Assembly (NCBI GenBank): GCA_963768425.1
Contig: CAVYHV010000014.1
Span: forward strand, 192,001 to 256,000
DNA length: 64,000 nucleotides
From: Candidatus Bathyarchaeota archaeon
Lineage (GTDB): Archaea > Thermoproteota > Bathyarchaeia > Bathyarchaeales > Bathycorpusculaceae
Reading direction: 5' to 3'
Within the stretch, counting starts at the first letter, position 1; every line of letters begins with the position of its first letter. The notes beneath the pieces are model-generated. The model saw only the letters and a program-made list of their open reading frames with translations, was not told the origin of the DNA and did not search any database. Positions 1 to 64,000 of this stretch are shown here, one piece after another. Position numbers and translations under genes: made by a program.

Positions 1-62
1 TGGCGAAAAGAATCCCTAAGAGCCCAGAAAAACCAAAAAAGAACGTACAATACAAAAGAAAG

Positions 63-1022
63 CTAAGAATAAGTTCTTTGATCTGGCAACTCGAGATTTA
101 GCTGCATTTTCAGCAGCTTGTATCTATTTCTAACGGTAACTTCGGTGACTCCAGCAGCCTCCGCAACCTCTTTTTGCGTTATCTTTTCATTATTTTGAAG
201 ACAAGCTATGTAGAGTGCCGCTGCAGCCAGGCCCATGGGATCTTTGCCTGCCGAAAATCGTTTTCGTCTAGCATCTGCAAGTATTGTTATGGCAGCGCCC
301 TGTGTTTTGCCTGAAATTCCGTTTTTCTCGGCAATTTTTGAGACGTATGTCAGTGGATCAGCAATTGGCATGTGAAAGTCGAGTTCTTGCAACAACAGTC
401 TATAGCAGCGTGCGACATCTTTCTCATCAACAAGGCTTGCTTCAGCTATTTCGTGCAGGCTTCTGGATGCTCCGCTCTTACGGCAAGCTACATAAATTGA
501 AGCCGCCATGATAGAGTTAATTGACCTCCCTCTCACTAGGCCTTTGTCTAGTGCTTTGCGGTAGATAATAGCCGATTTTTCTTTAGTCGATCGTGGAATG
601 GAAACTTTACTTGATAAACGTTCCAGTTCAGACATTGCCTGTGCAAGGTTTCGATCGATAGATGAATGCACTCGGCTGCGTATTTGCCATTTCCTAAGAC
701 GCCACATCTGCAATCTAGTGGAAAGAGGCAGTTTCCTTCCGAATGCATCTCTGTCAACTTGGCTGATCGCAGTGGATAATCCTTTATCATGAACTGAATA
801 TGATGTTGGCATACCGACGCGGCTTCTTGACGCTTTTTCTTCTTGTGTAAAAGCGCGCCATTCGGGGCCTTTATCTAACATCTGATCGTACAAAACAAGA
901 CCACAATCGCCACAAATGGTTTCGCCTGTGCCGCAGTCATGGATAAGATTATTGCTTGCGCATTCAGGACACTTATCAGCTAAGTGACTATGAACTTTTG
1001 GGACTTCTATAGTTACACTCAT
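63..1022 (-). CDS. tfb: Transcription initiation factor IIB (TFB)
   Basis: N-terminal Zn ribbon CPEC..CGDC, GPEWRAF B-reader motif, two cyclin repeats, C-terminal VTEVTVRNRY HTH. Confidence 0.97.
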   Translation of the reverse strand: MSVTIEVPKVHSHLADKCPECASNNLIHDCGTGETICGDCGLVLYDQMLDKGPEWRAFTQEEKASRSRVGMPTSYSVHDKGLSTAISQVDRDAFGRKLPLSTRLQMWRLRKWQIRSRVHSSIDRNLAQAMSELERLSSKVSIPRSTKEKSAIIYRKALDKGLVRGRSINSIMAASIYVACRKSGASRSLHEIAEASLVDEKDVARCYRLLLQELDFHMPIADPLTYVSKIAEKNGISGKTQGAAITILADARRKRFSAGKDPMGLAAAALYIACLQNNEKITQKEVAEAAGVTEVTVRNRYKLLKMQLNLELPDQRTYS

Positions 1023-1390
1023 GATTTAATCCCTGTTTATTTGCCCAGAATCGTCACTGAATCACTTAATGCCCTTCAAAGCTTAGAAAAGTGATAATGC
1101 GATCCTCGCATTCTAACTACGTGTAGATACATCTATTATAAAGGACTTTGCTATCAAATAACAAGATTTGGCATGCCACTACTAGCATCCGGCCTACAGC
1201 GCGGCTGAGAAAACGAGACATGCTACTGAACTGTGTATTCTTTTGATTAGCTTGCGAAATTCAAAAAACATTGAAAAACCAACCGGACGTCTGCAGACAA
1301 AAAGCCGCTTTAGAGTATTTACCCGGTAGTTTTCTAACATAATTCTTAATTACTGCGTCTTCATTGGGTTTGGCTTGAGGAATTTAAAAA

Positions 1391-2458
1391 ATGGTTAAGA
1401 TGGATTTCGGTGGCGTCAAGGAAGATGTCATCACCCGTAAAGAGTTTACAGTGGCGCAAGCCCAAAAAATCCTTAAAGACGAAGTTGTCGTCTCACTTGG
1501 CTATGGCATTCAAGGTCAAGCCCAATCACTGAACATGAGAGACAATGGTGTAAAAGTAATAATTGGACAAGAAAAAGAAGGCGTATTCAAAAAAGAATGG
1601 GACAAGGCAATTGCAGACGGCTGGAAACCAGGCGAAAACCTCTTCCCTATGGAAGAAGCAGCCAAAAAAGGCACTATCAAAATGTACCTACTTACGGACT
1701 CAGCGCAAAAAGCAGTATGGCCAAAAATCAAAGCAACCCTCAAAAAGGGAGACGCGTTATACTTCAGCCACGGCTTTAGCATCGTCTACAAGGAACAAAC
1801 CGGCGTTATCCCGCCCAAAGACATAGACGTTATACTTGTTGCACCAAAAGGCTCAGGTACATCAGTGCGCAGAAACTTCGTCGACGGCAGCGGCATAAAC
1901 TGCAGCTTCGCTGTCCACCAAGACGCAACTGGCAAAGCGATGGATCGAGCCAAAGCAATGGGCATCGCCATCGGCGCAGGGTATCTGTTTCCAACCACAT
2001 TTGAAAAAGAAGTTTACAGCGACCTTACAGGCGAACGCGGCACACTAATGGGCGCACTCGCAGGAATACTCGAAGCACAGTATAATACCCTTCGTGCGCA
2101 TGGTCATAGCCCAAGTGAAGCATTTAACGAAAGCGTCGAAGAACTTACCCAGAGTCTTATCCGCTTAGTTGATGAGAACGGCATGGACTGGATGTACTGC
2201 AACTGCAGCGAAACCGCTCGCATCGGCGCCCTACGCTGGAGACCACGCTTCCGAGAAGCAACCCAACCGGTATTCGACTCACTTTACGAGCTTGTCGCTG
2301 CAGGTGAAGAAACACGCATCGTGCTGGAAAAGAGCAAGGCGCCAGACTACCGCCAAAAACTCGCCGATGAACTCAAGGAAATGGGCAACAGCGAAATGTG
2401 GCGCGCAGGCGCAACCGTCCGTTCGCTACGACCGAGAAAACAGAAGAAGCAAGAATAA
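1391..2458 (+). CDS. ilvC: Ketol-acid reductoisomerase (Ilv5/Bacteroidetes-like class I)
   Basis: GYGIQG Rossmann motif, FSHGF, VAPKGSG, EVYSDLTGER, EAFNE motifs. Confidence 0.95.
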   Translation: MVKMDFGGVKEDVITRKEFTVAQAQKILKDEVVVSLGYGIQGQAQSLNMRDNGVKVIIGQEKEGVFKKEWDKAIADGWKPGENLFPMEEAAKKGTIKMYLLTDSAQKAVWPKIKATLKKGDALYFSHGFSIVYKEQTGVIPPKDIDVILVAPKGSGTSVRRNFVDGSGINCSFAVHQDATGKAMDRAKAMGIAIGAGYLFPTTFEKEVYSDLTGERGTLMGALAGILEAQYNTLRAHGHSPSEAFNESVEELTQSLIRLVDENGMDWMYCNCSETARIGALRWRPRFREATQPVFDSLYELVAAGEETRIVLEKSKAPDYRQKLADELKEMGNSEMWRAGATVRSLRPRKQKKQE

Positions 2459-2596
2459 GCTTCTCTCTATTTCTTTAATTTTCGTTTTGTAATTTTCGAT
2501 AAGTTTAGACTATAATATAGATTATAAAAAATATGAAAAAAAGATTCAGCCCTAAAATTTTAGAGCCAAAAACGCTCTATTATGTACTCTGTGGTT

Positions 2597-2725
2597 TTAG
2601 AGCCATGATTTAGAAAGGATTTTTTTGCAGGTGCTGCAAATTGTGTAAATCTCTTGCTCGTTTTTTATGAGCAGTTCGGTCTCTGCCGTGGATTTGCAAT
2701 TTGGGCAAACGTCATTATGTAACAT
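2597..2725 (-). CDS. Small zinc-ribbon protein, 42 aa (not in ORF track)
   Basis: Manual translation MLHNDVCPNCKSTAETELLIKNEQEIYTICSTCKKILSKSWL*; two CxxC pairs; GGAGA just upstream of the ATG. Confidence 0.7.
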   Translation of the reverse strand: MLHNDVCPNCKSTAETELLIKNEQEIYTICSTCKKILSKSWL

Positions 2726-2981
2726 ATATTCATCTCCGATTTACTTTAGGCAGGTGTGACATGAACCAAAAATTTGAGTTTCAGCGTGGCTTATTGCGTT
2801 AACAGTAAGGACACAAAACCAGTTTTTGGGTATCTTGTTTACGCTGTCGATTATCAGATAAGTCGCTTGGCTAAAATATATCTATTTCCCAACAGTTTTC
2901 CATGCTTTTTCAAAAGAAGAACGTAAAATCAAGTGGCTGTATTTTCAAAATCTTCTTATCGTTTCACTTTTTTTGGATGAA

Positions 2982-3556
2982 CTAATTTTTTATACCTGAA
3001 GACAACGCTTCCTAAACAACCGGGCAAAAATGATTTCAATTACTGGCGAACAATGGGTATGAGTTACAGAAAAGAAGATTCGGTTATCGTAAAGAAAAAT
3101 GTCGTTAAAATGAGAGTTTATAATAACACAGACCAATGTACGCAAGCGCGGTGGTTGATCAGGAGACCGAAACAGGACACGCTGAATGGAATTACTGCAT
3201 AAAAAAAACTTCTATGTATTTAACATCATCGAAGGAAAAGGAACTTGGTTTATCAAAGTCAAACCATATGATGTTCAAGCAGGAAATCGCTTTGGTCTAT
3301 TCCCCCAATTCCAGATTTTACGTAGCAAACGGAATCTAAAGTATTCAAGTATGCATAACTTCGCCCGCTTGAGGAACCAGACCATGAGTCATCACATCGT
3401 AATCGTAGCTCTTCGGTACAGACAAGAAAAAGACACAACCAACCCAAACGTTAAAACAGAACTCAAGAATCAAGCTTGCGTTTCTTTTCTTTCATTTGCT
3501 TAGGAAGCTAATTTTTTTATACCTGAAGACAACGGTTCCTAAAACACCACGGGACA
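2982..3556 (+). repeat. Imperfect ~45-50 bp direct repeat (2982-3026 and 3508-3556) containing a TATA-like box
   Basis: CTAATTTTTT(T)ATACCTGAAGACAACG(C/G)TTCCTAAA..CGGG(A)CA occurs twice; the second copy lies directly before the arsB-like start. Confidence 0.85.
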
Positions 3557-3561
3557 CAGTC

Positions 3562-4905
3562 TTGGATTACCTCACAGTCGCAGCAGTAGCCGTCTTCGCA
3601 GCCACGCTTTTCCTAATGATTAAGCGTCCCTTAGGTTTGCGGCTGGGCTACGCGGCTGGAGTCGGCGCCATTGCCTCGCTGATTTTGGGCACGGTTAGTT
3701 TGGGTCAGGCTGCACAGTCCTTCCTCAACATTTGGGATGCGGCGCTGGCGTTCCTCGGCATAGTGGCTTTGTCGGTGACGTTAGATGCGATGGGTTTCTT
3801 TAGGTGGGCTGCCCTGCGGGTGGTAAAGATGACTGGCGGCAGTGGTCTTCGACTTTTCATTTATATTTCCCTTCTCACAGCGGCAGTAAGCATTCTTTTT
3901 GCGAATGACAGCGCAGTTTTGATTTTGACCCCGATCGTTTTGGAAGTTGTAACTTGCCTTGGCATCGATACGAAAGGCAAGCTCGCGTACCTTTTCACCG
4001 CGGGTTTAATGGCGGATACTGCCGCTATGCCTCTTATCACAAGCAACCCAATCAACATTTTGAGCGCTGACTTTTTCAAGTACAGCTTCGTCGACCACTT
4101 AATCTTCATGGGACCTGTAGCTGCCGCGACAATTCTTATCAGTTTACTCCTGTTTTACTTGTTTTTCCGAAAACAGATTCCGAAAGCTTATGACATGTTA
4201 GCTGCTGACACATTAGCCAATGGAAAACCAGTCATTTCAACTCGTCTTTTGAGGATAAGTTTGGTGACGCTGGTTGCAATCGACGTCGGCTACGTGTTGA
4301 CCTCTTTGAATCGGTTCCCAGTTTCAATAGTCATTTGCGGCGGAGCGGCTTTTCTAATCGGGTTTACTGGTTTACGTTGAAGTGGAAGGGTTCGGTGAAC
4401 GGCGAGAAGAAAGGGCTCATGGGGTTGGCAAGGGACATCAACTGGGACATCGTGCTATTCATGTTCAGCATTTTTCTAGTAGTGCAAGGGTCTGGAAACT
4501 GCCGGGATCACAAATCTGCTCGCCTCGGCACTCGTCGCAACAAGCAAGTTGCCCTCCGCGCTGGGAATCTTTGGTCCAAGTATGGTTGTAACCATTGGAG
4601 CCAGCTTCATGAACAATTGGCCCATGACAATCCTCGGGATGCTGAGCATCCAGCACATTGGAGCAACGGGATCCGCTCTGACAGGCTTGATTTTTAGCAA
4701 TATTATCGGAAACAACTTGGGACCCCACTTCTTCCCTCTCGGATCGTTGGCGATAGTGATTTGGCTGGAAACGATGAAGCGGAAAGGCGTCACCATTAGC
4801 CTCAAAGAATACCTCAAAGTGGGCGCCATATTATCGATCGCGCAGGTCGCAGTTGCCTCAGCGGTTCTATGGGCTGAATTAAGCTTGGGATTCCATTTCC
4901 TGTAG
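3562..4905 (+). CDS. ArsB/NhaD (IT superfamily) ion transporter, split by two frameshifts (~4360, ~4490)
   Basis: FANDSAVLILTPIV, ADTAAMPLITSNPIN, MNNWP and NNLGP..PLGSLA motifs across ORFs 3496-4380, 4335-4697 and 4549-4905; probable TTG start at 3562. Confidence 0.85.
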
Positions 4906-4926
4906 TTTGAGATAGAAATAGCACGA

Positions 4927-5961
4927 CTAAGAGGCATTTAGCTTGCTGATTATTTCTCGATAAGCCTTTAGCGCTTCTTCTTCGTTGGACACATTTTTTA
5001 TGAGCATGCGTCCGCCGTTAAACAGGCTGACTTCGTACTCTTTGTAGTCAAACATGAGGGCTAAACGGGACTTCAAACTAACCTTAAATTGCTTGTTGAC
5101 GGCTGGGTAAACCTCTTCAAGGTTGAGCTACAGTGGTTTTTCAGGGTTGATGTTCGCGGTGTTTCTTCCGCAAAGCCAAACAAGCCGTTCGCCGCCAGCA
5201 ACCGTAGACAAGTCGCCATGGCAAACTGGACAGCGAGTGCTTTTTGAAATCTCGATCGAGATAAAATCCATGTCGCTAAAATCACAGACCAAAAGTTTAC
5301 CCTTCAAGCTTGAACCAATTCCAGCCAACAATTTGATGGTTTCCATGGCTTGCAGGGCGCCGATTGTTCCCGGCGTTGCTCCGATAACTCCACGGGTAGC
5401 GCACGTAAGCAAGTCGTTGTCGGAGAGGTTCGGCATTAAACACTCCAAGCAACCCGTTTCAGGAGGCGCAAAAACTGAAAGATTTCCCTCAATCCCGATT
5501 GCTGCGCCAAAAACATACGGAATCTTTAGTTTTACACATGCGCGGTTAACCAGGTAGCGGGTCACCATGTTATCTAAGCCGTCAACCACGCAATCTACGC
5601 CCCGCAAAAGCCGTTCCACGTTGCTTGCGTTTACGTTTTCAGTGAAAGCTTCAGCCTTGATGAGGGGGTTGATTTCCTGGAGGCGTTTCGCAGCGATTTC
5701 GGCCTTCGGGTAATGCAGGTCAGCCGGTGTGTATAGGATTTGGCGGTGAAGATTCTGCATTTCAATCGTGTCTTGGTCGATTAAACGGATGTAGCCGACT
5801 CCAGCCAACGCAAGATACAGTGAGGAAACTGTGCCTAACCCGCCTACGCCGACCACTGCAACCTTTGATTTGCAAAGGCGCTGCTGCCCTTTTTCGCCCA
5901 GTTCTTTCATAGTGACTTGACGACTGTAGAATTCTGTAGCGAAGGCTTCTTTGTCTGCCAT
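4927..5961 (-). CDS. ThiF/MoeB/HesA-family adenylyltransferase (E1-like), with an in-frame TAG at 5128-5130
   Basis: YSRQ, GVGGLG, NLHRQ, CLEC and CPVC Zn motifs; the same frame continues after TAG as LNLEEVYPAV...FNGGRMLIKNV...SKLNAS*. Confidence 0.88.
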
Positions 5962-6239
5962 ATTATTGACTGTTCCCAGATTGAATTTTGTTTCTGGTGG
6001 TATATTTGCCTTTAATCAGCAAAGCCCAGTAAACTACTTTTCAATTGTCGTATTTGAATGTGACTCGCTGTTAGTTGGGTTGCGCCGGAAATTGAGTGCG
6101 AAAACGGGTGTTATTTGGAAAAAAGTTTAAGTGGAAAGTTGTCATAAAAAAATATTGTTACTATTAACAGTAGTAGCTAACGAGACAAGAGAAAAGAGCA
6201 AAAAAAACCAACCAAACACAAATCACAGTCACCCGCAAA

Positions 6240-6341
6240 GCCGCCGCCAGCAAAAAGCCATACCCAATCCCCAACTCAACTCTTTTCTCCTTTCAAGAGT
6301 TGAAACTCCTTGCCCAATGGGAGTTCCACTCTGGCGGCGGC
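6240..6341 (-). ncRNA. Candidate structured RNA / multibranch hairpin downstream of the ligase gene
   Basis: Perfect 11-bp closing stem GCCGCCGCCAG/CTGGCGGCGGC enclosing two internal hairpins. Confidence 0.35.
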
Positions 6342-6393
6342 AGCATTAACAGTGGAAAGGAACTCTTTAGCAAAGAGATGAAGTTTTGGCGGA

Positions 6394-8083
6394 TTACGCG
6401 TATTTGCCTTTTTGCAGAAACTGCTTTTCGTAAATTTCCTTGACCCTGATTGATGGTGTCGGCTTCTTGCGGCGTTTTGTCGTCTCGGATTCGGCTTATG
6501 CGGGCGAAGCGCAGTGCCATTTGGCTTCTGTATTTGGGCTGAATTGGACTTCGTTGTAAGCCACTTCGACGACGATTTTCGGAATAACGATTACCCGATG
6601 ACCCTCCTCGGCGATTACAGACTCTTTTAGTTGCCGCGTCATCTCGATTATTTCAGCGTCTGTTAAACCCTTGAAAGTTTTCCCCAACTTCCAAGAACCC
6701 GCCGGTCTCTGGGTCTCTTGCCGCAAGGTAGTAGTCAGAAAGCCAGCCTTTCCTTCGCCCGTAGCCGTATTCGGCTGCTGTTATCACGAGGTCTAAAGGT
6801 TCAAGCACGGTTTTGATTTTCAGCCACTTTTTTCCACGGCTTCCCGGTGTGTAGGGACTGTCAAGCTTCTTCGCCATCAAACCCTCATGACCTGCTGCTA
6901 TGGCTTCTTTAAGGAAACCCTCGGCTTCCCCAGCTTTTTCAGTGACGATTTGCTTGCTTAACGGGATTTGACCTGTGTTTTCTGCGAGGATTTGCCTGCG
7001 CGCCGTGTAGGGTAACGCGATCAGGCTGGAGCCGTTCAAGTAGAGTATGTCGAAGAGGTAGAGGGTTAAAGGAATTTTCTTTGCCATGTCCGGATACGTC
7101 GCGGACTCGTTTGAAGCGACGCATCAAATGTTGAAAAGCAATAGGGTAGCCAGCGCTGTTGAGCGCGACAACTTCGCCTTCAACTATGGCTGATTGCGCC
7201 TTAATGTTAAGATTCACAGTTTCAACGATTTCTGGAAGGCTTTCCGTAACGTTGGTTAATCTTCGACTGAAAATTTTAACCCTGCCGTTTTGCTTGTGAA
7301 TTTGAACCCTTGCCCCGTCATACTTGTATTCAAAAGCCGTTTTGCAACCCTGCGTATCCAACGCTTCTTTCACGGTTTCGGCGGTTTGGGCAAGCATAAG
7401 TTTAACAGGTCTGAAAACATTGAAGGCTGCTTTTTCTAAACCCTCGACTCCTTGGCTTTTCAGGGTCGCAGCTACTTCGCCTATGTCGCCTAAAACCATG
7501 CTTGCACGTTGCACACGCGCTACGGAACCTGGAAGGCTTTTGCAACGGCTTGCTCCATTAAGCCCTCTTGAAGCCCTGTGCGCATCTCGCCTGTGAAAAT
7601 TTTGACCAGGTACTTGACTTCAACCGGAGTAGCTTGGCTAAGCAAAGCGGTGATTAGGTGTTCTTTTCGGTTTCTTGCGCCTGTCCCGGAGGTTTGAGCG
7701 ATTGCTTCCAGTGCCCGCTTAACTTCGGCTATGGTCAGCGAGGTTTCGGTTAGCTGGGTTTGCTTTTTGGTTTTTGTTTTTTCGAGAACAGTTTTTGTTG
7801 CTGAGCCTATGTCGCCTGTGCTTGCCATCGCTTGGCGAAAAAGGTTCCAGTCGAATTCACTGACGCATTCGAGAACTCGAGTCAGAGTTGACCAGTTGAC
7901 GTCAAGCGTTTTTTGGCTGTATTTGGGGAAAGCTCTTCCAACCATCATGTTCGTGGCGGGTTCAATCTCTTCCTCGTCAAGCGTTCGTAGGAAGTTTGCG
8001 GTTAAATCTATGATTTCAAGCCGTTTTCTTGTGGCTTCAACTTTTTCAAGCAGTTCGGACAGGGATTTGAAAGATGCAGGCAT
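6394..8083 (-). CDS. lig: ATP-dependent DNA ligase, split by several indels
   Basis: EYKYDG (motif I), EGEVV, FDILY, EGLMAK, KWLKIK and ALRFARI..IRDDK motifs in consecutive frames; reconstructed end ...KQFLQKGKYA* at 6394. Confidence 0.93.
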
Positions 8084-8236
8084 AACTTGAACCTAAAATG
8101 CTGTATCAAAAGGAGTCTTTTCGCTGCTTATTTAATTGTTCATTAGGTCCATTGAGAGCGACCCCTAGTTTGACGAAGTCTGCTTCTTTTCGATAAACCA
8201 CAAAACTAATAACAGAACACTGATGCCTACAGCTGA

Positions 8237-8839
8237 ATGGGAAAAGCAACGAAAACCGCGCGTTTAAGAGAAAAAACGCTTGCTGAAATAAAACATTCTA
8301 AGCAAACAACATTTGACAACTTGCCCACCATAAAAGAGAACCCAGCCAAACACCAAAACAATAAGCACATAATAATTTCAGAGATTGACAATGAAACCAA
8401 AGAAGATGATTTGGACCTTAAAGTTGCTTTTCGATTGGTTCCCTCTAGAGCATCCTTTTCAAAAGTGTTTGTGGAGCTGTTTTTTGATGGGCAAAAACTG
8501 CATTGCTGCCCTGTTCGTATCCCGCAGGGTGCGCTTTCAGCGGATGAGCTTGAATGGTCCGCGGCTTTAGACATGAGGGGGATAGATGCCGGGCAGCATA
8601 TCATTCGGGCTGAAATGTTTGAGCTTTGGGATTCTGAAGAAAAACTCACCCTCGTCTCCAAAGAAGTAACCATAAATTACGTTCCCGTCCGCAAACAAGA
8701 TAGATACATAAAAATTCCAATCGTGAAAAAACTTGCAGGTGAAGACTTAAAAGTTGTTTCGGAGCCTACAAGAGACGTTTACCGGGAAATTGAAAAAGAA
8801 CAAAAAGAAGAATTATTGAACAAACGAGACGAATGGTAA
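8237..8839 (+). CDS. Hypothetical protein (beta-rich core)
   Basis: 200-aa ORF with ATG and plausible composition; no recognised motif. Confidence 0.7.
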   Translation: MGKATKTARLREKTLAEIKHSKQTTFDNLPTIKENPAKHQNNKHIIISEIDNETKEDDLDLKVAFRLVPSRASFSKVFVELFFDGQKLHCCPVRIPQGALSADELEWSAALDMRGIDAGQHIIRAEMFELWDSEEKLTLVSKEVTINYVPVRKQDRYIKIPIVKKLAGEDLKVVSEPTRDVYREIEKEQKEELLNKRDEW

Positions 8840-8870
8840 ATGTGTTTCAAAGACCTGACCAATTTGCGGC

Positions 8871-9173
8871 ATGGCAAAATATAATATCTTCTTCGTTCGA
8901 AAGGTGTTAGTTCTCGAGGAGAGAGGAAAGATTAAGCCGCTGAACCAAGTAACCAAAGATCGCTTAGTTGTCATCGGATTGCTAGCTTTGGAAGTGGGAT
9001 TTGTTTATAATGTGGTGATTAATTTTTACCATTACTTAGTTAAAGGAATGCTCTACAATTTGGTGCTTGGAGTTCTCGCGACTCTCGGAACCGTAGTTTT
9101 ATTTGTGTACTTAATCGTAATTTTGGTAAGCTATCTGGATAAAAGAAAAGTCTTAAAAAGCTTTCAAAAATAA
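8871..9173 (+). CDS. Small two-TM membrane protein (true start may be downstream)
   Basis: Two hydrophobic segments and a basic tail. Confidence 0.55.
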   Translation: MAKYNIFFVRKVLVLEERGKIKPLNQVTKDRLVVIGLLALEVGFVYNVVINFYHYLVKGMLYNLVLGVLATLGTVVLFVYLIVILVSYLDKRKVLKSFQK

Positions 9174-9217
9174 AACCAAAAAAAGAAAAAATGCTTTGGG
9201 GGGGTGGCTATGTGCTA

Positions 9218-9619
9218 TTAGGAGAATATGGAGAAGGATGATTCGCCTTCGGGCTCTTTTTGTTTGTCGTTGAATTCCTTGATTCTTTTGTTAAGCTCTT
9301 CCACTTCTTTGGTGTTGCCTAAAGCTTTTTGGCTGTCCCGTGCTTGTTCAAGCGCGCTGACTCCGTATCGGTCAAATCCCTTGCCGAAAGCTACATCCGC
9401 AGATTTCATGAAGAGCTCCGCAGCTTTCTGATAATCTTTTAGTTGGAAGCTACATTCACCAGCTTTATAGTTCATTTCGGCTGAGCCAAAGTAGTTTTGT
9501 CCTTTGTAGTACAGGTCCGCCACTTTCATGAAAAGGTCGCGGGCTTCGGCGTAGTTGCCGTTTTCCATCAACGCGTTTGCGTCTTTGTGAAGTTTAATTG
9601 GATCGTCTCTTACGCTCAT
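9218..9619 (-). CDS. TPR/SNAP-like helical repeat protein
   Basis: Repeated A..L...G.Y.EA..LF.K.A pattern. Confidence 0.75.
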   Translation of the reverse strand: MSVRDDPIKLHKDANALMENGNYAEARDLFMKVADLYYKGQNYFGSAEMNYKAGECSFQLKDYQKAAELFMKSADVAFGKGFDRYGVSALEQARDSQKALGNTKEVEELNKRIKEFNDKQKEPEGESSFSIFS

Positions 9620-9873
9620 GACTTATCACAGGCAATATTCTACGGGAACTTCCATTTAGATTTTCCTCCTTGGGCATGACTGCTCATAAAAAGCAAACGA
9701 AAAATTTTAGGCGGCAACACCCTAATTGAACGCTGTTCATAAAATACGAGATCCTCTCTTTAAAATACGCTTTTCATTTTAGGGACAAGCCAGTATAAAT
9801 TGATCGAAAATTTCAATCACAAAAATGCACCACTCAGAGAAACGGTTTTTATCCTTCCTCAGGCATTAGAAGC

Positions 9874-10695
9874 ATGGAAACTAATTGTGCGGGTGACATA
9901 ATGCATTCTCTCAAAATTGTTGTTGCGACTTTTTTGATATTAACGATTCTTTTTGGGGTTGGAACCAGTTTTGCGCTCACTTACGGGCCCACTAATGGTT
10001 ATGTACAATACAATATTACTGCAAGCGGCAAAGCTGACTATTTCCAGTCTGTTAGCGGCATCATAAACGAGTCTGTTCAACCAACTGGTCAAGCGGGATT
10101 TGTAAACCTTATACTAGACTTATCTTCGACGAAAGCAAATTTTACTTACTCCAAAGATGTTAACGCTACTTCTCTGCTAGAAATCTTCCCATACGTCCCT
10201 GCAATAACAAACCAGTCATTATCTTATCAAACTCAAGGAATCTCCATCAGCGCAAACCTAATTAACGCAGGCCAGACGACAGTCAGCTTTAACGGCACAA
10301 CTTACCAAGCAACCAAATATTTAATCTCCTTCTCTGCGGCAAACTCCTCCAATGCCTTGTCGTTTTCGGGAAATGGCAGTATAATCAGTTTGCCATCGGG
10401 TTTAATTGACACAGTTCAACTCTCGCTGAACCAAACTGCTTCAATCAATGCGACCCTTTTATCAACAAATCTTTCACTCAACGCGCCATCAGGCAACATC
10501 AACCCTGTAGGAGCCTCAGTGCTCGGCTTAGCCTTAGCAGCGGCAGTTGCAATTGCAGCCCCAACAATATACACAAGAGAGAAGAAGAAAAAATACGAAG
10601 AGCAACCTCAGGAAGATGAAAATAACACTAGCCAAGAAAGCGATGTAAAACAAGAGAACGAGGACGAGAACAAGCCTTCTTACTGGGTTGACTAA
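9874..10695 (+). CDS. Secreted, C-terminally membrane-anchored glycoprotein
   Basis: Signal peptide, S/T/N-rich body with many NxS/T sequons, C-terminal TM, acidic tail ending KPSYWVD. Confidence 0.75.
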   Translation: METNCAGDIMHSLKIVVATFLILTILFGVGTSFALTYGPTNGYVQYNITASGKADYFQSVSGIINESVQPTGQAGFVNLILDLSSTKANFTYSKDVNATSLLEIFPYVPAITNQSLSYQTQGISISANLINAGQTTVSFNGTTYQATKYLISFSAANSSNALSFSGNGSIISLPSGLIDTVQLSLNQTASINATLLSTNLSLNAPSGNINPVGASVLGLALAAAVAIAAPTIYTREKKKKYEEQPQEDENNTSQESDVKQENEDENKPSYWVD

Positions 10696-10745
10696 CATTG
10701 AGTAATGCAAAAATCGGTTGCTTAGCAGCAAACATAAAAGCTTAG

Positions 10746-11738
10746 GTGGAAGCTGTCACGGCTAATTCTTCGGCGGTAATTGAGCTCAATAAAGCGGTGA
10801 AAGATTATGGCAGCAACAGGCGGATTGGCCCGGCAAATCTCACGATCAGCAAAGGGGAAATTGTGGGGTTTCTGGGTCCCAACGGATCGGGTAAAACAAC
10901 TTGCATCAGGTTAATCTTAGGTTTAATCAGGCCGACCTCAGGCACAGTGAAAGTCAACGGATTTGACCCAATCACCAATCACGTTGAAGCATTAAGACAT
11001 GTAGCGTATTCTCCTGAGTTGCCTAACATACAGACTTTTCTAAGCCCAAGAGAACTTCTTAATCTAATTTCCCATGAACTCTATTTCCCCGATAATGCCA
11101 ACAGAAGCAGCGAGATAGACCAAGTGATTGAACTGGTCGGTTTACATGACTACGCCGACACGAAGGTAGGAAAACTTAGCAAAGGGATGATTCAAAGACT
11201 AAGCGTTGCCCAAGCGTTGGTTGGGTCGCCAGAAACTTTAATTCTGGATGAACCGATGATCGGTCTAGATCCTGCTGGAGTTGTTCATTTTAGAGATGTT
11301 TTCAGGGACTTCGCCGCCCATGGGAAAGGAACAGTCTTTATGTCCTCTCATATTATGAGCGAAGTGGAATCGCTTTGTACCTCAGTAGCGATGATCCACC
11401 ATGGAAAAATACTGTTCAAAGGGTCAGTAGATGAAGTAGTGGGAAAAGTGTTAGATTACTCTCTCGTTGAGCTGGAAACTAGCCCTTTAACGCCTGAAAC
11501 GATCCAACAGTTAAAAGAGATTTCTGGAATAACCCAAATTAACGTGGCAGAAAGCGGAAAAGGGGATGCGGTCGCTATCGAAATTACAGTGTGTGAACGT
11601 GACCATGACATTAGACCAGAAATCGCTGATATCGTAGTCAAGTCAGGCGCCAAACTCTACACTATCAAGCATGGTGAGAACATGCTGGAAAAGGCTTACA
11701 TTGAAGCGCTTAAAGAGACAAAAGGTGGCAAACCTTGA
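10746..11738 (+). CDS. ABC-2 type transporter ATP-binding protein
   Basis: GPNGSGKTT Walker A, LSKGM signature, ILDEP Walker B, SSH switch. Confidence 0.93.
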   Translation: MEAVTANSSAVIELNKAVKDYGSNRRIGPANLTISKGEIVGFLGPNGSGKTTCIRLILGLIRPTSGTVKVNGFDPITNHVEALRHVAYSPELPNIQTFLSPRELLNLISHELYFPDNANRSSEIDQVIELVGLHDYADTKVGKLSKGMIQRLSVAQALVGSPETLILDEPMIGLDPAGVVHFRDVFRDFAAHGKGTVFMSSHIMSEVESLCTSVAMIHHGKILFKGSVDEVVGKVLDYSLVELETSPLTPETIQQLKEISGITQINVAESGKGDAVAIEITVCERDHDIRPEIADIVVKSGAKLYTIKHGENMLEKAYIEALKETKGGKP

Positions 11739-12583
11739 AACGCGCTGAAGTCATTTACACTTTTGCTCGGTACGAAATCAAGCGTGCCATCGCACGAAAA
11801 AAAGTTTTGGCTCTAGTCGCTTTCACGATACTTTTGAGTGTACTACCATATTATGCGTTGTCACAAGCAGGAACTACCCTGATTCCCTCAAACGTCTACC
11901 CATATCTTTGGGTTTTTGCAATACTATTGGTTGGCCCTCTTTTCTTAAACTTCACAGCAATCCTGATAGCTGCAGGGTCAATGTCAGAAGAATACGAGCA
12001 AGGCACTGCCGAACTTCTTTTATCAAAGCCAGTAAGACGAAGCGACTACATCGCGGGTAAATTCTTCGGGGGGTATGTTCTGTTTCTTTTTATTCTTACT
12101 TTAACCCTTGTCCTATCCATTTCATCAGCATTCACTTTTTTTGGCGTCCAAGACAACCTTTACCTAATTCCTGGATTATTCATAGCTCAAGCTTTTAGTT
12201 CACTGTTATTCTTTTCTTTAGCGTTCATGCTTGGAGAACTAATCAGGCGCTCTTCTCTTGCTTACATTTTCTCGTCAGCGGTTTTCTTTTCAAGTTACAT
12301 CATAAGCATTTTTTTGAGTGCAATCTTTAGGGCTACGGGCAAAGTGGTCTACAAGACTGTTCAGATGTATCTTCCAACTTCGGCAGCAAGTTCGCTTCCT
12401 ATTCAATATGCTTTACCGAGGCTTCCGCCGACTGTATCAACAGCCCTTACTTTTATCAGCACTTCAACTCTCCGGCCCACAATTAGCTTCTCAATTGAAC
12501 TCCTGCTAGTCTACATAATTGTAGCAGTAACAATTGCCGCAGCCTACTTTTTGCATGCCGACATTTCAAGAAAACTAAGTTAA
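11735..12583 (+). CDS. ABC-2 type transporter permease
   Basis: SEEYEQGTAELLLSKPVRR..GKF motif, ~6 TM segments, overlaps the ATPase stop. Confidence 0.9.
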   Translation: MKRAEVIYTFARYEIKRAIARKKVLALVAFTILLSVLPYYALSQAGTTLIPSNVYPYLWVFAILLVGPLFLNFTAILIAAGSMSEEYEQGTAELLLSKPVRRSDYIAGKFFGGYVLFLFILTLTLVLSISSAFTFFGVQDNLYLIPGLFIAQAFSSLLFFSLAFMLGELIRRSSLAYIFSSAVFFSSYIISIFLSAIFRATGKVVYKTVQMYLPTSAASSLPIQYALPRLPPTVSTALTFISTSTLRPTISFSIELLLVYIIVAVTIAAAYFLHADISRKLS

Positions 12584-12702
12584 TCATGCTTGGACGGGCG
12601 CATTATTGTACGTTAACAGTAGCAGGCTAGATTTCCCATGTGTTACTTTTGACTCTTACCTGATGGTATAACATAAAAGCGTGTTTAGGCAACATACCCA
12701 AG

Positions 12703-14100
12703 ATGACCTTAACTCTAAAATGCATTCACTGCTCCAGTGAATTTCAAGTTTATCCTTTGAGAAGTAACTGTGAAAAATGCGGAGGTACATTGGAATTTGC
12801 AGCAGAATTACCTGAAGCAAGGAACCTTCGGTTTTCTGGGCAACCTGGATTCTGGCGATACAGACAGGTGCTTCCACCTGTTAAGCATGAAGTAAGCTTA
12901 GGAGAGGGTGGGACTCCCCTGCATAAGGCTGAGAGACTGGCTAAAACAGTCGGGTTAAAAGAACTCTATTTAAAAGATGAAACACGTAATCCCACCAACA
13001 GTTATAGGGATCGGGCTGCCGCTTTCATGACGTCAAATGCGATTGACCAGGGCTTTGAGACACTTGTATGTGCCAGTAACGGGAATATGGGAGCTTCTTT
13101 AGCCGCTTACACTGCAAAAGCAAACTTGATCTGCCACGTGTTGGTCCCAAAAATCGTCGATGTAGGCAAGTTGGCGCAGATGATTGCTTACGACGCCGTC
13201 ATTGAGGAGTCAGGTAACATTGTAGATGATTCCATTCGCAAAGCCGCTGATCTAGCCAAGGAAACTGGTTGGTACCAAGCCACCGCCGAACTTAACCCGT
13301 TAGTTGTTGAAGCCCAAAAAACCATTTCATACGAAATAAACGAGCAGTCCGCGACTCCAAATTGGGTGATTGTGCCAATGGGAAGCGGCGGAACAATCTA
13401 TTCGCTTTGGAAAGGCTTCAAAGAACTCAAAGAGTTAGGGCTCGCTGACTCTCTGCCTCGAATGGTCGGGGTTCAGACGGAAGGCTGCGCTCCAATAGTC
13501 AATCAACTGAAAGATAACGCGCCATCGAAATCCTTCAGCCCTTCAACCCGTGCATTAGCTATTCTCGTAGGTGAACCGTTGCAAAGCGACTTAGCTGTGA
13601 AAGCAATTCACGAGTCAAACGGGTTGGCTTTAACTGTTTCAGACAGCGAAATTTTGGCTTCCGAGCTATTGGTAGCAAAGCTGGAAGGGGTCTTCGCTGA
13701 GCCAGCAAGTTCAGCCACCGTGGCAGCGCTGCAGAAACTGAAAGAAAAACAGATTTCAACACACGACAGCGTTGTTTGCCTCATCACTGGGAGCGGCTTA
13801 AAATCGACGGATGTTTTGCAGGCTCTGAACAAAAAGCAAAAAACAGCTGGTTTGGGGCTGGCGGTTAGTACTAAGCAGAAGATTCTCAAGATTCTCAGTG
13901 AAAAGGATTCATATGGTTATGATTTGTGGAAGCAGCTGGGGCAGATCATGACACGCGCAGCCGTGTATCAGCACCTTAATGAGTTGGCTGATAGGGGGTT
14001 GATAGTGAGCTATGAGCAAGATGGGAAGAGATTTTTCCGCATTGCTGAGCGAGGTAGGAAGGTTTTGGCTGCGTTTGATGAGATTCAGTTGCTTATGTGA
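12703..14100 (+). CDS. Threonine-synthase-like (fold-type II PLP) domain fused to a C-terminal winged-helix (PadR/ArsR-like) domain; PLP lysine replaced by Arg
   Basis: Zn ribbon CIHC/CEKC, SLGEGGTPL, NPTNSYRDR (canonical NPTGSFKDR), EPASSA, ITGSGLK; C-terminal KILKILSEKDSYGYDLWKQL..RAAVYQHLNELADRGLI. Confidence 0.85.
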   Translation: MTLTLKCIHCSSEFQVYPLRSNCEKCGGTLEFAAELPEARNLRFSGQPGFWRYRQVLPPVKHEVSLGEGGTPLHKAERLAKTVGLKELYLKDETRNPTNSYRDRAAAFMTSNAIDQGFETLVCASNGNMGASLAAYTAKANLICHVLVPKIVDVGKLAQMIAYDAVIEESGNIVDDSIRKAADLAKETGWYQATAELNPLVVEAQKTISYEINEQSATPNWVIVPMGSGGTIYSLWKGFKELKELGLADSLPRMVGVQTEGCAPIVNQLKDNAPSKSFSPSTRALAILVGEPLQSDLAVKAIHESNGLALTVSDSEILASELLVAKLEGVFAEPASSATVAALQKLKEKQISTHDSVVCLITGSGLKSTDVLQALNKKQKTAGLGLAVSTKQKILKILSEKDSYGYDLWKQLGQIMTRAAVYQHLNELADRGLIVSYEQDGKRFFRIAERGRKVLAAFDEIQLLM

Positions 14101-14127
14101 GTTTTGGGAAAATACTTATTAGGCATG

Positions 14128-14159
14128 ATAGCTGCAACTATAATATAGTTACAACTATA
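14128..14159. promoter_or_regulatory. Tandem palindromic operator-like sites upstream of the ECF S-component gene
   Basis: ATAGCTGCAACTAT (14128-14141) and perfect TATAGTT-AC-AACTATA (14144-14159), 17-bp spacing, just downstream of an AT-rich TATA-like element (~14111-14121). Confidence 0.6.
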
Positions 14160-14174
14160 CTAAAGGCGACAAAC

Positions 14175-14726
14175 ATGGGATTCCGAACTGAACAAGGAAG
14201 AATAACACTCACAGTTGCACAGGCGGGAATCATGGCGGCGTTGGTCGCAGTCGCAACATTTGCAGTGCAGGTTCCGATCCCAGCCACCAAAGGGTACCTA
14301 AACTTCGGCGACATCATGATCTTCGCCAGCGCCCTAATTTTCGGTCCAATTGTCGGCGGTTTCGCAGGCGGCGTTGGATCAGCATTATCTGACGTAGCAG
14401 GCGGGTATGCCTCAACGTATGCCCCATTCACGCTTATTATAAAGGGTGCAGAAGGAATAATTGCAGGATTAATAGCTAAAAGGGGAAGCAAGAAAAGAAA
14501 CGTTTTGGCGGTCGCTGTTGCAGGGGTAGAAATGGTGTCAGGATACTTCTTGGCGGAGTTCTTCGGCCTTTCGTTAGGTTGGGCAGCAGCGACTGAGGTT
14601 CCGTTCAACATCTTGCAGATAGCTGCAGGGGGTGCTATAGGCATCCCAATATCCATAGTTATTCTGAAAAGACTCCCTGAAACTTGGATAAGACAAAGCC
14701 AGACAAGAGAGGTTGGGACAGCTTAA
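14175..14726 (+). CDS. ECF transporter S component
   Basis: A.GIMAALV, PIPATKGYLNFGD, G..GG.GSALSD, TLIIKG motifs; ATG at 14175. Confidence 0.9.
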   Translation: MGFRTEQGRITLTVAQAGIMAALVAVATFAVQVPIPATKGYLNFGDIMIFASALIFGPIVGGFAGGVGSALSDVAGGYASTYAPFTLIIKGAEGIIAGLIAKRGSKKRNVLAVAVAGVEMVSGYFLAEFFGLSLGWAAATEVPFNILQIAAGGAIGIPISIVILKRLPETWIRQSQTREVGTA

Positions 14727-14752
14727 AAGCTAGATTTCACAGAGAATAAGCT

Positions 14753-15761
14753 ATGAAGCTGCCGCCTGGAAAAATTCCTATTGAAATCCTGAAAGAAACA
14801 GTTTTCAAGAACTTGGGCGCACAACGAGGCGAAGTCGTTTTGGGTCCCGCTGCAGGATTAGACGGCGCAGTTTTGGATGTTGGAAACAAGAACGCCATAG
14901 TCTCGATGGATCCGATAACGGGTGCAGTTGAGCGTATAGGTTGGGAGGCAGTTAACGTTAACGCCAACGACGTCGCAACTTTCGGAGTTGAACCCTCCTT
15001 TCTGTTTTCTTGCCTGCTTTTGCCAGAGAACGCTCAAAGCGAAATCGTACAAACCCATAGCTACCCAAATGAACGCTGCCGCAAAAGAGCTTAACATCGC
15101 AATCGTCGGCGGGCACTGCGAGTCAACACCAGGGTTGTCAAACCCGATCGTAGTGGGCTGCATCATGGGATTAACTGAAAAAGGCAAATACGTCACCGCT
15201 GCAGGCGCAAAGACCGGCGACAAACTGATTTTGACAAAGAGCGCTGGCATTGAAGGCACAGCCATCTTAGCCTCTGATAGGGAAAAGCAGCTGAAAAAAG
15301 TCTTCAACCTCGCGTTCCTTGACAGCGCCAAAAATTTTTACAGCCAAATCAGCGTGGTAAAAGACGCCTTGACTGCTTACAGGTCAGGGGGAGTCCACGC
15401 GATGCACGACCCAACCGAAGGAGGAATCCTAAACGGGATCCACGAGTTGGCGGATGCGGCAGGATTGGGCGTGAGGGTTTTTGAAGAGAAAATTGCTGTT
15501 GAGCCTGAAACCGCTAAAATCTGCCGTTTCTACGAAATTGACCCGCTACAGCTTATCAGTTCAGGCGCATTGCTCATTGCAGCTGAGCCGGAAGCAGCAC
15601 CTAAAATAATTGAAAGCCTCAGCGAGGAACGAATCTACGCCGACGTCATAGGAGAATTTAACCCGAACCCGAACAACCGCATACTAATGCATAAGGACAA
15701 TTCGGCGGAGATGCTGCCCCGACCCGTCTCAGACCACCTGTGGGTCGCACTTTCTCACTGA
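14753..15761 (+). CDS. AIR synthase (PurM/HypE/ThiL superfamily)-like protein, one frameshift ~15055
   Basis: GKIP, DPITG, NANDVAT, GGHCE and AMHDPTEGG motifs across two ORFs. Confidence 0.88.
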
Positions 15762-15775
15762 CACAATTTGAAATG

Positions 15776-16642
15776 TCAGGATTCAATCTTTGTTTTTAAT
15801 GGTTTTTCTTCCGAAAAAGGAGCCATCTTTCCGGAGTTAGGTTGGAAGACTACAGTGAGGCCAATTGTGCTTTGATAGATTTTGGGTTTCGGTTTTGAGT
15901 TATTTCTAAACCAGTTCAGGGGAACTTGGAAGATCCAGTTGAGCAGAAAGGCTGGGTAGAAGAGCATGTATCCGTACAGGTGCGAGTAGACTAAGCCGCA
16001 TTTGAATTCGACTATGGCTTGTGAGAACCCAGTTTTCACATTCCAGCTGGTCGGCGGCTTGTAGTGGAGGCAGTAGGCTTCAGATGCGACACAAACTTTG
16101 TATCCTTGATCTTTGATGTGCCTGATGACATGAGCGTCTTCGTAGGTATGCAGGTGCTCAGGGATCTTTATGCCCGCCACTGCCTTGGTTAGAATTAGTG
16201 TGTCATGGGTTCCACCACGCAACTTGAAGCATTCCCGGGCAAGTATGCCCTGCAAAAGAAGAACCCGTTTGTCTGTTACGTTTGGGATAACGTCGACGTT
16301 TAAACCCCAAACCGCTGCAACCCCATTTTTCAAATCTGTTTGCGCTTTTTTATACCAGTCCTTGCAAAGGACGACGTCGCTGTCGACAAACAAAAACCGT
16401 TCCGTGGTAACGTGCCGTATGCCTTCGGTTCGCGCTTTAGCCCTTGAACCGTCAACTTGAAAAAGTGCAACGTTTCCGTGCGCCTTGTTGAAGCCGTCGA
16501 GAATTTTCAGGGTTCCGTCTGTTGAGAAGCCGTCAATTACAATTAGATTTTTGACGGGCACGTTTTTATAAATTGACGTTAAACAATTGCTGAGTTTGTG
16601 CGCACTGTTCTTAGTCAGCAATACAACGTCAACTTGATCCAT
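15776..16642 (-). CDS. Glycosyltransferase family 2
   Basis: VVLLTKNS, DGFSTDGT, FVDSD (DxD), YEDA. Confidence 0.9.
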   Translation of the reverse strand: MDQVDVVLLTKNSAHKLSNCLTSIYKNVPVKNLIVIDGFSTDGTLKILDGFNKAHGNVALFQVDGSRAKARTEGIRHVTTERFLFVDSDVVLCKDWYKKAQTDLKNGVAAVWGLNVDVIPNVTDKRVLLLQGILARECFKLRGGTHDTLILTKAVAGIKIPEHLHTYEDAHVIRHIKDQGYKVCVASEAYCLHYKPPTSWNVKTGFSQAIVEFKCGLVYSHLYGYMLFYPAFLLNWIFQVPLNWFRNNSKPKPKIYQSTIGLTVVFQPNSGKMAPFSEEKPLKTKIES

Positions 16643-16703
16643 CGATGTGCCTCAACGTTTGGTTTGTATGCATTAACGCTTGTAGCGCTTAAAAAGATAA
16701 AGT

Positions 16704-17438
16704 TTAACGCTTCCCCTCTCGCCTAGCAACCTCATAAAGCGCGTAGCCTGAGTAAAACGCGTAGGCAGCTAGCAACCTGCCAATCAACCATACATCCCCA
16801 AGCGTAAGAGCCTCAGCAAACAAACCTATGCTTCCTCTAAGTGTCCAAACGTTCGGCGGACGGTAATGAACGCAGAATGGGATGTAGCATGGAATTACGC
16901 GGTAGCCTTTTTGTTCAATCCAATCTTTTATGTATGCGTCTTCATAAACATGGAGTTTTTTTGGAATTTGGATATCTTTAACGAGTTCTGTTTTAATGAG
17001 GGTGTCGTGGGTTCCGCCGCGGACCTCAAAAATTTTCCGTGTAATCCGCAAAAAAAACGCCATAGTCACTGGGCTTTCAACGGTTGACCAAATCTCTGTT
17101 CCCCAAACCGCACCAACATCCTCCTTGATGTACTGTTGGGCTTTTTTGTACCAATCATTACAGAGGATGACATCACTGTCCACAAACAGAAACCATTCTG
17201 TGTTTACGTCAGCTATGCCTTTTTGGCGTGCAGTGGCACGGTTGCCTTTGTCCATTATGATTTTTACGTTGTGGTATTTTTCGTCAAACCAATTAAGAAC
17301 ATCCAAGGTTTTGTCCGTTGAGTATCCGTCGACTGCTATGAGTCGGGCAACTGGCACGTTGTTATACACGGATTCTAGGCATTCTTTGAGTTTTCTGTCG
17401 CTGTTCTTAGTCAACAGCACAACGTCAACCGAGTCCAC
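16704..17438 (-). CDS. Glycosyltransferase family 2 (paralog of neighbour)
   Basis: Same motifs; probable GTG start at 17438 after AAGGAG. Confidence 0.9.
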   Translation of the reverse strand: MDSVDVVLLTKNSDRKLKECLESVYNNVPVARLIAVDGYSTDKTLDVLNWFDEKYHNVKIIMDKGNRATARQKGIADVNTEWFLFVDSDVILCNDWYKKAQQYIKEDVGAVWGTEIWSTVESPVTMAFFLRITRKIFEVRGGTHDTLIKTELVKDIQIPKKLHVYEDAYIKDWIEQKGYRVIPCYIPFCVHYRPPNVWTLRGSIGLFAEALTLGDVWLIGRLLAAYAFYSGYALYEVARREGKR

Positions 17439-17687
17439 GCAACCATCTCCTTTCTTGACCGCTAAGTTAACGGTCAACTCATAGAGGCTATGCAAAACAA
17501 CTTAAAAAACAACTTGCTTGACAAAACAATAAGGGTTGAATGTTTGCGCAAAAAATAGCCAGAAAACTTCGCATTTAACGCACAAGTTAGCGCTATACAA
17601 CCGATTCTGGGCTGTACAATCCGTTTATATTTTCGCATGAACTACAGGAAAATGAGTTCAGAGTCTTTTGTGTCTGAGGCGGGTTGA

Positions 17688-18461
17688 TTGATGATTGTTG
17701 GAGCCGTCGTTCTTGCAGCGGGCAAATCTGAAAGGATGGGTCAAAACAAGCTTCTTTTAAGTTTGAACGGGAGAACACTAATTGATAACATTTTGGATGC
17801 GCTGGAGGAGACGGGCATCGATGAGCAGGTGGTTGTTTTGGGGTATAAACCCGCAGAGCTTTTAGAAGCTCTTGGACCGAGAATTGAGAAAGTCAAAGTA
17901 GCCATAAACAGGGGTTTCGAGCTCGGGATGACTTCCTCATTCCAAGTGGGCCTGCAACTTATGAGGCACGTGGATGCGGCGTTTCTAGTTCTTGGCGACG
18001 AACCCATTTTTGACCCGAAAATTCTGCGCTCATTGATTGAGCTAATGGAACAAATGAGAGGCAAAGCGCTGATTGCGACTCCGATTTATAACGGGAAGAA
18101 GGGGCATCCGCTCCTTTTTCATAGCCAACTCTTCGCGGAAATATTAGATTTGAAGAGTTCCCAAACCATCCGTGATGTTGTTCATAGCCACGCCGACAAA
18201 GTGGTCAAAATTGATGCACCACAGTGGACAACCATGGATATTGATACGCCTGAAGACTACGACCGTGTCTGCAACCTCATAAAACCGGCCAAAATCCCTG
18301 AAGTGTGTTTTTGTTGGCTAAGCTTGCCTTTGCCGTTTGAACTGGATGATTTGTGCCAATATGCTTACTCCGATTTCTTCGGGCGTTTCTGCGCCTATTT
18401 CCAGACCAGCAGGAGTATGCAGCATTTTCAGCTGTGTATCGGTGAAGCCTGCAGCCTTTAG
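17688..18461 (+). CDS. mocA: Molybdenum cofactor cytidylyltransferase MocA-like NTP transferase (true stop probably ~18301)
   Basis: LAAGKSERMG.NKLLL, GMTSS, LGDEP, GHP, DIDTPEDY; one added A in the run at ~18281 would give ...IKTGQNP* and remove the overlap with xdhC. Confidence 0.82.
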   Translation: MMIVGAVVLAAGKSERMGQNKLLLSLNGRTLIDNILDALEETGIDEQVVVLGYKPAELLEALGPRIEKVKVAINRGFELGMTSSFQVGLQLMRHVDAAFLVLGDEPIFDPKILRSLIELMEQMRGKALIATPIYNGKKGHPLLFHSQLFAEILDLKSSQTIRDVVHSHADKVVKIDAPQWTTMDIDTPEDYDRVCNLIKPAKIPEVCFCWLSLPLPFELDDLCQYAYSDFFGRFCAYFQTSRSMQHFQLCIGEACSL

Positions 18462-19115
18462 TCTCTGGGTTATTATTTCGGCTTTTTTGGAGCTGCCGAG
18501 TAACCCAATGTATTCAGGTTTCTTTTCAAGCAGTTTCTTGACTGCTGTATAGTCATGTTCAGGTTCCCCGTGGGCTACAACTGCAAAGTCACTTGACCCC
18601 AAGTCGAAACCATCCAAAACTTGAGCGTATTCACCGGCAATCACCTGTTCCGCCATCGGGAAAGCCCCTTTGCTGACCAATCTGCGTTCATCATCAACAA
18701 TAACTATTTTGAACCCTGCAAGGCTAGCTAACTTAGCCAGTGGCAAAGCCACATGACCTGCTCCAACAATTATCAAGCGCGGAGAAGGTTCCATAACGTC
18801 AGCAAGCAAGCTCAATTCGCCGCCACAAATCATTCCTGTGCCAACGGCGCCATCCTTGGGTTCTTTCGACAGATTAAAAGTAACCCTCTCGGATTTACCC
18901 TCTTTTAACGCTTTGAGGCACTCGTCAACCAAGGAACGCTCAAGGTTTCCACCGCCGATGGTTCCGAAAGTTTTCCCGTTTTCCATCACAATCATCTTTG
19001 CACCTACATCCCGAGGTCCATGTCCCTTCTTCTCCACAACCGTGCAGAAAACAAGCCTTTTCCTGCTTTCAAGAAGACACACCGCTTCATTCAAAAGCTC
19101 AAGGTCAGAAGGCAT
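18318..19115 (-). CDS. xdhC: XdhC/CoxI family molybdoenzyme maturation factor
   Basis: PRDVGAKM, GTIGGG, GMICGG, GAGHVA, YIGLLGS, GAETPEEI. Confidence 0.93.
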   Translation of the reverse strand: MPSDLELLNEAVCLLESRKRLVFCTVVEKKGHGPRDVGAKMIVMENGKTFGTIGGGNLERSLVDECLKALKEGKSERVTFNLSKEPKDGAVGTGMICGGELSLLADVMEPSPRLIIVGAGHVALPLAKLASLAGFKIVIVDDERRLVSKGAFPMAEQVIAGEYAQVLDGFDLGSSDFAVVAHGEPEHDYTAVKKLLEKKPEYIGLLGSSKKAEIITQRLKAAGFTDTQLKMLHTPAGLEIGAETPEEIGVSILAQIIQFKRQRQA

Positions 19116-19176
19116 AAAAACCAACACTAGAACAATTCGCAGCTACCGATTTTAGGTTACCGCTGGGTATCTACGG

Positions 19177-21195
19177 TTAGATTAGTTCTTCAGGTTTTAC
19201 TGGTGTGTGCCTTATGTGTTTCCCAGACATTTTTTCGATGGCTCTTACCAAAGCCACCGGAACACCTATTGTTGGTGCTTCACCTAGCCCTTTTGCGTGA
19301 TGGGGCATCCAAGATGGATTCTCAACTATCTGGATGGTGAATTTAGGCATGTTTTCAGCCGTTGGTAAACCTGCTTCGAAGAGGTTTTTAGTGAGCAAGT
19401 TGCCTTCAGAGTCATATGCAACTTCCTCGTAGAGAACTTGACCTATTCCCTGTATGGTTCCGCCGATGATTTGGCTTTCAACCATCTTCGGGTTAAGTGA
19501 CCTGCCAACATCGTAGCATGCAGCGCATTCTTTCACTTTGACCATGCCGAACTTGTCGATGCTTGCGGTTGCGAGTTCAGCGCCGAAAGAGTTCAATTGA
19601 GGCTTGCTTGGCCGCTCAAAGATTTCGGAGGAATATTGGCCTGAAAGCAAGTTGTCTAATGAGTATTTTCCGTTCTTAGCCTCAACTTGTGCCTTTAGTT
19701 TTCGCGCTGCTGCAACGACTGCGGCTCCGCCTACAATGGCGCTTCGGCTTCCCCACGTCCCAACGCCGCCGTGGAGCTTGTCAGTGTCTCCGCTGTTTAG
19801 TGTCACAAGTTCTTCGGGAATATCGAGCTCCTCTTTAAGCAATTTTTTCACAAAAATGTAATGTTCTTGACCATGCTGGTTACCGCCCAACCAAACGTAC
19901 ACCTTGCCTGCATTGACTATTATACGTGCAGACTCCCCCGCTGAAATGAAGCCTGGAACCAAAACGAAGAAGCCAAGCCCAGCTTTTTCGCTTTTTGATT
20001 TTTCCCGATATTCTAAGTCAGAAACGGCTTTTGTGAAGAAGGGTCGGGAAGCATCGATTTCGATGCCTAACGGCGACTTGAAGTTCTCTGTTGTTGTATT
20101 TAGGAGTCTGACTTCGTCGGCTTCTAGGTGCAATTCGTCTGCGAGCAGGTCCATCATTCGCTCCATAAAGAATGCTGCTTCTGGTCTGCCTGCGCCACGG
20201 TAGGGTCCCTGCGGGGGTTTGTTGGTCATCACTGCCTTCGCTAGGATACGAGCATTTTCGATCCCGTAAGGACCTGTAAGCTGCATTGAAATAAAGTAGG
20301 GTGCTCTTGACCCTGCAGTGCCGCCGTATGCGCCTGCGTCAACAGTTACTTCTCCTCTGAGCGCAGCCACTTTGCCTTTTCTGTCTGCAAACAGCTTTAT
20401 TTTGCCACGGACGCCCCTGCCAGGCTGCATCGCAGCTAGTTCATCGCTTCTAGAGGCGACCCATTTTATCGGTCTTTTGTACTTCATAGCAGCGTAACTC
20501 GCGACGATGTATTCTGGGTAGATGGCGCTTTTTGAACCGAAGGCTCCGCCGGTGTCGGCTTGGATGACATGCACCTGATTTTTGTCGAGACCTAGGGATG
20601 CACTTATTCCTTCTTGCATGCTGTTGACAGATTGCGTTGAAATGTAGATGGTTAATTTTGACCCGTTGAAAGCCGAAATTAAACCGTGGGGTTCAAGTGG
20701 GTTGTTGGCGATTCGCGCGTTATTGAACTCGTCTTCGAGAACGATTGGAGAGTTGGGGTCTTCAAAATCGTTGCCCAGCGATGTTTGGCTGATAACGTTC
20801 GATTGGGTTCCAGGATGCATGGCACTGGCTTTGAGGGCTTCATCAATGTTCAATATTGGCTTAAGTTTTTCGTACTCAACTTCCACTTCAGAGAGTTTAT
20901 CTTCGGCTTCGTAACGGTCTGCTGCAAAAACGGCTGCGACAGGTTGACCCACATAATACACTTTATCCTGAGCAAGGGGTGGATGAAGCAAAACGGGATT
21001 CATGTTTCCTCCGCTTCCTTCCCCAGCGCCGCTTACAGTGGCTTTCAACTCACTACCGTTTAAGCCACCTTTTACGGAGATGATTCGTGCGTGGGCGTGT
21101 GGGCTTCTGGCGACCATCATGTAAAGCATGTTTGGCAGTTTAATGTCGTCAACATACTTTCCCGCTCCTTTAACTAAGAGGCTAGATTCGCTCAT
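19177..21195 (-). CDS. Xanthine dehydrogenase family Mo-binding large subunit (CoxL/CutA-like, not form I CODH)
   Basis: GGAFGSK, PYRGAGRPEA, GTWGSRS, QIIGGTIQGIG, AKGLGE. Confidence 0.92.
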   Translation of the reverse strand: MSESSLLVKGAGKYVDDIKLPNMLYMMVARSPHAHARIISVKGGLNGSELKATVSGAGEGSGGNMNPVLLHPPLAQDKVYYVGQPVAAVFAADRYEAEDKLSEVEVEYEKLKPILNIDEALKASAMHPGTQSNVISQTSLGNDFEDPNSPIVLEDEFNNARIANNPLEPHGLISAFNGSKLTIYISTQSVNSMQEGISASLGLDKNQVHVIQADTGGAFGSKSAIYPEYIVASYAAMKYKRPIKWVASRSDELAAMQPGRGVRGKIKLFADRKGKVAALRGEVTVDAGAYGGTAGSRAPYFISMQLTGPYGIENARILAKAVMTNKPPQGPYRGAGRPEAAFFMERMMDLLADELHLEADEVRLLNTTTENFKSPLGIEIDASRPFFTKAVSDLEYREKSKSEKAGLGFFVLVPGFISAGESARIIVNAGKVYVWLGGNQHGQEHYIFVKKLLKEELDIPEELVTLNSGDTDKLHGGVGTWGSRSAIVGGAAVVAAARKLKAQVEAKNGKYSLDNLLSGQYSSEIFERPSKPQLNSFGAELATASIDKFGMVKVKECAACYDVGRSLNPKMVESQIIGGTIQGIGQVLYEEVAYDSEGNLLTKNLFEAGLPTAENMPKFTIQIVENPSWMPHHAKGLGEAPTIGVPVALVRAIEKMSGKHIRHTPVKPEELI

Positions 21196-21683
21196 AGTTT
21201 GTTAGCCTCCTGCTTCTTCATTATTTTTTGGGCATACTTTACTGATTCAACAATTCCGTGGTAACCCGTGCACCTGCAAATGTTGCCGTGAAGCATGCGC
21301 TTTATTTCTTCGTCGCCCAGCTCTTTGTTTTGGCTCAGCATCCAACAGCTGGTCATAATCATGCCAGGTGTCGAGAAGCCGCATTGAAGCCCCTGTTTTT
21401 CGATAAAAGCTTGCTGTATCGGATGCAGTTGATCTTTGCCGGCTAAACCTTCGATGGTTAATATTTCTTTACCGTCCGCTTGAACGCCTAGAACGGTGCA
21501 AGATTTGACTGCTTTTCCGTCCATCAGGACGGTGCATGCACCGCAGTTCGTTGTGTCGCAGCCGTGATGCGTCCCAGTGAGTCCAAGGTCATCTCTAAGC
21601 ACGCTTACTAGGAGTCGCCTGGGTTCAAGTTCAAGCTCAACAGTTTTTCCATTTACCTTAAAACGCGTCTTAACTCTTTTCAT
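21192..21683 (-). CDS. [2Fe-2S] small subunit (CoxS-like)
   Basis: GCDTTNCGACTV, KSC, QCGFSTPG, GNICRCTGY. Confidence 0.92.
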   Translation of the reverse strand: MKRVKTRFKVNGKTVELELEPRRLLVSVLRDDLGLTGTHHGCDTTNCGACTVLMDGKAVKSCTVLGVQADGKEILTIEGLAGKDQLHPIQQAFIEKQGLQCGFSTPGMIMTSCWMLSQNKELGDEEIKRMLHGNICRCTGYHGIVESVKYAQKIMKKQEANKL

Positions 21684-22569
21684 AATTACCCATCGCCGCT
21701 CTTTTATATGCACATTCCAAAGTGTCTTTCACAAGTATTCCCAAAATTTTCCTTCGATACTCTGCCGAAGCATAAAGGTCGCTTGGAGGCTCGGAAACCT
21801 CAATAGCCAGTTTTGAAACGCCAGCTAAAGCGTCTTTTTTAAGCCTTTTCCCAATAAGCGCTTCCTCGGCTTTTAGGGGTCTAAGCGGCCTTGGACCCAC
21901 CCCAGTGAGCGCCAGCCTACACACAGAAACCGTGTTGTCGTCCTCAAGTGAAAGATTGGCGGCCACCCCAGCTATCGTAAAGCCTCCTGAACCTTTCTTG
22001 ACCTTGCAATAAGCGTTTCCGCATCGGCTCTCTTGAAAAGGAATTTGGGTTTCCGTGAGAATCTCGTTGGGTCTAACTGTGGTCTTGAAGGGGCCAACGT
22101 AGAGGTCTTCAACGTTAATTTTTCTTTCGCCTGCCAGTGAGCACAGAACGACGGAAGCATTTAATGCAATCATCGGTGCAGGCAAATCGTTCACTGGATC
22201 GCCGTGGCAAAGGTTGCCGCCAACCGTTCCAAGATTTCTCACCAGCGGATCAGCAATTTCCGACGACGCATCATGCAGTATGGGCAGTGAAGTAGAAATC
22301 TCCAAATCATTTTCCAAACTACCGACGGTTGTCAACGCGCCGATTTTGTACATTTGGTTTTCTTTTCGAATGTAATCGAGGTCTTTGATTCTGGTTATGT
22401 CTACGACGCTGCTGAGCGAAGAGATCAAAGGAGAGATGCGTGTTTTCAGGGCTGGTATGAGGCTTTGCCCTCCAGCAAGCACTTTCACGTTTGAATTGGC
22501 GTCTTGAAGGAACACTAAAGCTCCGCTGAGGTTTTTGGGGACAAAATAGTCAAAAGATCGAGGAAACAT
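21670..22569 (-). CDS. FAD-binding medium subunit (CoxM-like)
   Basis: LAGGQSL, IADPLVRNLGTVGGN, ASAEYR; probable start MFPRSF. Confidence 0.92.
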   Translation of the reverse strand: MFPRSFDYFVPKNLSGALVFLQDANSNVKVLAGGQSLIPALKTRISPLISSLSSVVDITRIKDLDYIRKENQMYKIGALTTVGSLENDLEISTSLPILHDASSEIADPLVRNLGTVGGNLCHGDPVNDLPAPMIALNASVVLCSLAGERKINVEDLYVGPFKTTVRPNEILTETQIPFQESRCGNAYCKVKKGSGGFTIAGVAANLSLEDDNTVSVCRLALTGVGPRPLRPLKAEEALIGKRLKKDALAGVSKLAIEVSEPPSDLYASAEYRRKILGILVKDTLECAYKRAAMGNYEKS

Positions 22570-22780
22570 AATAATAGCATCCACTCGCAAAAGAAGGTTC
22601 AACGGTTTGCAGGATATAAACAATTGTTGGCACACAATTGATTCAATCTGAACCTAAAGAACGTCTAAAGAACCACAAATTTCGATGGCTTCGCAAGTCC
22701 AGGAAGAAAATGAAAAGAAAAACTTGATTTTTGCGACGAAACTTTTGAGCAGCACAACCCTTTGATGGGCAGCCACTGAG

Positions 22781-25700
22781 TTATCGTTGTTTCGGCGTAA
22801 AGATGTATTGAAAGTCAGGGTTAGCTTGACCGTACTTTTGTTGAATCGCCCTGTTTATTCTTAGCCAATCATCATATATCAAAGGCCAAATGTCGCTTGC
22901 TGCAACTCTCTTAGACGCATACTCTGTGATTGGTCCAGTCCTCTTGATCAGACGCTTATGCCAATCTACCTCGATCAGTCCAGCCCGACGCAGATACTGA
23001 AGATTCTGATAAACGCGATCTGGGTCTGCTGGAATAGTTTAAGCCTCTTAAGTCTTCAACAATAGAATCCAACGAAATCTCATTTTCTGGCCGCAGACAA
23101 ACCACTGCAGCTATATCCATAGTCAGCCGAGTGTTAGCGCTTAAGTAGAGAGTTTTCCGTTTCGGAACCAAAACCTGCTCAATCCTGTATGCGTGCCTCT
23201 TGTAAAACATGCGTTTTCGCGAACTCGGCTAAGAAAAGATAGGCAACTACCATTAGAAGCAAGCGACGTAGAAGAGGAGTGGCGGAGGCATGAAAATGGA
23301 AAACCTGTCCTAAGCGAGTGTATAGGGTATGATAAAGGCTGCGGCAACTACTGAAAGGCTGCTAAGCGTCAAGATATTTACCAGGTTTGCTTTTCCAAAA
23401 TGGCGACTGACGGGTTCTAATTACAAACACAACTAAGGTTTGAGTGCAAAGCGATTCAATAAACCAAGCAGTTTGAAATTGCGATTGTGAGAAGACGTTG
23501 CTAACGACACAGGCTAAGCATAGCGATGGAAAATCAAGATCATGGTGAAGAATGTGGTGTAATCGAAAATTGAGCTAATCGGACCTTCGACAGCCATGAA
23601 GTTTCGTGATGAAAGAAATGTCCCATCTTTTTGGCCGCTCAATGTATTCTTCGTCTACGTTGTCGGTGGCTATTGTGGTTTGGGACAGTGTGTACAGAAG
23701 ATTGTTTAGCAGTATCTGGATGGATAGCATAGGCAAAGAGTTGGCGCAGTAAAAATAAGGCACGCTCCCGCCACACTGAACATGTTGCCGAAGTTTGAGC
23801 TGATGCCCATCATCACGTACTTCATGGTGTTGCCGAAGGTTTTTCTTCCCTCAATTACACCTTGAGCCAGCACTGTCAAGTCATTTTCAAGAAGAATAAT
23901 ATCAGCTGCCTCTTTTGCAACGTCCACGGCATTGTTAACTGAAACGCCAACATCAGAAGTTTTAAGGGAAGGAGCATCGTTAATGCCGTCGCCCATGAAG
24001 CCAACAACATGCCCGTTGCTTTTTAGCAAATTGATTATTCGGTCTTTCTGCACGGGAGTAACTCGGGCAAACACGTTAGCTTCTTCCACAACCCGAGCCA
24101 ACGCGTCATCATGCATCTGGACGATTTCGCTGCCAAGAACAACCCCTTTAATTTCAAAGCCAAGTTGCTCGCAAACTTTTCTGGTAACCAGCTCGTTGTC
24201 GCCTGTCAACGATTTTTAGTTCTATTCCTTCTTTTGCCAAGAAGCTGAGATTGATTCTTTAGCCGTTTGCTTTGGGCGGATCCAAGAAAGCGACGAAGCC
24301 AAGAAAAACCATGTCAGCTTTCGTCATTAACTGAATAGGTGGTTTTTTCTTCTTTGAGTTTTTTATAGGCGACGCCCAAGACCCTTAAGCCCTCAGAGCT
24401 TAAGTCAAAGTATTTTTGCTCAATTTTCTTCCGTAAGTTCTTCGCCAATGTCCTGGATGACTCCGTCTATTTCGCAGTAAGCTGAAACCTTCAAAACCTC
24501 TTCAGGAGCGCCCTTTAGCAATCAAAACCCTTTCCCGTTGCTGCTCAACAACAACCGAGACTCGTCTTCTAACAAAATCAAATGGAACTTCATCGATTTT
24601 TTGGAAACCCGCAATGTCTGATTTCTTTATGTACAAGTATGGCATCGTCAAGTGGGCTTTTGAGTCCAGTTTGGTAGTAGCTGTTCAGATACGAATACAG
24701 GAGAACTTTGTCGTCATCTTTGCCTTCAGAATCAACATGCATCACTAAGCGATATGCTGTTTTCCGTCAAGGTTCCAGTCTTGTCCGTGCATAAAACGTT
24801 CATGCTGCCGAAGTTCTCGATGGAAGGCAGATGTTTGACGACGACGCCTTTCTTGGACATGTTAACGGCGCCCTTCGAAAGGTTCATCGTGATAATCATG
24901 GGCAAAAGCTCAGGCGTCAACCCCACAGCCAAAGCAGCCGCAAAAAGCAGGGAATCAATCAAGCTGCGATGAAAAAGGCAAGCACAATGAAAACGAAAAT
25001 AATCAAGCACAAACGTGACTTGCATGATAAGGTAACTGAATCCTTTGACGCCTCTTTCAAATTCGGTTTCAGGCGGCTTGGCAACAAGCCTCTTGGCGAT
25101 TTTTCCGTATTCCGTGGAGCCGCCTGTTTTCGCAACAACAGCCGTCGAACTGCCGCTTACAACGGAAGTGCCCATGAACAGGTAATTGTCCCATTCTGTA
25201 ATGGAACCAGACGATAAGATTGACGGACTGCAAGTTGTTAGCGGTTTTTTCAACGGGAAACGATTCGCCAGTCAAAGCGCTTTGGTTGATGAAGAGATCT
25301 TTGGCGGTGATTATTCTTGCGTCGGCAGGAGCGATGTCGCCAGCTGAAAGGTAAATTATGTCGCCGGGAACAATTTGGGAAAGCTTAATCTCTTTCTTGA
25401 CGTTATCACGCACAACAGTGGCGGTTGTGCTGACTTTTTCTTTGAGAAGTTCAGCGGCGTTTTCAGCTTTGGATTCCTGATAATGGTCAATGCTGACGCT
25501 GATCATTACAATGACAAATATTATGGTGAAGTCAGGAATGTCGCCAGTGGCGCCGGCGAAGGCGGCAGCAGCCAAAAGTATCAGAATCAAGAGGGCTTTT
25601 AAAATGCAGAAGAAAACTGACTATGCCTGAACGCTTCATTTTTCGCGCTAATTCGTTAGTGCCGTAAATTGTTGATTCTTCGTTCTGCTTCTTCAGAGCT

Positions 25701-25842
25701 AAGACCCTGCGGCGAAGTCCCAAGCCTGCGACAACAATTCGTTCGCGGGCAGAGTCAAAACTTCTTCTGTGGTGACGGGAGGCTGCGCTAACGGAACATT
25801 CTCTTTAATCGTGAATATTTCTGGGTTGCTTTGCGCAGCCAT
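22781..25842 (-). CDS. mgtA: Mg2+-translocating P-type ATPase (MgtA-like) with C-terminal extension; many indels
   Basis: TGES, PELLP, DKTGTLT, KGAPEE, TGD, GDGINDAP, FQTAWFIES and VIRT motifs recovered across shifting frames from ATG 25842 to TAA 22781. Confidence 0.85.
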
Positions 25843-26160
25843 CTGCCAAGTTCTCCCCGCCAAAGTTCACTCCAACCAAGAGTGAAAAGATTCTAGCATA
25901 CAACCAGACACATCATTTATAAAAACCCTCTCAAAAACAAACGAGAAACAAGCATGAAGAAAGAAAGTTGCCTGACTTCTCTTAAAGAAGCGATCACGCC
26001 AGTGTTTTAAAAAAACAGCTGAAAAACAACCAGAAAACGGCGCTAAAGCAAGGTTTCTTCCAAACAAAAAAGGTAGGTTCAGAAATTGGACAGTTGATAA
26101 TTGTTTTTATACCCTAATTTTATTACACTAAACAACCAATTTGCAGCCAGTGATAAAAGT

Positions 26161-27204
26161 TTGACCCCAGACCTCAAAAAAGCAGCGTCAGTTGCAACGC
26201 GATCCCTTGCCCCAGGAAAACCCCACCATGCCCAGTGGCTTGTGACAAGAAAATGCAACTACCGCTGTGCAGGTTGCAACGTCTGGAAAGAACAGGACGA
26301 AAGAGAGCTGCCAGCTAAAGACATAATAAAAGGGTTAGGCATCCTGAAAAAACTTGGAATCGCCGAGCTCGTTATTTCTGGCGGGGACCCGCTTCTGAGG
26401 GATGACATTGGCGAAATAATTGATTACGCCACAAATTGCTTCATAACAACTGTTTACGATAATGGAAGCATGGCTGCAAAAAAAATCGATCTGCTCAATA
26501 AAGTGGATTTCGTCGCTATTTCAATCGACAGCTTAGACGAAGCAAAAAACGACTCCATCAAAACGGTTCCAGGAGCGTGGAAAACTGCGATGGAAACGGT
26601 CGAAAAACTTCACAGCGAAGGAGTCAACGTGAGCGTGACGCCTACTATCTCGCAGAAAAACCTCGATGAAATAATCGACCTGACTGAATATTTCACGAAG
26701 AAAAAAATCCCCGTATGGTACTCACTCTACTCATTTGACTGCTCCGCCGCCGAAAACCAGCTGTTCAAAATAGGTAAAGAAAACGACGAATTCATAATCA
26801 CTGACAAACAGGCCATGGTTAACCTCTGGAATTCTTTACTTGCAATGAAAAAGAAAAACAGCAAAATTCTGATGACGAAGAAACTGCTGAAAACGTTAAT
26901 AGAATTTTATGCGACAGATGAAAGACCATGGAAATGTGAAGCGCTTAAGAACTTCTTTGTTATTGACCCGGTGGGTAGAGTCGCTGGATGCCACAGCCAT
27001 GATTTCGCAGGTTCAGTGTTTGATTTGCCTAAGCTGTGGAAAAGCCAAGAATTCAAAAACCTACGCCGAAACTATCATGATTGTTCACAATGCAATTACT
27101 TATGTTATATTTTTTATTCGATGCAGGGGGGCCCATGGGGGAGTGTTTCGGTTGCTTTTGATCAGTGGAGAAACGCCGGGTTAGTTTTCAAGAAAACAAA
27201 CTAA
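26161..27204 (+). CDS. Radical SAM protein with C-terminal SPASM/twitch-like Cys cluster
   Basis: CNYRCAGC (CxxxCxxC), SGGDP, ISIDS; C-terminal C..GC..CSQCNYLC. Confidence 0.88.
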   Translation: MTPDLKKAASVATRSLAPGKPHHAQWLVTRKCNYRCAGCNVWKEQDERELPAKDIIKGLGILKKLGIAELVISGGDPLLRDDIGEIIDYATNCFITTVYDNGSMAAKKIDLLNKVDFVAISIDSLDEAKNDSIKTVPGAWKTAMETVEKLHSEGVNVSVTPTISQKNLDEIIDLTEYFTKKKIPVWYSLYSFDCSAAENQLFKIGKENDEFIITDKQAMVNLWNSLLAMKKKNSKILMTKKLLKTLIEFYATDERPWKCEALKNFFVIDPVGRVAGCHSHDFAGSVFDLPKLWKSQEFKNLRRNYHDCSQCNYLCYIFYSMQGGPWGSVSVAFDQWRNAGLVFKKTN

Positions 27205-27297
27205 GAACTCCATGTTTGGAACATATCATAAACTAGCCGAATTACATCATTGCAGAAGGTTGATTCGTTTTAAATGTGTAAGAGAAGCCAGTTTCGT

Positions 27298-27924
27298 TTA
27301 ATTAGAACCCAAATTGGGGATAACAACGTTGCCGATTACTCTGCACAGAACCTCAAAAACTTCGTCAGCATTCAATTTGTCAGTGTCCAAAATCAGATCG
27401 AAAGGCGCAAAGTCTTCGCCTAAAACAAAACCGTAAAGCTCTTTGTAAATCGCTTTCGTTCTAGCTTCCTTTTCTTCCAAAATCTTGATTGCTTGTTCAG
27501 GGGTCATTCCGTCGCGTTCAGCAACTCTGGCGGCTCTCTTCTCGAGTGAAGCCATCAACCAAATCTTAAAACCACCTTTCAGCAGCCAAGGCATAGTCCA
27601 ACTGTCCAATAGAACGTTTCCTTTTGCAGCGTACTCTAGCAGTTTTCCATCTACCGCCTTATCGAATTTAGGGTCACTTGCCCGCGTCTTAAGAAAATTT
27701 AAGCCATCAGGGGTTTCCCACCAACCCTCACGAGACGCATCATAGCCTTCAGCTTTCGCGAGCTCCTTTAGCGCATCGCCACCTGAATAACATTTAAGAT
27801 TATATTTTTTCGCAAGTTTCTTTGACAGCGTGCTTTTTCCGGTTCCAGCCATTCCAGAAATGCAGATTACCATCTTTTTGTCAGGAAAACAGGGGTTGGA
27901 TGTTTTGGACATCGTCGTCACCAT
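27298..27924 (-). CDS. cmk: Cytidylate kinase (archaeal type)
   Basis: ISGMAGTGKST P-loop, RAARVAERD, Y.ELYG, DLILDT. Confidence 0.9.
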   Translation of the reverse strand: MVTTMSKTSNPCFPDKKMVICISGMAGTGKSTLSKKLAKKYNLKCYSGGDALKELAKAEGYDASREGWWETPDGLNFLKTRASDPKFDKAVDGKLLEYAAKGNVLLDSWTMPWLLKGGFKIWLMASLEKRAARVAERDGMTPEQAIKILEEKEARTKAIYKELYGFVLGEDFAPFDLILDTDKLNADEVFEVLCRVIGNVVIPNLGSN

Positions 27925-27935
27925 TTTTTGCTGGA

Positions 27936-28883
27936 TTAGGGTTCAATAGGCATTATTCCGAGTATGCGTGATCCCAACAGGCCGAGGAAGAATGAGCAGA
28001 TTGGATACCAATAGACTACTGAGAGGCTTCCGAGGCCAGGAAGGTAAACCATGGAAGTTACGCCGTAGGTGGGTGTTAAGACGAAAATCCATATGAATAT
28101 GTAGAGGAATGATATTCCAAGCTGAACCATCTGGGGCTTTAGCATTTTTGCCTGCATGCTGTTGATTTGGGATTGTCTTTTCTTGAGCTTTTCCACCTGT
28201 TTCTTGTCGTTGGCTCTTGCGGCCGCCATGGTTTCTTTTCTATACTCGTTCATCTCCTTCTGCATTACCCGGTACTGTTCCCAACCGACAAAGTAATTGA
28301 TTAAAACTCTGTTTAACGCGGTGTTTAAGAAAGCGATTCCTAAAGCGATTATGAGAATCAAGATTGCAGACGTTATGGAGCTTATCACAATTGGAGAATT
28401 TTCGGTCACCTTAACTGATTGCGGCACGTTGACTGTTGTTGTGGTCGTGTTTTCGCTGACGCCGACAGTCCACTTGTATGTCCCAGATGGCAAGGGATTT
28501 CTTGCATCAAACGTGAAAGTGAGACTTTGAGTCGGGGTTAATCCTTGCGTGGACCCGAAGATAATAATGAAGTAATTACTTTTCCCAGTTTGTAAATATG
28601 CAGTCCAATTCTGCGAAGACGCCTGTTGTGTAATGGTAAAATGGCCTAGTTCACTGTAGCCTGTTGGAACCGTTATGTTTGCGCTTCCAATGGTTTCAGT
28701 GCCCGAGTTTGTTATTGTGATTGTGTATAAGGTATTTTGCCTTACGGTGGAAGATTGAGCGGAAATAGAAGCTTGAACACTAAGGCCGCCTGTAGCGGAT
28801 ACTGAACCGGTTATCAGACTGACTGCTGACAATGCAACCATTGCAAGTATCAGGGCAATAACCAATTTCTTCAATACTTTCAT
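27936..28883 (-). CDS. DUF106/EMC3/TMCO1 (Oxa1 superfamily) membrane insertase with extra N-terminal secreted domain
   Basis: C-terminal TM + coiled coil (MQKEMNEYRKE..LKKRQ) + KP..TM + YWY.ICSF; N-terminal signal peptide and ~135-aa S/T-rich beta domain; usual position upstream of cmk. Confidence 0.8.
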   Translation of the reverse strand: MKVLKKLVIALILAMVALSAVSLITGSVSATGGLSVQASISAQSSTVRQNTLYTITITNSGTETIGSANITVPTGYSELGHFTITQQASSQNWTAYLQTGKSNYFIIIFGSTQGLTPTQSLTFTFDARNPLPSGTYKWTVGVSENTTTTTVNVPQSVKVTENSPIVISSITSAILILIIALGIAFLNTALNRVLINYFVGWEQYRVMQKEMNEYRKETMAAARANDKKQVEKLKKRQSQINSMQAKMLKPQMVQLGISFLYIFIWIFVLTPTYGVTSMVYLPGLGSLSVVYWYPICSFFLGLLGSRILGIMPIEP

Positions 28884-29052
28884 GCATCAATCATCCTATT
28901 TTACGGGCATCCGCGGTTACGTGTCTGCGTAATGCGTAACTTGTTTCCTTGTTAATAACCGTTTTTGCTTCTGAACACTGCAAGTTCCCAATCAAACCGC
29001 TTTGCCAACAAAACAGTCTTGTTGCTAACCTGATCAAATTGTAATTTGGCGT

Positions 29053-29868
29053 CTAATGATTGAAAGGGTAAACTTCGTTCCTTTCCAAATATGTCAATGA
29101 GTTTGCGGTTTTCTTTATTGTTTCGGTTTCGAGGGCAACCTCTGGGGCAATTTTGTTTTTCTCAAGGGCAACGGTTAGAGCGTGCCAGTTGATGTTTCCG
29201 CAGCCTATCTCAAGGTGCTGGTCTGATTTGCCCATGTTATCGCTGAAATGCATGTAAGGAACATGGCTGCGCAGTTGTGCAACCCAATCTTCAACTGTGA
29301 CATTAGAGAAAGCATTTACGTGCCCAGTATCAAGGCAGACTTTGAGTCGCGACATGTTCACTTCTTTGAGCAACGCATTCAAAATTTCAGGTGAAGGCTC
29401 CCAAAAATTCTCCAAAAGCACAGTGGCTTCATATTTGTCGAGAATTTCTTTCCAAAAACTTGCGTTTCTCGCGATCCAGTTGCTCCTGTAAAGGTCCCCG
29501 TAAACGAAGGGGTTGAAGTTGGCGTGGAAAACTACATATTTTGCGTTAAGTGATTGTGCGATATCCATGTTTCGGAGGATTCGCTGTTTTGAGACTTTTG
29601 CTATTTTAGGGTCGCTGCTGTGTATGCAAATATCCTGAAAGACGCCGTGAACAGCCACTTTGCCTTCGAATGTTGATAGCGCACGTTGATGCCCCCTTAC
29701 AAGGCTGCGCCAGTTACTGTCAAGAGCGTCCGCGTACGCGAAAGTTCCAAGCTCAATGTTGCAGCCGTGCGTTTCCGCGAATTTCAGAAAGTCGCAAAAA
29801 CAGTATTCCTCGTGCTCCGGTATTCCGTGGCTCTTCCAAATTCTAGGTTGCACATATATCATTGACAT
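29053..29868 (-). CDS. Sugar phosphate isomerase/epimerase (AP endonuclease 2 TIM barrel)
   Basis: VHG, VVFH, LLEN, CLDTGH, HFSDN.G..DQH..G.G.I, LE. Confidence 0.88.
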   Translation of the reverse strand: MSMIYVQPRIWKSHGIPEHEEYCFCDFLKFAETHGCNIELGTFAYADALDSNWRSLVRGHQRALSTFEGKVAVHGVFQDICIHSSDPKIAKVSKQRILRNMDIAQSLNAKYVVFHANFNPFVYGDLYRSNWIARNASFWKEILDKYEATVLLENFWEPSPEILNALLKEVNMSRLKVCLDTGHVNAFSNVTVEDWVAQLRSHVPYMHFSDNMGKSDQHLEIGCGNINWHALTVALEKNKIAPEVALETETIKKTANSLTYLERNEVYPFNH

Positions 29869-30174
29869 TAGGATTTCTCATGTCTGAATCTACAGAATCC
29901 CTTATCTGCTTATCGCACGCAAACACGCACATGAATTCCGAAACTTTTGGAAACGCTTCCAAAAACAAGCTGAACAAACATTACACTATTAGAATTGATG
30001 ATTGTACCAAAAAATGATCATAAACTACGTACATAGTCTTTGCTTCTTTCGCCTGCACTACTTTTCGAAACTTGTTAAACGAAGAGAAAAGCGACAAGAT
30101 GATATCTAGTGACAATGTTGTTTTTGTTTAAAATTAAAAAAAATAAAAAAGGGAAATGTTTTTGTTTTTTTAGC

Positions 30175-32980
30175 TTATGGATGTTTTCTTGTGACGAGGA
30201 GCGCTAGTACTGCGATTCCTACGATTATGACGATGATGATTGCGATGCCGATGTATTCAAGTGTGGATTGTGTAGCGATGCCGCTGAGTGGTGTGGATGT
30301 GGGTGCTGTTGTCGGAGCTGGGGAGCCTGCGTGGAAGAATGTTGATGCAGATGATGGGTAGTAACCGTTTGTGCCTGGGAATGTGGCGTAGACTGTGTAA
30401 TTGCCTGTTATGTCGGGTGTCCAGGTTAAGCCGTAGTCGCCAAGAGCGTTTGTTGTTGTCATCCCTATGGTTCTATAGTTGCCGTTACTGTCGAAGACTG
30501 ATAATGTCACTGGGACTCCTGTTGCATTGTGTGGCATTGGTTGTTGCATATAGGCTGCTTCCATGAACTGCGTCATGCTTGCGTCGGATACGCATGGTAG
30601 GCCGTTGGGGAAGTTTAATGCTACTGCAGCTTGGGATGCGCCTGCTGAGATGTCAGTGACTGAACCAGTTATGGTTATGGGTGTAGATGTTGTTACTCCA
30701 ATTTGTGGTGCTGAAATTGTGGTTTTGCTTGGTCCTTGGCCATAGGCATATATCTGGTTATCATATGCATTGAGGGTTGTCATGATGCCGTATGCTAATT
30801 CTGGGTTAGCATCAACGTCGAAGGCACTTATCTGCCATATAACCTTTCCAGTGGTAGTGTTCAAAGCCAGTTGCTGTGCTCCAAGGAACAGGGGCGGTGC
30901 ATATTCATGTCCTTCGCAGAGGAATTCTACTCCGCCGCCACCTCCGATGCCAGTTTGTACCCATATAGGCCAAACGCCATATGGAGTATTAGTTCCAGCA
31001 TCGCCGGTGATTTGGGTTGTGTTGGTGTACCAGTTGAGAGCGCCAGTTAATGCGTTTAGGGACCAGATGTCTCCACCGAAACCAAAGAGAAGGAAGTTAT
31101 CGCCGTAAAGGTTTCCTTTAATTCCGCCGACGGTATCGTAAGGATTGATAGGTGCGCCATTAAGGCCTTTAAGTGTTGTAGTCCATACTTGCTTGCCTGT
31201 GGTAACACTGAAAGCTGAAACTTGACCCGTCTCTTTGACAACAGCGTAGATAGATTCCGTCGCCGACGTTGCCATAGTTGTCTAAGTCGACTGCTGCGTA
31301 AGGTGTGAAGGTTTGGTTTGCTACGAATAGTTGCTGTCCCGTAGTTGTGCTGTAGCCTGTATACATTACGAATCCTGTCTGGAAGTAGTTTGTGAGTCCC
31401 AAGTTAGCTTCTGCATAAAGTATTACTACGCCGCTGTCGACGCCCTTGATCGTCCAAACGTTTGGCAACGTTGCAATGTTTGCATAAGACCCAACTGGAA
31501 CGGTGCCAGGTAATTGCCATGCGGATTGTATTCCGTCTGAAAATGGAATTAGAGTGCCTTGTGGGGGTCTCCATTGCCAACCTGAAGCCGCAGCGACTGC
31601 CCAACCAGAGCCTACCATAATGGCTTGTGTTGAGTTCCAACATTCGAGTAGTGAGTTGCCTGCAGTATTAGTGACTTTTGTCGGTGCTGGTCCAGTAACC
31701 GGTAGAATACCGCTGTAGATTGTTTGTGTGCCAACAGTGGTGTTAGTGTAGTAAGATACTATATCTCCGGTTGCGTCTACACTGTTTCCATAACTGAAGC
31801 CTGTGCCGTTTACTACGCTGAGGATATATTTACCGGTCATGGCGTCAAACAAGTTCAGCGTTGTTGTTAATGGTTGGATAGACGTTGGAGGGATCCAAGC
31901 CGGGGTTCCGGATGTCCATAGATATGCAAGTCCGCCGTATTGGTTAGGTGATACGTAATCGAGTACTTGACCGCATGCCAGAGGCGTAACTACACCAGTA
32001 GTTGTTAACATGTTAAAAGATGGACTACCGCCGCCGTAGTTGCTTGAATCGTCAGTCCATACTGTTTGTCCAGTGTACAAGTTAACACAAACGTTAGCAA
32101 TAGGACTAGTGGAACTTCCTGGGAATTCAGTGTAGTAGAGGAAGCCGTTGATAACTATTGGAAGATATTTTCGCTCGTACTGAGAGGTTGAGTAGTAGTT
32201 ACCGTAGGTTGTTGTTCCGCCAGCATCTCCGCCGATTGCACCTCCGAAAGCCACTGGTCTTGTCCACATGATGTGTGATGTGAGCGGCGCTGTAGTGTAT
32301 GGGTTGAAGTTTGTGGTAGTATTGTAGTTCGAAGCGCCTTTGCCTGCACTATAACCCATGTATAAGCCGAGGTAAGGACCGCCAATTGCGTACCAATTGT
32401 TAACGTTCAATGCGTTTATTGGGGTCTGCCAGTAATTTGTTGGAAGCGGAGAAACTGAAACTCCTGTTGCTGGCTGCTGTTGCACCGTAAGAGTAGCTAC
32501 AGAACTGGTAGCGGGTAAGATAGTGTCGTTAATATAATTAGCATTGTTGATGATGCCTGCTCCGAATGAGTTTTCAGTTGACCCGGTTATTGTTTCTCCT
32601 GGGAATGTCATCTGGAAACTGTATGTTCCTGTTTGTGAGGGTGTAAATCGGGTACTCGTTCCTCCTGTGTCATCAGAGACAAAGGGTCCCAATGTTGAAT
32701 TGGTTCCGTCTGGCGCCGTAACGTGTACTGTGAACGGACCAAACCTGTCTCCATATGGGCCGTCTGCTGTCATTGGTGGTTGATTAAGCCAGAAGCCTAT
32801 TGTAACAGGCTGACCTACGCCTGCGGGGCTGGGTGCAACGTTAATGAAAGCGTATAGCTGAATTTGCCATGGTGGAGTGTGCGCGCTAGCATTTTTTATT
32901 AGTGTTGTCGAAGCTGCCATTGAAAGCATAAAGAATACGCAGATAATTATAGCTGCAATTTTGTTTCTTAAAATATTCAT
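30175..32980 (-). CDS. PQQ-like beta-propeller surface protein, one frameshift ~31250
   Basis: Signal peptide; repeated ..TG...W propeller motifs; Ig-like C domain; PT-rich linker, C-terminal TM and basic tail. Confidence 0.85.
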
Positions 32981-33161
32981 TTTTCTTTTTTCTCCTTTTT
33001 TGAACGAGAGCGCTTAACCCTCGTTCTGACCTTTCTCGTAAGCAAATTCCCTAATAAAACTTGTGATCTCGACAAAAGCGTGAACTTAATAATTAATTAA
33101 CCAGAAATTCTCAAAAAAGAGAGCAGAAGGGAAACTTTGCGGACTATATGTCTTGTTTATG

Positions 33162-34592
33162 CTATTCGCCTAGGATCCTTCTGAAGGCTGGGTACATTTC
33201 TGCGGCGCGTTCCTGCATTAGCAATTCATAGTACTGGTAAATGATGCCTACTGACAGGAGTATTCCTGTTCCTGTTCCGAATGTTCCGAAGAAGTCTGCG
33301 CTTGCTGCCACTAGTCCGACAATGATTCCGCCGAGTACTGTGACTACTGGTATATAGCGTTTAAGGACTGATTCGATTGGTCTTCCTGATCTGCGGTAAC
33401 CTGGGATCTGCATGCCTGAATCCATGAGTTGCTGTGCGACTTTCGCTGGTCCTAAACCGCCGACTTCGAGCCATATCAGTGAGAAGACGGCGCAGAAGGC
33501 GACTAGGATGCCTAAGTAGCAGGCGGCTCTTATGGGGTCAGCTGCGACCTGTTGGATGTTTGCAGGTGCGGTAACTAAGTATGCTAGACCGCTTACAGGT
33601 GCAACGCTGGTGCTGCCTGTTGACGTGTTAACTGTCGCGTTGAATTGTCCTATTAACGAAAATAGGAGACTGTGTGCTGAAGGTGGCGGGCTGCCTAATT
33701 GGCTCCAGAGCAGTTGGGTGAAGAAGTACACGTTTGCGAATAAGGCTGAGGCAAATATAACTGGCAGGTTAGAGACGTACAGCAGTTTAATTGGGTATCT
33801 GCTTCGGAACCCTTTATAGCCTGCATAACTCATTGGAAGCTCAATTCTTACTCCGTTAAGATAGATGACCACCATGAACGCTGATATGGTTGCGATGAAC
33901 CCGATTAAGGAGGGGTATACTCCGGATTTTAGACCAACTATCCAAGTTAATAGTGAGATCCCGTGGTGAAGAAACGCGTTTAGTGAACCGACGAACAATC
34001 CTGTTGCTGGTGAAAACATGTCCCAGACTACTGATTGGGCTACACCTGCCATGATGAAGAGGCTGATTCCACTGCCTAAGCCCCAGCCTTTCTGGATAAG
34101 TTCATCCATAAGCATAACCATGAGTCCAGCGGCTAGAAGCTGGAAGAATATAATGAACGCGGTTGACCCACTAAGAGAGCCGAACATGCCGCTTATGATG
34201 TAGGCCGCGGCTTGGATTCCTGTGAGGAGGATGCTGAAGACTTTGCTGGCGGAGGTGAATAGACCTCTGTCCTCCGAGTTTGACATGTCGCATTGGATAA
34301 TTGATGAGCCTGCGAGTAACTGCAGAATCAAACCAGCTGTGACGATTGGTCCAATGCCTAACTGCATTAGTGTTCCATTGTTAGATGCGAAAATGACTCT
34401 TAATTGACTAAATGAACTTGAAACTGACGATGAAATCCCGTAGAGGGGGATTTGTGACATTACAAGGAAAATAACTAAGGTTGTACCTGTCCAGAAGATT
34501 TTCTCGTTAAAACTTACTTTTCGCTCAGGCTTCTTGATTTCGGGCAATACCCTTCCAATAGGCTTGAAAAGACTGAGGAATCTTCCGGGCAT
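33162..34592 (-). CDS. secY: Preprotein translocase SecY/Sec61alpha
   Basis: GTLMQLGIGPIVTA, GWGLGSGISLFI, YPIKLLYVSNLP, IPGYRR, GTGILL. Confidence 0.98.
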   Translation of the reverse strand: MPGRFLSLFKPIGRVLPEIKKPERKVSFNEKIFWTGTTLVIFLVMSQIPLYGISSSVSSSFSQLRVIFASNNGTLMQLGIGPIVTAGLILQLLAGSSIIQCDMSNSEDRGLFTSASKVFSILLTGIQAAAYIISGMFGSLSGSTAFIIFFQLLAAGLMVMLMDELIQKGWGLGSGISLFIMAGVAQSVVWDMFSPATGLFVGSLNAFLHHGISLLTWIVGLKSGVYPSLIGFIATISAFMVVIYLNGVRIELPMSYAGYKGFRSRYPIKLLYVSNLPVIFASALFANVYFFTQLLWSQLGSPPPSAHSLLFSLIGQFNATVNTSTGSTSVAPVSGLAYLVTAPANIQQVAADPIRAACYLGILVAFCAVFSLIWLEVGGLGPAKVAQQLMDSGMQIPGYRRSGRPIESVLKRYIPVVTVLGGIIVGLVAASADFFGTFGTGTGILLSVGIIYQYYELLMQERAAEMYPAFRRILGE

Positions 34593-34601
34593 TTAGCAGC
34601 T

Positions 34602-35027
34602 TTACTCTCCGTTAACTGGGGAGCCTACGATTTCTCCGCCTGCTTTTTGGATTTTTTCAGCTGCAGATTTCGAGTAGGAGGGCACTTGAACGGTTAAAGC
34701 CTTTGTGACTTTTCCTGTTCCCAAAAGTTTAGTGTAGCCCAAAGCTGCCAGGTTAATTTGAGGCTTTTCTTGCTGGCTTACCTGCGCTAATTCTTCAAGT
34801 TTTTTGAGGTTAATTGTGTTTTCGCGGCGATGAACACTTTGCGGTGATGTAAAGCCATTCTTGCCGAAGTAGTCAGGTTCATGAGTTACGACGTAGCTCC
34901 ACAAATGTTTGTGTCGCCCAACTTTCCGGTGTCCTTTAGAACCTGAGTCTCGGTGCTGGCCTATCCTACCGTAGCCTTGAGTTCTTGAGCCTCTAAATTT
35001 CCGTATTTTTCTGAGTTTATGCGGCAT
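34602..35027 (-). CDS. rpl15: 50S ribosomal protein uL15
   Basis: RGSRTQGYG, YFGKNGF, KLLGTG, SAAEKI..AGG. Confidence 0.96.
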   Translation of the reverse strand: MPHKLRKIRKFRGSRTQGYGRIGQHRDSGSKGHRKVGRHKHLWSYVVTHEPDYFGKNGFTSPQSVHRRENTINLKKLEELAQVSQQEKPQINLAALGYTKLLGTGKVTKALTVQVPSYSKSAAEKIQKAGGEIVGSPVNGE

Positions 35028-35474
35028 TTTGGTCAGCTTCTTTGTTTATTGCTGTTTCAGCTTTTCTTAACTTAATTTCTAGTACACCATTCTTGATTTT
35101 GGTGTACATGACGTCAGGAATCACTACCTTCGGAAGATTTAAACTTTTATAGTATCTTCGATCTTTCGATTTTGCCGACAGCGTGATTTTCTGGTCTTTC
35201 ACATGAATTTTGAGGGTATCCTTATTAAACCCTGTGATTTCTGCTACGACAGTTATGAAATTGCTTTCTTGAAAAATGTCGATCAGTGGCTTCGGCTCTT
35301 GGAAATTGCGTTCAGCAAAGTTTTTGTTTGGCCGAAAGCTTGCGGGAACAGATATGGATTTTATGCGGTAAGCATGTTCGGGCGGATCATCTGTGATTTG
35401 TTACCTTTAGATGTCTGGTTGTTAAAATCTAGCCATTTACGGTTTTTTGTGCTTCTACGCCATTTTGCACTCAT
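35017..35474 (-). CDS. Hsp20/alpha-crystallin family protein, one frameshift in the N-terminal part
   Basis: Reconstructed EPKPLIDIFQE..VVAEITG...YYKSLNLP...KNGVLEIKL; ATG 35474 after GGAGG. Confidence 0.8.
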
Positions 35475-35714
35475 GTCTCTCCCCCTCCAATACCTAACGG
35501 ATTTCAGACTCGTAACTATAAAACATATCGCACATAAAAGAAGAGAAAACAAGCAGTTTGCCTGAAGCTGTTTTCAATCAAAAATGACGGCTGAGTGCCT
35601 TTTTAGCCCCAAACGTGATTGAGAAAACAATATACTTCGCCTCAAAGCGCGTTGAATTAATGATTTATTAAGAAAATACTAAGGAAACGAAAAAGAAAAT
35701 TATGTTAACGCAGA

Positions 35715-36205
35715 TTAAATCATGCGTTTTACTAGGTCGTTTATTGCTTCTCCGCGGTAGCCTGCTTCGCCGCCTGCTCTGAAGCTTTTCTTGGTTTTGC
35801 CTTTGTAGCCTTTGCTTGGTGGATGCAGTTTGAAACAGAGGTTGTGATGTCTGGCAGTTTTTGGAATGCGACTTTGCAGTTTACTATGGCTTCGGCTAAG
35901 TCGTCAAAGGATTTGTAGCCTGCTTTTTGAATGTATTCGTCAGTGAGTTTTTTGCCGCCGGCTAGTCTTGCGCGTTTCTGCAGCATCATAGAGACGATTT
36001 CTTTTGTGGGTTCGCCCCAAGTTACGTAGTTGTTTACGCGTTGCAGCATTCCAAGGTAGGCTGGTCGGCTGTCAATGAGTAAACCATGGTTAGTGTGGGT
36101 TAAGTGTAGCAGTTCAAGGGTTTCGCGTACTTCTCGCTGGGCGCTTACTGTTCCTCGAACTCTAACTGCTACGAGGCATTTGCATTCTTCAGTTTTCTGC
36201 GCCAT
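35715..36205 (-). CDS. rpl30: 50S ribosomal protein uL30 (archaeal long form), frameshifted near 35840
   Basis: AVRVRG, GMLQRV..YVTWGE; shifted frame gives [28 protein letters not shown]. Confidence 0.93.
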
Positions 36206-36206
36206 T

Positions 36207-36854
36207 TTACTTCACCCAGTCCACTTGAGTAATCAAGTTGTATGTTTTTCTTAATCCGTCGAAGATTGCGCATGCATATGAGGGCACTGTTCTTGTTGAA
36301 CCGTAACTTCTCATCCAGAGATCTTTGACTCCTGCTAAGCCCAAGATGACTTTGGCTACTTCGCTTGAAACCAAGCCTAAGCCTCTGGGTCCTGGAACAA
36401 TGACTACTCGAACGCCGCCGCATTTTCCTTCTACTTGGAATGGAACTGAATGTGGTTTTCCGCATCCGCATTCCCAACTTCCGCATCCACGCTTCACCGG
36501 GATGATGTTTAAGCGGGCGTTCGCGGCTGCTTTTTCAATGGCGTTTCGCACTTGACTGGCTTTTCCTGAGCCTAAGCCGATGTAGCCGTCTCTGTTTCCC
36601 ACTGCGACGATTGCTTTGAATCGGGATTTTTCGCCTGCGTCAGTTTGTTTCTGTACTAGGTTAACGTTTATGACTTCTTCTTGCAGGTCAGGAATCAGGG
36701 AGTCGACGATTTGGGATTCTGAAATTTTTATTCCGCTTAGGAAGACATCTTCTATGGTTGTTATTTTGCCTTCCTGGATCATTTTGCCCAATCGGGTTTT
36801 CGGTACCCATGTTTCCAGGTTACTTTTATTGTCTCGTCTTTGCATTTGACTCAT
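36207..36854 (-). CDS. rps5: 30S ribosomal protein uS5
   Basis: WVPKTRLG, VQKQTDAG, RGCGSWEC, PGPRGLG. Confidence 0.97.
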   Translation of the reverse strand: MSQMQRRDNKSNLETWVPKTRLGKMIQEGKITTIEDVFLSGIKISESQIVDSLIPDLQEEVINVNLVQKQTDAGEKSRFKAIVAVGNRDGYIGLGSGKASQVRNAIEKAAANARLNIIPVKRGCGSWECGCGKPHSVPFQVEGKCGGVRVVIVPGPRGLGLVSSEVAKVILGLAGVKDLWMRSYGSTRTVPSYACAIFDGLRKTYNLITQVDWVK

Positions 36855-37578
36855 GCTTTCTTTCCACCTTTCTTAGTTGCCTTTTCTTTCGGGGCTTTTG
36901 GAGCTTTTTCTTTTGGCGCTTTTGGAGCTTTTTCTTTTGGCGCTTTAGCTGCTTTCGGTTTGGGTGCAGCTTCAGCCGCCGCAGGTTTGCCGCCTTTGAA
37001 GGCCGCTGTGATTTCGCCCTTTACCTTGGTAAAGTGTTCAGGAAGTTTCTCAGGCGCGACACCTTGCGCGATGTACTTTGAGAATTTTGCGTTGTATTCT
37101 TCTGACCCCACGCCTAAGCTTTTTGCGTACTTTGCAATGTGCTCGCCTTTCATGCGTTCTTTCACGATTTTCTCCTCGCTGTGGGGAACATCCACGCCGG
37201 CATCTACAACTCCGCTTAATGCAGCGAAGATTTTGGCGCCTTTAGTGGGGGCAATCAAGCCGATGTCTAAGATGGCTTCTTTTATGCCTTTGGCTTTTGC
37301 CTTTAGACCGCAAAGATATCCCGTAAGGTAAGCTGCTGAAATGTTTCCGCTTGGAGCTTTCCACCCGTATGTTTTGGTTAATTCGTGGCTGTTAGCTGCG
37401 GCTAACACTTCGTCGCCGTGAGGTTTAGCAATCGCTATTTGAACTGTCATGTTTTTCAATGATGGGCGTGTAATAAGCCGGGTCTTCCGGAAGTAACCAG
37501 AGCCTTGCGTGCTTGATAATCAGTTTTTCCTTCCCGTCTACGTCTTAATTTTACTCTGTAATGGCCGGTTTTCGCCAA
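36851..37578 (-). CDS. rpl18: 50S ribosomal protein uL18, frameshift ~37490, K/A/P-rich tail
   Basis: RRRREGKTDY in the upstream frame, then GNISAAYLTG, ILDIGL, G.HIA.YA. Confidence 0.93.
36894..36941. repeat. 24-bp tandem repeat (x2 plus degenerate copy) encoding the KAPKEKAP tail of uL18
   Basis: GCTTTTGGAGCTTTTTCTTTTGGC twice in tandem. Confidence 0.85.
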
Positions 37579-37579
37579 C

Positions 37580-38035
37580 TTAACGTTTCCTCCATAAGTC
37601 GTTAGCTTTTAGATTTCGTTCCAGTTCAGCTATTGATTGGAATCTGCCGCTGCCAGCCATTCTGTAATATTGGCTGTATGTTTCTTCTGTTATTGTTCGG
37701 GCTGCCTTTAACTCGCGGAGTTTGCGTCTGAGAGACCGGATTCTTATCATCCAAGCCTGTTTCTGGGTTACTTTTGCGAAGCCTGCTCCGGTTATGCTGC
37801 CGGGTCCGCTTCGTCTGCCTTTGACTTTTTTAGCTCTGATGATTTTTGCCCGTGCTCTGCTAACGCCTTTAACAGGCGTAGAAACGATAACTCTCTCATG
37901 AATCAGTTTTCTGACTTCCTCGCGCGTAATTGCACCTTCAACGTCATCGAGGAATTCAGGGTTAATCCATACGCGGTTTTTCCCAATCTTTAGGATTTGA
38001 GCTGCTAAACGCCGCTGGCTTGTTAGGTTAGTCAT
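37580..38035 (-). CDS. rpl19e: 50S ribosomal protein eL19
   Basis: QRRLAA.IL..G..RVW, AITRE, GRRSGPGS, WM..IR..RR.L. Confidence 0.97.
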   Translation of the reverse strand: MTNLTSQRRLAAQILKIGKNRVWINPEFLDDVEGAITREEVRKLIHERVIVSTPVKGVSRARAKIIRAKKVKGRRSGPGSITGAGFAKVTQKQAWMIRIRSLRRKLRELKAARTITEETYSQYYRMAGSGRFQSIAELERNLKANDLWRKR

Positions 38036-38670
38036 TGTTTTTCTTCTCCTTCTTTATCTTCTATTGTATCTTGTTTAGGCTTGGATTTTTTGGGTTTCTT
38101 AGCCTTCTTTGGCTTTTCTTCTTCTGCTACCGGTTCTTCGGCTTCTTCAGTGTGCTCTTCACCCTCAGATGCTTCTTCCGCTTCGGCTTCTGCTTCTTCT
38201 TCTGCCTGCTCTATCTCTTCGCCTTCAGCTTCTTCTCCGCCCTCTTTCTTTTCAGGCGCTGCAGACACTTTGACGTTTAGGATTTTTATGTTAAGTTTCT
38301 TGGCTTCTGCGATGATAAGAGCGCGTTTTCTTTTGCCAACTGTGTGCGCTATTCGTGCGGCTTGTGTGTTAGGGTCGATTTTGGATAAGTCTTCAACGTT
38401 GAAAACTATTACTTCTCTGAAGCCTGAAGGATGTAGTCCTCTGGCGATTTTCGGTCCCTTGTAGCCTGTGCTGCAACCTGGCGGCCAACCCTTGATTTTT
38501 CGGCGGATTTTGTTATCTAATCCTCTTGGTCTTCGCCAGCTTAAGCTGAATCTGTCATACTTCCAGCTTTCAGCTCTCACGAAAGAGGGTTTCTTGTTTC
38601 TTGCACGTGCTCTAAGTTTGAGAGCTTCGCGTGAAGGTTTAAGTTTCTTTTCAGTTTTTTCTGCTGCCAT
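38032..38670 (-). CDS. rpl32e: 50S ribosomal protein eL32 with acidic C-terminal extension
   Basis: WRRPRGLDNK, RGLHPSG, IAHTVG.RKR. Confidence 0.95.
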   Translation of the reverse strand: MAAEKTEKKLKPSREALKLRARARNKKPSFVRAESWKYDRFSLSWRRPRGLDNKIRRKIKGWPPGCSTGYKGPKIARGLHPSGFREVIVFNVEDLSKIDPNTQAARIAHTVGKRKRALIIAEAKKLNIKILNVKVSAAPEKKEGGEEAEGEEIEQAEEEAEAEAEEASEGEEHTEEAEEPVAEEEKPKKAKKPKKSKPKQDTIEDKEGEEKQ

Positions 38671-39216
38671 TAAGCAACTCCCTCATTTCTTTCATAAACG
38701 TATATGCCGTCAAGGAAAACTCGTGGGTCTTTTCCTCTTACTCGGGTAGCTTGCTCAATGTTGGCGGCGGTTTGGCTTACGTCTTCTAAGATTGGCGCCT
38801 TCAACTATGATATCGTCTGGTTCAATCTTGATTTTGACGTCGCCTAAAGTTTTAACCCTGCGTTCTCTTCGTTCGCCAGTGAAGTTTTCGATCAGAATTT
38901 CTTTGCCTTGAACTTTCACTGAGATTGGAAAGTGGGAGAAAACGATTTTCAGCTTGTACGAGTAGCCTTTTGTGACGCCGGTTATCATGTTTTGAATGTG
39001 CGAGTGTATTGTTCCTACTAGAGCAGCTTCCTTCTTGCGTGGCCACTTTGCCCAAACGCGGATTTTTTTCCCTTCGCCTTCTATTGAGATTGAAGCAAAG
39101 GAGAAATCACGTGTCAAAGATCCCTTTTCGCCCTTGAAGCTTATTTTTTTGCCGTCCATAGTGACGTCTACGTTATCGGGAACCTGTATGGTTTTGGATA
39201 TTTCTGGAAGCCGCAT
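38670..39216 (-). CDS. rpl6: 50S ribosomal protein uL6, frameshift ~38790
   Basis: [21 protein letters not shown]; shifted frame gives [19 protein letters not shown]. Confidence 0.95.
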
Positions 39217-39227
39217 AAAACATACCT

Positions 39228-39611
39228 CTAATACACGAAGGCCAGCAGCCTTCCTCCAAGATTCTTTTCCTCTGCGTCCCTGTGGGCTATCACGCCTTTG
39301 GAAGTGGAAACAACCATTAGTCCAACGTCTCTAGATGGAAGGAACTTCTTTTCCCAATCTTCAAATTCGCCAACTTTAGCTGGGTAGCGAGGCTTTATTG
39401 GCCCACACTTGTTTATTCTGCCGAGCAATTGGACTTTGAATTTGCCTGATCGGCCATCGTCGATAAACTCGAATTCGCCTATGTAGCCGTTTAGCTGCAT
39501 TATGCGAAGGACTCGCCCAAGAAGTTTAGAAGCAGGGCTAATTATGCATTCACGCTTATTTCGCATCTCATTGTTTATGATGGTTATCAAACCATTCGTT
39601 AAAGTGTCCAT
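39228..39611 (-). CDS. rps8: 30S ribosomal protein uS8
   Basis: GYIGEFEFIDDGRSG, GRINKCG.IKPR, STSKG, GGRLLAFVY. Confidence 0.97.
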   Translation of the reverse strand: MDTLTNGLITIINNEMRNKRECIISPASKLLGRVLRIMQLNGYIGEFEFIDDGRSGKFKVQLLGRINKCGPIKPRYPAKVGEFEDWEKKFLPSRDVGLMVVSTSKGVIAHRDAEEKNLGGRLLAFVY

Positions 39612-39623
39612 ATTTTTCTGCTC

Positions 39624-39788
39624 CTACTCATATTTTTTGAATCCAAGTTTCGGGGCTGCTTCCCTGAAACAGTGCCTACATAAATATAAATCGTACCGTC
39701 GAATAACCGGTCCATACGAGCCGCATCTTACGCACGGTCTTGAGCCTTTTCCGAATTTCCGCACTTTCTTAACTTGCTGTTTTCCCAT
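39624..39788 (-). CDS. rps14: 30S ribosomal protein uS14 (not in ORF track)
   Basis: [54 protein letters not shown]. Confidence 0.96.
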
Positions 39789-39804
39789 ACATTCATCCTC
39801 TGTC

Positions 39805-40344
39805 CTAAACGATTTCTACTCCCAATGTTTTTCTGATGAAAACAACTGATTCTTCAGGTGTCAACATGTGGCTTGCGCCAATAGGATGATTCTCTTTCCT
39901 CCGATTCTTTATCCGTTGACCAGGACGATTTACCGTTACACAAATGTCCATGCCGAATATTCCGATTTCAGGGTCATATTTCACGCCTGGAATTTCAATG
40001 TGTTCCTTCAATCCGAACGCAAAGTTGCCGCGGACGTCAAAGGCTGATTTGGAGACTTTATTGTCTACAACAGGTAGAACTTTCTTGAGGAAATCGATTG
40101 CCGCTTGCTTTCGCATCGTTACAACAACAGCGATTGATTCTCCTTCACGTATCCCAAAGTCCCTGATGGTTTTCTTCGCTTTCTTTTTAACGGGAGTTTG
40201 ACCTGTGATTTCTTTAAGCACCTTATTTGCTTTTTCAAGTGGTTCACCTGATTTTCCAACGTTAAGGTTCACCACGACTTTTTCGATACGTGGCTGAAGC
40301 ATCGGATGCTCTTCCCAATTCTTAATGACTGCTTCCTCAGACAA
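39805..40344 (-). CDS. rpl5: 50S ribosomal protein uL5
   Basis: [32 protein letters not shown]. Confidence 0.97.
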
Positions 40345-41101
40345 CTGCGTTTACCTCCGTTAAACCTATGAGCGGTTCGTTTTCGCCTATTGAAAAGATG
40401 AAGTCCAAAATTGTTTGGTAACGAACACCATTCGCATCTTCGATAACTACTAGCGCTTGGCGGCGTTTTTTGGCTTCAGTTTTTTCTATCTCGACGATTT
40501 TTCCTTGTTTGCCGATGTTTTTTCCACCTGTAATGATGGCCAAGTTTCCTTCCTTTGTTTTCAGGGTTGATACAACTTGTTTATCTGGGTAAGTGACTTT
40601 GAGAATGTCGAAGGTCTCGTAAGTGACTTCAATGGGCTTCTTGATGTCCGCAACCTTCACAAGCATGTTTGATCCATCGTGGAAGGCGATTTGCACGCCG
40701 TTCTTAACAGTTGTTTTGTCTTCGACGCGAATCAGCTTGAAGTTTGCTTCTTCCTTGCTGATTGGATTCAATACAAGCCCTTTGTGAGATGGCATTACAC
40801 GGTAGTATTTGTCAGCTTGAGGCATTGAGATGACATCCATCAACCCAACTGGGAAATCATCTTTGCGTCGGATTGTTCCGTCGACAAGCACTTTGCCTTC
40901 TGATAGGATCATTTTGGCTTCTTTGCGGGTCTGTGCAACGCCGAGTATGTCTCGTAGAACAAGCGTTAAGGGTAAGCAGCTTTCGAGTGAGTGCGAACCC
41001 GACGAAGGCTTCACAATCCAAGGCAGCTCTTTCCTGTGAATTGGCCAGAATCTTGGAGCTGGCTTACGTTTCAATCTTGCAGTTTTTCCTTTTTTACCCA
41101 A
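40337..41101 (-). CDS. rps4e: 30S ribosomal protein eS4
   Basis: LKR..AP..W.I.RK, FPVGLMDVI, HDG.N, TGG.N.G. Confidence 0.97.
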   Translation of the reverse strand: MGKKGKTARLKRKPAPRFWPIHRKELPWIVKPSSGSHSLESCLPLTLVLRDILGVAQTRKEAKMILSEGKVLVDGTIRRKDDFPVGLMDVISMPQADKYYRVMPSHKGLVLNPISKEEANFKLIRVEDKTTVKNGVQIAFHDGSNMLVKVADIKKPIEVTYETFDILKVTYPDKQVVSTLKTKEGNLAIITGGKNIGKQGKIVEIEKTEAKKRRQALVVIEDANGVRYQTILDFIFSIGENEPLIGLTEVNAVV

Positions 41102-41102
41102 A

Positions 41103-41921
41103 TTATTGACCTCCTTCAGCTTCTTCGGAAGCTTTACGTTTGGCGCGCGGTTTAGCCGCCGTCTTCTTAGCCGCTGCTTTTTTGGCAGGTGCTTCTTTTT
41201 CTACAGCGGTTTCCTTCGCTGCTGCCTTCGACTTTGCCATTTTCTTCGCGGGCGCCTTTTCTTCTTTTTCGGTTATTTTTTCTTCTGGAACCTCTTCTTT
41301 GGCAACGGGTTTCTTCGCAGTTTTTGCGGTGGGCTTCTTTGCTTGTGGTTTCTTTGCCGTTACTTCTTTAGGTGCTTCCTCAACTTCTGCGACTTCTTCG
41401 GCAGGAGTTTGTTCCTTCGCGATTTCAGGTGCTGCTTCTTCTGCTGGTTTTTCTTCAACGACTTCTTCGAGTTTTTCTGGTTGTACAGGTGCCTCTTTGG
41501 CAGTCTTCGGCGCTGCGGCTTTCGGCTTGGCTTCTTTCTCGGGCTTTTCTGCTTCTTTCTTTCTGGTAAGAATGTCTTTGCGCCATTTGTCTTCTAAGTT
41601 GAGGGTTCTTATTTGAACTTTAGATGGGTGAATGGGAAGGAAAATGTTGGTTCCATCAACTTTTTCCCGTGTTAATCCTTCCATGTAAATTCGGTATTCT
41701 TTTAAGGCGACGCGTGAAACTTTGCCTTCGAAACCCTTGTTATCTCCGCGCATGATGCGGACGGTGTCGCCTTTTCTGACTGGGAGAGTTTTGGCACCTC
41801 TTGAGGCAGCAAGCTCACTTGAAAGTGGAGCTGACATGAGCCTGTGACGAATATGGGCAGGAGCATTAAAAAGCCTCTTGCGTTGTTTGCCCGGATTTTT
41901 TACACGTTTTGTCTTCTGCAT
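41103..41921 (-). CDS. rpl24: 50S ribosomal protein uL24 with ~150-aa K/E/A/P-rich extension
   Basis: PGKQRK..FNAP.H, VRKGDTV.IMRGD, IHPSKV. Confidence 0.95.
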   Translation of the reverse strand: MQKTKRVKNPGKQRKRLFNAPAHIRHRLMSAPLSSELAASRGAKTLPVRKGDTVRIMRGDNKGFEGKVSRVALKEYRIYMEGLTREKVDGTNIFLPIHPSKVQIRTLNLEDKWRKDILTRKKEAEKPEKEAKPKAAAPKTAKEAPVQPEKLEEVVEEKPAEEAAPEIAKEQTPAEEVAEVEEAPKEVTAKKPQAKKPTAKTAKKPVAKEEVPEEKITEKEEKAPAKKMAKSKAAAKETAVEKEAPAKKAAAKKTAAKPRAKRKASEEAEGGQ

Positions 41922-41931
41922 AATCTTGCAC

Positions 41932-42372
41932 CTATACTATGATACTTGAGGCACTTGCGATTCTTGGCCATCTCTCGGCTGCCTCTCTTGCTACTGGACC
42001 CCTGATTTCTGAGCCTTTCATTTCGCCTTCGGGAGTTATGATTACTGCTGCATTGTCTTCAAACTGCACCCAGACACCGTCGACACGTCGGAAAGTTTTT
42101 CTTTGACGGACAACGACTGCTTGGAAAATCTTTTTCCTCATGTCGGGTGAACCTTGCCTAACAGAAACCGTGACTTTATCTCCTACAGTGGCCGATGGAT
42201 AACGTCTAAGCCTTCCTTTGTAGCCCATGGCTTGGATTAAACGTAGAACCCGTGCACCAGTATTATCGGCGCATTTCATTTCTGAACCTGCCAGTAAGCC
42301 ACGGCTAATCTTGTTTCCGTGCGAAAGCATGCCTTTTGCGGTTAGTGCTCTCTGTTTCGCTTTCGCCGCCAT
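41932..42372 (-). CDS. rpl14: 50S ribosomal protein uL14
   Basis: CADNTGA, AVVVRQRK, FEDNAAV, GPVAREAAERWP. Confidence 0.97.
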   Translation of the reverse strand: MAAKAKQRALTAKGMLSHGNKISRGLLAGSEMKCADNTGARVLRLIQAMGYKGRLRRYPSATVGDKVTVSVRQGSPDMRKKIFQAVVVRQRKTFRRVDGVWVQFEDNAAVIITPEGEMKGSEIRGPVAREAAERWPRIASASSIIV

Positions 42373-42373
42373 T

Positions 42374-42700
42374 TTACTTTTCCTCCTCTAGTTTTTCGAC
42401 TACAACAAACGACACGGTTTTGCTGATTGGTCTGCACTCTGCGATTCTTACTCGGTCGCCTTCTTTAACATCTATGCAAGGTGGATTGTGTGATGGGATG
42501 TGACCGTGCCTTCGTTCATATCTTTGGAATTTTGAGCTGAATTGCAAGAATTTCCTGTCAACTATGACTGTCTTATCCATTTTTGATGTTTGAACTATGC
42601 CGTCAAGTACACGTCCCCGTATTGCGAGTGTTCCGTGGAACGGGCAGTTTCGGTCTTCACATGTTTTTTTCGGTTGTTTAAAAGTCATTGACATTACCAT
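42374..42700 (-). CDS. rps17: 30S ribosomal protein uS17
   Basis: CPFHG, KMDKT, ECRPISKT. Confidence 0.97.
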   Translation of the reverse strand: MVMSMTFKQPKKTCEDRNCPFHGTLAIRGRVLDGIVQTSKMDKTVIVDRKFLQFSSKFQRYERRHGHIPSHNPPCIDVKEGDRVRIAECRPISKTVSFVVVEKLEEEK

Positions 42701-42975
42701 AACCTCTTAACGCTTTTTTTAAGTCGATCCTCTGTTCTGCCAACTAAAAGTTTACCGTCAATCTGCACAATTGTGCCATCTTCGAAATTGAAGTTGAAGA
42801 TGGCTGATTCTTTGATTATGCTTCGCCTTTGACCTTCGCCAAGGAAGGTGAAGGTGTTTCTTGTTTCCTCAATTACTTTGCCGCCGATGCCGATGTAATT
42901 TAAGTGCGGGCTGCTGGCGACTAAACCTTGAACGCCGATGAATTCGTGATTAATAATTTGAGGGGTTATTTTCAT
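42694..42975 (-). CDS. rnp1: Ribonuclease P protein component 1 (Rpp29/POP4)
   Basis: HEFIG, G.V..ETRNT, G..L.GR.EDRLK; canonical position before uS17. Confidence 0.93.
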   Translation of the reverse strand: MKITPQIINHEFIGVQGLVASSPHLNYIGIGGKVIEETRNTFTFLGEGQRRSIIKESAIFNFNFEDGTIVQIDGKLLVGRTEDRLKKSVKRLW

Positions 42976-43298
42976 TAAGCCTCGGTCTCCGCAGTTTCTT
43001 TTTTGGCCTTAGGCTTCTTCTCTGCCTTTTCGGCTTTCTCTGGCTTCTCGGCTTTCTGCTTTGGCTTTTCCTCTTCTAACACAGACCCTTTTCTTAATCC
43101 GAGTTTAATTTCGTTCTCCACGGTAAGTATCTGAGCGATTGTCTTGCGAATTTCTCTGACCCTTGTTGGGTTCTCAACGGCGCCGCCTGCTTTAACCATC
43201 GTTTTGATGCGGGCTTGTTCAACGCGTAAATCTATGAGCCGCTTTGTTCTGTCCTCAGCGGACATGCCTTGAATTTCTTTAAGACGAATTATCGCCAT
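42975..43298 (-). CDS. rpl29: 50S ribosomal protein uL29 with K/E-rich tail
   Basis: ENP..VREIRKTIAQILT. Confidence 0.95.
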   Translation of the reverse strand: MAIIRLKEIQGMSAEDRTKRLIDLRVEQARIKTMVKAGGAVENPTRVREIRKTIAQILTVENEIKLGLRKGSVLEEEKPKQKAEKPEKAEKAEKKPKAKKETAETEA

Positions 43299-44041
43299 TA
43301 CTCTTTTGCCTCCTCACCTTTAGGTTCATCCTGAACCTCTTTCGCCTGCACAGTTGGCCCTTCCGCAACCTCTTCTTTTTGTTGAGTCTGTGCTTCTACT
43401 GGCTTCGTTTCTTCCGCTATCGGAAGGGTTTCTTCTTCGGGCGGAGCTGCCTCGCAAATCTTTATTCTGTCAGGGAAAACTGCATCCGGCGGCATGATTT
43501 TTACGCGGACACCAATAATGCCTGGTTTAAGTTGAACGTGGGCCTCAGCTTTCTTCATAGCTATAAGTGCTGGTTCTCCACATCGTGGGAAGTAGCCTGC
43601 ACGGAACTTTTCGAAGCGTGCCCGTTCAGTCGTGAGTTTGCCACTTATGACTATTTCGGCGCCAAGGGCACCTGCTTCCATAACTTGATTGAGCGCCCAA
43701 AAGCCTGCGCGCCTAAAGTGAACACCGCGTTGAAGCGCTGACGCAACACGTGATGCAATAACATAGGCGTTGAATTCAGGAACCTCAATTTCAGAGACTG
43801 AAATCTGAGGGTTAGCAACTTTGAAGTTTTGTTCCAGCGAAGAGGCAAGTTCCTTTATGGTTTCGCCACCTCTCCCTATAACTAAGCCTGGACGCATCGC
43901 GTAAATAACCACGTGGGTTCCAAGCGGGGTTTTAGAGATGTTTACTCCGCCGTATCCAGCTCGATCAAGTTTTTTCTGTAAAAACTCATCAATTTCCGTT
44001 TTTTTGATTGCTTCTGTGATGAAACGTTTGACTATACTCAT
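43298..44041 (-). CDS. rps3: 30S ribosomal protein uS3 with acidic tail
   Basis: RAGYGG, RPGLVIGRGG (KH), GAEIVISGKL, GIIGVRVKIM. Confidence 0.97.
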   Translation of the reverse strand: MSIVKRFITEAIKKTEIDEFLQKKLDRAGYGGVNISKTPLGTHVVIYAMRPGLVIGRGGETIKELASSLEQNFKVANPQISVSEIEVPEFNAYVIASRVASALQRGVHFRRAGFWALNQVMEAGALGAEIVISGKLTTERARFEKFRAGYFPRCGEPALIAMKKAEAHVQLKPGIIGVRVKIMPPDAVFPDRIKICEAAPPEEETLPIAEETKPVEAQTQQKEEVAEGPTVQAKEVQDEPKGEEAKE

Positions 44042-44527
44042 TTATTTTTCTCCTGAAGTGGGTTTCTCATCAAGCACTATTTCGACATGCGTTGTCGTGT
44101 CGAATTTCGGTGAAGACCTGCCCTGTGCTCTCGGCTTGAAGCGTTTAAGTTTGATGCCTTGATATGCAGCTGCATGAATTATGCGTAGACGGTCAACATC
44201 TAAACTTTTGTTTTCAGCATTTGCTTGAGCTGACTGCAAAACATTCAAAATTACGCCGCATGCTTTAATCGGGTATCTACCGGAAAAACTGTTAACTTGC
44301 CCATGCCTGTGAGGCAGCTTCTTGTTATATCTCATGTAAGGGATTGATTTCTTTTTAGCTTGTACGTCCCGGAGATATTGTTTGGCATTGGTCAACATCA
44401 TGCCTTTTATGGCGTGGCAAACCTCACGTGATGCTTTATGGGATACTTTAAGTTCTCTGCCGCTTGCTTTCGCTGTTTTTTCTTCGTTGAGCATTTCGTC
44501 GATTACTGAGTATCCCCATTTTGGCAT
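44042..44527 (-). CDS. rpl22: 50S ribosomal protein uL22
   Basis: VSHK..REVC..IKG, GRYP.KA, NAE.K, PRAQGR, HVEIVL. Confidence 0.97.
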   Translation of the reverse strand: MPKWGYSVIDEMLNEEKTAKASGRELKVSHKASREVCHAIKGMMLTNAKQYLRDVQAKKKSIPYMRYNKKLPHRHGQVNSFSGRYPIKACGVILNVLQSAQANAENKSLDVDRLRIIHAAAYQGIKLKRFKPRAQGRSSPKFDTTTHVEIVLDEKPTSGEK

Positions 44528-44833
44528 TTTTATATCTCCGATGCGCATTCAAACACGTAAAAGCAATTTATATGGCTTTCCGTATCAAAACAAAAGTTTT
44601 CGACAGAGTCGACTACTTTAGTTAGCCCTTGAATCAGGGCGTGTTCGTCTGTGAGGTGTGCAAGTTTTGGATAACACTTTTGCCTTTTATAGTTTTCCCA
44701 AAGAACACCAAAACTCCAGAGAAGCAGAAAAACTGGGATCTTTCCCCATGGATTGCAAAAACTTGTTTTGAGCTGCGATTTGTTTATGTTTAACTTAATT
44801 GCTATTGCATCTGTTAATCGGGAAGCAACTGAA

Positions 44834-45901
44834 ATGTCAAGCAAAAACGAGAAAATCACGATGCTGCATGGCGCAGGCGGCACAGTCATGCATAACTTGG
44901 TAAAAAATTACATTGTGAAGTATTTCGGCGGCTTAGGTAACTACGCTGAAGTCCCGCTGGAAGCCATGGATGACGCAGCAGTCATAGGCGACATTGTTTT
45001 CAAAAGCGATTCCCACGCGGTTAAACCCATATTTTTCCCAGGCGGCGACATCGGACGCTTGGCCATTTCAGGCACGGTTAACGACATTTCGGCTATGGGA
45101 GCGCAACCGTACGCGTTGGCTTGTGGATTCATCTTGGAAGAGGGGTTACTGCTATCGGATTTAGAACGGATCCTATCAAGCATGCATGACACATGCGCTG
45201 AAGCGGGCGTCGGCATAGTCACAGGTGACACGAAAGTTGTTGAGAAAGGCGCCCTTGGAGGTTTAGTTATGAACGTTTCAGGCATAGGCAAGCGAACCCC
45301 CGCGCTGGAAAGCAACTTCCATGTGGCAAATCAATACCGCAAAGTTGCCAGCCGTTGGACGTTAGACTCAAACCTTGTGGAAGGCGACAAAATCATTCTC
45401 ACAGGCACAATTGGCGATCATGGGCTCGCCGTGCTTTCCGCACAGCAAGGACTTAAGTTTGGAAGCGAAATAAAATCCGACGTAAGACCATTAAACCGCA
45501 TGCTTCAGCAATTGTTTGCACAAATAGGGGGGGTTATTTCTGTAAAAGACCCGACGCGTGGCGGCTTGGCTGACGCACTCAACGAGTGGACGGAAAAATC
45601 CAAAGTCGGCATACTAGTCCACGAAGAAAAGGTTCCCATCCGTGAAGACGTTCAAACGGCATGCGACATGCTCGGCTTAGACCCCTTGGAAGTTGGCAAC
45701 GAAGGCAAATATATTATCGGGGTTGTCAAAGAAAAAGCGCAAGCGGCCCTGGAATTTGTGAAAAAAACAGATGAGGGAAAGAACGCGCAGATAATCGGGG
45801 AAGCCACAAGTCAATTCAAAGGCGTCGCCATGCAAACCCAGGTCGGCGGCAAAAGAATAATCGCAAGGCCCATCGGGGATCCCGTACCAAGAATCTGCTA
45901 A
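44834..45901 (+). CDS. hypE: Hydrogenase maturation protein HypE
   Basis: HGAGG, FFPGGDIG, GTVND, TGDTKV, DPTRGG, C-terminal PRIC. Confidence 0.96.
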   Translation: MSSKNEKITMLHGAGGTVMHNLVKNYIVKYFGGLGNYAEVPLEAMDDAAVIGDIVFKSDSHAVKPIFFPGGDIGRLAISGTVNDISAMGAQPYALACGFILEEGLLLSDLERILSSMHDTCAEAGVGIVTGDTKVVEKGALGGLVMNVSGIGKRTPALESNFHVANQYRKVASRWTLDSNLVEGDKIILTGTIGDHGLAVLSAQQGLKFGSEIKSDVRPLNRMLQQLFAQIGGVISVKDPTRGGLADALNEWTEKSKVGILVHEEKVPIREDVQTACDMLGLDPLEVGNEGKYIIGVVKEKAQAALEFVKKTDEGKNAQIIGEATSQFKGVAMQTQVGGKRIIARPIGDPVPRIC

Positions 45902-46986
45902 GCCTGAACTGCTACGTTTTTCGCCCAGACCCTGCAAGTTCCTTCATTGCTAACCATGCATGCGCCGACAGGTTTCTCAGGCGAACATCCTTTTAGAAAC
46001 ATGGGGCACTCGTTGGGTCTGATTTTTCCAATGATGACAAGGTGACATTCGCAGCCTAAAAGTATGTCTTTACCTTGTTCAACATGAACACCATGCTTGA
46101 GTCTAGGATCATGATCTGCAAACGCCTCACGCAACTGCAAGGCTGAATCTGGAAGCCTGCCGATACCACGCCAGTTCCCAGCAGTAACCGTGAAGGCCGC
46201 CTTTATCATTTCTTGCGCTTTAAGATTGCCGTCAGGCTTAACAACACGGGGGTACTCATTCTCCAACCGCGCCGTTCCCTCGGCCTGCTGTTTAACGATC
46301 ATGTAAATCGACATCAAAACATCAATCGGCTCAAAACCAGCCACAACTGTGGGCATCCGATAAACCCGCGGAAACAGCTCGTAAGGTTTAAGACCGATAA
46401 TGGCGCTCACATGCCCAGGCGCAATGAATCCGTCAATCTCCAGGTCACCAACACCAAGAAGCAACTCCATGGCTGGCGGAATCAAACGGTGAGAAACAAG
46501 AAAGCTAAGGTTTTTGGGCGGATTGTTAAGCGCTTCAACCGCCGTTGACGGGGCCGTGGTTTCGAAGCCCACAGCGAAAAAGGCGAATGGCTTGTTAGGT
46601 TCCCGTTTGGCCATTTCAACAGCGTCGCTGACGGCATAGACTATTCGGACATCCGCTCCAGAGGCTTTAGCTTCCAAAAGAGACATCTGACTTCCAGGCA
46701 CACGCAAAACGTCTCCGAAACATGTTACCACAACGCCCATTTTCGCCAATTGCACGGCTTCGTCTATTTCAGCCGCGGGCACGATGCAAACGGGGCAACC
46801 GGGTCCAGCGATAACTTCAACGCCGTTGGGCAAAAGGCTTCGTAAACCAAAATGCGTGATTGTCCACTCATGTGTACCGCAGACGTGGCAGATTTTGGTT
46901 TTTCCAGCCTTTGGCGCTAAACCTTTAATTTTTGCAGCAATGTTTTGGGCGAACTGGGGGTTTCGGAACTTCAGGTTTTCAGCCAT
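45898..46986 (-). CDS. hypD: Hydrogenase maturation protein HypD
   Basis: CGTHE, GPGCPVC, GFETT, PGHVS, GACMVS.EG.C. Confidence 0.97.
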   Translation of the reverse strand: MAENLKFRNPQFAQNIAAKIKGLAPKAGKTKICHVCGTHEWTITHFGLRSLLPNGVEVIAGPGCPVCIVPAAEIDEAVQLAKMGVVVTCFGDVLRVPGSQMSLLEAKASGADVRIVYAVSDAVEMAKREPNKPFAFFAVGFETTAPSTAVEALNNPPKNLSFLVSHRLIPPAMELLLGVGDLEIDGFIAPGHVSAIIGLKPYELFPRVYRMPTVVAGFEPIDVLMSIYMIVKQQAEGTARLENEYPRVVKPDGNLKAQEMIKAAFTVTAGNWRGIGRLPDSALQLREAFADHDPRLKHGVHVEQGKDILLGCECHLVIIGKIRPNECPMFLKGCSPEKPVGACMVSNEGTCRVWAKNVAVQA

Positions 46987-47006
46987 ACCGACACCTCAAC
47001 GTGAGT

Positions 47007-47228
47007 TTATTGACCAGCTTCAAGAATGCTGTTCCACAAGTTCAAGGTTTCTTTTGCTTCTTCCTCTTCGATAATCTGAATAGCGTAGCCTGCGTGGACC
47101 AGAACATAATCGCCCACTTTCGCTTCTACAAGAGTTACATTAACCTCTCTCAGAACGCCTTGACCAAAATCCACGTTGGCTTTTTCGCCTTGGAGGTTCA
47201 TCACCTTAGCGGGAATAGCTAAACACAT
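47007..47228 (-). CDS. hypC: Hydrogenase chaperone HypC
   Basis: MCLAIP, GDYVLVHAGYA. Confidence 0.97.
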   Translation of the reverse strand: MCLAIPAKVMNLQGEKANVDFGQGVLREVNVTLVEAKVGDYVLVHAGYAIQIIEEEEAKETLNLWNSILEAGQ

Positions 47229-47276
47229 AACTATCAACTAATAGAGCCGTTGAAACGACGATAAAAAGAGATTGGT

Positions 47277-49559
47277 CTAAAACCGTGAAAAACCGCCTAC
47301 AACAGCCTGACCAAACGAAACCCCGCCATCGCCTGCTGGAACAGCCTCATGAACAAGAAAACGAAGGCCAGCATCCTCAACCGTTTTACGCACCACTTTA
47401 GCAAGAATCTGGTTACATGCGGCGCCGCCTGAAAAACCGATGCTTTTGACACCAAGAACCGTGGCTTTTTCCAACGCCAATAAGCCGAGACCTTTTGCCA
47501 AGTAAGCATGTGTGGAGTAAGCTAAATCGGCGGTGGGAAAATCTGCTTTCTTTTCGAAAACTAACCTCAAAAGGTTTGCAGTTTCCAGTGTTTCGCCGTG
47601 AAAAACAGGCTTAAGCTTCAAAATGTCCTTGCCCTTTAGTGCGGCGGATTCTAGTTTCATCGCGGGTTCCCCCTCGTAACTTCGCTCGTAACAAACGCCT
47701 AAAACAGCTGCAGCAGCGTCAAGAACCCGTCCGCAACTCGTTGTTTCAATCAACCCAGAACCTTTCCCGAGTTGACTGAGAATTAGATTAGCTTCGGTTT
47801 CGCCGAAAGGCAAATGCGACTTGTTTTCCATCAGCCAAAGCGCAACGTCTACGCCTGCCTTCGCAAGCATTCCAGCAGCCAAACGGAGCGGAAAACGGCT
47901 CGCGACGTCTCCTCCGAGCAAGGGCTGAGACTCCAGATGCCCCAATCGCTTAAACTTTGACGACTCGCGCGTGCAGAACAATATTTCTCCTCCCCAAGCG
48001 CCTCCATCTGAGCCGTAACCATACCCATCGCAAACTACGCTAACAGCTTCCTCCAAATTATTCTCAGCCATCAATGCTGCAGCGTGAGCATGATGATGCT
48101 GAACTTGAACAAGAGGTAATCCTTCAGCCTCTGCCATTTCCTTCGCAAGAGCTGTCGTCGTGAATTTAGGATGCAGATCGCAAACAACAGTTTCAGCATG
48201 GCAGTTAGTCAAATGATAAAGATGATTTGCTGCTTCCTGCAGAAAGGCGCGGGTCTCTACGTTTTCAACGTCACCGATGTGTTGGCTGATAAACGCTTTG
48301 TCTTCAAATAAGACGCAAGCTGTATTGTTGAGTTCACCGCCTAACCCGACCACGCAACGCTTTGATTTCGTCTTAAGCCTCACAGGCGTCGGAGCGTAAC
48401 CTCTGCTTCGCCTAAGAAAGACTTGGCGATTTCCATGGACACGCATGACTGAGTCGTCGCATCGATGAGCAATTTTGCGGTTATGAAACAAAAAATAATC
48501 TACTGTGCCGCCCAAAGTTTTGAGGGCTTCCTCATTGTCGTATACAATGGGTTGGTTCGGGGGGTTGGCGCTGGTCATGACAAATGCGGGATCACCAACT
48601 CTGTCAAAGAGCATATAGTGCAAGCCAGTATAGGGCAACATGACGCCGACGTTATGCAGGTTCGGGGCAGTTAGAGGAGAAAGATTGTATTCTTTGCTTT
48701 TGTTAAGCAGCACGATTGGCCGCATCGAGGATTGCAACAGCTCCTGCTCTTTCGAGCCTACTTCGGCAAAGATTTTCGCTACCTCTATGTTTTTTGCCAT
48801 CACTGCGAAGGGTTTTTCGCGCCTGTGCTTCGTTTTTCGAAGCATCATCAGAGGCTTGTCCCGCATGACTGAGCAGGCAATATGGAATCCGCCGTACCCC
48901 TTTATCGCCAAGATATTGCCTTCAGAAAGAAGCTTTCCCGCTTCCCGCACAGGGTCTTTGACGTCCACGGGTTCGCCGCTGCATGTTGTAAGGTAAGCTT
49001 TTGGTCCGCAGGGAGGACAAGCCACAGTTTGGGCGTGAAACCTCCTGTTTGCGGGGTCATCGTACTCGCGCTGGCAAAAACCGCAAAGCGGAAACTCTCG
49101 CATAGTGGTATTTTCGCGGTCGTAAGGCAACCGCTCGATAATCGTGAAACGCGGCCCACAATTGGTACAGGTGATAAAAAAGTATTCGTACCGTGGGTTT
49201 TTGGGGTCACGAAGTTCGGCGAGGCATTCGTTGCAAATCGCGATGTCAGGCGGTATAATTGAACCTGAAAGCTCCGCCTCAGCGGAACTTTTCCATATCA
49301 TAAATTCGCTGAACTGGTTTGCGCCTGAAAGCTCAACTGACTTGACTCGTTCAATCTGCGCATTCGGCGGCTTCTTCTGGGTTAGGTTACGCATGAAACT
49401 CTTAACATTTTGCGCTTCGCCCTCCAACAGGATTTCAACCCCTGCATCGCCCCTATTCCGAACGTACCCGGCTAAACGGTTTGCGACTGCAATTCTGTAA
49501 ACAAAGGGGCGGAACCCTACGCCTTGAACGATACCAGTAACGTTGAGTTTTACGCGCAA
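47277..49559 (-). CDS. hypF: Carbamoyltransferase HypF
   Basis: GIVQGVGFRPF, Zn fingers, RRFHAQ, QHHHAH, DG.GYG, GDGG.S.GQ. Confidence 0.97.
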   Translation of the reverse strand: MRVKLNVTGIVQGVGFRPFVYRIAVANRLAGYVRNRGDAGVEILLEGEAQNVKSFMRNLTQKKPPNAQIERVKSVELSGANQFSEFMIWKSSAEAELSGSIIPPDIAICNECLAELRDPKNPRYEYFFITCTNCGPRFTIIERLPYDRENTTMREFPLCGFCQREYDDPANRRFHAQTVACPPCGPKAYLTTCSGEPVDVKDPVREAGKLLSEGNILAIKGYGGFHIACSVMRDKPLMMLRKTKHRREKPFAVMAKNIEVAKIFAEVGSKEQELLQSSMRPIVLLNKSKEYNLSPLTAPNLHNVGVMLPYTGLHYMLFDRVGDPAFVMTSANPPNQPIVYDNEEALKTLGGTVDYFLFHNRKIAHRCDDSVMRVHGNRQVFLRRSRGYAPTPVRLKTKSKRCVVGLGGELNNTACVLFEDKAFISQHIGDVENVETRAFLQEAANHLYHLTNCHAETVVCDLHPKFTTTALAKEMAEAEGLPLVQVQHHHAHAAALMAENNLEEAVSVVCDGYGYGSDGGAWGGEILFCTRESSKFKRLGHLESQPLLGGDVASRFPLRLAAGMLAKAGVDVALWLMENKSHLPFGETEANLILSQLGKGSGLIETTSCGRVLDAAAAVLGVCYERSYEGEPAMKLESAALKGKDILKLKPVFHGETLETANLLRLVFEKKADFPTADLAYSTHAYLAKGLGLLALEKATVLGVKSIGFSGGAACNQILAKVVRKTVEDAGLRFLVHEAVPAGDGGVSFGQAVVGGFSRF

Positions 49560-49623
49560 AGAATAACCTGCTATAACTCAAAACAGAGGTTTTCTCTTAT
49601 ACATTTCGACAATCCTTTAGGAT

Positions 49624-51257
49624 TTACCGTTTTTCTTCCCGAAGCTGGCGCCTCAAAACTTTGCCCGCTGAACTAACAGGCAGGTCTTTCCTAAATTCCA
49701 CTTCGCGGATCGCCTTATACGGTGCCACCTTGTCGTTGACGAACGATTTGATTTCTTCCGCCGAAACCAACGCGCCTTCTTTCAGCACTATGAAAGCCTT
49801 CGGGATCTCGCCTGCCAACGGGTCAGGTTTCCCTATGACTGCGCATAGCTTAACGGCTGGGTGCTCGTAGAGGAGGTCTTCGAGGTCCCGCGGGTAAACG
49901 CTGTAGCCACAGTATTTGATGAGGTCTTTTTTGCGGTCGGTAATGTAGAAATAGCCATCCTTATCCATGTGCGCGATGTCCCCAGTGAGAAGCCACCCGT
50001 CATGCAGAACCAAAGCTGTTTCCTCCGGCATACGCCAGTAACCCTTCATAACCTGAGGTCCCTTCACCTCAAGCTCCCCTGTCTCGCCCACACCAAGAGT
50101 TTTTGCCGCTGAGCCTAAATCCACTATTCGCGCATCTGTATCTGGCAGGGGCAAGCCGATTGACCCAACTTTCAACATTTTCAAGCTGCTATCAATGGGG
50201 TTGCAGTGGGTAACAGGGGACGCCTCCGATAAACCGTATCCTTCAACTAAAGATCCGCCTGTCGCCTGCGTGAATTGTTTTTGGGTTTGCGGCGGCAACG
50301 GTGACGCGCCTGAAATGCAGACCCGAATCGAAGTTAAGTCATATTTCCCCAGTTCGGGGTTAGCTAAAAGCGTCGAGTACATGGTTGGGACACCACAGAA
50401 AACCGTGACCCTATGCTTTTGGATAGCTTCTAAGGCTTTGGCTGGCTCGAACCTGTGGCATCAAAACCATTTTTGCCGCTAAGCTGATGGGTACAGTCAT
50501 ACTTGTTGTCATGCCGTAGATATGGAAGAGGGGCAGCGCTGTTAGGAAGGTTTCTTGGGCTGTTGTGCCCTTTATCCAAGCGGCGAAGGATAATGCATTG
50601 GATAGGAGGTTGGTATGGGTTAGCATGGCGCCTTTGGCTGTTCCCGTAGTGCCGCCCGTATACTGCAACGCTGCTAAGTCTTCGTTTGGGTTCAATTTCA
50701 CGTTTGGAGGATTGCTTGGTTCTTTTTCTGATAAAGCTTGGAAAGCTATAGTGTTTGGAACATCAATGGGGCGGGTTTTTTTATAGCAATATTCATCTAG
50801 GCCTGTCACTATGACGTTTTTCAGCTTGGTTTTTTGCTTAACTTTTCGCTAAAGTTGGATAAAGCGAATCCAGCGCCACAATGGTTTGTGCTCCTGAATC
50901 TTTCAGTTGGTACTCAACTTCGCGTTCCCGATAAAGAGGGCTTATGGCCGTTACAACCGCTCCTGCCTTGAGCACTCCAAAATAGGTAATTATGAACTGA
51001 GGAATATTGGGCAAAAAAATTGCAACACGGTCGCCTTTTTTCACGCCTAACTTGACAAGAGAAAGGGCAAACTGGTTTGAAAGCGTATCCAACTGGGCAT
51101 AAGTGATTTCCCGCCCGCCATAAATTATGGAAGTTTTTTGCGGAAATTCTTTTGCGCATTTGTGAAGGATTTCTTGGAGAGGAACCTGTGGGAACTCTAA
51201 GTGTTTTGGCACTTGGGTAGGCCACGAGTTAAACCACGATGCGTTTTTTTGAGGCAA
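49624..51257 (-). CDS. Long-chain-fatty-acid--CoA ligase family (AMP-binding), two frameshifts (~50840, ~50455)
   Basis: YTGGTTG.AKG, EGYGLSE, TGD, DRKKD, GKVLRR. Confidence 0.9.
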
Positions 51258-51301
51258 GACACTTCGCGTTACATTATGAGTGAATAGGTTAAAACCTTAC
51301 C

Positions 51302-51668
51302 CTAACTTCGCTTTCTTGCCCTTGAATAGTCTGTCATGCCTAGTCTGTTGCCGAAGGGGTCTTCGAACTCAACCGCCATACCCGTGTGAATCTCGAATGG
51401 TTCGGATAAGAATTTTAAGCCTTTGGCGCTTAGCCGCTTGTACTCTTCCTGCACGCTGTCCACAACGAACCAGATCGTCGGTTTCGCGTCGGGAAAACTT
51501 GTGGATGTCTTTGAGAATGATTGCTGGTTCGTTGTCGCCAACTTTGAAAGCTACCATACCCATGTCTGAAAAGTCAAACTTGACCGGAAGCCCCAAAACG
51601 TCATGGTAAAACTCTTTGCCCTTCTTGAGGTCGCCGCTTGGCAGAAAAAAGTTATCGTAATCCTTCAA
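51302..51668 (-). CDS. VOC/glyoxalase family protein, one frameshift ~51495
   Basis: FYHDVLGL, then F.VDSV..Y..L..KG, F.DPFGN. Confidence 0.85.
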
Positions 51669-51739
51669 TGTTTCACTTCGAATTGATTGTGCAGTAAGCT
51701 ACTAATAACATTTCACAATTCAGCTGGAAACTTTACTTT

Positions 51740-52426
51740 TTAAGCCGAGGATTGAGTGGGTTCGGGTTTCTTGCAGAAGAGCAATGCGGGTAACAAGGCT
51801 ACGATTATGAAGGCTGAGTTGAAGATGAACCCCGCCAACTTGATTGCAGAGTCTTTAAAGGGAATCAATGAAATCGCGATCGGCGACGATGGGAACCAAC
51901 CGGGAGCAAAAAACTGAGGGTACCCAACGTAAACCCAAAGCAGATAAATTATGCCACTTGCCACAATGGTCAGAACAAGGTATCTGTTGAGAGCCATGTA
52001 TTTGTAGCCTGCAAATGGCAGGCTTATCATCATGAGAGTCCAGTATAGCGGGTAAGTTGCAGCTGACGTGTTGAAGTTGAAGTTCAAAGTAAACAATGTG
52101 TTGGCAACTTCAGTCGACATCCTTGCCTGGGCATAACCGAAATGATACAGTCCCTGCTGCAGCCAAATTCCCGCGGCAACACAAGCTACAGCCAAAAGGA
52201 ATCGCTCATACCCGACGCCCTGCCGCCTCATAAAAAATTCTGCAAGAACAAACGCCAACCCATAAACCACAACGGAGCTTGTGAGCACGGCAGCGGATGA
52301 GGTGCTGTCCCCAGAAAAAACAAACCCTCTGCCCCTCCAAACCAACAACGCCGCAACCACGCATAGGCAGGCAGCTTCAAACCAGTTTCGCCTGAACCAA
52401 TCGATGGCTACATCAAAACCCCGCAA
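51740..52426 (-). CDS. Hypothetical multi-pass membrane protein
   Basis: ~6 hydrophobic segments in a 228-aa ORF. Confidence 0.7.
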   Translation of the reverse strand: MRGFDVAIDWFRRNWFEAACLCVVAALLVWRGRGFVFSGDSTSSAAVLTSSVVVYGLAFVLAEFFMRRQGVGYERFLLAVACVAAGIWLQQGLYHFGYAQARMSTEVANTLFTLNFNFNTSAATYPLYWTLMMISLPFAGYKYMALNRYLVLTIVASGIIYLLWVYVGYPQFFAPGWFPSSPIAISLIPFKDSAIKLAGFIFNSAFIIVALLPALLFCKKPEPTQSSA

Positions 52427-52491
52427 AACGACGCCTCGGAAAATTCTTCCTTTTTACGTTGTTATGTTAGTTGAGGTAGGGTGTGTTTAAG

Positions 52492-52713
52492 ATTTTTGGT
52501 CGTCTCAAACTCGAAAATGTATAGAGAAATTTGCGCATGGCGAAAGACAGTTAGGGCTTGTGGGCCATGTAACGCAAGACGAAAGCTGCAGCAGTCATTC
52601 AACAAGTATTGCAAATCAATTATACAAGGATCAGTGTAAGTGAGGGGTAGGCTGCGAGAGACAAAGCACCGCAATTTAATGGTACCTATCTGGGTGACAA
52701 AGCGACCAAAAAT
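52492..52713 (+). ncRNA. Candidate ~220-nt structured RNA or IR-bounded element
   Basis: Terminal IR ATTTTTGGTCG/CGACCAAAAAT plus several nested helices. Confidence 0.4.
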
Positions 52714-52729
52714 GGTATGTTGCTATTGT

Positions 52730-52864
52730 TGGTGCCGGGGGCGCGATTCGAGCACGCGACTTCTGGCAAAGAGCGCTTAGCCCCTTTTGACTCCAGATTT
52801 CTCATCTGGGTTGTTCCTACCAGATTATGAGTCTGGCGCCCTGGCCAGGCTAGGCTACCCCGGC
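52730..52864 (-). tRNA. tRNA-Met(CAT), elongator type, with two introns (37/38 and ~45/46) and encoded CCA
   Basis: Acceptor GCCGGGG/CCCCGGC, anticodon arm CCAGA-CTCATAA-TCTGG; removing 52799-52825 (27 nt) and 52761-52790 (30 nt) gives a 78-nt cloverleaf. Confidence 0.92.
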
Positions 52865-53026
52865 ACACAATTAGCCACTTTTTACGATGGCTGAATCCAT
52901 TTAGTTTATTTTCCATCATTTAAACTTTTAAGCCCAGCACTTGGATTGGTTTGGATCTGAGGGCACTGTGCTGAAAACTGGGATAACGGTAACATCCAAA
53001 CAGGGGTTTTGTTTGCATAAAATTTA

Positions 53027-53659
53027 TTGGAGCGGAAATGCAGATTTAGCGTGGTGACGTGTGTGTCTTCGAATAGTGATGATGATTTTCCTGAGTGGAC
53101 GAAGCGGAAACGGGCTAAAGACCCTTTCTTCGGCGACATAGATGACATGTTCCGTGAAATGGAGAAGATGATGGATGAGGAACTCAAAAACTTCACGGAA
53201 AAAGTGCCGAAAGAATACGTTAAAGAACGCAAGCTGGCCGACGGAAGCACCGTTAAAGAGCTTGGACCATTCGTTTATGGTTACAGCATGAAGATAGGCC
53301 CCGATGGAAAACCGGAAATCCAAGAGTTTGGAAACCTCAAGAAGGGACTCAAAGGCACGCCTCAGGTTAAGGAGGAACGCGAACCCTTGGTTGACATCGT
53401 TGAAACAGACGGCGAAATCCATGTGGTTGTGGAGTTGCCTGGCGTTGAGAAAACCGACATTAAACTGCACGGCACCGAGGATTCGTTGACGATTTCGGTG
53501 GATACCCTCCAGTACAAGTACTACAAGGAAGTTGAATTGCCAGCTAAAGTGCGAGTTATAGAGGCGAAGTCAAGCTACAAAAACGGCGTCTTAGAAGTCG
53601 TCCTGCCTAAAGATGAAGCCCAAAACAAGCCGAAAGGACAACCGATCGACATCGGCTAA
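53027..53659 (+). CDS. Archaeal small heat shock protein Hsp20 (start probably slightly downstream)
   Basis: GPFVYGYS..IGPDGKP...EFGN, EPLVD, ELPGV, YKNGVLEV. Confidence 0.95.
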   Translation: MERKCRFSVVTCVSSNSDDDFPEWTKRKRAKDPFFGDIDDMFREMEKMMDEELKNFTEKVPKEYVKERKLADGSTVKELGPFVYGYSMKIGPDGKPEIQEFGNLKKGLKGTPQVKEEREPLVDIVETDGEIHVVVELPGVEKTDIKLHGTEDSLTISVDTLQYKYYKEVELPAKVRVIEAKSSYKNGVLEVVLPKDEAQNKPKGQPIDIG

Positions 53660-53706
53660 AAACCTAAATTCAATCCCTTCAATAATTCAGTGTTGCGAGT
53701 ACAGTA

Positions 53707-54117
53707 ATGAGCGTTAATCAAGAGTTAGATACTTTAAACGCTGTTTGTCGTGAAGCAAAATCAGTGGGCAAACTGTCAGGCACCAATTTAACGGAGCTGT
53801 ACGAGCTTTTCGGGACAAGATTCACAAAAGCTCTTGACGCCCTAAAAGAGGGGCGAGTGAAAAAATACACGTTTAAACCGACCGGAAGGGTGGTTTGGAT
53901 TGTTGTAGGCAGGGAACGGGACTACCTTATCATGCCTGAAGCTGAATTCTGTACCTGCGACGACTTCTACTTCCGCGTTCTAGACAAAAAAGTCCACATG
54001 TGCTATCACCTGCTGACCCAAAAGATCGCTCAGAACTTAACCTGGTTTGAAATTATAGAGGAAAGCGATGAGAGCTACAATATGCTGATGAATGAGTGGA
54101 AAAAAGCGACACCTTAA
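53707..54117 (+). CDS. SWIM zinc-finger protein
   Basis: W.VVG...DY, FCTCDDF...CYH. Confidence 0.85.
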   Translation: MSVNQELDTLNAVCREAKSVGKLSGTNLTELYELFGTRFTKALDALKEGRVKKYTFKPTGRVVWIVVGRERDYLIMPEAEFCTCDDFYFRVLDKKVHMCYHLLTQKIAQNLTWFEIIEESDESYNMLMNEWKKATP

Positions 54118-54163
54118 ATATTTAGATGTTACAAGAATATGCAATATTGCAGGGAGAATTCAC

Positions 54164-54289
54164 ATGAATTTAGGGCCATACTTCGTGACTTTAGAATATG
54201 TCGCAATGAGCGGAATTTTCATCGCTTTAGTTTTGATCTTCCTCTACATGTATTACGGCAAAGACGAGGAAGAAGAAATAACCGATTAA
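54164..54289 (+). CDS. Small single-TM protein, 41 aa
   Basis: GGGAGA before ATG; MNLGPYFVTLEYVAMSGIFIALVLIFLYMYYGKDEEEEITD. Confidence 0.55.
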   Translation: MNLGPYFVTLEYVAMSGIFIALVLIFLYMYYGKDEEEEITD

Positions 54290-54304
54290 TCTATCCCCTT
54301 CCCT

Positions 54305-54622
54305 CTACAGTATCAAGAGTTTGCCGCGCCTTCTATTCATTACGAAAAACAAAACCAAACTTAATACCGACAGAATTACCCCGATTAATATAAGCCACGT
54401 CGCCTTTGGGCCGGAACCGAAAACAATCGGAAATGGACCGATGAAAACCACAACCCCCGCGCTTGATGAACCACTGAAAATCGAAGCGATTACAACTAAA
54501 ACTATTATGCCGACGAAAACCAAGACTATTCCTAGAATTAGCAGCCAAAACAGTCGGCTGGAAATAGGAATCCCTTCCTCAGATTCATCATCTTCAGCCA
54601 AACTTTTCATCTCGTCAGCCAA
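54305..54622 (-). CDS. DUF131 (TIGR00304-like) membrane protein
   Basis: GVVVFIGPFPIVFGS motif between TM segments. Confidence 0.85.
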   Translation of the reverse strand: MADEMKSLAEDDESEEGIPISSRLFWLLILGIVLVFVGIIVLVVIASIFSGSSSAGVVVFIGPFPIVFGSGPKATWLILIGVILSVLSLVLFFVMNRRRGKLLIL

Positions 54623-54897
54623 TAAATTAACACCATCGCAATGATGACGGCAATAACAAGCGCCAAAGCTAATGCCAAAACCGTCTTGACAGATTTGTTG
54701 TCTGTGCCAAAGATAATCGGGATGGGACCAATCATAATTATTCCTGCAGCTTTAACTTTGCCTCTTTTTGCACCGTGTGCTGACGCCGCAATTATCGCAA
54801 TCATAATGATTATGATCCCAGTAACTATAAGTGCTAATGCAAGCGCATAAAAAACTTCAAGATCCAACCGTTCTTCCTCCAGAGCGCGCTGTATCAA
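54607..54897 (-). CDS. DUF131 (TIGR00304-like) membrane protein
   Basis: GIIMIGPIPIIFGTD motif. Confidence 0.85.
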   Translation of the reverse strand: MIQRALEEERLDLEVFYALALALIVTGIIIIMIAIIAASAHGAKRGKVKAAGIIMIGPIPIIFGTDNKSVKTVLALALALVIAVIIAMVLIYWLTR

Positions 54898-55161
54898 ATG
54901 GAAGAGCGTTTGTAATAAATGTAAATAGCGAAAGAGAAACGCTTGACGCGTAAATCAATTCTTGATTGATCTTCCAGATGTTTTTAGAGACTAATTGCAA
55001 CAAATCCAAACCCCATTCGAAGAAAGCAACCCAAAGCACAAACGAAAAATTTCTCCTCCGGAAACACTATCAAACTGCTTGCAATTGCAATAAATGTGAA
55101 CACAGAGACGAGAAATGCAAAAAATTAAAAGGGTTCAGAATAGTTATCGTGTCGGCGGAAT

Positions 55162-56403
55162 ATGAACACCAAAGACATCATCCAAAAAATCCTTGCAGCA
55201 AACACCGAGGTCGACGAGGAACAGGTTCTTGAGAAATTACGAGACGAAAGGGCAAAGGCAGGAGGTTTGCTTGGTGATGAAACTCTTCTGAGGTTGATTG
55301 CTGCAAGATACGGCGTGGAAGTGCAGCAGAAAGGCATAAGCAACAGCGGAATTTTGGCGTCGAGCCGTTTATTCGCTGGGTTGAATGATGTCACGGTGGA
55401 AGGACGCGTAATCGCAGTTTTTCCTGTTCGCGCTTTTGAGGGAGAAAAACCAGGTAAATTCGCGACGCTGATGATTGCGGACAATGAAGGAGTCCTACGC
55501 GTGGTGTTGTGGAATGACAAAACAAACCTAATTGAAAGTGGCGAAGTCAACATCGGACAAACCGTTAGGCTTATTCACGGGTACACTCGGGCAGACCGTT
55601 ACGGCAAAGTGGAGCTGCATTTGGGAGGCAAAAGTAAAATCGAAGTTGAGCCTCCAGAAAAAACCAGCGAGTACCCTGACACAGAGAAATTCACAGCGAA
55701 AATAGGCTCCTTGAATGCTTCATCAGGCGCCGTTCAAATTTCAGGTATAGTCAAAGGCATCTCGGGATTAACAACATTCACTAGGAGCAACGAGGCAGAT
55801 GGAAAAGTCATACGAATCACCCTCACCGACGAATCAGGACAAGTTACAGCTGTAGTTTGGAACGAAAAAGCAACTGAACTAGAGATCTTGAAAATCAACT
55901 CACAACTGCGTCTCATCAATGCTAGGGTTAAAGAAGCGCAAAACGGCGGGATTGAAGTCCATGTAGACTCAAATACGTACGTCAACGTTCAAAATGCCCC
56001 GCTGAAGCTCACGAAAATAGATAGCTTAACTGAAAACCAAACCGTAAGCGTCCAGGGCATCGTTGGAACAGCTCCACAAAACAGGGAAGTAACCACAGCC
56101 AAAGGGGAAAACGTGAAACTAATGACTTTTAGCCTTAAGGATGACACGGGCAGCGTTCGGGTTTCGGCTTGGCGTCAACAGGCAGACGAGCTTAAAGCCT
56201 TGAAAATAGGCGACGAATTGTTGTTAGAAAACGTTTTGGCAAGGATGGGCTTCGAGGGCAAAATCGAGTTGTCAACTCGCAGCGGAACCGAAGCATCAAT
56301 TAAAGCACATGTAAGTCAATCTTCTAATCGACTTACTACAGCCCCAAGCATTTCGTCACAGAAGATTACAGATTACGATTCGGACTTATCGAAGTACCGA
56401 TGA
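55162..56403 (+). CDS. rpa: Replication protein A (three OB folds)
   Basis: N-terminal GGLLGDE helical domain; three D..G...V..W OB repeats. Confidence 0.88.
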   Translation: MNTKDIIQKILAANTEVDEEQVLEKLRDERAKAGGLLGDETLLRLIAARYGVEVQQKGISNSGILASSRLFAGLNDVTVEGRVIAVFPVRAFEGEKPGKFATLMIADNEGVLRVVLWNDKTNLIESGEVNIGQTVRLIHGYTRADRYGKVELHLGGKSKIEVEPPEKTSEYPDTEKFTAKIGSLNASSGAVQISGIVKGISGLTTFTRSNEADGKVIRITLTDESGQVTAVVWNEKATELEILKINSQLRLINARVKEAQNGGIEVHVDSNTYVNVQNAPLKLTKIDSLTENQTVSVQGIVGTAPQNREVTTAKGENVKLMTFSLKDDTGSVRVSAWRQQADELKALKIGDELLLENVLARMGFEGKIELSTRSGTEASIKAHVSQSSNRLTTAPSISSQKITDYDSDLSKYR

Positions 56404-56855
56404 CAATAGCTTTCAGCTGTTGGAAAGACCCCCTGCACCCTTCCTAAGCGTTTTTTCGCGTTTACCTTCTCAGCAACTCCAATAACATCGTTTGGTTTAC
56501 TGAAGCACTCTTTTGCGCCATCTTCCCGTTTTCTCTCAACTTTTATGCAGTTATCAACCATGCAGTTCAAGACACAGGCGCCGCAGTAAACGCATAAATC
56601 CTCCATAACGCCCACCTGACCGTTCGCCCAGTACAAAGCGTTAGTCGGGCAGGCTTTAATACATAGTTTACATTGGACGCCGGCGCATGTGAACTTGTTA
56701 ATGTCAATTTTGCCTTCTTTGAAAAGATCCTTTACTTTTGTTGGCTCCAAAAGCTCTTGTCTGCGTTTCTTTTTTGCCTGCTCAGGGCTGTTTTCTGACA
56801 TTAGACCGAATATGTCAAGAGAAGAAGCGGTTTTCTCAGGCATTTGGAGACACAA
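56373..56855 (-). CDS. 4Fe-4S ferredoxin-domain protein
   Basis: CAGVQCKLCIKACP and CVYCGACVLNC. Confidence 0.85.
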   Translation of the reverse strand: MCLQMPEKTASSLDIFGLMSENSPEQAKKKRRQELLEPTKVKDLFKEGKIDINKFTCAGVQCKLCIKACPTNALYWANGQVGVMEDLCVYCGACVLNCMVDNCIKVERKREDGAKECFSKPNDVIGVAEKVNAKKRLGRVQGVFPTAESYCHRYFDKSES

Positions 56856-57110
56856 CTAAAGCAAGTTTGTCATGAAAATAGCTCTAAGAATTATAATTAC
56901 TTATCTAGCATTTTTCATACTATCAACCGTCAAACTGGGTTTTTTCGATGAAATAAGGAAATCAAAGGTCCAATGTCACTTAATTGCCCTTCCAAGAATG
57001 ATTCTTGCCAAGAACCGAATTTTTTGATGTACACATTATTTATAAATTAAGACTCAGTCAGTAAATAGAAGAAAAACGGATTTTGAAGCCACCGCAAAAG
57101 AGGAAACCGA

Positions 57111-58559
57111 ATGCAAGACCAAAGAAAACCGGTTGACGCCTTGCCCAAGCACAGCAGCATAGTTTTGGGCATCGTTATGCTCGGGACATTGATGGGAGCA
57201 CTGGATAGCACCATCGTCCTCTTAGCTTTTCCAACAATAAACGACAGTTTGCACTCAAACCTTGCCACCTCATTGTGGATCATCCTTGCGTATCTTCTTG
57301 TGATAGCCGTCGCAACAACGCAGATGGGCAGAATCGGAGACATTTACGGCAGGTGCAGAATATTCAATTTTGGCTTTGTAGTGTTCACTGTGGGCTCTGC
57401 TTTATGCGGGTTTTCAACACATATCTATTTGCTCATCGGCTTCAGAGCTGTTCAAGCAGTTGGAGGAGCAATACTGCAAGCTACAAGCGGCGCCATAATA
57501 GCTGATTATTTCCCAAGAGAAAGACGCGGAAGAGCCTACGGTTACAATTCACTGGGCTTTACAGCGGGAGCAATGCTTGGAATAGTTTTTGGCGGAATAA
57601 TCACCACTTTCATCGGCTGGCAATACATTTTCTTTATAAACATTCCAATTGGAGCCATCGCTGTTACAATAGGCGTGAAATACATAAGGGATATTCACCC
57701 CTCAGTCCCGAGCAAACTTGACCTCCCCGGAATGGGTTTACTTGCCGCAGCTCTGGTCCTTCTATCGCTAGGTCTTGTTAATTTCGCTGCCTCGGGATTC
57801 GGCACCTTCAACTTCACTTTGGTCTTAGTTGGAGCGGCGTTGCTGCCTGTGTTTGTGCTGTATGATCGTAGGCTGGAAGCCCCCTTAATTGACTTTGAAG
57901 CTCTCAAAATTAAGGTTCTTCGGAACGCGCTCCTGTCTGCGTTCTTTACAAGCGTAGGCTACTTTTCCGTAGTGTTCCTTGTAATAATGTACTTGCAGGG
58001 AATAAGAGCGCTTACACCCCTCAACGCCTCCCTCCTGTTGGTACCAGGATACGTTGCAGGCAGTTTTCTTGGTCCAATAATGGGCAGGCTCTCGGACAAG
58101 TACGGATCAAGAGAAATCGCTACAACAGGAATATTCTTCCTGGCAGTCGCCGTGCTAATTTACTTGACTATGGGCACAAATACTCCGCTCTACATCGTGC
58201 TTCTTGCTTCAGCCGTGTCAGGCCTCGGCACATCCATGTTCTTCCCCGCCAACAACAGCGCAGTAATGGCGAATGCAAGAGCCGGCTCATTCGGCAGCAT
58301 CTCCGGTTTGCTTCGAACCGTCCAGAACATCGGGTTAGTTGGCAGTTATGTTCTATCAATTTCGGTTGCTGCAGCCTCAATTCCTCGTCAGGTAGCTTTC
58401 GAAGTGTTCATTGGAACAACAAGCCTAACTGGCGGCGTGAGCCAAGAATTCATAACAGGCATAGACCATGCCTTCTACGCGTCCATAGCCATATTAGCGC
58501 TGGCAGGGATACTGTCATACATTCGGGGGAAAGAAACAAGAAACAAAACAGCCCTCTGA
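57111..58559 (+). CDS. MFS transporter, DHA2 (EmrB/QacA-like)
   Basis: LDSTIV..A.P, GRIGDIYGR, WQYIFFINIPIG, GRLSDKYG. Confidence 0.93.
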   Translation: MQDQRKPVDALPKHSSIVLGIVMLGTLMGALDSTIVLLAFPTINDSLHSNLATSLWIILAYLLVIAVATTQMGRIGDIYGRCRIFNFGFVVFTVGSALCGFSTHIYLLIGFRAVQAVGGAILQATSGAIIADYFPRERRGRAYGYNSLGFTAGAMLGIVFGGIITTFIGWQYIFFINIPIGAIAVTIGVKYIRDIHPSVPSKLDLPGMGLLAAALVLLSLGLVNFAASGFGTFNFTLVLVGAALLPVFVLYDRRLEAPLIDFEALKIKVLRNALLSAFFTSVGYFSVVFLVIMYLQGIRALTPLNASLLLVPGYVAGSFLGPIMGRLSDKYGSREIATTGIFFLAVAVLIYLTMGTNTPLYIVLLASAVSGLGTSMFFPANNSAVMANARAGSFGSISGLLRTVQNIGLVGSYVLSISVAAASIPRQVAFEVFIGTTSLTGGVSQEFITGIDHAFYASIAILALAGILSYIRGKETRNKTAL

Positions 58560-58718
58560 AAGAGATTAGGTAACGAAGCCCTACATAGAAAAAAAACAAT
58601 AACAATGTTTTAGGTGTATCTTGGTCTGAAAGTCAGAAACCATGCGGGAACCGTGGTTTCTACGCTGAACATAAGAAACGTTTAAGAAATAAAGAGCACA
58701 GTCAAGAGCCAGATAGAA

Positions 58719-59372
58719 ATGCTCGGAAACGACTTCAAGGCTAAAGGTATTTTCTTGGATTTAGATGGAACAATAGTTGACTCTACCGAGGCCTACTTAG
58801 AAGCAGCGAAAATATCTTTTCAAACCATCGGTCAACCGTCGCCAACCAGCGAAACAGCCATGGAAATCCCTAGGAGACTCGAGCAGGGCTTTTCCATAGA
58901 AGACATCACGCATGGAGAAGCCAAACGGTTCCTAAACACGTACTTGAAAACCTACTATTCGATCACCCAGCAGAAAACCAAGCTCATACCTAACGTTAAA
59001 ACTACACTTGAAGCATTAGCCACCAAGCAGAAACTTGCCCTCATAACAATGCGGCACGTCTCCAAACAATCCATAGTGAAGGAGCTTGAATTCTTCGGGA
59101 TTGCCAGATGTTTTACGCACGTGGTAACGGCTCTTGATACTCCAAAGCCTAAACCTTCCCCTGATGCTCTGATGAACTGTGTTAGAACCTTACAAATCGA
59201 TATCAGTAACTGCGTAATAGCAGGCGACTCGGTCAATGATGTGCGTGCGGGAAAAGCTGCTGGAGCAAAGACAGTGGCAGTTTTATCAGGACTTTTCAAA
59301 TCAGGAGAACTTGCCAAAGAAGAGCCAGATTTAATTTTGGATGATGTTACAGCACTGCCAAATTTTATCTAA
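58719..59372 (+). CDS. HAD-family hydrolase (phosphoglycolate phosphatase-like)
   Basis: DLDGTIVDS, KPSPD, GDSVND. Confidence 0.92.
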   Translation: MLGNDFKAKGIFLDLDGTIVDSTEAYLEAAKISFQTIGQPSPTSETAMEIPRRLEQGFSIEDITHGEAKRFLNTYLKTYYSITQQKTKLIPNVKTTLEALATKQKLALITMRHVSKQSIVKELEFFGIARCFTHVVTALDTPKPKPSPDALMNCVRTLQIDISNCVIAGDSVNDVRAGKAAGAKTVAVLSGLFKSGELAKEEPDLILDDVTALPNFI

Positions 59373-59508
59373 TGATTCAGCAGTATATCGAAAGCTGAAA
59401 TATTGGTGAAACCCGTCTTAGCCGTTTATATGTCGCAATAAAAATAAAGTTTATCAGAAACCTTGATCTTAGGTCTTAATTGGAGAGGGCTTTGGAGCGG
59501 GAATCAGT

Positions 59509-60120
59509 ATGAACTTTGTCGAATTGATGATAGGGGAGAAATTGAAGGATGCGGATCCAGCTCTTGACATTATGGGGTCTGACCGCAAAGTACTGCAGGT
59601 GGCATGTCAAGACTTCACAAACTTTCTAAAGTTTCATTGGAACCTGATTGGGAAGGAAGCAAGCCAATGCGAATTAGTTGAAAGACTGGAAACAATCTTT
59701 AAGGAAGATTCGTCAGAACTAGAAGCGTTCTTAACTGTTTGGATTGGAATCTGGTTCAAGAAGTGGAAGGAACGCGTCAAACTACTGATAGGCGACCAGA
59801 ATGCTACTCGATGGAACAAAATTTCTAAAACTCTATCTTGCGCGGAGCCTCTCTGGAAGAGGATCGAACACAAGCAGGAGCTTCAAGAAATCATCATCAC
59901 AACACTGCTAAAAAACGGGGAAATCTGCGGCACAGAAATACTGTCAGAGAACCTGTTGAAGATGGAGCTTGGCGAGAAACACGTGCAGGAACTTAACGAG
60001 CGTGAGCAAGTCTTCACCATCGTTAATGAGGCGTTACGGAAAGCCCGTGAAATGGCACAGAGCAAAGGTCCATTGATCTTTGTCAAAGTAGATAAAGGCT
60101 ACTATAATATGCCAACCTAA
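59509..60120 (+). CDS. Hypothetical alpha-helical protein
   Basis: 203-aa ORF with GGAG upstream; no recognised motif. Confidence 0.75.
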   Translation: MNFVELMIGEKLKDADPALDIMGSDRKVLQVACQDFTNFLKFHWNLIGKEASQCELVERLETIFKEDSSELEAFLTVWIGIWFKKWKERVKLLIGDQNATRWNKISKTLSCAEPLWKRIEHKQELQEIIITTLLKNGEICGTEILSENLLKMELGEKHVQELNEREQVFTIVNEALRKAREMAQSKGPLIFVKVDKGYYNMPT

Positions 60121-60245
60121 GCTCACATCCACCTTATTTTTTGTGATGCATAACCACAACTATTGTTAGCAGAGTCAAGCCTATCGAATTTGATTTAAAA
60201 ACTGGTGTTTCTAAAAAGCTAAAATGGTCTATTGGGAAATTGGGT

Positions 60246-60434
60246 TTAGACGACTCTTACTCTTTGAAGAGTCTTGCGCATCCAGCTGTAATGCCTTATT
60301 TTTTTGGTTTCTCCGAAGCCGCATGCACCGCAGTGCTTGTTGCGTACATGGTACGCGCGTCTTCCGCAGCGTCGGCATTTGATGTGGACGGTTTTGCCCT
60401 GCCGCTTACCCATTGATGGAGTGCCTTTTCCCAT
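60246..60434 (-). CDS. rpl37e: 50S ribosomal protein eL37
   Basis: [18 protein letters not shown]....C..CGFG. Confidence 0.97.
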
Positions 60435-60439
60435 TTAGG

Positions 60440-60667
60440 TCACCTTGGCGGTGGCGATATTAGGACTACGTTGTCTCCGCGGACGATAATTAGTCCCAGT
60501 TTCTTTTGGTTTTCCACTACTGTTGTGTCTTCTGTTTCTTCTAGAACAAGGTTTAAGTGTTGATCGAAACCCTTCAGTCTACCTCGAAGGCTTTTTCCGC
60601 CTTTGAGTCGTACCAGTACAACTTTGCTGAGGTTCTGTTCAAGGATTTCGGTTGTCATTTCGCTCAT
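60440..60667 (-). CDS. Sm-like (Lsm/SmAP1) protein
   Basis: G.L.GFDQHLNLVL, IVRGDNV; canonical Lsm-eL37 pair. Confidence 0.96.
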   Translation of the reverse strand: MSEMTTEILEQNLSKVVLVRLKGGKSLRGRLKGFDQHLNLVLEETEDTTVVENQKKLGLIIVRGDNVVLISPPPR

Positions 60668-61063
60668 ACTGTAATCCTCATGATTTCATTATCTCTTCTA
60701 TACTTCAACTCTCCACATTTAACCATTTCGGAGAAGCAGAAAGAATCCAGAATCCCGCGGCGTTCCAAGGAGGTTGCTTGCCAACGAAGGAGACTTCAAA
60801 GTTTTGATAGCCAACGAACTGGCATTTTTTGTGGTTGGGCAACAAATACCGGAACACCTCTTATCTGATGGTTACCAATCCTGTGCTCTTTGTGTTCAAA
60901 CTTTAACCTTTAGCTAGGAACCCAAGAGGATATGCTTCGTCTTAATCAGAGTTTTCCAAGTTCTTTTGGTTTAGACTCAGGTTTGAGTTTAGGTTAGGCT
61001 GCAAAAGTGCGGAAAAATTGAAAAAGCTAGGAAGAAGGAGATATGAGGTGTACGCCATTAAGT

Positions 61064-61642
61064 CTAAGTCGAGTGGTCCTCGATGAACTTGCCCATATCA
61101 AGAAGGGTTAAATCGCCCTTGCAGGTGGTGCAGAACTTTGGGAGTTGGGTTGCTTTTGCTCCAATTTTCAGCTGGCCCCCACAGTGCGGACAGTAATAGG
61201 TCAATGTTTGCCCCTTCTTAGCAAGATTCTTAACTAGTACCGCAGTATTGACGCTCGGCTTAGGCATTTTTCCACGCGCCGCCTCCGCCTGTTCCGCCAT
61301 ACCCCACTTGTCATATCCGGAGGCTGCCTCCTCAAACTTGCCCTGCGCTTCCAGCTTTTTGATTTCTGCTAATGCAATTTCTTTGTCGGTGCTGAAGTCG
61401 CTACATTTTTCTGCTTCAACAAAATAAGTGTTGAACCCAACCGCTACCGCATCAAGCTTTTTGCCCCGTTTCTTGCAGGTTTCTTCGCAGAAGTAGCTAC
61501 ATTCCTCACAGTTCCGAAGCCCCTTGTACTCCTTCTCAACCTTCCAGTAACAGTCAGCGCAGTACGATCGTTCGTCGCCGTCGATTTTTGCAGTCGGCAT
61601 GTTACCTTTAGATTCTTTGCCGCAACCATAACATTTAGCCAT
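61064..61642 (-). CDS. Cys-rich multi-zinc-finger protein
   Basis: CYGC..CADC, CEECSYFC..C..C, C-terminal CPHC..CTTC. Confidence 0.75.
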   Translation of the reverse strand: MAKCYGCGKESKGNMPTAKIDGDERSYCADCYWKVEKEYKGLRNCEECSYFCEETCKKRGKKLDAVAVGFNTYFVEAEKCSDFSTDKEIALAEIKKLEAQGKFEEAASGYDKWGMAEQAEAARGKMPKPSVNTAVLVKNLAKKGQTLTYYCPHCGGQLKIGAKATQLPKFCTTCKGDLTLLDMGKFIEDHST

Positions 61643-61773
61643 ATCTTTAACCCTCAAGTTCAAGTTTGTCTTTTAGTTATCTAATTAGTTGCAAATAATG
61701 GTTAAGGCTTGTATAAAAAAGCGACGCAACACTTGACGGCGGATTTAGGGGCAAAGTTAAATTTCAACCCTGC

Positions 61774-62298
61774 ATGAATACGGTAAGCGAGAGCATGCCT
61801 ACAAAACAGCGAAGATACCCTTTAAAGAATAAAGAGGCAAAACAGATCTTAACTGAAGCCTCAGCAAACCTCAAACTTGACATGGAGAAGCTTTTCGGCA
61901 GCAAAGCCACTGTAGAAGTCGCCGAATCCGAAGTCGGCTCAATTTACCTCATCGAAGGAAAACCCATCCTCTTCAAAGCCGACAACAAAGTCTTGCCGAC
62001 CCTGCACTTCACAGAATACATTATTGGCGCACCCAAAATCGTAGTTGACATGGGCGCAGTACCCTACGTCTGCAAAGGCGCAACAGTCATGGCTCCAGGC
62101 ATAGTACGCATCGAAGGCAGCTTTGCAAAAGGCGACCTAGTAGTGGTAGCTGACGTGAAGTTTGGGAAAACACTGGGGCTAGGCGAAAGCCTCCTCGACG
62201 CCGAAACAGCAAAACAAACAAAGAAAGGACCTGTGGTAAAGACACTGCATTTTGTCAGCGACAAAATCTGGGACCACACCAAAACGCTAATTGAATAA
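61774..62298 (+). CDS. PUA-domain RNA-binding protein (MCT-1/Tma20-like)
   Basis: PTL, VVDMGAVPYV.KGA.VMAPGI, LH.V.D.IW. Confidence 0.92.
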   Translation: MNTVSESMPTKQRRYPLKNKEAKQILTEASANLKLDMEKLFGSKATVEVAESEVGSIYLIEGKPILFKADNKVLPTLHFTEYIIGAPKIVVDMGAVPYVCKGATVMAPGIVRIEGSFAKGDLVVVADVKFGKTLGLGESLLDAETAKQTKKGPVVKTLHFVSDKIWDHTKTLIE

Positions 62299-62307
62299 CC
62301 GATAAGC

Positions 62308-63153
62308 TTAGCTGCCTAAAACGTTCATTAGATTTTCGACGTCTTTGATCCATTTGCTTATCATTTCGAGATTCTCTTTCTGCTTATGTGTTACTTTCTG
62401 CATTCCCTCAAGTTCGTCAAGTTGGTGTTTGTAGAATAAAGCCAACGAGTTCAACGGCTTTATGAATTGGTCTGTTGGCTCATGTCTCTCCAGCTTGTCA
62501 CCTAAACTGTTGAGTGCAGTGAGCATTTCTTCCACGGTCATTTCAGTGTTTTTCTTAAATTCCTGAAGCATCCATTGTTTGGCAACAATGTTACGGCTTT
62601 TCCAACCGCTGGATTGTTTAGTGAAGGTTTCGAGAACGGCCTGGTAGATTTGTGTATCATGTCTTGTGTCCAATGCTTTAGGTTGAGGCGCTGCAATGGC
62701 GCCTGTTGCCGGCGCCTGCGAATCATGCTGAGGTTGAGCAAAGGAACAGGTTAAGTTCACTGAAGGCCTAAGCGGAGAACCCAATGCAACCCACAGTTTA
62801 CTTAATTCATCCAAAGAAAGTGAATCAATCTTAACTGTGAACCCTGAGTTGGCAATGGCTTGCGGGTTTGAAAAAACATGAATTATTGTTTCGAGCAATA
62901 AATGGTCGTCTTTATCTTTTCCAGTGAGGGGTGTAACAAGATAGTGAAGGGCGAAAGCTGGTTGAGTTGTTATATTGTATAGAAAAATCGACAGTTTTCT
63001 GGTTTCGCGCGCGCCAGCTGGTTTTGGAGAGGAAAACGAAATCTGCTCTTGACTGGAAAGCATGTTTTCCATTGTGGATTCTTTTTCTAAGCGTTTCCAG
63101 ACAAGGTTTGCAAGCGCCGAGTCGACATCCGAGATGAACGCTTCTTGAAACAT
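62308..63153 (-). CDS. Pvc16/DUF4255-like N-terminal domain fused to a helical C-terminal domain
   Basis: ISDV..AL..L, ISF..P, LSIFLY, L.YLVT, LLL..I, SLDELSKLW.ALG..LRPSV pattern recalled from DUF4255. Confidence 0.7.
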   Translation of the reverse strand: MFQEAFISDVDSALANLVWKRLEKESTMENMLSSQEQISFSSPKPAGARETRKLSIFLYNITTQPAFALHYLVTPLTGKDKDDHLLLETIIHVFSNPQAIANSGFTVKIDSLSLDELSKLWVALGSPLRPSVNLTCSFAQPQHDSQAPATGAIAAPQPKALDTRHDTQIYQAVLETFTKQSSGWKSRNIVAKQWMLQEFKKNTEMTVEEMLTALNSLGDKLERHEPTDQFIKPLNSLALFYKHQLDELEGMQKVTHKQKENLEMISKWIKDVENLMNVLGS

Positions 63154-63244
63154 TAATATCGAGTAACTATCTTGTCAGGTTCCTAAAAAAGAGTTTTCAA
63201 ACTAAAACTTCTTTTCACTACACAAATGCAGTTCAGGCAAGCTA

Positions 63245-63262
63245 ACAAAAATAAGAAAATTA
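63245..63262 (-). terminator. Probable oligo-T terminator after 16S rRNA
   Basis: TTAATTTTCTTATTTTTG on the minus strand ~105 nt after the 16S 3' end. Confidence 0.4.
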
Positions 63263-63364
63263 ACCCTTGGCTATATTGCTAATGTTTATTGGGCTTTGAC
63301 GTATCCTGTAGGTTCTTAATGTTCTCCTTGCTCCTCCAATTAAGCATTCGAATGCTTTTTTCTT

Positions 63365-64000
<636 letters not shown>

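Follow-up and report, generated by a model that had tools for sequence, protein, structure and literature searches.

A candidate archaeal vitamin B6 regulator that combines a threonine synthase fold, in most members without its Schiff-base lysine, with a PadR-like winged helix

Free pyridoxal 5'-phosphate (PLP) is reactive and toxic. How cells hold free PLP low and yet supply their enzymes with it remains to be determined, and alternative B6 kinases remain to be found (PMC9997740). The known regulators of vitamin B6 belong to the MocR family, in which an N-terminal GntR winged helix-turn-helix (wHTH) is joined to a fold-type I aminotransferase domain that keeps its lysine. Reconstructed regulons of PdxR contain pdxST, pdxK and pdxU, and MocR proteins are reported not to be present in Archaea (PMC5320631). 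Among the enzyme-derived regulators of Archaea are RbkR and GfcR (PMC5397151, PMC10838023), of which RbkR is reported to be a still active kinase. ThiR is a further archaeal enzyme-derived regulator of the same logic, while classical PadR proteins are small, with an N-terminal wHTH and no enzyme-like sensor. Fold-type II enzymes need a Schiff-base lysine, which carries the cofactor, for catalysis. On the side of transport, the PF07155 family contains PdxU and PdxU2/HmpT (PMC9997740); whether HmpT, part of a four-component ECF transporter, moves HMP or B6 vitamers had been an open question, and pyridoxamine, contacted by Glu41 and His84, proved to be its preferred substrate (PMC4860826).

Here we describe a gene from a Candidatus Bathyarchaeota archaeon, found in a contiguous stretch of 64,000 nucleotides that was analysed as a whole (the window), that carries the label of threonine synthase. 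We consider it likely, with a probability of roughly 0.7, that this gene instead encodes a one-component transcription factor of an archaeal vitamin B6 regulon, one that probably senses PLP. The features on which this reading rests are collected in Table 1.

Table 1. Positions of the regulator gene, its parts, the candidate operator and the predicted target genes in the window
Feature	Position	Strand	Evidence
Regulator gene	12703..14100	+	465-aa ORF
N-terminal CxxC...CxxC zinc ribbon, inferred from the motif (C7, C10, C23, C26)	12721..12780	+	Cys conservation
ThrC-like PLP-fold domain, residues 64-363	12892..13791	+	Pfam PALP, E 1.6e-73
Arg102 codon AGG, at the Schiff-base Lys position	13006..13008	+	Alignment to 2d1f and 2zsj
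PadR-like winged helix-turn-helix, residues 390-464	13870..14094	+	Pfam, model, conservation
Candidate operator	14124..14162		Palindrome, conservation, co-occurrence
ECF transporter S-component, PdxU/HmpT family	14175..14726	+	PF07155, E 6e-37
AIRS/PurM-superfamily gene (HypE/ThiL-like)	14753..15761	+	Pfam AIRS and AIRS_C in two frames

The protein runs from a zinc ribbon through a ThrC-like fold-type II PLP domain and a linker to a PadR-like wHTH, and this architecture is shown. The zinc ribbon itself is inferred from its motif, in which C26 is invariant and C7, C10 and C23 are each conserved at 90% or more (60-sequence alignment A1). In a PDB search the regulator matches the threonine synthase (ThrC) structure 2d1f at E 3.4e-61; it is 35-39% identical to solved ThrC, and it scores above the cut-off of the threonine synthase model TIGR00260 (207.8 against 167.1 bits). 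ThrC also supplies the best Foldseek matches to the AlphaFold2 model of the regulator (TM 0.88 over the target), which has a mean pLDDT of 91.5 and a pTM of 0.84. Beyond a linker of low confidence at residues 379-387, the C-terminal domain is modelled as helix-helix-helix-strand-strand-helix at a pLDDT of about 93-97, and Pfam PadR (PF03551) is found on residues 394-456 with E 1.8e-9 and 37.9 bits against a cut-off of 27. Near-invariant Y422, Q423 and H424 stand in the wHTH helix 418-430, which, judged by the wHTH layout, is likely to be the recognition helix.

A homodimer model of the regulator reached an ipSAE of 0.77, against 0.00 for the best control, and so passed a mark that was reached by 20 of 30 proteins solved as pairs and by 1 of 23 solved as single chains; the model runs agreed in at least 58% of contacts, with a partner pLDDT of at least 86. 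The modelled interface sits in the ThrC-like part of the chain, and ThrC itself has been solved as a dimer, so this pass may reflect likeness to ThrC. No wHTH residue lies in the confident interface.

Databases file the protein as a threonine synthase, and every source name reads threonine synthase or PLP-dependent enzyme. The model NF004170 (PRK05638, 'threonine synthase') matches the regulator over residues 5-458 at 409.4 bits, against a cut-off of 421, and this match spans model positions 2-441 of 442, that is, the whole fused architecture; orthologs exceed the cut-off in 5 of the 41 related genomes. The architecture is already in the databases as NF004170, misnamed as an enzyme, and the name conflicts with the missing lysine of the window protein. 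Elsewhere in the same genome (G000:C17) there is a second thrC that does bear the lysine, beside a 351-aa ORF that we infer from its translation to be homoserine-dehydrogenase-like. The regulator gene does not sit among threonine-pathway genes; beside it are genes for the S-component of a transporter and for an AIRS-like protein.

In alignment to 2d1f and 2zsj, the regulator motifs NPTNSYRDR (residues 96-104), ASNGNM (residues 124-129) and PMGSGGT (residues 225-231) stand opposite NPTGSFKDR, ASTGNT and PVGNAGN, with Arg102 in the place of the Schiff-base lysine. A sequencing error at this codon is ruled out by arginine in 119 of 120 listed homologs of at least 73% identity, the remaining one giving no regex match, and by the use of four different codons across the fetched loci (AGG 14, AGA 10, CGA 5, CGC 1). 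Contigs from four public runs of close relatives, in which at most 0.30 of the sampled words were present, add little support: a partial comparison with them showed no difference at the codon.

Across the family, sampled as the query and 150 representatives of 50%-identity clusters, those with a C-terminal extension have lysine at this position in 7 cases, another residue in 72 and a gap in 2, and those without it have lysine in 66, arginine in 3 (fragments of 131-247 aa) and valine in 1. Five of the seven extended, lysine-bearing representatives are 610-622 aa long, and the two of these that were checked both carry a LeuA_dimer domain and no wHTH. Among true wHTH fusions the lysine is absent in 72 of 74 representatives and kept in 2, against 66 of 70 unfused relatives that keep it, so that its loss is shown to be family-wide, a few fused members excepted. 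The residues in its place are chemically unrelated (R, L, I, V, M, T, F and others). Of 53 positions conserved at 85% or more in 64 unfused relatives, the wHTH-fused set keeps 42, partly keeps 10 and has clearly lost a single one, the lysine, and the pocket is therefore still under selection. Also kept are G227 and G229 of the glycine-rich loop, which we take to be the binder of the cofactor phosphate.

Six fetched wHTH-fused loci retain the lysine, five of them adjoining an S-component gene and the sixth (L034) lying at the end of a contig, where no B6 gene is visible. Since lysine-keeping fusions occur beside the S-component gene, loss of the lysine is not required for the regulator role, and it is possible that these members are still catalytic. 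A FastTree tree of 74 fused and 56 unfused cores separates an Arg-type fused, a hydrophobic-type fused and an unfused group; both lysine-bearing fusions nest within the Arg-type group, and one fused sequence (P0148) is placed among the unfused. The root is unresolved, and we draw no conclusion on the order and number of fusion and lysine-loss events.

These results bear on much of the original prediction, which had been made from the sequence alone. Its three altered motifs, with R102 and the AGG codon, held, as did its wHTH in the last ~75 residues, described there as PadR/ArsR-like and here found to be PadR-like, and its expectation that the protein would be mislabelled as thrC. The checks it proposed (co-occurrence of the K-to-R change with the wHTH, a separate lysine-bearing thrC, and a predicted structure with a ThrC fold plus wHTH) all came out in its favour. 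Its description of a pseudoenzyme does not hold for the whole family, given the fused members that keep the lysine, and its proposal of a candidate undescribed system is qualified: the architecture sits in NF004170, and no printed description was found. In the open-access literature searched, no ThrC-like or fold-type II PLP transcription factor and no archaeal B6 regulator is described; most subscription journals, and the supplementary tables of PMC9997740 and PMC5320631, were outside the scope of the search.

Directly downstream of the regulator lies the S-component gene, whose one PDB match with an E value under 1e-4 is 4hzu_S (E 5e-16); up to E = 1 there is a single further chain, a weak and unrelated match. 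Entry 4hzu, which we take to be L. brevis HmpT, fits the ECF transporter crystallised with all four components (PMC4860826). The two pyridoxamine contacts of HmpT, Glu41 and His84, align to Asp and Lys in the window protein. We infer, with no transport data, that this predicted target gene is a candidate importer of B6 vitamers. Searches of the organism's own genome (91% complete) turned up an EcfT module but no PdxS, no PdxJ and no kinase of the PdxK/ThiD type, which makes import of B6 plausible.

The AIRS-like gene is predicted to be the second gene of the operon. In the window it is split where a CCC run near 15054 has one base too many, an indel settled by the run contigs, all four of which are one base short at this place, and an intact ortholog of 335 aa is found in a related genome (G020). 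Pieces in one RNA library (X24) are not evidence of transcription. The gene was considered as ThiL and rejected, a true thiL elsewhere in the genome scoring 246.7 bits against 63.9 for the window gene. Nor is it supported as a strict replacement for PdxK in a simple pattern, with an ortholog in 40 of 41 genomes; the ortholog is also present in genomes of other families that have a PF08543 protein.

Between the end of the candidate operator and the ATG of the S-component gene lie 12 nt; the operator sits on the promoter of this gene and overlaps an A/T-rich, TATA-like sequence. Its strong part is a 22-bp palindrome at 14141-14162 with 1 mismatch to TAGTAwAGTT-NN-AACTwTACTA; a second, weak site (14124-14145) stands 17 bp upstream, and the repeats as a whole (14128-14165) form two 17-nt tandem units and two inverted repeats. 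In the 2,958,400 bases (2.96 Mb) of its own genome the palindrome is the sole site with up to 4 mismatches, and a larger regulon there has no support up to this threshold; 12 sites have 5 mismatches, one of which is the adjacent overlapping site. Auto-regulation through an upstream palindrome was rejected: no repeat was found upstream of the regulator gene in 12560-12720, nor did any of the Bathyarchaeia loci show a motif match ahead of the fused gene.

When 97 loci (757,728 bases) were scanned, 27 distinct matches with up to 3 mismatches were found in 25 distinct places, and every one of them stands directly upstream of an S-component gene or pdxS, mostly 1 to about 26 nt before the start codon, between a TATA-like sequence and the start. 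Even between families whose proteins share only 52-62% identity, the palindrome keeps its nucleotide sequence; its flanks do not. In one locus (L028) the palindrome precedes an S-component gene 3.6 kb away from the regulator, in G016 it stands between the regulator gene and pdxS, which pdxT and then the AIRS-like gene follow, in G020 a perfect copy precedes pdxS-pdxT on a contig other than that of the regulator, and in G004 it again precedes pdxS-pdxT. One Bathyarchaeia-like locus (L025) has the S-component gene and no motif at up to 3 mismatches. Within about 500 bp around the S-component gene start, 13 genus-mates that have this gene and lack the regulator show best matches of only 6-9 mismatches, and four further genus-mates that bear the regulator have the motif with 1-2 mismatches.

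The gene neighbourhood points the same way. In 38 fused loci, from Bathyarchaeia, Asgard lineages, Nitrososphaerota, Desulfurococcales, Thermococci and Methanomethylicota, the flank holds an S-component gene in 29 and a divergent pdxS-pdxT beside the fused gene in one (L092), against neither in any of 42 unfused ThrC loci. No B6 gene was seen in the flank of the other 8, in 4 of which the fused gene lies within about 150 bases of the locus end. A strict association of operator, regulator and target genes is shown by comparative genomics. An intact copy of the regulator is absent from 21 of the 41 genomes of the order that were searched (G000 included), most of which keep the S-component/AIRS pair, and regulation is therefore dispensable.

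A further element was seen in Thorarchaeota and Nitrososphaerota, where CCTATATAT(A/C)GG, preceded by ATATATAA, occurs once per locus in 9 of the 11 fused loci examined. It lies either in the region in common with the S-component gene or pdxS, or immediately before the fused gene. In G044, pdxS is preceded by a sequence that resembles it more loosely. As a second operator type this is a hint only, and the elements may be merely divergent TATA boxes.

That the protein binds DNA, that its ligand is PLP and that it represses, with PLP as co-repressor, are inferences from these data, with no experiment behind them. In the mechanism that we propose, the regulator would dimerise through its ThrC-like domains, so that the two C-terminal PadR-like winged helices could bind the 22-bp palindrome over the TATA-to-start region of the neighbouring promoter, which would drive the S-component and AIRS-like genes here and pdxS-pdxT in relatives. 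The ThrC-derived pocket would most likely bind PLP reversibly and report the free cofactor pool, and with PLP in place the protein would sit on the operator and turn off both import and synthesis. The original prediction had linked the gene to palindromes, S-component and AIRS-like gene, a link that comparative genomics strongly supports, the adjacent palindromes holding only on the downstream side. It had named PLP or a B6 vitamer, phosphohomoserine or an amino acid as the ligand; gene context narrows this to a B6 vitamer, most likely PLP. Its central claim, that an enzyme fold serves as a ligand sensor controlling DNA binding, is supported, with both kinds of binding still inferred. A bolder reading, which we regard as no more than possible, is that the gene is the first example of an undescribed, archaea-wide family of B6 master regulators in which lysine loss makes PLP binding reversible, the AIRS/PurM-like gene being a new, non-orthologous B6-vitamer kinase that would trap the imported vitamin where no PdxK/ThiD-type kinase was found.

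The alternative nearest to our reading keeps the B6 regulon and changes the effector, to another vitamer (PMP, PNP or pyridoxal) or a PLP-amino-acid adduct that would arise in the lysine-free pocket, or makes the protein an activator. Many pocket positions are kept beyond the cofactor loop, the nearest solved S-component prefers pyridoxamine (PMC4860826), and PdxR positively controls pdxST in Corynebacterium, according to the title of reference 21 in PMC9997740. However, the kept glycine-rich loop favours a phosphorylated vitamer, and an operator between the TATA-like sequence and the start codon is in a repressor-like position, so we hold this alternative to be unlikely. Less credible still is a regulator of HMP salvage, in which a true HmpT would be the S-component, the AIRS-like protein would work as a ThiL-like kinase, and an HMP phosphate would be what the sensor binds. 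In its favour are the formerly open question of the HmpT substrate (PMC4860826) and a weak match of the AIRS-like protein to ThiL models (92.8 bits against a cut-off of 184); against it stand the operator before pdxS-pdxT in G016, G004 and G020, the fused gene divergent from pdxS-pdxT in L092, the proper thiL elsewhere in the genome and the PLP fold of the sensor.

That the protein is a working or bifunctional threonine synthase, as annotated, is all but excluded. The bit scores above TIGR00260 and close to NF004170, and the source names without exception, speak for it, but the Schiff-base lysine is missing, with unrelated residues in its place across the family, a canonical lysine-bearing thrC sits beside a homoserine-dehydrogenase-like ORF elsewhere, and in one locus (L012) an adjacent canonical thrC has no operator nearby. 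It could also be argued that the palindrome is an RNA or DNA hairpin (a terminator or attenuator) or plain promoter sequence, and that the wHTH has another role. A mirrored T/A change at positions 6 and 17 would fit a stem as well, and the element lies past the fused gene's stop codon. Yet its sequence, unlike its flanks, is conserved across families with such divergent proteins, it also occurs before pdxS away from any fused gene (G020) and 3.6 kb from the regulator (L028), it is missing in the 13 regulator-less genus-mates, and its spacer is only 2 nt, all of which makes this explanation very unlikely.

If the B6-regulon reading is true, the family would be the archaeal counterpart of the MocR regulators, and a PLP enzyme fold would have become a sensor for a second time, independently. 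It would also correct a systematic 'threonine synthase' misannotation that inflates calls of amino-acid prototrophy and touches metabolic reconstructions of Bathyarchaeia, Asgard archaea, Nitrososphaerota and Thermococci. The operator would be a ready marker for B6 regulon genes, including the AIRS-like gene that may fill the B6 kinase gap. Because the cultured Thermococcus chitonophagus carries a family member (WP_068578498.1), the idea is open to testing.

Set beside the known systems, the family most resembles MocR/PdxR of Bacteria: in both, an enzyme-derived PLP-fold sensor is fused to a winged helix, both are predicted to bind repeated boxes as dimers, and the predicted regulon, with operators before a PdxU/HmpT-like S-component gene or pdxS-pdxT, matches that of PdxR. 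The parts, however, are different: the window family has a PadR-like wHTH at its C-terminus and a ThrC domain of fold-type II as its sensor, its lysine is usually lost, and Pfam found neither a GntR nor an aminotransferase family in the regulator; we view the family as a functional analogue of PdxR that looks like an independent invention. With ThrC (EC 4.2.3.1) it shares the fold, the archaeal-type N-terminal zinc ribbon and most conserved positions, but it lacks the Schiff-base lysine, has an extra wHTH, and keeps the company of B6 transport and synthesis genes rather than those of threonine. Its wHTH scores above the Pfam PadR cut-off, has a modelled helix after the wing and has a palindromic predicted target, as in PadR repressors. 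The logic is that of RbkR (riboflavin kinase plus wHTH), GfcR and ThiR, in which an enzyme-like domain and a DNA-binding domain control genes of the matching metabolite; the window family applies it with a different sensor fold and to a different vitamin, and, unlike in RbkR, catalysis has most likely gone.

In solved-structure searches the closest matches to the fused protein, a threonine synthase (ThrC)-like domain joined to a C-terminal PadR-like winged helix-turn-helix (wHTH), are the threonine synthases 2d1f (E 3.4e-61) and 2zsj (4.5e-61), and in the alignments its NPTNSYRDR, ASNGNM and PMGSGGT motifs face their NPTGSFKDR, ASTGNT and PVGNAGN. The lysine of NPTGSFKDR is met by Arg102 (codon AGG, 13006-13008). 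The original prediction had listed these motifs, the AGG codon at R102 and the C-terminal wHTH, and every one of these details held; it had also called for structure prediction. AlphaFold2, run with 60 family members, gives a confident model (mean pLDDT 91.5, pTM 0.84) that has a ThrC-like body, a floppy linker (residues 379-387) and a C-terminal wHTH-type module running helix-helix-helix-strand-strand-helix (390-464). By Foldseek the body groups with ThrC structures (TM 0.88 over the target), and neither that search nor the sequence search of solved structures found a solved chain covering the ThrC-wHTH fusion. The recognition helix is likely residues 418-430, judged from the wHTH layout, where Tyr-Gln-His is near-invariant; DNA binding is inferred. 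A homodimer model scores an ipSAE of 0.77 against 0.00 for the best control, with at least 58% of contacts agreeing between runs and partner pLDDT of at least 86; among proteins of solved structure, 20 of 30 pairs and 1 of 23 single chains reach the ipSAE mark. Because the modelled interface lies in the ThrC domain, the good score may come from resemblance to ThrC dimers already solved.

Coordinates of the features discussed, in window positions unless a residue range or contig is given
Feature	Position	Strand	Remarks
Regulator ORF	12703-14100	+	uninterrupted, 465 aa
PALP fold-type II PLP domain	residues 64-363		Pfam E 1.6e-73
PadR-type winged helix	residues 394-456		Pfam 37.9 bits, cut-off 27
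Candidate operator	14141-14162		one mismatch to consensus palindrome; no binding data
ECF-transporter S-component gene	14175-14726	+	PF07155 E 6e-37; starts 12 bases downstream of palindrome
AIRS/PurM-superfamily (AIRS-like) gene	14753-15761	+	follows S-component gene
AIRS-like gene break	near 15054		gene in two frames, split at CCC run
Canonical thrC	G000:C17:77124-78256		zinc ribbon and catalytic body split at GGGG run (locus L001 ~1500-1510)

A sequencing error at codon 102 is ruled out: Arg is present in 119 of the 120 nearest homologs in the database (73-100% identity; the remaining one gave no regular-expression match), and the fetched loci use four Arg codons (AGG 14, AGA 10, CGA 5, CGC 1), the CGN codons being two changes from a lysine codon. 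Lysine loss is characteristic of the family. We aligned the query with 150 relatives from a search of 1.84 billion cluster representatives; in this set the C-terminally extended sequences have lysine at the position in 7 cases, another residue in 72 (L 18, R 16, I 15, V 6, T 5, M 4, F 3, and S, N, Y, A and H once each) and a gap in 2, and the unextended ones have lysine in 66, arginine in 3 (fragments of 131-247 aa) and valine in 1. Five of the seven extended lysine bearers are 610-622 aa long. True fusions of 400-520 aa keep the lysine in only 2 of 74, against 66 of 70 unextended sequences, and the co-occurrence of lysine loss with the wHTH, which the original prediction had wanted checked, held. 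The lysine-retaining minority of fused members amounts to those two representatives and six fetched loci, mostly Asgard. Conserved positions were defined as those reaching at least 85% in 64 unfused relatives, which were chosen as Lys-bearing, so that the lysine column is conserved by construction; 53 positions qualified, of which the fused set retains 42 fully and 10 in part, the lysine being the only one lost. The pocket is therefore under purifying selection and the catalytic residue expendable, the pattern expected of a ligand sensor, ligand binding itself being inferred.

Other homologs are built differently. P0236 (519 aa) is ThrC-like, lacks the lysine (Val) and any detectable wHTH, and carries a 184-aa N-terminal extension without a match to any Pfam family. 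P0238, P0248, P0255, P0256 and P0270 (610-622 aa) are Lys-bearing ThrC homologs with another fusion; P0238 and P0255, the only two checked against Pfam, have a LeuA allosteric/dimerisation domain and no wHTH, and such a protein is perhaps a feedback-regulated enzyme.

Comparing the DNA behind the fused gene across nine related genomes, we found a 22-bp palindrome, TAGTAwAGTT-NN-AACTwTACTA, in eight, the ninth locus stopping at a contig edge. A weaker copy lies 17 bp upstream in the window, giving two tandem 17-nt units, and the window site is the only one with four or fewer mismatches in the 2,958,400-base genome. Across 97 fetched loci (757,728 bases) the motif has, at up to three mismatches, 27 distinct matches in 25 distinct places, all directly upstream of the S-component gene or pdxS; at one locus, L028, it precedes an S-component gene 3.6 kb from its regulator. 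In most loci only 1 to ~26 nt separate the motif from the start codon, and it abuts A/T-rich, TATA-like sequence, a position that would block the archaeal pre-initiation complex, and repression is therefore inferred. Elsewhere, in Thorarchaeota/Nitrososphaerota (L043-L045, L050, L058, L059, L062, L064, L092), CCTATATAT(A/C)GG precedes the fused gene with ATATATAA a few bases upstream, within the shared intergenic region where the S-component gene or pdxS is divergent; this might be a clade-specific operator with a common CTATA half-site, or divergent TATA boxes.

Relatives without the regulator serve as a control. The S-component and AIRS-like genes are near-universal, occurring in 35 and 40, respectively, of the 41 genomes of the order. 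Only 19 of the 41 have an intact regulator, and one more has a broken copy; many relatives can dispense with it. For 13 genus-mates that have the pair and no regulator, the closest motif match in the ~500 bp surrounding the gene start differs at 6-9 positions, and for four further regulator-bearing genus-mates at 1-2. Operator and regulator are present or missing together in the genus-mates compared, a natural knock-out control. Several of the regulator-less loci (L103-L114) have another short conserved element, ~AACTATAACGCTGTGA, before the S-component start, possibly a 5' leader, a ribosome-binding region or the site of another regulator.

PdxS was found in only 3 of 41 genomes (the window's own and 40 relatives), one copy being broken. 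The order in the relative G016 is fused regulator, palindrome, pdxS, pdxT, AIRS-like gene, an arrangement that is decaying in G004. In G020 the regulator and S-component gene share one contig, and a different contig has a perfect palindrome 17 nt ahead of pdxS-pdxT. These arrangements amount to regulon behaviour and not to mere adjacency. Among 38 fused loci from named public genomes (Bathyarchaeia, Jord-, Thor-, Hermod- and Promethearchaeia, Nitrososphaerota, Desulfurococcales, Thermococci, Methanomethylicota), the S-component gene is in the flank in 29 and a divergent pdxS-pdxT at one (Nitrososphaerales); neither is beside eight, and at four of these the fused gene lies within ~150 bases of one end of the fetched locus. 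Neither was found beside unfused ThrC at any of 42 loci.

The B6 transporters PdxU and PdxU2/HmpT belong to PF07155 (PMC9997740), and the sole significant solved relative of the S-component is 4hzu chain S (E 5e-16). We take 4hzu to be the crystal entry of the ECF transporter HmpT with all four components. The preferred substrate of the crystallised four-component HmpT transporter is pyridoxamine (PMC4860826). Two residues named for HmpT differ in the window protein, and its role as a B6-vitamer importer is inferred from family and context, the substrate being unproven. The genome has an EcfT module; PdxS, PdxJ and a PdxK/ThiD-type kinase were not found in it at 91% completeness, which cannot be read as absent, and such a kinase has at most one weak match in the genus (1 of 25 genomes). 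This gene content fits a B6 auxotroph importing a vitamer. Such an organism would need a kinase; the co-regulated AIRS-like gene is a candidate, possible on context alone. The AIRS-like protein, intact in G020 (335 aa), resembles HypE, ThiL and SelD below every cut-off; that it is the genome's ThiL was rejected, a true thiL being found elsewhere.

Some 86-88 kb upstream of where the window starts, the same genome has a paralogous cluster (G000:C14:103613-106482) with another PF07155 S-component (34.6 bits), a weak PdxS-like TIM-barrel match and another AIRS-like gene, which shares 34% identity with the G020 ortholog of the one in the window; S-component and AIRS-like enzyme are perhaps a recurring import-and-trap module. 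Further downstream in the window come two ORFs in tandem on the minus strand (15776-16642, 288 aa, and 16704-17495, 263 aa), which are paralogous and share long similar stretches.

The separate Lys-bearing thrC that the original prediction had wanted sought was found: a second TIGR00260 match (351.8 bits) in the 33-contig genome, on contig C17, has NPTGSFKDR, ASTGNT and PVGNAGN and is followed by a 351-aa ORF that we take, from its translation, to be homoserine dehydrogenase. This gene and the AIRS-like gene are both split, and at the window's CCC the contigs from 4 of 4 public runs, which come from close relatives, are one base shorter. The splits are likely homopolymer length errors or strain differences, not biology, and two frameshifts of this kind point to indel errors in the assembly. 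Five loci (L012, L024, L028, L029, L030) have a canonical Lys-bearing ThrC gene (~410-425 aa) 0.1-0.8 kb upstream of the fused gene and in the opposite orientation, a hint that the regulator might derive from a duplicated neighbouring thrC; an operator was not detected close to any of these five canonical genes.

We give the reading of the fused protein as a vitamin-B6 regulator, probably PLP-sensing, a probability of roughly 0.7. Under the proposed mechanism, the protein would dimerise through its ThrC-like domains, and the dimer would offer two wHTH modules to the palindrome. The Lys-less pocket would hold PLP without a covalent link, so that its occupancy would track the free PLP pool, and the PLP-bound protein would repress vitamer import and synthesis. 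Which ligand is bound and whether control is negative are inferences from gene context, the position of the operator and the logic of feedback, without experimental data.

The architecture is already catalogued as NCBIfam NF004170, there an equivalog of threonine synthase, and the source names of all homologs viewed are threonine synthase or PLP-dependent enzyme, which bears out the earlier claim that pipelines mislabel the protein thrC. No description of the fused regulator was found in the open-access literature searched, most subscription journals and supplements being outside its scope. Its functional counterpart is bacterial PdxR, whose reconstructed regulons contain pdxST, pdxK and pdxU and whose MocR family has been reported to be missing from Archaea (PMC5320631). 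The two are structurally unrelated: PdxR combines fold type I with an N-terminal wHTH of the GntR type, whereas the fused regulator combines fold type II, usually without the lysine, with a C-terminal PadR-like wHTH. We infer, without experimental data, that it is likely a transcription factor with a PLP fold that arose independently, from different parts. It follows an archaeal habit in which enzymes are made into regulators for a vitamin or a sugar, RbkR and GfcR being examples.
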